Positions 1 to 37,125 of a stretch of DNA of 37,125 nucleotides are shown here, piece by piece. Each line of letters opens with the position of its first letter. Position 1 is the stretch's first letter. The notes beneath the pieces were generated by a model. The model did no database searches and was not told where the DNA came from. It worked only from the letters and a program-made list of their open reading frames with translations. Both the position numbers and the translations under genes were made by a program. This stretch comes from Bigelowiella natans CCMP2755. Its lineage: Eukaryota > Protista > Cercozoa. The stretch lies in the NCBI GenBank assembly GCA_000320545.1, contig ADNK01001090.1:1-37125 (forward strand), given 5' to 3'.

Positions 1-135
1 TTTAATTAAAATTTGCATTTTTTTGCCCCCCTCCCCCCTCCCTTTGGCATTTTTTTTTTAATATGAAAAACAGGGGGGGTGCCACCAAACATATAAAAAA
101 AAAGGAATTTCCTCCTCCCCCCCCCCCCCCCCCCC

Positions 136-179
<44 letters not shown>

Positions 180-184
180 CTTAC

Positions 185-473
185 GGCGTGATAAAGCTGC
201 AAATGCTAGAGAGGCTGACGGGCGCGTCCCCGCACCAATCTTCGAACGTATGATTGAGGATCCAATCAACGATCTGGTTGATCTCGAGAACTCCCGCAAA
301 GGTTGCCATGAACAGCACCTCAATCCCAGCAAAAGACCATAGAAACAACCCTATTTTACTGCTGAGACAACGCTGTGTGGCTGCAGTAAGCGGCACCAGC
401 CAGAGAACTACCCAAGCCACTAGGATCAAGGTAGGAAAGCCCAGCACCAACACGCTGATATACACATATATAA

Positions 474-513
<40 letters not shown>

Positions 514-2813
514 CGACGACGATGATGATGATGAACAGCAGCTCGTCTTCTTTTCTACTACTACTACTACCACTACTGCTAAATGGTCACTATCATCACC
601 ACTTCAATGCCATCTAGGTCTCACCTGAAAAAGAGCGCGATGGAGTATGCGCCAGTGACTTGGTCTGTGGTAGAAGGAAGCTGTGTCATGATCGAGTATA
701 ACTTGTAGTCACGCTCGATACTGGACTGCCCTGGGGCAGCAACCTCTGGGACCACTCCACTCAGCGTGAATCTGAATTCACAAACGTCGTTCGTTCAGAG
801 CGAATATAGTATAGGAGAGAGAGAGAGAGAGGTGGGGGGGGGGGGGTGATGATAATGATGAGGGGGTGACGAGGAGCACATATCACGCTGCTGTTTTACA
901 CTACAAGCTGGAAGAAGAACAAAAGCTTCAGCAAAGATGACAAAATGACGGAGTAGGGGAAACCAAAAAGTCAATGATTCTCGTCCTGCGCTGCTTTCGC
1001 GAGGCAAAAATGATCGATATCTATTCTCTAATCCCTTCCTAGACATATCGCCCGTCTTCCATTGCCCTCCTCCTCCTCATATGTGTGATGATGATGATGA
1101 TTCTTCTTCATCATCATCTTCCCTTCTTTATCATTACCTAATGATGTTGAAGTAGAACAATGGCGCCAGAACGCCTACACCTATCGCCAGAAGCAACACC
1201 AGTATGCATGCCGATCCATAGGTTCCATTAGAGCAGTGGAAATGGTGCTCCTCCTCTTCCTCCCAGTGCTGCTCCTGAGCTCGTTGCGCACGAGCCCACA
1301 GACTGGACCTAGCACATTTGTTGTCAGTCTCATCATCCCATCCCCCTCTTTGCAAAACACTTCCTTCACCGCCAACAAGATGAGCGGTGGATGCAATATC
1401 GGCAATCACCCCCTTTGATTCGTCTTGGCCAGCAGCAGCAGCAGCAGCAGCATCTTCTCCTTCAATCAGGTGGCTACTACTACTTCTCCCATTTCTGCTG
1501 CTACTATCAACGGATGCCGTCGACGCCGTCTTCTTCGTCGTCGCCCCATTGTGCAGAGAGCGGAGAGCGTGCACCATGACGATCATAAGCGCGCTTGTGA
1601 TCAGGCTCGCATACGCGCCCGGTGCCGGATTGGCCGTCAGCGACGCATCGACGCCAATGATGACGCTTGCATCGAGCTTCATAACCAGCATGAGGTAGCA
1701 CTCAAACATGATGTCTATGAACGACACTTTTGAGACGTGGGCTGCCAGCAGGAACATGTTGCCACGTAGTGAACTGCTCATGGGGACTAGCCATGCCGCC
1801 ATGAGAAAGGTGAAGATGCCGGTGGGGATGAGCACGACTCCCAGGATAACGAGCAGGGAGATCAGGTACGCCTCAGACTTCCAGAAATACCTTCGAGAAG
1901 GGGCGAGGGTTGATAGAGGTAGATAGAAGGAAATGGCAACGACGACAGCAACGGTGGCAATGAAAACGATGACGATGGTGAGCAGATGATATGATGGTGA
2001 TAGCGCTTACTCTATGATGCTGCCGAGCGTAAAGTCGATGATGTACTCGTCGAGGAACTCCTCCTCAGTTGAGCTCACACGCCCCACCAACCGCACCCTC
2101 GAGACTTTCACAGTCATGGCGTAGACCTTGAGACATGCATATGTCAGCATTGTTGCCGCCACCCCCGCGTGGATCACCCACCAATAGGAGGAGTTCCTGA
2201 AAAGGAAAAAAAAATGCAACAGCAGTAGGAGGGAGGGGGGGGGGGGAGGAGGGGGGAATGTGTGTGAGACATTGCATATCCTAACGATGCGATGCTGATG
2301 GAGATAGCAGTAAATGTTTGATTCATCATCCCTCTGTTCCGTATTCTATGGATGTGCCACCTCCTTCATCCACGCTTGAAGTCAATATATCATGAAAATT
2401 TACCTCCTCCTTTCTTTATGATTCCCCCCCCTCCCTCTCTCCTCAAAAAAAAGGAGTTAGTGACCGAAATTTGCTGTTGTAGTAGTAGTAGTCGCACAGG
2501 CTGCTTCTTTCCCCTTCCAGCTCCTCCTGCAGCTGCTGGTGTTTTATCTTCACCATTTGCTGCCTGTTCTGCGAGGAGGGCGATCTAAAGAGCCCAAAAT
2601 GCCTGTAGAAGTAATCGTCGCTCGTGTGGTTGGCGCTGGGGGCTTCTACTGCGATGGATGATGACGATGATGGCGGGCCAACTAAGTCGTGATCATGTTT
2701 GAGGTCAAGCACGGAAACGTCGGGCGGGGTTGCCTCTTCGCACCAACCCTCATTACTAATTTTTCTCTCCTTCTGTTGCATCAGCGGCTCCTTCAGCATC
2801 CGATGTAAACGGC

Positions 2814-2849
<36 letters not shown>

Positions 2850-3512
2850 AATCATGACCATCATGTCTGTGGCCAACATCTCCGTTATCAAAGCTACTAC
2901 GACTGCTACAAGCGAGCGGTTTCCCCTCCTCCCCTTTCCCCCTTTTCTGCTGCCTCCTCCTCCTACTCCTCCTCATCCTCAGCAGTACCCTTCGTAGCCC
3001 AAACCGCAAAAGGATCGCAAGTGATGCAGAGGTTCCAACGGCGATGATAAGGATGACAAACATCTCAGGCACTAATGGCGACTTCGAGGGAGGAGTGCTT
3101 GGTAGCGGTGTCGCGAAGCAGTAGCGCGGTGCGTCGTCTAAGGCGGATGCAATAACATCGTTTGCCACCTCAACACTCAAGCTACCGAGTTCTCCCGTCG
3201 CGCCAATGTGGTCCATGACATGAAGAAGCGTTGGTGAGAGCGCGGCTAGGGCGTCCCTCAGAGAAACCCAGCCTCCGTCCCCGTAGTTTTGTGGTGATGA
3301 AGAAGAAGAAGAAGAAGAAGAAGACGATGACGACGACGTAGTAGCACTATAGCTGTAATTCTTGCCGCCGCCTCTGATCATGACGCTCATATGTGCCAGG
3401 GCGGAGTCCGATACGGATAGATTCCATGTGCTCACAAACTGCGCAAGGAAACAGTTCAAACCGTGGTAGTAGTAGCCATCAAAAGAAGACGACGACGATG
3501 GAGAAGAAGCGT

Positions 3513-3550
<38 letters not shown>

Positions 3551-4156
3551 TATGATGATGAAAGGTAGTGCCCTAGTGCTTGCCGCTGCCGATTCCTGCG
3601 CTCAATGCCGTACACACCACCCCCATCAGTGATGTAGCTCTTGTTCGAGAAGATCTGAGCCAGGGTGAGGTTTAGGACGCCCCTTTTTACTGCGATGTTC
3701 TCTAAGATCCCGAGGTGCATACGTTGGATGCTCTGATTCATTGATACATATGTGTAACTTTCACCTCCATCGAGAGAATATTCAAAGTCAACAATGACTC
3801 CGAGGGGCTTCGTCCCCCCCCCCACACCCAGCCGTGATAGCACCGACTCGTGTGCGCTACTCGCGAGGAGGGAGGAGTTGTAGAAGGTGGAGTGGAGCCC
3901 CTCCACCCGCATATGCGACAGACGAATGACAATATGGAGGTCGTGTAGCAGATCAGCTCGGAGAAGTGTGATGTTGTGCAGTGAGAGGTTCGCAACGCCA
4001 CTAGGCCACAACAAAGCTGTGAATTCGTTCAGGAACGTCTCGTCCAATCTGGAAATCCCTGGAAGCGCAGCCACCTTCTCCCAGTCAATAAATTCTCCAG
4101 CGTCGCCATCATCATCACTATACGGTTGGCACTGCCTAGGCTGGCGACTTGCAAAC

Positions 4157-4197
<41 letters not shown>

Positions 4198-6263
4198 GAA
4201 GAATAATTGCTGTATTTCTAGGTTAAGGAGCGGGCGCACAATCTCATTTGCCATCGCACCCACAGCCGTTGCCAGGTGGCCGCCTTCCTGCTGATTCGAA
4301 TTGATGATATACTGCACAGCTGCTGCAACGAAGACGTAGAGTTCAGCCTCAAGCTTATGAGAGGAGGGCGTGGCAGTACCATCGACAACCCTAAGATCTT
4401 CCACATCTGTGATCGTGACGTTAATGAGACTCACGCTGAGGTTAAGAAGGGCTCGTGTTCCTCCCTCCCTGCCTCCCATAAACCAGCATCCCGGCTGTAC
4501 ACTTTCGTAGAGGCTCATCGCACCCATAACTTCTCGGTCGAATGCCGCTAGAAGGCGGAGGGCCAGCGATATGTTTTTTCCAAGACTGAAGGAAATGTTG
4601 ACGCGCTCACGGAGCACGTCATCACCGACGCTGCTTTTGTGGCCTGCGATTCTGGTCTCCTCTGTACCCGTCCCAGCACTAATGGTGACATTGACACTCG
4701 CACTAACATTGACTGATGGAAGAATGAGAGCTGTTTCGAGGTAGTAGTTGTCCATGGGTTCTAGCACGTTTCTCACGGCCTCGTTGGGGATTGCTGGTAT
4801 CCGCACAGTCAAGGCATTAAGCATGAGCGTAAGGTTGAGAGAGGGTGTCAGAGGAATAGATAGCGACGGCATCACATCCCCGAATAAGGCAGCAGCTTTG
4901 TTAAACTCGAACTCATTCCTAGATGGTGGCAGTGGTGATAAGGATGGCGGTTTGGGCAACGGGATAAGATTGAAATATGTGCGGAAACAATGAGAGAAAA
5001 AGTGGGGGATATTAGGATAGGAAGAGAAGTAGAATTTGATCTATCTAAAGTCTAAGCTCGTCTCTAAATAAAAGACAACGAAAGGGGAGGAGGACTGACG
5101 GTTTGCTGAGCAACTGCGCAAGTTGAGAGCGTAGTGTTTTGGAAATGGAAGCGAGGAAGCTGGAGGTGGTCAGGTCAAGAACGTGCTTATTTCCCTGCAC
5201 ATCTGAAGGCAGGGGTAGGGGGGTAGCCTTTGGCTGCTCCAGCTGATCATCGATGCTGCTTAAAATTCTAGTGACGTTCTTCGTAACTACACTGTTAAGC
5301 GTGTCGCACAGCTTTGGTTCCAGCATCTTTGGCAACACGAAGCGCAAGAACGGCGTTAGTAGCTCTATCACAAAGGTCTGAATACCATCTCCTTTGAAGT
5401 GTAACTTGCTTACACCAAGCTTTGAGGTGCATGATGCATTTGCTGTCACAGTGGCCGGGGAGGAAGGATATAGCTTTGTGATGATGTTTGTGTGAAGTAC
5501 TACGTGGGCATTGGCCTCGGCATTGAAGTTACCGTGACTCCGAACCTGTGCCATATACGTATGTGTGCCAAATTGTATGAGATATTTAAAAAGAAACAAA
5601 TTGATCGTAACAGACAATGGTGCACCGGTCCCCCATTAATCTACTTCAGTCTAATAAGATGACAACGGCTGCGCACATATGGATCAAAGCTACGACCCCA
5701 TACTTCGCCTTTTTGATTTTTGGAAGTAGCAAATCATGCTGGTTCACCTGGCCTATAATGGGGATTTTTTGATCTACTCGGAACGAGCCAGTGCATTTCA
5801 ATTGCACCCCAGAAACCTCGAGGTCAATCTGATCGCCAACCACAACCGCAAATATTTGCACAATTCAGTAAGAGGCCAGCCATGCAGCAGAAACATTCTA
5901 TAGTTGATTCCCACCTTATTTATATTGTTGTATTGAGTGCTCAGTTGGCCAATCCGGAAATGTGTACATTTTATATCGTCGAAATCGCACTGATTTCCGG
6001 CGATGACTTGTGAGAAGTTCCTGTATCGAATAGAGAGAATTTAAGCAAGGAGAGAAGTGCCTTCTAAGTGAGTATCGAGAATCAACCCTAGTTGAAGCTC
6101 CCAGTTATACAGCCACTCTGCAAGGCTGAAACAGCAAAGAAATAATTCCTCAACTCAAATTGCAGGGTTCGGAACAGACAATGGCATACCTGTCGCTAGG
6201 CTGTCCAGTCGTCTCCAAAGGTACAATACAGAGGGCTGTCAACAGTGCGAGGACAACATTCAT
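185..6263 (-). CDS. Large multi-exon membrane protein: signal peptide + long BPI/LBP(TULIP)-like ectodomain + TM helix + two PqiA-like (paraquat-inducible protein A/LetA) membrane domains; 3' end runs off the window
   Basis: Manual splicing from ATG at 6263: MNVVLALLTALCIVPLETTGQPSDS|LAEWLYNWELQLG|NFSQVIAGNQCDFDDIKCTHFRIGQLSTQYNNINK|IDLEVSGVQLKCTGSFRVDQK..., then ORFs 5045-5617 (ASCTSKLGVSKLHFKG...LEPKLCDTLNSVV, BPI-like), 2443-4959, 2007-2219, 1134-1835 (FWKSEAYLISLLVILGVVLIP...AWLVP...SKVSFIDI) and 181-573 (VLGFP...WVVLWLVP...WSFAGIEV). The junctions I traced use GT-AG. Domain names come from motif resemblance only. Confidence 0.7.
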
Positions 6264-6316
6264 CAAGTTTATTCCGGGATGACCCAAAACAAGAGGCCCT
6301 TCAGCGACAAGGATAG

Positions 6317-7386
6317 GATGGAGCCTTCGGAATTATGGAGAGGGGGGGTGTCTACAAGCGCCAGTCATTCGGTCATTTAGGAAAGTTTTTATTCATAATT
6401 TGACCAAGTATAGTTGTTCCCTTTCTTTGACTACTTGTTTATGTTGCAGGAAAGTTTCGTGACCAATTTTGATTTTGCAGTGGAAGGACCTACACATCCA
6501 GTAAACTTCGTTAAATTCTGTTCAAAAATGTCCCCTGTCGGAGCATGTCACAGAGCGCATTGACTACATCAGCAGAAACTATCAGTACAGTTTTTCGTTG
6601 CGACAAGTAGCATTTCTGATGTGTAAATACAAACGAATCGGATGGGGATGTTGTGCAGCAAGTCGCTTATATCCAGGGATGTCGAAAGTCTTAACTCATG
6701 GCGTTTTGTATTTACGACATCATCGGCAGCCTCAATCCTAAGTTGGGGAACTCTTTGAGGATCTCAATTTAGGTAAATCCATGATCCCAAATAGCGCTCC
6801 ACAAGAGCGACCCGCTCTCATCTCGTGTCCCACAAATTATTATTTCGCCTCTGTTTCTAGACCCTGGATCAAATCCTAGGAAATAAACCCAGCTTTTTAT
6901 GAGAATGTTTCAGTTACCTACGAGTACGCGGAAGGGGTACTGTACTACCAGTGGGGGGTAGGAAAGTATTTTCACGCATTTTCCGTGTTCAATCATAGAC
7001 GGAACTGAGATGGCACGATGATTTTCCACCATGAAAGACGCTAACAGCTCGGCGGGTGTACGCTAAGCAGAACAGATCGAAAAAAATTTCAGATAAAGTT
7101 GATGCAATCGGATAAAGCGAACGTCGTCACTTTGGGATGTCACTTGCCAAGCATCCCATTACTGATGAGCATTTTGAGGTATTTACAAGATTTCTACTTA
7201 TGTAGCAATCCGTCATACGACCCCAACAATGATGCGAATTCTACTGTCAATATTTTTTGTTTTTCAATTATTTTCCCCTCTCTAACCCTAACCCTAACCC
7301 TAACCCTAATCTTTTTCTTTTTAACCACGGCGATCCAACCAGGCATTAGTAAAGGCCAACCTCGAGACATGTATGGATACAAATAC

Positions 7387-7420
<34 letters not shown>

Positions 7421-7477
7421 GTGCGCGCGCGCGTGTGTGTGTTTGTGTGTTTATGCGTGTGTGTGATTGAGAGAAAG

Positions 7478-7515
<38 letters not shown>

Positions 7516-7753
7516 CATAATATGGGGGGAAATACAGGCGTTTCTCAACGATCGAAATGATAAAAAATGGAAGGTAACTATTGGTAAACGATATAAGAAG
7601 TATACTTTCAGATTAGAAGATTATCCTAAATTTACTGTTTGCTCAGATGTGCATACCGAGCAGAAGAAGAAGTATGCGCAACATCGTCGAAAGAAACACC
7701 GCCAATATTTAAAAAATCTGTCGCTGTCCTCCTTCTCTTTACCGGGAAAGTAA
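6317..7753 (+). CDS. Possible divergently transcribed multi-exon gene of unknown function
   Basis: Several short coding-like segments with splice-like boundaries (ESFVTNFDFAVEGPTHP; EINPAFYENVSVTYEYAEGVLYYQW; DFYLCSNPSYDPNNDANST; EIQAFLNDRNDKKWKVTIG...). No family recognised and the exon chain is unresolved. Confidence 0.3.
7282..7309. repeat. Interstitial telomere-like (CCCTAA/TTAGGG) repeat, ~4.5 units
   Basis: ctaaccctaaccctaaccctaaccctaa read directly. Confidence 0.8.
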
Positions 7754-8139
7754 TGCTGAGACTCTTTCGTTATACTTCATCTATCGCTAAGTTATAATGC
7801 CTTCATTACGTCGTACTCATATTTGAATTTCTCTCATCGAACCAAGGAATTATAAAAGGCGCAATCGATTAAGCGATTCGGTTACATACTGCAGAAGTAT
7901 GAATTGACAGTGCGCATACACGTTGTAGAAGCCTGCATGCGCGTACGACGGCAACTGCTCTCACCTATGAATTGTGGGTTGTGGGCTGGTTTGGTTCTGA
8001 TCATGACGTTCAAACCCGCCGGACAGTCGTCTAAACGTAATTTACTGCAACTTACCATGAGGGGAACAAAGCGCGGGCTACTGTACCGGTCAAAACACCA
8101 CAACCCGAGAACCCGCAAAACTCTCCCCTAGCCCACAAC

Positions 8140-8833
8140 TCATGAAGCATCACCAACACAAGCACACGCTGCTAAAGATGGGCAGCACCTCCGAGGGAAC
8201 ATCGGCCCTCCACCTCGTTCAACCACGATGGCACAAGATGGGCCGGGACCAGAAGTGGGCTGACTGTTGTTCATCAGAAAATGCGATGAGTGGAAGACAC
8301 TTCGTCGTGAAGGTGTGCATGCACACGTGTTGTGTGAGCATCTGGCGAGTGTCGTTGGTGATTTGATTGCACGTGTCATTTTGAACAAGAGCCATGCTCA
8401 CAATGGACACAGCAATGCACACACATGTCACATGCATTGTGCATTGCACGTCTGTCATTTGAAGGCCACAGTGGACAAAGATGAAGGTGAAGGGCCTGTG
8501 TTGCTCATGGACTTGGATTCATCAAATGACACACGAATGATCTCCGACACATCACGTGTTCAATGCAGCCCATGCGAGCAATGCGTCATCCACGCAGGAG
8601 ATGTCATGGTGTCTGCAGGGGTGCCATTCAAATTGATCCGCTCCATCACCTCGCGTGTGGTCCGCAAGAGAAAACTGTCGGAAGCAGGCATGTCAGACAC
8701 TCAGACTCCTCCACATCATTCGTCGTCACCATCGATGCCATCGACATCATCGTCGCCATCTGGCGGAACAAACTCTGCGTTCATCACTTGTCATCAACCT
8801 GACATCACTTTGTCTGGATCCCCTGAGTTTTGA
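8140..8833 (+). pseudogene. Degenerate ORF (possible transposon passenger) with no Tyr and excess His/Cys
   Basis: ORF 8267-8833 (188 aa) has zero Tyr and reads VHAHVLCEHL...SHAHNGHSNAHTCHMHCALHVCHL, as expected if TAY codons became CAY/TGY. In-frame TGA just upstream. Confidence 0.45.
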
Positions 8834-9009
8834 TTGCAACTCACAATGGACACAGTGATGTCATGCACAACATGCACATGGTGTTGCATGTCTGCAATCA
8901 CGACTCATCATCAGATCATGCTAGCACCACCAATGGGAGCAGCAGCTGTCAGGATGATGATGATGATGATGATGATGCTGCCGCTGCTGCTGCTGTGGCT
9001 GCCATGATG

Positions 9010-9142
9010 GACATGGCAATGCCATGTGGGTTGCACATGTGACATTACGTGTCCACAACAAGCATCCCAAAAAAGGTCCTACACTCACAACAGACATGGT
9101 GACACCACATGTGTTGCACATGTGACATCACGTGTCTGCAAT
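9010..9142. repeat. Two 50-bp direct repeats (9010-9059, 9093-9142)
   Basis: gacatggCAaTGccaTGtgGgttgcacatgtgacatTAcgtgtcCAcaaC vs gacatggTGaCAccaCAtgTgttgcacatgtgacatCAcgtgtcTGcaaT. Confidence 0.9.
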
Positions 9143-9318
9143 TGCTGCTACTGCTGCGGCTGCTGCTACTGGTGACAATGACAATGACAATGATGATGAC
9201 GATGAGGACGATGATTGTTTTGATGCAACTGCGGCAAGGCAACAGCGGCCACATCAGAAGAAGGAGGAGGAGGGTGATGATGTGGAAACGCCATCATGCA
9301 GTGGCAACAATTCCATGA

Positions 9319-11496
9319 TCATTTTTTGCATCTCTTGGAGCAAGGTTTGTCCACGTGGTCAGGCACCACGGGATCGTGCAGAATTGTGATCAAACGGTTC
9401 GTTTCAACACGATTTTCGGTGGTGCTCTCTGAACTCACCAACCCGTCCAAAAAGGCCTCAGGTGTGTACATGGTGGAGTTCAACATTCGCAGATTCACGT
9501 GACAATACAGAGATTTCCTCACCTTCTCCATGCCCAAGCTGGAACGTTCCTTGGGCATGATTCGGTGATTATGCTTGTTGACGCGTTCAACGCTCACCGC
9601 AGTTGGCTTGATGGCATCTATTCGTTTTATCATTTTGGCCAATTCCAGCAGTTGCCCCGCGGAAGCCACTTGCACCCATGCTTTGTAAAAACTTGTCATC
9701 CGCAGTCGCCTCCACAAGGCATCTACTTTGGATTGGACTTGACTGCCATCGGCAACGTCACTTCCATATTGTTTGCGCAGAGTGGGTATGAGTTCGTACA
9801 GAACGCCGTCCATTGCAACTAGAGCATCATAATCGTCTTTGATTTGAAATTCTCTCAGTCCCAATTGCTTGCCGTATTCACACACTGAGTTTCTCATGTC
9901 TGGCGTGCTGCGCAGACGAAGACGACCGGATATTGGGTTACTCACAATTGGCAATATCAAAAAATTCAAAGCGAAGGACACTGTGTGTGCAACTCGGCAG
10001 AGTCCAACCCTCCGTTCTCGCCCCATCCATCTGTCCATGGCAATTTCATGAACATAATTTTTTGTTCTATCGTCGAAAGGGTTGGACTTTCTTTCTTTCC
10101 ATTCAAGGATGTCGTCGATGAGAGCACGATACATGGGACTGATCCAAGATATGTGAACCTCGTCGCTGCCGAGGTATGCTATTAATTTCGACACAGGCTT
10201 CAACAACGCATGCAGAGAGCTAGCCTCCGTCCAGTATTTGAAATCTTTAGCTAGCTCTTGGATTTCCTTCATCTTTTCAGGGTCGCCTTCCACCCAATGA
10301 GGAGAGTCAACCATCTTCATCACCACAGGTTGGTTCTGGATCATCACGTCCAACATCAAATACGCATATCCGAACCTGGTGTCTGGGAAGCTTCTGGGTT
10401 TTCTCGGTTTGCATGGCATGCTTTGAGAAATCTTCTGCCAGGCTTTATATCCCTTCCCACTCAGGTACGAAGAGTGACGTTTGGTTCTGCTTATTATTTC
10501 TTTGAACGGCGCCACTCTGCTGGCCAAGTCTTCAGCCAACAGGTCGCACACGTGCGAAGCGCAACCAATCGCGCTTATCTTCGGATATTTCTCCTCCACT
10601 TTGAAAAGTGCGTTTCTCATGTAATTCACGTTATCCGACACCACAGCGGCAAACACTTCCTGCACTTGTTCCACGTTTCTTTTGCCTTCACTTGACAGTA
10701 TGTTGTCATAGAGCCTGAAGTGATAATCCACGCTGTCCTTTTCCTCTTGCATGATGGACGTGATGAATGATGCTCTTCCTGATGACATCGCTGTGAAGTT
10801 CACAACTTTCGAGTTATTGGAGGAGTTTTTCCATCCATCCGCCGCAAGTGTCTGCATATCGTTTGGGCTCAAGGAAAGTAATCATCCATCCTTTGATGCA
10901 CATGGTCGTTCAGTATGTTGAGCCATCGAGTTGACAAAGTCTTCTGACATTTGGGAACGTACTTCACGAATCCAGGTCGCAGGGCTTCGATGAAGTCGAG
11001 GAAGTAAGGACTCTTTATCAAATCGAATGGAAGTGCAGACCCAACAATGAATCGGGTGAGATGAAACATGACAATGGATGCCTCCGTTGGTGTGCATTTG
11101 TCCATGTAATGAGAAATGCCGGTAATTCCCTTTCGTTTTCGAGACCGGGTCGAAGGGGCAGATGCAGTGTCAAGGTTATGAAAGATCTGCAACCTGTCCC
11201 TTATCGCATCTCTCTGTTCTGGTTTTAGACCCAAACCGTGTAATTCCTCAAGCACAGACACCGGGGTCTAATCATGAAAAGGGTGTGGACACAATTCTTA
11301 ATGAGCACACACAGGGGCACACACAAGCGTGCATTTTTGCGGACACACGCAAAGATTGTACCTTTTTGCAGACGATTAAATGGTCTATGTCTTTGGATGT
11401 GTTCTTCTTTCGATGAAATATTTTGGAGCAAAAGTTGCAAACCCATCCACCGTTCGATGCGGTGAAGTGAGACACGCCGAATGATGGACGGCCCAT
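9319..11496 (-). pseudogene. hAT-superfamily transposase (BED zinc finger, DUF659-type DDE core, C-terminal dimerisation motif) with one frameshift
   Basis: Exon 1 11496-11362 (WVCNFCSK...IDHLIVCKK, BED-like); GT-AG intron 11361-11268; LPFDLIKSPYFLDFIEALRPG; frameshift at ~10870; TLAADGWKN (D1), AVVSDN (D2), GCASHVCDL (CxxH), DTRF, PTAVSVERVNK...KERSSLG...LYCHVNLRML (E and dimerisation region). Confidence 0.9.
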
Positions 11497-11679
11497 GCAG
11501 AATTAAAGAGAGAAGAGGCGAGAGAAGAAAGAAGAGAGAAGCGTGGATATAGCGTGGACTGGTTTTGGCGGGAAAATTCGAGAATATTTTTTCGGACGGG
11601 AAAATATTTAAATTTTTTTAGGTAATATGTGACAGTGAACTGGCACCAGACGTCTGATTGCATTTGCGTGAGACGGCTC

Positions 11680-11747
11680 TAAGTTCCGGAACTTACAAAT
11701 CAGTCATCGTAACTTACGGTAATTTACGTAAGTTACGTAACTTACTG
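11680..11747. repeat. Palindromic subterminal repeat array / probable transposon end
   Basis: Perfect palindromes taagttccggaactta (11680-11695) and gtaagttacgtaacttac (11728-11745), plus cgtaacttacg and gtaatttac between them. Confidence 0.8.
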
Positions 11748-14204
11748 TCGGGCGTAAGATACCATTCCAAGGTACATGTATAGTGGCATCACAAACCGCT
11801 GCAATTTCTTTGCTAAAGGCAACGATTCGAGGCCGTACGACAAGTCATTTCTGTTTCATCTCGAACGGATTATCATACGGTAGAAAAAGTGGGTATCCAT
11901 CCACTTTCCACTCGGGCTTAAGGCGATTTTCTGCAATTTTGCACTAAACCTTTGTGATTTCCAAAGATATGCCCTGAATTCACACCCAAAATCTTGGAGT
12001 ACCCAACCTTTTGGATAAAAAGCTTACGATGTCCCGCATCTCTTGGAAGGGAAGAATCGCAACATCCAAAAGTCCAGCGCCCTCCGTGCATTCTTACGAA
12101 GAAGTAACATGATTTCAAGACCCGTGAAGTGAGTTCAAGCTAAGCGATTCCTTGCTAGCACCTTGGGAGTCTACTTATTTAATGAGATCCAAACAAAGAT
12201 ATGCTCTTCTAACAAGTTCTTCTTTCAGCGGAATCATCGCCGTGGCTATGGCCATGCTGTTTATACTTGCAATCTCCGCCATCATCTCCTCGAAAAAAAG
12301 AATTAATCGAGTTACACCTTATACTGGCTCAGGAATCAGGTAGATTCTTTCTTCCAACGCAATAGTTGCACCCTTGCTTGAAAGGTTTTCGAGCGTGGTC
12401 AATATTGGTTTTGTGTTCACAAGCAGACTTCGAAACGGTCGCATTCTTCGGCATCCAGTACACTGCAAGACCACAGCTCCAAAACTTCAAGCATGTCTGA
12501 TGGAGTAGGCGCTGAAATTCAGTTCCTAAAGGGGCTACGCGAAAAGACAGTTCCAAGTATTGCAATATCGAAGATACCATTTGACCCATCTTGTCTAGTG
12601 CAAACTTCCGGGCGAATAATGTTGCTTCTCCTTGATCCTCCCCAAATTTCAGAGGTGAAGGTTCTTAAAAATCCGACTGATGATTCCAGCGTCGCCATCT
12701 TCAGATTCCGAAAGTACATTGACAAAAGCTACACAAGTGCTAATTTATGGGGATTATGACATGTCCATTGATCCATAGGCCCAGTTTCTACAATGTGGTT
12801 GACTTGGAGCAAGAAGTAATATGAAACCATATTTATTCAAGGACCATTAAACTTCGTCGTGAGAGCACATATATAGACACATGAATTACGAGGAGGAACG
12901 CTTTTATGAACAGTTCCTTGTCCGAAAACATGTCGCAGGTCGACGGAATGAGCATGGTTGATATGGAGGGCACAATCACGGCCACAGAAGTGGTATAGTT
13001 TGTACTCTTTTTCCTTTCCTAAATAAGGATTTGTCTTTTAAATGTTTGCATTCTACAAGCCTACTGATTTGATTGTCGCTTGCAAATGGATTCTAGACAG
13101 CTCATTTCTCAGAAAGTGGAGTCCCAGAGACCATCGAGGCAAAGTAGGGTTATACTTCTTACTTACAGGATGTATTCGGTTACTTTTATACGAATAGGTA
13201 CAAAATGAAGAACGATGAAGAGTGGGATCGGTTAAATTTTCCATTTTATAACTGTTCACAGACGGGTTTGATCACATTTATTTGATTCTGAAATATACTC
13301 TAGATTCATGAGATTCATGGAACGTTATGCCCAGTCTCATGGATTATCGTTCGTTCCATCCCCAACAAAGATACTGTGTGTAGACAGCAAACACCGCAAG
13401 AAAATACTTTTCTTCATACTACTCTTTCGCGCTTTGTATTCTCCACTAACGATGGCCTTATTTTTTGAAGATACGACATGCTCGCATCTGAAGCTGAGGA
13501 GGCAGCCCTTGACCCAAAGGACTGGTAGTGGTAATTACAAACAGGAATGCATCACTCAAGACTATGCACTTTTATACAATTTATTAAGACACAACGTTTA
13601 TGTATTTACATGGTATATGAGTTCACACATCATAAAATTAGTCTAGCTGCGGTGCTGGCATGTTATTGAGGCGACGCCGTGTCGATTTTGAAATACATTT
13701 ACTTACTAAATCGTTCGTCGTCGCATGAATGCCAAACACGCCCCATGAAGCAGCAGAGAGATAAAAAATTCTAACTGCTCGTCGCCGATGTGTACCCTAT
13801 GCAGCAGACACCCGCTAGCGTGGTTTTCCCTAAAATGTTTGAATGCCTCGCCGCAAATTGCCGCACACACCGTCCAGATTCTGTCACAACGTAGCACGTG
13901 GCATGCAAGTGCAATGAGTGGATGAGCGCCGACAGCAACAAAGACATGGCCGGAGTGCATGCCCACAGCCATGCATGCACAATGCGGCATTGTTGCAAGC
14001 GTCAACTAACATGCTAGCTAGACAGTTGCACGTAGCGTCCTTGAAGCCAAGTGATGAGTTCACTCATGTGTGAACATGCATTCATGCGAACGCACTTGCT
14101 GGTGTTCCAAATGATGAATGACAACGCCACACTGCCACATGCACATGCTGGACATGCATCAATCGCACGTGGTTGGAAGATGCCTCAAATCGAACCGCTA
14201 CGTC

Positions 14205-14256
14205 TATGTGTGCATGTACATGTGTGTACGTACATGTGTACATATACATATGTGTA
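14205..14256. repeat. Degenerate alternating pyrimidine-purine array (26 units of TA/TG/CA/CG), probably a former (TA)n microsatellite
   Basis: ta tg tg tg ca tg ta ca tg tg tg ta cg ta ca tg tg ta ca ta ta ca ta tg tg ta. Confidence 0.7.
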
Positions 14257-14789
14257 GACGTGCGCTGACTGGCGGGGGTGTTTGATGACCACCGCTATGC
14301 CTTCGAGCACGCTAGCACGTAGTGCACACAGGTACTCCCACTCCTGCTGCAGGAGGGGTTGAGAGAGATAGCAAAGCAATTTAACAGTAGCCAACCTTGT
14401 GATGTCTTCGATTGTACTAAATGATAAATTTGTGTGCGGCAGCAACACATGGGATCGAGAAGACATCCCACACATAATTCGCATCACATGTGCAGCCATC
14501 TTCGATCAGCTATCTTTTAGTCCACGTTTCGTTTCATCATGCGCTTGACGCTCTTGACGGGGACTGATTTTGCTATGTGCGATGCAGCCGCTGCGTACTT
14601 CGATCCTGAGCTCTTGGTGGATTGCAGGTTGGTCATCCATTGTTTCGTGTAGAAGTAACCGATACACAGAATGCTAGCTACAACCTAACGAAAGTATTGA
14701 TAATTGCATTATGAGATTGAATGTAACCGGTGTCGTCGTTTTAATCTTTGTTATCATCATCATTATTATCGTCAGCACATCCACTCTAG

Positions 14790-15241
14790 TCAAATAATAT
14801 GGTCATCGATGTGTGGCACTACCGTCGCGGTGAAGAGGGCTATTCCTATAACGACGTGGAGACGATGTGTCTTGCTGCTGTATCCCAGCATGTTTTTTTT
14901 CTTGGATTTTGTGAATGTCCTACAAAAGTGAAAATATGCTTGGTGAGGGCAATTCATGCACGAAGGAGCGTTGTAATTCACCACGTTTTTTGTGCTCCTA
15001 CTACAATTAATTAAGATACTGCGACTACTACTTGGCATCTGGAAGCTCTTGCAGCTCCTGGTACCCTCTTCTACCGCTGTGACTATCAGTGCCTGTTTTC
15101 TTCGTCCTTTTAAGCTGCACTTTCTCTTCAACTTCCTCGATAATGTTGTCGGGTTCTTGAACAAGCTCCTTGAACTGACGGCGTCCCAACAAATATTTCG
15201 TCTTTAAGATGTGGCGGTGGTGGTTTTTCGATGGATCCAAA

Positions 15242-15289
<48 letters not shown>

Positions 15290-16859
15290 TAAAAAAAAAA
15301 AGGGAGGTATTTATAAATAATCGTTACGATATCTTTCTCGGGTGCGTCGCCCATTGTGAACACCACGGATTCTTCGGTAACCTGCAATTACAACAAATCG
15401 CATGGTGGAACAAGGGCAGGCAACAGCAGACAGAAAGAGGAGAGAGAAAATAGCAGAATACAGCAGCAGCATCGTGGATGTGATTGTGTTTATTGCAAAT
15501 TTTGGATTAGGCGTTCAAGGCAACCGCAAAGGTCGAGTTCCTTCCCCCCGCCTACATACACATACAAAAAAACATCAGAAGGTTGTGTGACCAATGCCGA
15601 ACGATTTCATTTTGAACAAAAATAGAATTTAACAAGCGGCACTGACGAGGAACATATGTGTCCCACCTCAATGAGAAAGACGTGGCCCACAAAGCTGTTC
15701 ATTGTAGCGTCTTCATCGACTGCTATGGTAGTCTGAGAGGGGTTGGTGAGACATAGAGGAGGATGAGAATCTAGTGGTCATGTGAGGAAGACCAGGAAAC
15801 CATCTAAACGTTGCAGAAGCATCACCTGTAGAATCGGCTCCTTGGTGACAGCATGAACCCAGAACACCGATATATTGAATCCTGACCTATTTATAATCTT
15901 TGCATTGGCTTTATCCGACAGAGTTTGCCACGCCCAGCTGATGATAACAAACATGTGATTTCAAGCATGGGATTATCGCAAACATTCTACCGAAATTTAC
16001 TCGGGACGACAACTTCCAATCGCGTAATACAGCTGCTATATTTAGTACTAAAACTAGATAATAGATGGCTGCATGAACAGTGCCAGAGCACTTACTCTTG
16101 GACGTCGGCTGCGGAGAGACCCACGCGCAGCTGGTACAGTTTTTGTGTGATGGCCTCATCAATCGAAAGCCACCTGATACCATGAAGAGGAAGGCAGTGA
16201 AGATGAACGCCTTCCTTTCTTCTTCTCCCTCCCCATCCCCGCCCAATGATACCTTGGAAACAGGACAGCATTTATGCAATTTGAAGGATCCAGGTCTAGT
16301 CTCTTTCCTAGATCAGATGTGACTTTTGCATGCGGGAAAGTTCTGTGGGCGTAACATCAGCGAGAGGCATCTTCAGATGCAATGTCTACGGCTCAAGACT
16401 ATCGAAAAAGAGATAGCAAAGAAGATATAGCTAGGAGACAGCTAGTAGAAGTAAAAGCGAAAAATATCGCCATAAATAGGACAACCGTATTCTCTTCCTC
16501 AGAGTTTCCAAGTTTTTGTTGACAGTGCCCGTAATTTGCGGTGTCTCGCAGTCCCAAATGAAAATTAGGGAATGCTTGTCCAGCACCTTGTCCATTCGAA
16601 CCACGCGCTTGAAAATCTACATCGGTGCCAATGGTAAATAGTCATATTCATAATTCACACATCGGAGATGATACTATCGCATGCCCGCAGTCGAAACACC
16701 ACCATCAACGCATTCCAAAACCTTGCCGGCCTGAATCCTAGTGCGAGCTGCCAGAGCCGTGCGGGGAACCAAGCAGACAGCGATGCTTAAAGAAAGAACA
16801 AGCAAACGAAGGGATCCCAGCCTCCTCCCCAGGGAAAATGGAATAATCAGTTTGTCCAT
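14790..16859 (-). CDS. Multi-exon secreted/targeted protein with a VHL beta-domain-like module
   Basis: N-terminal hydrophobic signal (LRLLVLSLSIAVCLVPRTALA). Spliced exons WLSIDEAITQKLYQLRVGLSAADVQD|WAWQTLSDKANAKIINRSGFNISVFWVHAVTKEPILQ|TTIAVDEDATMNSFVGHVFLIE match the VHL-beta pattern (N-x-S...V-x-W-V...N-S/T-F/Y-x-G-H-x-F/W). The 3' exons are tentative. Confidence 0.55.
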
Positions 16860-18256
16860 GCCGAGGAGCAGTTACTCGCGCATTGGAGTGGTGAACTGAG
16901 TTTGGGAGCGCAGACAGACAGACAGACAGACGTCTGTCTTTCTTTCTTTCTTTCTTTCTTTCCACGAGAAGCAGCAAGAAGTTGTCGGTTGTTGCTGGAA
17001 GGTCGTTGTCTTCATGGAGCAATTCCCACCCAATTTTGCCCAAAATGATGTGTGCGTTGATGACAGTATGACAGTCAAGATTTGTTGAGCAGCAGCATGC
17101 CAATTCTTCGTGCGACATCACCTGGTTGATGTCTCTCTAGTTTGCAACGTCGCTGGCCCTTGCAATTTTCAGCACACGCCGACACGCCGCTCATGCCCCA
17201 CATTTTGTTTCCCTGCTGTCGGCAGCAGCAAAAATTGCGAAAATGCGAAACGTGAAAGTTTGCCCACTGACGACCCACTGCTGAAGCAAATTGCTAGAGC
17301 GACATGGTGAAAGTCCTGGGCACGTCACACGTCTCTTGTGTGCTTGGTGGTCGCAGACTGATTGTGTCACACCTCTTCGCTTCAATTTGGTTTCACCTTG
17401 TCTTGATCCCGTTCGTTTCGACTGACACCCTTTTCGTTTTCTTCATTTTCATTCGTGCGCACCGCACCAATCAACGCTTGCGTTCGTCCTTTTGGAGATC
17501 ACTGGCTGAGCACTTGTTTGTGCGCACGTGACATTCGCCGTGATGGTGTGACAATGCACACAACAACATCACGTGCACCACACGTGTGTCACGTTGCGCA
17601 TTGTCTGCAATGAACATTGCTGGCCAGCTGGATCGATCTCCTTGTGGTGTTGCAGCAAAAACAGCGGCCAGTCTAGCAGTGGAGTGGTCATTGGTCGAAT
17701 CTGTGTTCAATTTTGGCCCAATTTTGCCAATGAAGACTGAGAGACGAACCAGCTGCAAGGTTCACTGCTCGGATGGACAAAAGCGCACAGCGCGGTCGAG
17801 GCGACTGCTAGACTGACTGAGAATTGACCACATGCCCGATCCAGTCCGGGACGTGTTTGCCGTTTCAGCCCCTTCAGCACGTCATTTGGTGCAGTGCACT
17901 CGATCTCGCCTCACATGTGCACTCTCCTCCCTCTCATTGCAATGTTGTCACATCATTTGCATTTGCACACACATGTACACTCGCACACACGCACTTCTAG
18001 AATGGAAACCAAAAATGCCAAAAGTCAAATATGTGCACAGACTGCACTTGCACAAAATATGGTCAAAATTGCATTTTAAGTCAATACTAATGGTAAAGTA
18101 AGTTTACATCATTACAGGGCGCATTGGCCAGGTTTCTGAGGAAGCATTATTTTCACTTCCTATTTTCTACAGTAGTCTAATGCTTGGTATTCGCCCTAAA
18201 TTTACTATGCATCCCATTTTTGGTAATTAAGGCTGATTTCGCAGTTATCACGAGAT

Positions 18257-19301
18257 TTATTTACCTAGCACCCAGGGGTGATTCTCAATTTGTTCTAGAG
18301 TTGGACGGGAAGTGGGCTCATGATTTAGCAATTTAGCAATTAAATCGATCGCAGCATCCGAGGGTGTTCTTTCGTTGGATGATGTGTACCCATATGCAGT
18401 AACTAATTGTTTCACTCCTTTAAGACCAGATGTCGCGTACCTCAATGCCACCTTACCATTTTGACTCTCTAGATCGTACAGGGGATGTCCACAAAGGATT
18501 GTGAACAGCATACTTCCAAGAGAATAACAATCAGCCTTGAAGGGTTCAAATGGCCTATCATCGAGGATCTCAGGTGCAGCATAATTTAATTTTCCAGTCA
18601 AAATATTCTTTAGCCTTTCTCCTTGCTTTGACTCTCGTGCGGCACCGAAGTCACAAAGTCGCAGCTCTGATGTGTCGGAATTGATTAGGACATTCTCCAG
18701 AGACAAATCGAGATGCGCGATTCCATTAGAATGAAGAAATTTCACAGCTTGGAGAATCTTCTGAAAAGTTGTACGAGCATCAGTCTCCGAGAATCCTCCC
18801 CTCTCGTGGACCATCTTAAATAAGTCTCTGGGAACAAATTGTAAAGCAATCTGGATTTGCTTTTCATCCTCTGATGACTCCAGCAGTTCGACAATATTAT
18901 TGTGACCTCCAATTTCTTGTATTTTCCTGTAAAGTTATTTATATTAGGTAGAATTCTTTGATTAGTGTGGGGGGGATATCTCATGATTAAAATTACCTCA
19001 ACAATTTGGCTTCGCTACCCGGGCTTTCGGTTCCGCTTACTCGAAGCTTATCGCTCGTCTTTAGAACCACTTTCCTTCTCAAGACCTGATCCTCTGCAAG
19101 AACTACTTCACCAAAAAGGGACTTATGCAAAAGCTTTCTTTTTACGTATCGATTGCTCTTGGCCGATGGAGAGGTAGCTGGGGACCTCCTTTTCTTCATC
19201 ATTCTTTTCACTCGTACGGGGCTCCAACAATCCTTCTCGCCTTTGGTGATGGGTGAGTATATAATGTCCATCGGAGTGGTGGGGTCTACAATATTTGCCA
19301 T
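18257..19301 (-). CDS. Ser/Thr protein kinase, CAMK-like
   Basis: Exons 19301-18997 and 18926-18257 (GT-AG). SLFGEV, VVLK, HNNIVELL, HLDLSLEN catalytic loop, DFG, GKLNYAAPE, DCYSLG, RPTLEQIENHPW. Confidence 0.93.
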
Positions 19302-20565
19302 AGATTCTTCTATATTTCTTCCTAGTGGGAGAGACGTCGAACTGGTGTGCTTCGGTGTTTCGATTCTGAGTGGGGTTGGATGTTTTTTCTTTGGATTCTG
19401 GTGTGAGGCGTCCTTTCGAAGAAGAACACTAAATGCGATTTATCTATGAATTCCAATAGCCGATGATAATTAATTCCAAAATTGCCTTGGTTTCGTCTTC
19501 GTCTACCTGCTATATCAGACCTTAGCCCTGTAGCCCTTTTAGGGTTCGTTACGAAGAGTTCGGATGCAAATAAGTTGTCGTATTTCATAAATGAAATGCA
19601 TTTTTTACTACAATCTTGTTCTTTTCTTTTCCAACTTTCAGGATAGTTCCGACTACCACATCTGCAAGTTGGTCAGGTACTCCAAGTTCGACTCGAAATA
19701 AATAAGCTCTTTGAAGACTATTTTATCCATACGACATGTGTAAGGTACCTACTTTATTAAAAATCTAACTATGACGCCAACTATACAGCAAATTTCAAAT
19801 CAGATTTTAGTATAAACGACGAAACTCTTCCGATTATTTCAGATTGTATTAATATGAAGCATGACGCATAGTCAAATATAATTACATTTCGAAGTTCCGA
19901 TGAAAACTCCGTAGCAAAAATTAATATGAGGATTCCTGTACTTTCGTTGCCTTCCTATTCCCGAATTTTCCGAGAAATGTTCGGGAGTCTCTGGGTGCCG
20001 ATAGGAGTCAATCAGTCAATCAGTCTCAGTCGTCATCAATCAATCGAAGAAAGGCTGGTTATGAAAGGGAATGTTCCAAGAAGGAAACCGCAGAAATATC
20101 CATCGAAGAAGTCCAGGAAGTCAGTGCTACGATTTCCGTACAGTCAAATCGCGTTATTAAATGATGTCCGGAGAGCAGGAAATATTCAATCAGTAATTCA
20201 ACTAAAAGTGGTAAACAAAAATTTATTCGAAATATTGTTGTTAGATGTTGCATGAGTCCCTGAACACATTGACAGCAAGCTATGTTAAACATGTTACGAA
20301 TTTCAGACCACCTCCATGCTTTTCAGGGATGCTTCAAAACCCCCCCCTCCGATAAATGCCCGCTCTTGCGAGTATTACCTGTTATGATCCCTCCACCGAG
20401 GTCCTCCAAGATCTCGACAAGAAACTTTATCGTAGTTTTTCTAGGTATGTACACCTTTTTACCACATGTTTTGATCGGCTAGAACTTTAAAAATTCAAAT
20501 GCACTTCCTCAGGGATTCTTTGTATTCTTGTTCCTGTACGTAAGAAAGGGCTTGGGCTGTCTGTT

Positions 20566-22186
20566 GTGGGTGAGTTGCTGCCGAAAAGACACCGGTTGAA
20601 AGCAAAAGTCCTTCAGCATAATTTAGTATCTTCAATACAAAAGAGCAAACATTGTCGAAATTCTCATTCCATCTGCGCAGAAGATCGCTACATCATCCAA
20701 TGGAAAGGAGATGGAGTCGAGGGATACACTTCCCCCTTCCGTCACATGGAGTTCCAGAATGCATTCGCAGCTTCTAGTAACAGAACTAATGCTATTAAAT
20801 TCCAGGATCTCGATGTGAATCCATCAAACGAGAAGCAATTGCTGCAATTACTGAGAATAGAGCATGCTGCTGCTGATGATGATAATGATGACGATGGCGG
20901 AACCAACTCGATAGCTTCTCGAATTTATTTGGCTGAAGCTTCTCAAAGATGTGCTAGTGTCCGATCAATTTATCACGTTCTTGCATGTGGAGACAGCTTA
21001 GAAGCTTGCGGTGATGAAGCTGCTAGTAATTTCAAGATTTCAACCTTCAGTTCTGGTTCTTGGTGTATCAGAGTGAAGAATTTAAACTCAAGCATGCGTT
21101 CACTAGAAGAGTCGACAGTTCTGAGTTCAATGTCAGGCTTCTTCCAGCTTTTAGATGGGCGTGTGGATCTTACTCATCCTCAGAACCTTTTCCACGTTTG
21201 GCAGGGCCTAAGTGGCAATGCAAATGACAAGTTATCACCATTTTTGTTAACAAGACAGATTGCTACGGGATTTGATCTGTCATTTTACAAGCCAAACACT
21301 CGCGAGTGCGTGACTTCAACACCTTTGGATCCAATTGCTGCATTCATCATGGTGAACGCGGGACGTGTGAGCAGAGATGTGCATGTTCTCGATCCATATG
21401 CTGGGAGCGGCTCCGTCCTCCTTGCTGCCTCCGCAGTGGCGCACAATGTGGTGACCATAGGGATTGATAGGGACGAAACAATTCATTTTCCTTCCATAAT
21501 TAAGGACTTCCATCATAGATCCTTAACTCCTCCCTCGGGTCTGATCAGGGGTGACTTCAGAAATGCCTCTATAAGACAACAGGTAGTTAATTGCTCGCAT
21601 CAAATGAGGAAACCAAAGAAATATATGTTCGAAATCATTTTCTGTGTTCTGTTGAAAATATGAAGGCGAAGAAAAGCGCGCTATCGGCAACACTATCGTT
21701 ATCATCCGAAAGTAGCTCCGCATTCCAAGGCTTCGACGCCATCATAACCGACCCTCCATATGGAATTCGGGAGCGGCTTGACTCGGATCCATTGCTTGAC
21801 CTCTTCCGAATCATCGCTCTTGAAAATGAGAACGACGTACGTTGCACCATGCAGACCCAACAACATAAGGGGAGATTTATTAATCGTTGTCGTGAATGAT
21901 GATGAGTATGATATTCCGCTCCTAAATTATCGGTACCTACCAAAATGCTGTCGTTTTTTTTAATGTGGGATTTTAGGTACCATTGCTCAAAATTGGTGGA
22001 CGGTTGATAGTTTTTGTTCCTCGTCTTGAAAGAAGAGGTGTTAGTGTACCGCCACAGTTGAATTCCAGTTTGCTAAAGCAAGCCGAACTGGATTTAATTG
22101 AAGCTATTCGACAGCCCCTAGAATCCCCAGGGCTATGTAGATGGTTAATGATATTCCAGCGTCGTCGACAAAGCCGCGACCAGTAA
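20566..22186 (+). CDS. TRM11-like SAM-dependent RNA amino-methyltransferase (tRNA m2G10-type); 5' end uncertain
   Basis: THUMP-like region (WCIRVK...GRVDLTHP), TSTPLDPIAAFIMVNAG, motif I VLDPYAGSGSVLLAA, motif IV FDAIITDPPYGIRE, LLKIGGRLIVFVP in the last exon. Confidence 0.8.
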
Positions 22187-22194
22187 GCACAGCG

Positions 22195-22284
22195 CATAGA
22201 TGAAGTAGAAAAGCTATAGTCCATCACTAGTTTAGAAATCATAGATGAAGTAAGAAAGCTATAGTCCATCACTAGTTTAGAAAT
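22195..22284. repeat. 45-bp tandem duplication just after the methyltransferase stop
   Basis: catagatgaagtagaaaagctatagtccatcactagtttagaaat repeated, with agaa/aaga difference. Confidence 0.9.
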
Positions 22285-22489
22285 CTTGCGTACGTACGGG
22301 TATGTTAAAGAAGTTGTCGGAGAAGCCACAAGATGCTTCAGGATATATGTCAAGTCTGGATGCGGCCATAATGACTGCTTCCAAAGTCATTCGAATAGTT
22401 GATGATGTCATCCGCCAGTGAAGCGTGTCTCAAGGGCCCCTCAAAGTGTGCGATTGTTGTGCTGTTGCTATTTGTTGCTCTTGTATCTA

Positions 22490-22590
22490 TTTAAGTGCGT
22501 GTGCATCATAATAGACAACGTGATACTTATATATTCAACATATGAGACGGATGTAATGAAATGTTTAAATTTCTTCAATGGATATTCAAA

Positions 22591-22629
<39 letters not shown>

Positions 22630-22662
22630 CACTAGACAAAGTAATATTAATATATGTATATA

Positions 22663-22700
<38 letters not shown>

Positions 22701-22778
22701 ACATCAGCGCTGTAGCCATTGCATTGCACAGCTACATCAGGATGTCTATATATATATATATATATTTCATTACATCCG

Positions 22779-22816
<38 letters not shown>

Positions 22817-23100
22817 CCATGTCTAGCCGACAAGATTGCAATGCTTTCACATGCATGCAACATGTGACACAAGAAACAAACAGATACAACTTAAGCGCTG
22901 TAACCGCTGCTCTGCAAGCTGCTACATTAGCTAGGATGACGATTGAAAAAATTTAAAACATTTCATTGCATTCGTGTCATATTACTATGTCTACAATCAT
23001 CGACATGAGAGTTTCAACCATTGACACTCCATGCACAATGATGATGCACACGTGATATATGGCTACATTGATATATACTTTGTCTATTGTCATTTGTGTA
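22490..23100. mobile_element. Fold-back/MITE-like non-autonomous repeat with internal (TA)n arrays
   Basis: Perfect 23-bp inverted repeat 22540-22562 / 22764-22786. A longer, diverged inverted copy of 22540-22579 lies at 22942-22982. Duplicated gcgctgta...gctacat...ggatg block near 22707 and 22895. Confidence 0.5.
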
Positions 23101-23221
23101 GCGTCTTGCATGATGTGATGCATGAAACACTTCAGAGACTCATGCATGCGCAAAAAAAATAAAAATGGCTCTGAACAATGCTTTGAGATATCCGACTTTG
23201 TGTGTATACGTACGTACGTAT

Positions 23222-23407
23222 AGAGACTATGTAGTCTCTTTATGTGTATGTTTCAACTTATACAGCACATAAGTGGTAGCGCTACTGTGTTGTTTCGCGT
23301 ACACGCGTATAGAGACTAAGTAGTAGTCTCTTAATACATACGACTAGTCAATATGGCATTCCTACAGAGACTAGAGATTTCTTTAGAGAGCTTTAGTGTC
23401 TCTATAG
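23222..23407. repeat. Three AGAGACTA...TAGTCTCT hairpin-type units downstream of the EEFSEC stop
   Basis: agagacta-tg-tagtctct (23222-23239), agagacta-agtag-tagtctct (23311-23331), degenerate third unit 23366-23407. Confidence 0.75.
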
Positions 23408-23430
23408 TTGTTTCTGTGCTAAAATGAACT

Positions 23431-24101
23431 TCACTGCAACAACTTCTTCCTATCGATTGCAAACACGTATTTCTTTAGCGGGAGGGTGATTTTGCTGTTG
23501 ATCGTGCGCTTGTTCTTGCCTTTCTTCTTCTTTTTCTTCTTCCCCTCCTCCGCATCGCTGCTTCCGCCTTTGTCACCCCCTCCCCCTTGCGACTGGATGA
23601 GGTCCTCAGGTATCTTGTTCACGAACGAAACCTTAAACTTGCCCGTCTGCCCGAAGCTGGAGGAAATTGTACCTTCCAGCCCACTGTCCAGGCGAACCTT
23701 TAATCCCATGAATTGCTCCATATTCGTCTCTTTGGAGAACAAACCTTTGCCGATGATGGTATAGTCGTCCTGCAGCCTCTCTACGCTCCCCACTCGCTGC
23801 CGAAGCTTGTAAATCTGTGCATCGCCAACATCAGTCGTTTTCAGGGGAGGGGAACAGGATGATTTGCTTCCACGACTTCTTCTACCACGACAGTACAGCG
23901 AGCACTTATATAGCTGCTATAGGCCCTTGCGTGGGCAGATTACCTTGAGTTTTTCAAGGGTCTCAGGATCGTACTTGAGGGATGTTAGCAGCTTACCGCT
24001 AAATGCAATTCTGCACAACTTTATAAACATACGCATCGATTGTAGATGAAGGAGGGATAGGTAATATTGCGCGCATAGATATGCACTACACTCACACGCA
24101 C

Positions 24102-24144
<43 letters not shown>

Positions 24145-25033
24145 ATTATGTATGATTATTATATGCTACCTTGGCATCCGTGCTGACATCTAGTTTGGAT
24201 CCAATCACCATGCTATCTGGGGGACAGGTTACCGGCTTCTCGAACCTTTGTTATTGGTGCCGTCATCGTCATGAGATGTGGTGGGTCATGCTGCTGTTCA
24301 CAGGGAAGAGTCGTCGCCGAAACTCACATGCATAAATACGTGGAAGAAATGACACATAAATATCTGCAAAGCACTCAGGGAAGATCGAGGGCATCCTGTC
24401 AACATCGCGCATCATGACTACCATCAACCATCATTATCATCATCATTTTCGTTGTTGTGGATGTTGTTGTTGCTGCTGCTGCTACTTGAGAAGAGCAAAC
24501 TGTGTTCCAGGAGGATGGTCCTTGCTATCGGGGATGAGGCGGCTATGCCACGCGTAGTCGCTGTCCATATTGAACTCACTCGGATACTCCGTCCCCTGGT
24601 ATTGCTTTGGTACCTTCACGGTGCACAAAAGAAAGAGAGGAGAGAGGGGCAGGGGAAAGGAGTAGGAAGGAGAGAAGAATATATGGACTTGCCAATCATA
24701 ACAACCCGCAATCGCCGTCACCATCACTATGTAGATACATGCACGTTTTCATTGAGAGAGCAGCTTGTACTTGGAATTCGCAAATTGTTAGTGTGGCATT
24801 TGTGATATTAGCTGTTTTCAGCATCACCAATGCCCACTCCCAATATCATTAAATTCATACCTTGCCCTTCTTTTTTTTCTTTTTGTTTTTCTTCGCATCC
24901 TGATCGTCCTCCTCTCTGTCCTGTGGTAATATGGGGGATGGTGGTGGCATTAGGAAGAAGTAGGCGGTTATGACGTGGAGCAACCAATAGCACGTACGTG
25001 TGAACATATTAACTCATGATGCATGCATGTCGC

Positions 25034-25070
<37 letters not shown>

Positions 25071-25847
25071 GATCGAAAACAACGCTTATTCGCTCGGTCA
25101 CGGCAATATGTAGAGAGACAAAACGATGGCTACATATTGTCAGATTGGCAATCACGCACAGCGTCTACCTTTCCCCCTCCTGATTGTCCCCTCCCCCCCT
25201 TCTCCGCCTCCACATTTTTGCCAAAGAAAAGAGCCGACGCCTGCGATGCGCGGACATAAAATTGACCTTCATCGGACTATTAATGTACTTTGACATGTGC
25301 GTGTGATGAAAGACAGCACTGATAGTGGCAGTAGTAGTAACTACTAAGGAAAAAGGATGAACGCATTGCCGAAGTCGCTGTCGTCGTCATCGTCATTTAT
25401 TACCATGACCGTTGCGTGACCGATCGTACAATGGAACTTAGAGTCACTTTTGACGTCCCCTTTGAAAAAGCGCACCTAATAACGAAGAGAAGGGGGTGGA
25501 GGGACGAGGAGGCGGAAGCTGCTGAGTGCGGCTAGGTGGGTTCTTCTTACAGGGTGAGGGGACTAGATTCGGGCCATAAAGGAAGGCTTTAAAGGCATTG
25601 TGATCGATGATCACTATCATAGTCATCATCATTAACATCGTAGTTATGACTACTACCACTGCACCACCACCTCGAAGCTTGATGGAGGCAGGCTCTACAC
25701 CACTACCAGCACTAGTAGTAGTAGTACTACCTACTACCTTATTTACACAGGCGACCGCTGCTTGGATGGTTGGGATGACCTTCGGCGAACAGGCAACTCC
25801 TGCCGAAACGTAGCACGGAATACTTCAAACATCCACACAAATCTTAA

Positions 25848-25914
<67 letters not shown>

Positions 25915-27115
25915 GTGTATGAAATATATTCTATTTATGGTAGTGCTGCCAATTCCATATATTGCTGCTGCTGTTATTATTCTCAGCTGCTCTTTGTTTT
26001 ACCACGCTCAAGCTGCGAGGCGTCCAGGCTCGTGACACAGATCCCGACACGGTCTCCCTGCGACGCCTTCTTCACTGGCTTACGGAACATCTGCATCGAT
26101 TTTACCTGCACAACAATAGCACGTAAGAACCAACAACAACAACAACAATAATAACAACAACAATGCCGATTGGATTGATTGTGTTGTCCACCAAAATCAT
26201 GGGGTTCATCAGTGCCATTTACCATACAGCTCCTTCTATCCTATTATTCACAGTATTATGCCGGGTTGCAACTAGTTTTACATCGACATTGTTATCATTG
26301 CGACTATAATTAATCTATTTGCTCATATTGCTCTCCTCCTCTTCGTCCTTCTACCTTCCTCTCGATCCCAAGGCCTGTAATCTCTATGAGATCATTGACA
26401 TGTACTGTGCCTTCCAACACCGTCCCCGTCATCACCGTACCCTGCCCTTTTATCTGAAAGCAATGGTCGATAGCGAAGCGGAAATTGCCCCGAGTCACTC
26501 GCTGCGGCACCTGGGTGGTAGGAGGACGCATTATAATAATAACATGAAGCTAATAATGATTCTTCTTCTTCTTCTTGTTCTTGTTCTTCTTGAGCTCCAA
26601 ATGACGGTTTAACCTGAAGTGTGTTCACAAGCGTCTTTACGAGCAGAGAGATGTCCACCGTGTCGTCATTCGCCGACTTCTTCGGGCCTTCTTTATGCAG
26701 GAGGCCACCCCCTGGGGCAGCCACTGTTGTGATCATTGGAATGTCTTTGCCGAACTGAAAGATATGAAAGGAGGAGAGAGAAGGAGAGAGGAGGAGGAGG
26801 AGGAGGAGGAGGAGGAGGGCGTGAGAAAGAATTAGGTGAAATCGCATAGTAAGCGGACAACTACTGCTACTGCTGGAATGTATGTGACACAGCAGCAGCA
26901 GCAGCAGCAGCCCACCACCACCACTACTACCACCTTTGTCCTCTTGAATACAGCCTGCAATTTCTTTTTTTGCTTTGCAATTTTCTCCTGACGCTTATCT
27001 TTGGGGATGAGGTCCACCTTGTTCAGAGCGACGATCATGCGCTCACTGATCAGACGAAAGAAGAAAAGCAAGGGAGGGGAGAAATCAAACCACCAGACGT
27101 ACATATCCTCAATTT

Positions 27116-27147
<32 letters not shown>

Positions 27148-28290
27148 TGTGTATGCGTGTGGGTACGTGCGTAGCTCTATATTTACCCAATTGCTGATTC
27201 TCTTCTCTAGAGTCTTCTTCTTTCTTTCTTAGTAGGTGAGTGGTAGTTTGTCGTTACCTCAGGATTTCGCCAATGACGAGGCACTCAGCTGTCTGCGTCT
27301 GAATGCCCTTGTTTATGTCGATAACCAGGATCATCAGGTCAATTATTGCCGCCCCTATTATCAATTCAAAGCCGCACGTGGGGGTTAGCGTAACAATAAC
27401 ATTTGAGGAGCTGCTATGATGACAATCAAACAGTAATGATGCCAACGTTTCATGCAGGTAGTACTACAGCAACGCAGGTGCTCTGAGTTGTGCAAGCCAT
27501 AGCTACCAATAGTAATACCGCCAATGACTGTCTTTATGAGGCTGGCGTGGCCAGGGCAATCGACAAGGGTGAATTGGATCTTGTCGTAGCCCTCAAAATC
27601 CTTCTGCCTGTGCTCTGGAATATCGATTTGAAAGTTGGAGAATCCCAAGTCCAAGGTGATCCCGCGCTTGCGGCTGTAGTAGGTTATCATTCAGCTTCTC
27701 AGGTGATCAATCGTATAGATTCTTGACAGGTGACAAAGTTCATCACGGAAGAGGATGGTGACGACGATGATAATCAAGTTATGTTGGGGGGAGATAGCAT
27801 ATGCATTCCACGTATACACGCACACACACACACACGCACATATACATGACATATTTGTAGACACAAAGGCATCGCAGTGGGTAAAAGAAGGCCATTTGAA
27901 TGCAATGTCTTCAATAAGAAAGGTTAATTCTCGACTACTACTACTACTCCTACTACTACAACTGCGAAATAGTGATCATCGATGAAAGCACGGATGATAT
28001 CTTTGGACTCCCAACGATATATTCGAAGTTCCACCGATCACGATTGTTAACTATCCTAGATTCGTGAAGGCTTCGAGGCGCTAGCAGAAACCATCTTACC
28101 TCTCTGGATGCTTATCGAGAGCTGCGGTGGAGAGCGTGGTGCTGAGTGCTTTCACCAGGCTAGTTTTCCCGCTATCAACATGACCCAATACGCCTATGTT
28201 GACATTGAGCAGCTTTTTAGAGGTGGCCGTGGAAGCCCCCTCACCACCCGCTTCTCCGCTGCCTCCGTCCTTCTTCGCCTCCGGGTCCAT
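23431..28290 (-). CDS. EEFSEC: Selenocysteine-specific translation elongation factor (eEFSec/SelB), multi-exon
   Basis: NVNIGVLGHVDSGKTSLVKALS...AALDKHPES, RGITLDLGFS, QFTLVDCPGHASLIKTVIGGAAIID, KGIQTQTAECLVIGEI, LNKVD, FAIDHCFQIKGQGTVMTGT, KSMQMFRKPV...GDRVGICV, FHCTIGHATVM, VIGSKLD, CRIAFSG, GTISSSFGQTGKFKV. Exons join via GT-AG introns. Confidence 0.97.
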
Positions 28291-29023
28291 GGCTTCGCTT
28301 CCAACAGACAGCTTGTGGGACTCGGCCTCTGTCCTCCTCCGGAAACACGAAGGGATGAGTTCCGTTTTTGCATCTGCGACAACGAAAATAAAGCTTGTTG
28401 GCTTGTCGCAGTTTACATACTTGCACGGCCCTGCGGCTGCCTGCATCCAGGCATGAAAATATGCTAGGAATATCGTATAGTGGGACGTCGCCTTTCGCTG
28501 CTGTCGTCGTACCGAGTTCGGCGGTCGCTAAAGTGTAGCTTCCACATAGCCCAGGATATTTATGGCTTGATAAATAGTCTAAATATATCGATCTCATTTA
28601 CTAGAACCCAGCAAGCATGTCGGAACAAAGCATACCTGCTGGCTCTCGGGATTGATTCCTCCCCCACAGGTTCCGAACATTTATGTTTATCCCTGCAGTT
28701 CTCTCTCCTTCCTTCCTGGCTGCTGCTGCCACATTTGCTCCTGTACGAAAGGTGTCTGCACAGTAGCAGACGAGTGCCGTCTCGACGGCTGGTAATGAGG
28801 AGAATGGCTCTCGGTACGACTCGCGACCGCTGCCAACAGACGACGTTGTTCGGGTTCTGGTCGACGATATTTCTTATGGTATCTCAAATGAAGTCAATTC
28901 TCTAACTCCTGCAATATCATGCAAATGATATGGTGTTATGATCTGCTGTAGGTCGCTACCAACGACCAATATTCTTCCCACACAAGTTGGGCATCGTCTT
29001 GCAGCAGGGAGGGGGCAAAGGGA

Positions 29024-29913
29024 TTGCGATGGATGGCAGCTTGGAAACCCGCAAGACACTCGTCTGTTAGCAAGCGCCGAAACAAGAATGTAGAGCAACA
29101 CCGACAGCAGCAGCTAGGACGGATATATCACGTACTCACAAGCGATGGGCTGCTCCGTCTCCGTGCTGGTTGTAGCTCGAATAGCGAAAGAATAGTCTCG
29201 ACAAAGCACAAGATATCAACTACTAATACATCGACAACACCGGGTATAAGTGAGCAGCATAAACCGGCTAGTCAGAGAAAGCGTCGGCGCGTTTTAGAAG
29301 GTGCTACAGGAGAAAGGAGAGGCGTTAAGGGCATGGAACCTGATAACGACGACAGCGTCTCTTCCAAGGGAACGAAGGAAGGCGAAAAGCAATGGTCCTT
29401 TGGCCAGAGGCACTCCTTTTCGAATGGAACCGATGATGTGGCCGAAGAATCGGTATTATTATCGAGTCATTTTTAGAAAACGATGATCGTGGTTGGAAGT
29501 GGGACACAGAACTTCTACTACATGAATGGGGTTTGCTAGTCAGTGATCACCACACACCAGGATGATGATGGAAACAGAACATTTTTTCGTATATCCTGCT
29601 TTACCATGATGTCCACTTGCCGCTTCCTTTTCCATTCCCCGTTTCACTCCGTCTTATCAACCTAATTGCCTTTTGTATATCGTTTTGCTGACAGCAGCAG
29701 CAGCAGCTAATCTTGGGCGGAGTCGATTACTCGAAATTCGATCATGCGTACACTGACGACCTAGCTATGGATCCTGATGATCACGATGAAAGAATTCGTC
29801 AGTATCAGTTTAGAGCGAAGATGGGTCGTCCGATCTATACAACTTCTGAAGAGAAGTCACCTCCAGGTAGGCAAACTACTTCGTCCTTCCCCTCTGCAAC
29901 CCCCCCCCCCCCC

Positions 29914-29955
<42 letters not shown>

Positions 29956-30400
29956 TCCCATCAATCTCGCTCTGCGTGTGTGTGTGTGCGTGTGCGCGCG
30001 CGCGCGCATGTGTGTGTCCTGGCATCAATCCAGCAAAATCATCTAGCTTATTCTTTCAGCTGAAATCGCCGCTGCTGCTGCGCAAGGTGGTGATCTCCCT
30101 CCTGAGCTGGAAGAAGATATCAAGAATGCCAGAAGTTACGGGGAACAGGAGAATGAGGAGCCAAGGAGCACTTTGAGCAAAGATAAGATACCGAAGCTTA
30201 CAAATGCAGGAATAGAAAAGTGAGTCAATCAATCCTCTTGACATGACGTATGCCGATTGGCATGATCACTACGACGACGACGACGACGACGACGATGCTG
30301 TAACACAAATAAACAGCTGTTACTTCTCCAAAACGCAACTTGCGCCATGCTTGCTAAGAACGAATTGAAACAACAATGGGTTCTCTCCCGTGGTGCGTCT
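29024..30400 (+). CDS. Probable multi-exon gene of unknown function, divergent from EEFSEC
   Basis: Coding-like exons (…GLLRLRAGCSS…; GGVDYSKFDHAYTDDLAMDPDDHDERIRQYQFRAKMGRPIY…PP|AEIAAAAAQGGDLPPELEEDIKNARSY) joined by a GT-AG intron at ~29868-30059. Ends unresolved. Confidence 0.45.
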
Positions 30401-30930
30401 CATATCATAGGCTGCGAAAAAAGATGAGAAGTCAAGCTACTCAAATGCACAGCTCCGACCCTGAGTACCCGTTCAAAGACATGGAGACCTACACGTCCCC
30501 AGCCAGCTGCAACTCTACCGTACCAATCATAAGCAACATACGCATAGATATTAATCTCTACTTTTCCTCATATACTAATACATTTTGTCGTTGTTATATT
30601 ACTTGTTGGTGGACAAAAGGGGCGCTACATCGTCGGCAAGGACGGGCGTCTTCCGAAAGAACTTATTGAGAGAATAACGGTATTATTGTACCGAGCGAGA
30701 GAGAGCAGCCCTAACCCATCTACCATGACATCATCGAGACTCATTGCAGCAAAACACAGAATCCATGCTCGAGGGGCTCCGACGGCGAGCAAGGGGAAAG
30801 AGTAGGGAACGACCCAAGGAGGGGGAGGATGGAATATGACGAAAATGGGGTCAGTTTTGCAGAGATAGGAGAGTGCTGCCATTGGGTGGTGTGTAGTCTG
30901 GCATATAGCAACAAGGCTTTGATGATAACA

Positions 30931-30968
<38 letters not shown>

Positions 30969-31082
30969 TTCCTCCGCTTCCTTCTTCCTTTGCTTATAGT
31001 AGTACATGCTTCCAATGTTTAGCGTAATCAACATGATCTCGCTGTGCTGCTGCTTTTGGCTTATTTATCCTGTCCGCACACG

Positions 31083-31124
<42 letters not shown>

Positions 31125-32408
31125 CCCTTTGGTCGTTTGGTCGGTCGGTCTTCAAAGATCGTATTTTCCTCCGTTTCAACGAACTCGGAGATCATGGGAT
31201 TGGAGCAGGAAATTCTGTAACGAAAGAGATTATTATTTGTAGGAAGAAGGAAGAAGATGAGGAGGGAGATAAGGAGAGTGTGAGCGGGCGGCGGTTGAGT
31301 CGAACGACTAATCATCATTATCACTATTATTTTTGTTTGAGTGTTTTCTTCGAACCAATCGTGGCAGTATCATGGTGACCTCAAGCATCCATTGATATCA
31401 GGCAAATAGCAAAGAATAGCAACGAGACGATTCTTTCACGGTCTTCGCGTGTCCTTATATGCGTGTGTGTATATATACAGCGACCACCTTTATTGAGTCA
31501 ATACTTACATATTTTTCTTCTGTGACTACATCTCTTTATCGTCGTCATCATAATCCACCGCACGGAGCTCCTTCTGGTTGCATCTGATCTAATCATTGCG
31601 TCTCTTCCTCTCTTCCGCTCACTCAGTACACCAACAAGCGAGTGCGACCACAGCGAGGACGATGAGGAGGAGGAGGAGGAGGAAGATGGGGATAATTGCA
31701 AGGAAGAAGAGAACTGCGACTATCAGCAAGGAGAAGGCCAACCATATTCAATGAGGGTCCTCCAACATACCTCACGACTTCCCGTATTCCCTTTTCCTCT
31801 TTAGTGCTTTTCGCTGATGAAACACACCAACCACCCTTTTAATGGATATTCCAGCATCAAGAAAAGGCTGTGATGTGGTTCCTTTTTGCCACGCGCTGTC
31901 ACTCTGCGAATGCACCTTTCATCGTAATTCGTTTCCTGCCATCCGTGCGTCCACTCCCTCCCCCCCCCTCTCTCCCTCTCCCCAAATCTCTTCCCTTGTT
32001 CAGGGGGGGGATCACACGAGTGGCGTGCCATACGACTTGCTACTGAAGGAAGGGTTAAATGCTACGACGAAAAAGAATACGACGTATAGTGCTGCCTACC
32101 AACCTGCGATTAGGATGATGATGATGATGATGATGCTGATGATAGTGATGATGATAATGGTGGTGGTGATAGTAGTAGTGGTCAAATGGAAGATTTGATG
32201 ACGCTTTCCTCCCCATGTTTTATGAGTTGCTGGGGCTATGATCTTCGCAACCTCCGACTAATTTCTCACCACCTCTCTCCTTAAATGATTAGCACACTGG
32301 CTGGGGACTACGACCAATTCATACAGCAATGCAAAGACGACAACGGTAGTATATAGTACTTGTAGGCTCATTGTGCTCCGCTTAAGAAGTAGCAGTAGCA
32401 GTAGTAGC

Positions 32409-32442
<34 letters not shown>

Positions 32443-33989
32443 AGGGGGCATTCGCTCGCATTCTACTAGAGAGTCGCAAACTTCAATCTTCGCGAATACG
32501 ACGAAGTTGTAGATCATCGTCCGCAGCATCAGCATCAGCATCATATAAGCGGCAGCAGCACTAAGATATCATCACCTTCGTAACTCATCTGCGCCACCAT
32601 GCTCCTTTCCTCTCCTATCTTATAAATCAGTGGAAGAAATCATCATCCCCTCCGAGTACGATGAGGTCGTTGGCTACCGTCAATATAATTTTCATTCCGG
32701 ATTTTTTGTATTCGGGTTTATTACAATAATCCTTGCCGGAGGCTCCGAAAGCAACGATGTTGTAACAAATTTAGGCCTATCGTCGGATTTAGCGCAGTCT
32801 CTGAGAGAAATATTCTCTCTGAGCTCCGCATACATTGCGCTTCATATCTAGCTCATTTAAAATCCCCGCCCTTCTTACCCACTTCCTCAGGAGAGTTGGT
32901 GGAGAGGTCAACCAAAAGGTAAAGGTAGGGGGGGCTCTGATGGCGCCAATAGTGATGAGGATGGCGGTAGTCATGATGACAGAGGAGCGGAGAGAAGTCA
33001 AACTAGCAACAACAACCGCAGGTGTGGTTGGATAAAAGAAAGATAGAAGGGGTTTGGGGGGGGGGAGGTAATATATCTACAACCCTTTCGGACTGAGCTG
33101 TTTCAAACACCCCATTACGATTTCTCGCCATTACCTGCTTCAAGCCCTCTCGTGTGAGCATCAGTAGCATAGCAAAGGTGTAGCATGTCTGCTGAGGTCG
33201 CATCAATATTATTTTATTCTCAGGAAAGATAACCGGCGCGCATTGAAGAAGCCTGGATATGGGCCATTTGCAAAGAGATATCGCTTCCAGTAATGATGAT
33301 TGAAAACGCTACTGTCTAGCTGTGCGCATGCATAATGATGATGTCACGGCCATGCAACGACTGCTCTATAATAAAGTCTTTTCCTCAATATATACCTAGT
33401 GTCTAAATGCTCATGCTTGCTGTGAGATGTGCATGAATGCGCAGGTGTGCTTGCTCTGTTCTCATGCATCTTTCTAGCTGTTGCCATTACTATTGGCATG
33501 TTGAGAACTATCATTTTTTGTGCGCGCTATGTAAATCGTAATAATTTTTTTCGCAGAAAAACTGGCTGTACTTATTTTAAGAACTAGCTACATGCTCTCA
33601 TACGATTTGTGCAATAAACAGTTCCACACATGTGGCACAATCAGAAGGCTATGAATTCCTGTCCTTAGCTCGCTCACTCGCTGCAAATTCAAAGTGCAAT
33701 TTCGACGCGACGTGCGCGTAAGCATGTAGCTGTAATAATGTGATAAATGCAATTATTCGTATGACGTGCATCATAGTGCGATGATAGCTATTGTACCCAA
33801 TGTGAGCTGCTGAGCAAGGGGCCTATCATCATCATCATCATCATCATCATAGGTTAGAGTATGGCTGAGAGAGGCTGCATCGTTAAATAATAATTAAAGG
33901 AGGAAATATAATGGCCTGATGTATGATTCCATCATCGGTCATCATCTGCTTAGTCCTTGGGTTCAGCACCAGCAGCAGCAGGTAGTTCT

Positions 33990-34678
33990 CTACCTCCCAC
34001 CACCGCCCCCCCCGCGGCGATTGGAAGAAGCACTATGCAAGAATTTGTCGAGGGACACCTCCTTTCGCAGGATCCCCTTACTGCCTTCGCGGAACTCTTT
34101 CTTCCTGTGGCCATCCCCACGATTACGTAACGGCGTGAGATTGAGCTCAAGCCCAGCCGAAGATGACGATGACGACCACGACACTTTGCCTGCATTCTGA
34201 TGCCCTTTCCTTCGGTTTGCCCTGGACAATGACGACGACGCAGTAGCATTTGCCGCACGTCTCTCATCCGCCAGTAGCTACAACAACAAACGGGGGGCGG
34301 AGCAATTCGATAACGTCGAGACGACGCACGCAGAGTAGAAAGGAGGTCAGTAGAATGCATGTTTGAATTTCCTACTTGCTTGATTGATTGGGGAGGGGGG
34401 TGGGGATAGGATGGTTTCCACGGATGACTTGACGAATGTGAAAGCTAATGTTGATGTTCTTTTGCTGCTGCTGCTACTGCTACTGCTACTACTATATTAG
34501 CTTCTACACTGTAACGGCTACCCTTCGGAGACGCTTCTTTCGCATCTTTTCCCGGTACTCCCCCGATTGGGCCTTTGTTGCTACACCTTGGGGGGGGGGG
34601 GGGGGAAGGGAGGGAGGGAGGTATTATTGGAGGTGCCGACATGAATCACATGCAATAGTATCTGTGTGCAGTGCACAA

Positions 34679-34717
<39 letters not shown>

Positions 34718-34968
34718 TGCACGCAACAATACCCGACTACAATACCCGACTACAACTACTACTACTACTACTACTACTGGTACTACTACTGGTACTGCTC
34801 TTACTTGCAGCAGAGCCAATACGGTACTTCGAGGTAGCCTAAGACCACAACGACAACGCATGGTTCGTGATATCCTCAATACTACTATCTCCTCCACATC
34901 AGGCTATGGCATCCATGCTGCATTGAAGCAGTGGCAAGATTGTGAGAAACCGAACATACGATGGCGCC

Positions 34969-35039
<71 letters not shown>

Positions 35040-36426
35040 TCACCATCATTATCATTATCAACCAGTACTACTACTACTACTACTACTACCCTAGAGAGCT
35101 CACAAACGTGTGCTCGCATCGTTGTGATAATGTCGAGCTCCTGGAGACGAGTCGCCGTCTCGCGCACGGACATTTCGTGCTCACTCTGCGGGATATATTA
35201 TTTTAAATAATACACATTGTTCATGTTGGTGCGACGATGAGGTATCATTGCACATGTTTTGAAACAAGTAGAACACACAAAAGACAAAACAAGGATCAAG
35301 TCGGCAGCGGGAGGAATAGACACGGCGGCTGGGAGGAGGAGAGGAGGAGAGGACAGAGAGGGCTAGAGATAGCTTGGAAGAAGTAGCAGCTGCAGTTTGT
35401 TGTTAATAGTGAGGTAACGCCTTCCTTCATTACCGTATCTAAAATCTCGCGTATTGGTTGCCTGAAGTCTGCGAGTTCGTTCCTTGGATACTGCACAGAG
35501 GGGGGGGGGGGGGGAGGGGGAATGGAGGGCATGAATAAAGCAAATGATGATGATGATGAGAAAAATGGCGTTAACGATGCTAATGGGCAAGGATAGACCG
35601 ATTGGTTGGCATCCTATTATTTGTTGTTACGATTACTATTACTTTCTTGAAGATTTGCTTCAGGATAACACCCAGTGGCATATCATTATACATCGCCTGG
35701 TGTTAGTTAGGAACAGCATATTCGTCGATGATTGTAACACGATGACGATGACGACGACGTCGATGATGATGATGATGATGATGATAATGGGAATACTGTT
35801 GTGCGTGCTGTCCATCATCTTCTGCGTCTATTATTACGAATGTGCCCCAATGAGCTGAGTTTGATAAACGAATACAACGCGGTAGCAGGAAGCTTTCTCC
35901 CACTTGCTCTTCCCGTACCGTGCGGCTACCGAAGAATATGGTACAATATCGTATAAAAATACCTGGAGGGTGTAGTTCAGCAGCTTTCGAATGGTGACTC
36001 TCATCAGGAAAGACAGGGTTGAGGAGGTGGGGGGAGAGGAGGAGGAGGAGGAGGAAGAGGATGATGGGGGCGACGGCGAGGTAGGAGGATTGCTGCCATC
36101 CCGCTTGTAGCTTATGATCTAGAAGGGAGCGGAAGGAGGAGGGGGGTAGAGGGCAAGGAGAAGACACGCAAAGAAACTAAATTAAGTGAAACGTGCTTCT
36201 TCCAAAGCTATAGTAGTGCACGACTACTACTACAAGTACTACTACTACTACTACGAACATGATGATCATATCGAGCTATTACTGCTACTACTACATCTTC
36301 GAGGAGAAGAGATCCAGTGACGAAATGAATGTTTCAATGAATAATTTACCTTGTCTAGTAGAGAGAACCAAAGGACACGATTGTCCACAGTATTACTGCA
36401 CCTGGTGGTCATCATAACCATCATCG

Positions 36427-36457
<31 letters not shown>

Positions 36458-36810
36458 TCATAATCGTTGTCCTCCTCATCATACACTCACTCATACACAA
36501 TCGTCAATCGTGAGATCAGTGAATTAATACTACCGAGAGCAACCGAGTTTGATCGTGGAGATAATCTTACGACAGAAGAAGAAGAGAGGCGAGGGCAGGG
36601 TAATATTAATAAAAATATTAACAAGAAGAAGACAAACACTAAATGCAACGCACACACAACAACCCACAGATTCTTAGCTACACAGTAGGGATAGAAGGAG
36701 GAGGAGGGGGAGGAGGAGCGGGAGGGGGGGGGGGGGGAGACATCAACAAATTAAACAACGCAAGCACCTTTTTATACTCTGGAAGCGATCTCGGGTCAAA
36801 TCTACGCTTA
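33990..36810 (-). CDS. C-terminal exons of a Vps8-like (CORVET subunit) protein; 5' part probably outside the window
   Basis: Spliced read CSNTVDNRVLWFSLLDK|IISYKR...RVTIRKLLNYTLQ|AMYNDMPLGVILKQIFKK|YPRNELADFRQPIREILDT|SEHEMSVRETATRLQELDIITTMRAHVCELSR follows the Vps8 C-terminal pattern as I recall it (LWF.LL ... M...L..IL..I ... L.E...I..ML.T..YE..L.ET...L...D). No clear RING found. Confidence 0.65.
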
Positions 36811-36888
36811 TTTACGTTCAAAAATGCCTACCATCGCACGGGGGAAAAAAGACAAGTTGATCGAAATGAGATTATCTTGTTCTCTCAT

Positions 36889-36930
<42 letters not shown>

Positions 36931-37125
36931 GGGGGGGGGGTGTGTGTGTGTGTGTTCTCTTCCTCCGCGTTACACACGCGGATATGTGAAATCGAGGGGT
37001 TACACTTTTTTTAAAAAAAGCCTCAATCACATGTTAAAAAACACACCAAAACACCCACGCTCGCCAACTGCTGCACTGGTGCGCAGGTATTAGTGGAGTG
37101 TAATGATAACAGTTGCCGAGTGACA

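What the first reader, a model, noticed from the sequence alone, without database searches (positions are those of the whole stretch)
8175..9466. TpA-erased patch on a hAT transposon: candidate 'reverse-RIP' A-to-G hypermutation system
Seen: by my reading there is no TA dinucleotide in 8175-8921 (747 nt) and only 5 in 8175-9466 (8922, 9046, 9080, 9149, 9167), four of them preceded by C. AA, AT, TT and CG remain common and CA/TG are conspicuously enriched. Flanking DNA is TA-rich, and TA returns gradually inside the transposase from 9467. Known: fungal RIP (CpA->TpA) creates TA; 5mC deamination removes CpG; eukaryotic 6mA is typically at ApT. None of these gives this pattern. Inference: a process converts TpA to TpG (CpA on the other strand) to near saturation in kb-sized patches of TE or repeat DNA, e.g. 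a targeted DNA adenine deaminase (TadA/ADAT-like enzymes favour a 5' T), Pol-eta-like error-prone synthesis, or a miscoding modified base. I know of no described eukaryotic genome-defence pathway with this signature.
Basis: partly seen in the sequence, partly recalled or inferred. Interest (0 to 1): 0.95.

Follow-up and report, generated by a model that had tools for sequence, protein, structure and literature searches.

The report
TpA hypermutation scar on algal transposon
A cut-and-paste transposon in the alga Bigelowiella natans has had almost every dispensable TA pair mutated to TG or CA by a hypermutation process already reported for this alga in a 2026 preprint; this copy adds that the transposase gene kept mainly the TAs whose loss would change its protein.

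Summary
Contigs from four studies match it, so it is not an artefact. The genome is Bigelowiella natans.

The direction is shown. In eight broken fragments of the same hAT, 72 of 75 window TpAs read TG, CA or CG, while CpG is untouched.

The process is not new. Mettrop et al. (bioRxiv 10.64898/2026.01.13.699255) measured TpA>TpG/CpA hypermutation in mutation-accumulation lines. This scan also found it earlier on many other pieces of this genome.

What this locus adds:
(1) The 'gradual return' of TpA in the transposase is largely selection. Synonymous TpAs are nearly gone, while Tyr and ATA codons are kept. An intact 699-aa version is transcribed in another sample; the window copy is frameshifted.
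(2) CTAG is largely spared.
(3) ApT is a roughly 90-fold weaker second target, visible in dead copies and in the preprint's own table.
(4) The saturated core lies where two spliced transcripts converge.

The enzyme is not identified. DNA adenine deamination is the most likely chemistry (about 55%).

The parts
8175..9466 (.). TpA-saturated core: non-coding 3' part of the hAT plus the last 148 nt of the transposase ORF
   Evidence: 5 TA vs 79 expected, CA/TG o/e about 1.95; identical in contigs of independent runs; 8786-8835 and 8899-9804 shared with copy C2587; 8220-8785 has no clear homologue elsewhere, so its membership in the element is inferred from its position
7951..8174 (.). Left (3') end region of the element, partly eroded; GTAABTTAC-like subterminal motifs at 8037-8055
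   Evidence: 94% match to C1451, where all 9 TAs are CA/TG; joined to transposase sequence in internally deleted copy C2758; motif positions
9319..10872 (-). 3' ORF of hAT (DUF659) transposase with D194, D262, CxxH (286-289) and E611 (numbering of P0001); synonymous TpA stripped, Tyr and ATA kept
   Evidence: Pfam PF04937 E 5.6e-14; catalytic columns conserved in 40 homologues; codon counts
10873..11267 (-). 5' part of exon 2; 1-bp deletion near 10878 (frameshift, stop at 10869-10871) and 15-bp deletion near 11159 relative to the intact version
   Evidence: Alignment to L060; a paralogous contig carries the extra base; P0003, 177 aa, is the JGI model aug1.22_g8477
11268..11361 (-). 94-nt GT-AG intron; only 3 TA, two of them at the splice ends
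   Evidence: Joint 11267/11362 in RNA-type runs X4 and X17, absent from DNA runs
11362..11496 (-). Exon 1 from the ATG, with BED-finger-like CxxC
   Evidence: zf-BED E 0.0019, below cut-off, on P0001
11571..11765 (.). Right (5') end region, TA-rich (o/e 0.92), with a cluster of GTAABTTAC subterminal repeats at 11688-11762; no TIR or TSD established
7647..8915 (+). Last exon of a spliced host transcript (upstream exon ends at 7371) that reads into the patch, converging on the transposase transcript (which reaches 9190-9226); most likely 3' UTR beyond a stop at about 7797
   Evidence: X4 contig 15 covers 7647-8915 with 0 differences, and its loose end equals 7342-7371; reading frame inferred
9007..9141 (.). 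Twin 52-bp repeats (9007-9058, 9090-9141) differing by three reciprocal CA/TG swaps and one TA/CA; similar looser pair at 8397-8458 / 8840-8898
16873..17976 (.). Second saturated tract (TA o/e 0.09; 4 of 6 survivors CTAG), downstream of a minus-strand kinase gene
13801..14207 (.). Partly converted tract (TA o/e 0.38; all 9 survivors have a 5' C or a 3' G)

Best explanation
The patch is the footprint of the B. natans TpA-directed A:T>G:C mutator on a hAT (DUF659) transposon. SHOWN: each TpA is resolved about equally to TG or CA, repeatedly and independently in different copies. CpG and most AA are left alone, ApT is hit weakly and CTAG is resistant. SHOWN statistically: inside the transposase, TpAs that can be lost silently are almost all gone, while Tyr and ATA codons remain. 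INFERRED: the element's lineage was exposed to the mutator while its protein was under purifying selection, so selection sieved the ORF, while the unconstrained 3' non-coding part went to saturation. Dead fragments then lost the protected TpAs too, and the frameshifted window copy has begun to (three Tyr hits). INFERRED, with weaker support: the mutator also works harder beyond the stop codon, where two transcripts converge, than in the gene body. Chemistry, INFERRED (about 55%): a host deaminase converts dA in TpA to inosine, which is read as G at replication. The confidence given is for the footprint-plus-selection reading.
For: 72/75 window TAs read TG (33), CA (36) or CG (3) in 8 fragments. 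A>G 166 vs G>A 49; G>A at CpG 7/260. Less-mutated copy C1412 keeps TA where the window has TG/CA. Codon 693 reads Tyr in P0001, His in P0004 and Cys in the window. GTA+TTA+CTA: GTG+TTG+CTG is 7:71 vs 68:131 in host ORFs (p 1e-5); NNT|A: NNC|A is 11:84 vs 103:201 (p 1e-5); 22 Tyr and 16 ATA codons kept. In dead copies 24/24 Tyr and 12/12 ATA sites are lost. Intact 699-aa transcript L060 has the same sieved codon use and a TA-free 128-nt 3' UTR. De novo TpA>TpG/CpA was measured in mutation-accumulation lines.
Against: No mutation at this locus is listed among the preprint's de novo events (no scaffold_22 entry), so activity here today is not shown. Host codon controls are ORF calls, not curated CDS. 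Generic TpA avoidance exists in coding DNA (host junction odds ratio 0.42 vs 0.10 here). TA-free tracts around dead fragments extend well beyond hAT homology, so the element itself may not be what is recognised. No deaminase with a targeting fusion was seen.
Confidence: 0.88

Rival explanations
1. Position, not foreignness, is the target. The mutator acts on zones where transcripts end or converge (dsRNA, R-loops or termination chromatin), and transposon debris merely accumulates there.
For: The saturated core lies between a plus-strand spliced transcript reaching 8915 or beyond and the minus-strand transposase transcript reaching 9190-9226. Window and L060 differ by about 1%, with only 5 TA-type changes among about 60 ORF TAs, yet two neighbouring 3' UTR TAs were resolved in opposite ways. 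The other two window tracts also lie at gene 3' flanks (orientation partly inferred from ORFs).
Against: The preprint's main hot region is a 186-kb transcriptionally silent virus insert. L060's 3' tail may be an assembly chimera of two copies (P0001 and P0004 differ at the C-terminus). The ORF itself shows heavy past exposure. An earlier follow-up (s1-417337) argued against termination zones; not retested here.
Confidence: 0.25
2. The lesion is on the T, not the A: an oxidised thymine (5-formyl- or 5-hydroxymethyl-uracil) or another modified base in TpA mispairs with G.
For: Double-stranded substitution data cannot tell A>G from T>C. Both the main (TpA) and the second (ApT) target place the mutated T next to an A. 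Miscoding by 5-formyluracil is from my own knowledge.
Against: Only one sub-threshold, stop-interrupted Tet_JBP hit in the genome (23.5 bits vs cut-off 34.9), from an exon-by-exon search of limited sensitivity. ADAT2/3-like genes are present (preprint).
Confidence: 0.2
3. A low-fidelity polymerase (Pol-eta-like) resynthesises these tracts.
For: Pol eta favours A>G at WA (own knowledge). The weak second context suggests graded rather than absolute specificity.
Against: AAA, AAC and AAG are nearly untouched (4/335) while TA is saturated. De novo events are 210/211 transitions, with no transversion tail.
Confidence: 0.12
4. CpG deamination, or an ancestrally TA-free sequence style, with no TA loss.
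For: CG o/e is 0.61 in the patch; CpG decay also yields TG/CA.
Against: TA/TG/CA polymorphism between copies is pervasive and polarised. CpG sites change at background rate (7/260). Reciprocal CA/TG swaps between twin repeats fit a TA ancestor, as seen directly in C1412.
Confidence: 0.02
5. Assembly or sequencing artefact.
For: Only assembled contigs, not raw reads or a second platform, could be laid.
Against: Zero differences over the patch in contigs from separate studies (2018-2025), RNA-type and DNA-type.
Confidence: 0.01

Closest known systems
TpA hypermutation of Bigelowiella natans (Mettrop et al., bioRxiv 10.64898/2026.01.13.699255)
   Same: Same species, same substitution (TpA>TpG/CpA on both strands), same kb-scale TpA-poor, CA/TG-rich tracts. 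The preprint already infers transposons as targets from Pfam enrichment (DDE endonuclease, reverse transcriptase).
   Different: The preprint measures it in integrated viruses and has no copy-to-copy test on a transposon. Its main text has no mention of CTAG, hAT or context and states that all GC-ward hits are at TpA, although its Table S2 lists 4 at ApT. No codon-level selection sieve is described. Here the target is transcribed and spliced.
Fungal repeat-induced point mutation (RIP; RID/DIM-2)
   Same: Dinucleotide-specific, strand-symmetric, near-saturating transitions in repeats and transposons (own knowledge; also compared in the preprint).
   Different: Opposite direction (RIP makes TpA from CpA). 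RIP creates stop codons, whereas this process removes them and opens spurious ORFs such as 8267-8833. RIP needs duplicated DNA and a sexual cycle; the preprint's hot NCLDV region is single-copy and was hit in clonal lines.
TadA/ADAT2 and ADAR adenosine deaminases; APOBEC editing of retroelements
   Same: A>G (inosine) outcome with a 5' T/U preference, as argued in the preprint.
   Different: No enzyme is shown here. The change is fixed in chromosomal DNA on both strands rather than on one strand of an RNA or cDNA. CTAG resistance and the ApT second target are not explained by a 5'-T preference alone.
hAT superfamily, DUF659 (PF04937) transposases
   Same: DUF659 domain, DDE triad, CxxH, N-terminal BED-like finger; DUF659 is assigned to hAT in PMC3985635.
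   Different: No TIR or 8-bp TSD found; no Pfam hit to the hAT dimerisation domain; the window copy is frameshifted.

Membership tests
B. natans TpA hypermutation | Occurs in B. natans | tested here: met
   The cluster of the transposase holds EP00466_Bigelowiella_natans_P009087 / jgi Bigna1 133769 aug1.22_g8477, which matches the window's 5' ORF
B. natans TpA hypermutation | Substitutions polarise as TpA>TpG/CpA on both strands | tested here: met
   72/75 lost: 33 TG, 36 CA, 3 CG; three-state Tyr693
B. natans TpA hypermutation | Localised TpA-poor, CA/TG-rich tract | tested here: met
B. natans TpA hypermutation | Target is foreign or selfish DNA | tested here: inconclusive
   The core lies within a hAT, but tracts round other fragments exceed the hAT homology, and the origin of 8220-8785 and of the other two tracts is unknown
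B. natans TpA hypermutation | Raised de novo rate at the locus | tested here: inconclusive
   No scaffold_22 event in Table S2; one TA>CA at 10815 in runs X4 and X13 could be a paralogue path
B. natans TpA hypermutation | Caused by an A-deaminase (proposed only) | not testable with these tools
   Seven CDA-fold loci and one A_deamin locus are present; no activity data
Fungal RIP | C>T at CpA/CpG, creating TpA | tested here: not met
   A>G 166 vs G>A 49; TpA is destroyed
5mC-deamination decay | CpG>TpG/CpA between copies | tested here: not met
   7/260 CpG strand-sites vs 49/1414 of all G sites
Pol-eta (WA) signature | A>G at AA as well as TA | tested here: not met
   AAA/AAC/AAG 4/335
hAT superfamily | RNase H-like transposase with DDE triad and CxxH | tested here: met
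   D194, D262, C286xxH289 and E611 conserved across 40 homologues; PF04937
hAT superfamily | N-terminal BED finger and C-terminal dimerisation domain | tested here: inconclusive
   zf-BED 18.6 bits vs cut-off 20.6; no PF05699 hit
hAT superfamily | Short TIRs and 8-bp TSD | tested here: inconclusive
   None found; the left end may be truncated at 7951 because two other copies share further sequence there; subterminal repeats at both ends
hAT superfamily | Dispersed copies | tested here: met
   Fragments on at least 7 other contigs; the window is the only near-complete copy found

The most novel reading that the evidence does not exclude
The mutator is guided by convergent or antisense transcription to the 3' ends of expressed elements. 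CTAG is protected by more than neighbour preference (for example a site-specific DNA mark). This hAT is a lineage that stayed expressed and functional under the mutator by shedding nearly every silent TpA, as an adaptation or as a domesticated gene. The weaker codon signal in an unrelated homologue (L062) would then point to the same process outside B. natans.
Probability: 0.15. Interest if true: 0.75.

Novelty: already known. Interest (0 to 1): 0.4.

Why it matters
A eukaryotic, dinucleotide-specific A:T>G:C mutator is the mirror image of RIP and would be a natural DNA adenine editor, but it was reported in 2026, so this window does not discover it. The locus is useful as a test bed. It gives direct copy-to-copy evidence on a class II transposon, which the preprint only inferred. 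It shows that synonymous-site TpA loss can reveal exposure in genes that still look intact. It supplies a specificity fingerprint (TpA much greater than ApT, AA ignored, CTAG resistant) against which any candidate enzyme, such as ADAT2 Bn78255, can be assayed.

Tried and rejected
Assembly artefact, CpG decay, RIP and a Pol-eta WA signature were rejected as above.

A TIR/TSD search by repeat finder and end-to-end alignment gave nothing convincing. ORF 8267-8833 has no Pfam hit and is best read as a by-product of stop-codon loss.

Deciding whether a 5' C or a 3' G slows the reaction, from product choice in copies, was inconclusive (13 vs 11 events).

Enzyme screen, presence or absence only: 7 CDA-fold loci that look by my reading like dCMP deaminase, guanine deaminases, ADAT2 and ADAT3, with no fusion seen within about 1.5 kb; one A_deamin locus; no convincing TET/JBP; no MT-A70 or MPG hit. 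These blanks do not show absence. The PDB search was blank.

Homologue L063 looked TA-poor but fits ordinary coding avoidance.

The planned test of CTAG sparing on the preprint's de novo positions needed contig C3187.

No search was made with a joined spliced model. ORFs were searched by reference, and the full-length query was P0001 as returned by the tool. Exons were joined only inside scripts for codon counts and alignment, with the frameshift left as it is. The one viral stretch held (L041) was only counted.

Full report
1. Observation. The counts are exactly as reported: no TA between 8173 and 8922, and five in 8175-9466 against 78.8 expected, with CA and TG at about twice expectation. 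The left flank has TA o/e 0.96. Logan contigs of runs from four studies match the window with no differences across 8175-8915, 9005-9179 and 9150-9618; 8945-9004 was skipped as a repeat. These are assembled contigs, not raw reads, and no second platform was available. Two more tracts lie at 13801-14207 and 16873-17976.

2. Organism and element. The transposase cluster contains the JGI model Bigna1 133769 (aug1.22_g8477) of Bigelowiella natans; the assembly is 91.4 Mb in 3736 contigs. The gene is on the minus strand: ATG at 11496, a 94-nt GT-AG intron at 11361-11268 (joint seen only in RNA-type runs), stop at 9319. It has DUF659, which PMC3985635 assigns to hAT. D194, D262, CxxH and E611 are conserved across 40 homologues. 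The window copy has a 1-bp deletion near 10878 that splits it into 177-aa and 517-aa frames. An intact 699-aa version, about 99% identical, exists as a transcript in another sample (P0001/L060). GTAABTTAC repeats cluster at 8037-8055 and 11688-11762, and an internally deleted copy joins 7951-8036 to transposase sequence. The element therefore spans about 7951-11765. I found no TIR or TSD. It is the only near-complete copy found in the assembly.

3. Direction. In eight fragments on other contigs, 72 of 75 aligned window TAs are changed: 33 to TG, 36 to CA, 3 to CG. Overall A>G is 166 against G>A 49, and CpG changes at background rate, 7/260. Conversely, copy C1412 keeps TA in 8899-9272 where the window has TG or CA. 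Independent resolution of one ancestral TA is seen three ways: codon 693 reads Tyr, His or Cys in P0001, P0004 and the window; 3' UTR sites 9216-9222 differ reciprocally among window, C2587 and L060; and the twin repeats at 9007/9090 differ by three CA/TG swaps.

4. Why TA returns in the ORF. Of the TAs left in the coding region, 22 are Tyr codons and 16 are ATA, which cannot be lost without changing the protein. Those that can be lost silently are nearly gone: GTA+TTA+CTA vs GTG+TTG+CTG is 7:71 against 68:131 in host ORFs of the window (p 1e-5), and NNT|A vs NNC|A is 11:84 against 103:201 (p 1e-5). The intron keeps three TAs, two of them at its splice ends. L060 shows the same pattern. In dead fragments the protected sites go too: 24/24 Tyr and 12/12 ATA. 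The window copy differs from L060 by three Tyr>His/Cys changes at TA. I infer that the ORF was heavily exposed while under purifying selection. A real spatial gradient may exist as well, since only 5 of about 60 ORF TAs differ between window and L060 while two adjacent UTR sites were each resolved differently, but L060's tail could be chimeric. The host controls are uncurated ORFs.

5. Transcription. A spliced plus-strand transcript (exon ending 7371, then 7647 to at least 8915) runs into the patch, and the transposase transcript runs to 9190-9226. The core thus sits at converging 3' ends and is transcribed, unlike the silent virus region of the preprint. This is one locus, and contig depth cannot rank expression. 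The RNA label of X4 and X17 is a guess, supported by their splice joints.

6. Specificity. In 24 tracts (26.5 kb) from the loci held, CTAG survives at 0.93 of background density against 0.03-0.14 for the nine other NTAN classes (odds ratio 12). The tracts were picked by low TA, and in alignments 4 of 7 CTAG were hit, so CTAG is resistant, not immune. A second target is ApT: 55/377 strand-sites in dead copies against 36/1009 for other non-TA contexts (p 9e-12), while AAA/AAC/AAG give 4/335. The preprint's Table S2 lists four T>C hits at ApT in the virus region, although its text says all are at TpA. This gives a TA:AT rate ratio of about 90 (36-336; ApT density taken from 3.5 kb only). By hand count, a 3' G lowers de novo hits to about 0.45 of availability in that same 3.5 kb. 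At the measured rate a tract needs some 3e5 generations to lose 97% of its TAs.

7. Mechanism. Best reading: a host mutator converts A:T to G:C at TpA on either strand within kb-scale tracts, and selection decides what is left. I put DNA adenine deamination at about 55%, a T-side modified base at about 20%, a low-fidelity polymerase at about 12%, and the rest to other chemistries. The genome has seven CDA-fold loci and one A_deamin locus, none with an obvious targeting fusion nearby, and no convincing TET/JBP. This screen is exon-by-exon and weak. What marks a tract is open. Around dead fragments the tracts extend beyond hAT homology, so foreignness, repetition and position at gene ends all remain possible.

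8. Prior art. My own paper search found Mettrop et al., bioRxiv 10.64898/2026.01.13.699255. In mutation-accumulation lines of B. natans, 230 of 231 mutations in two viral regions are AT>GC at about 1000 times the base rate. TpA-poor windows cluster genome-wide, DDE and RT domains are enriched in TpA-poor CDS, and ADAT2 is proposed. Two further searches found nothing else on it. Earlier notes of this scan describe the same scar, and CTAG sparing, on many other pieces of this genome. A look-up for the synonymous sieve returned only a Tyr-free dead transposase.

9. Verdict. The feature is real and correctly read as TA>TG/CA hypermutation on a hAT, but the process is already known. The additions (selection sieve, ApT second target, CTAG resistance, transcribed convergent target) are incremental and testable. 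Interest 0.4.

Noticed in passing
Preprint Table S2: Four of the scaffold_10 T>C mutations (402688, 416158, 431449, 450385) are at ApT, not TpA, contrary to the text. Plus-strand A>G in TAG (3) is much rarer than T>C in CTA (17), although these are the same context on opposite strands (p about 0.006 on a small composition sample); unexplained.
   Followed up: partly
Preprint Table S2 indels: Many de novo insertions are short and rich in CA/TG/ACA motifs, and similar short insertions or duplications interrupt the dead hAT fragments. Possibly a separate end-joining signature.
   Followed up: no
window 10815: TA>CA in RNA-type run X4, whose contig otherwise equals the window allele, and in DNA run X13; could be a new hit, RNA editing, or the path of paralogue C771.
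   Followed up: partly
L062:374-2452 (SRR27444642, organism unknown): A 38%-identical transposase homologue shows a similar junction bias (NNT|A 18 vs NNC|A 81, odds ratio 0.14), but it also has low CpG (0.55) and a TA-rich 3' flank. L061's 59-nt 3' UTR has no TA. Weak leads to the process outside B. natans.
   Followed up: partly
window 8267-8833 (+): 188-aa His/Cys-rich ORF with no Tyr and no Pfam hit; probably opened by loss of TAA/TAG stops, and likely to be mis-annotated as a gene.
   Followed up: partly
window 8390-8460, 8840-8900, 14199-14256: CA/TG-rich low-complexity runs that look like converted (TA)n microsatellites; they match many other contigs weakly.
   Followed up: no
window 7282-7309: Interstitial telomere-type (CCCTAA) x4.7 run within the plus-strand gene upstream of the element.
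   Followed up: no
window 11683-11734 and 11579-11683: Two short pieces of the element's right end occur separately on other contigs (100% in C2055, 96% in C2064) with unrelated flanks and TA intact; the right end may be composite.
   Followed up: partly
G000:C2607:11363-11530: Sub-threshold Tet_JBP match with two stops; could be an intron-split gene or chance; not fetched.
   Followed up: no
window 20566-21899 (+), 18257-19301 (-), 23431-28446 (-): Ordinary host genes: a UPF0020/Trm11-like methyltransferase and a protein kinase, and a translational GTPase resembling SelB (my reading).
   Followed up: no
L042:1-580: A TpA-free tract lies within about 0.8 kb of the 3' end of a guanine-deaminase-like host gene, again at a gene's 3' flank.
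   Followed up: no
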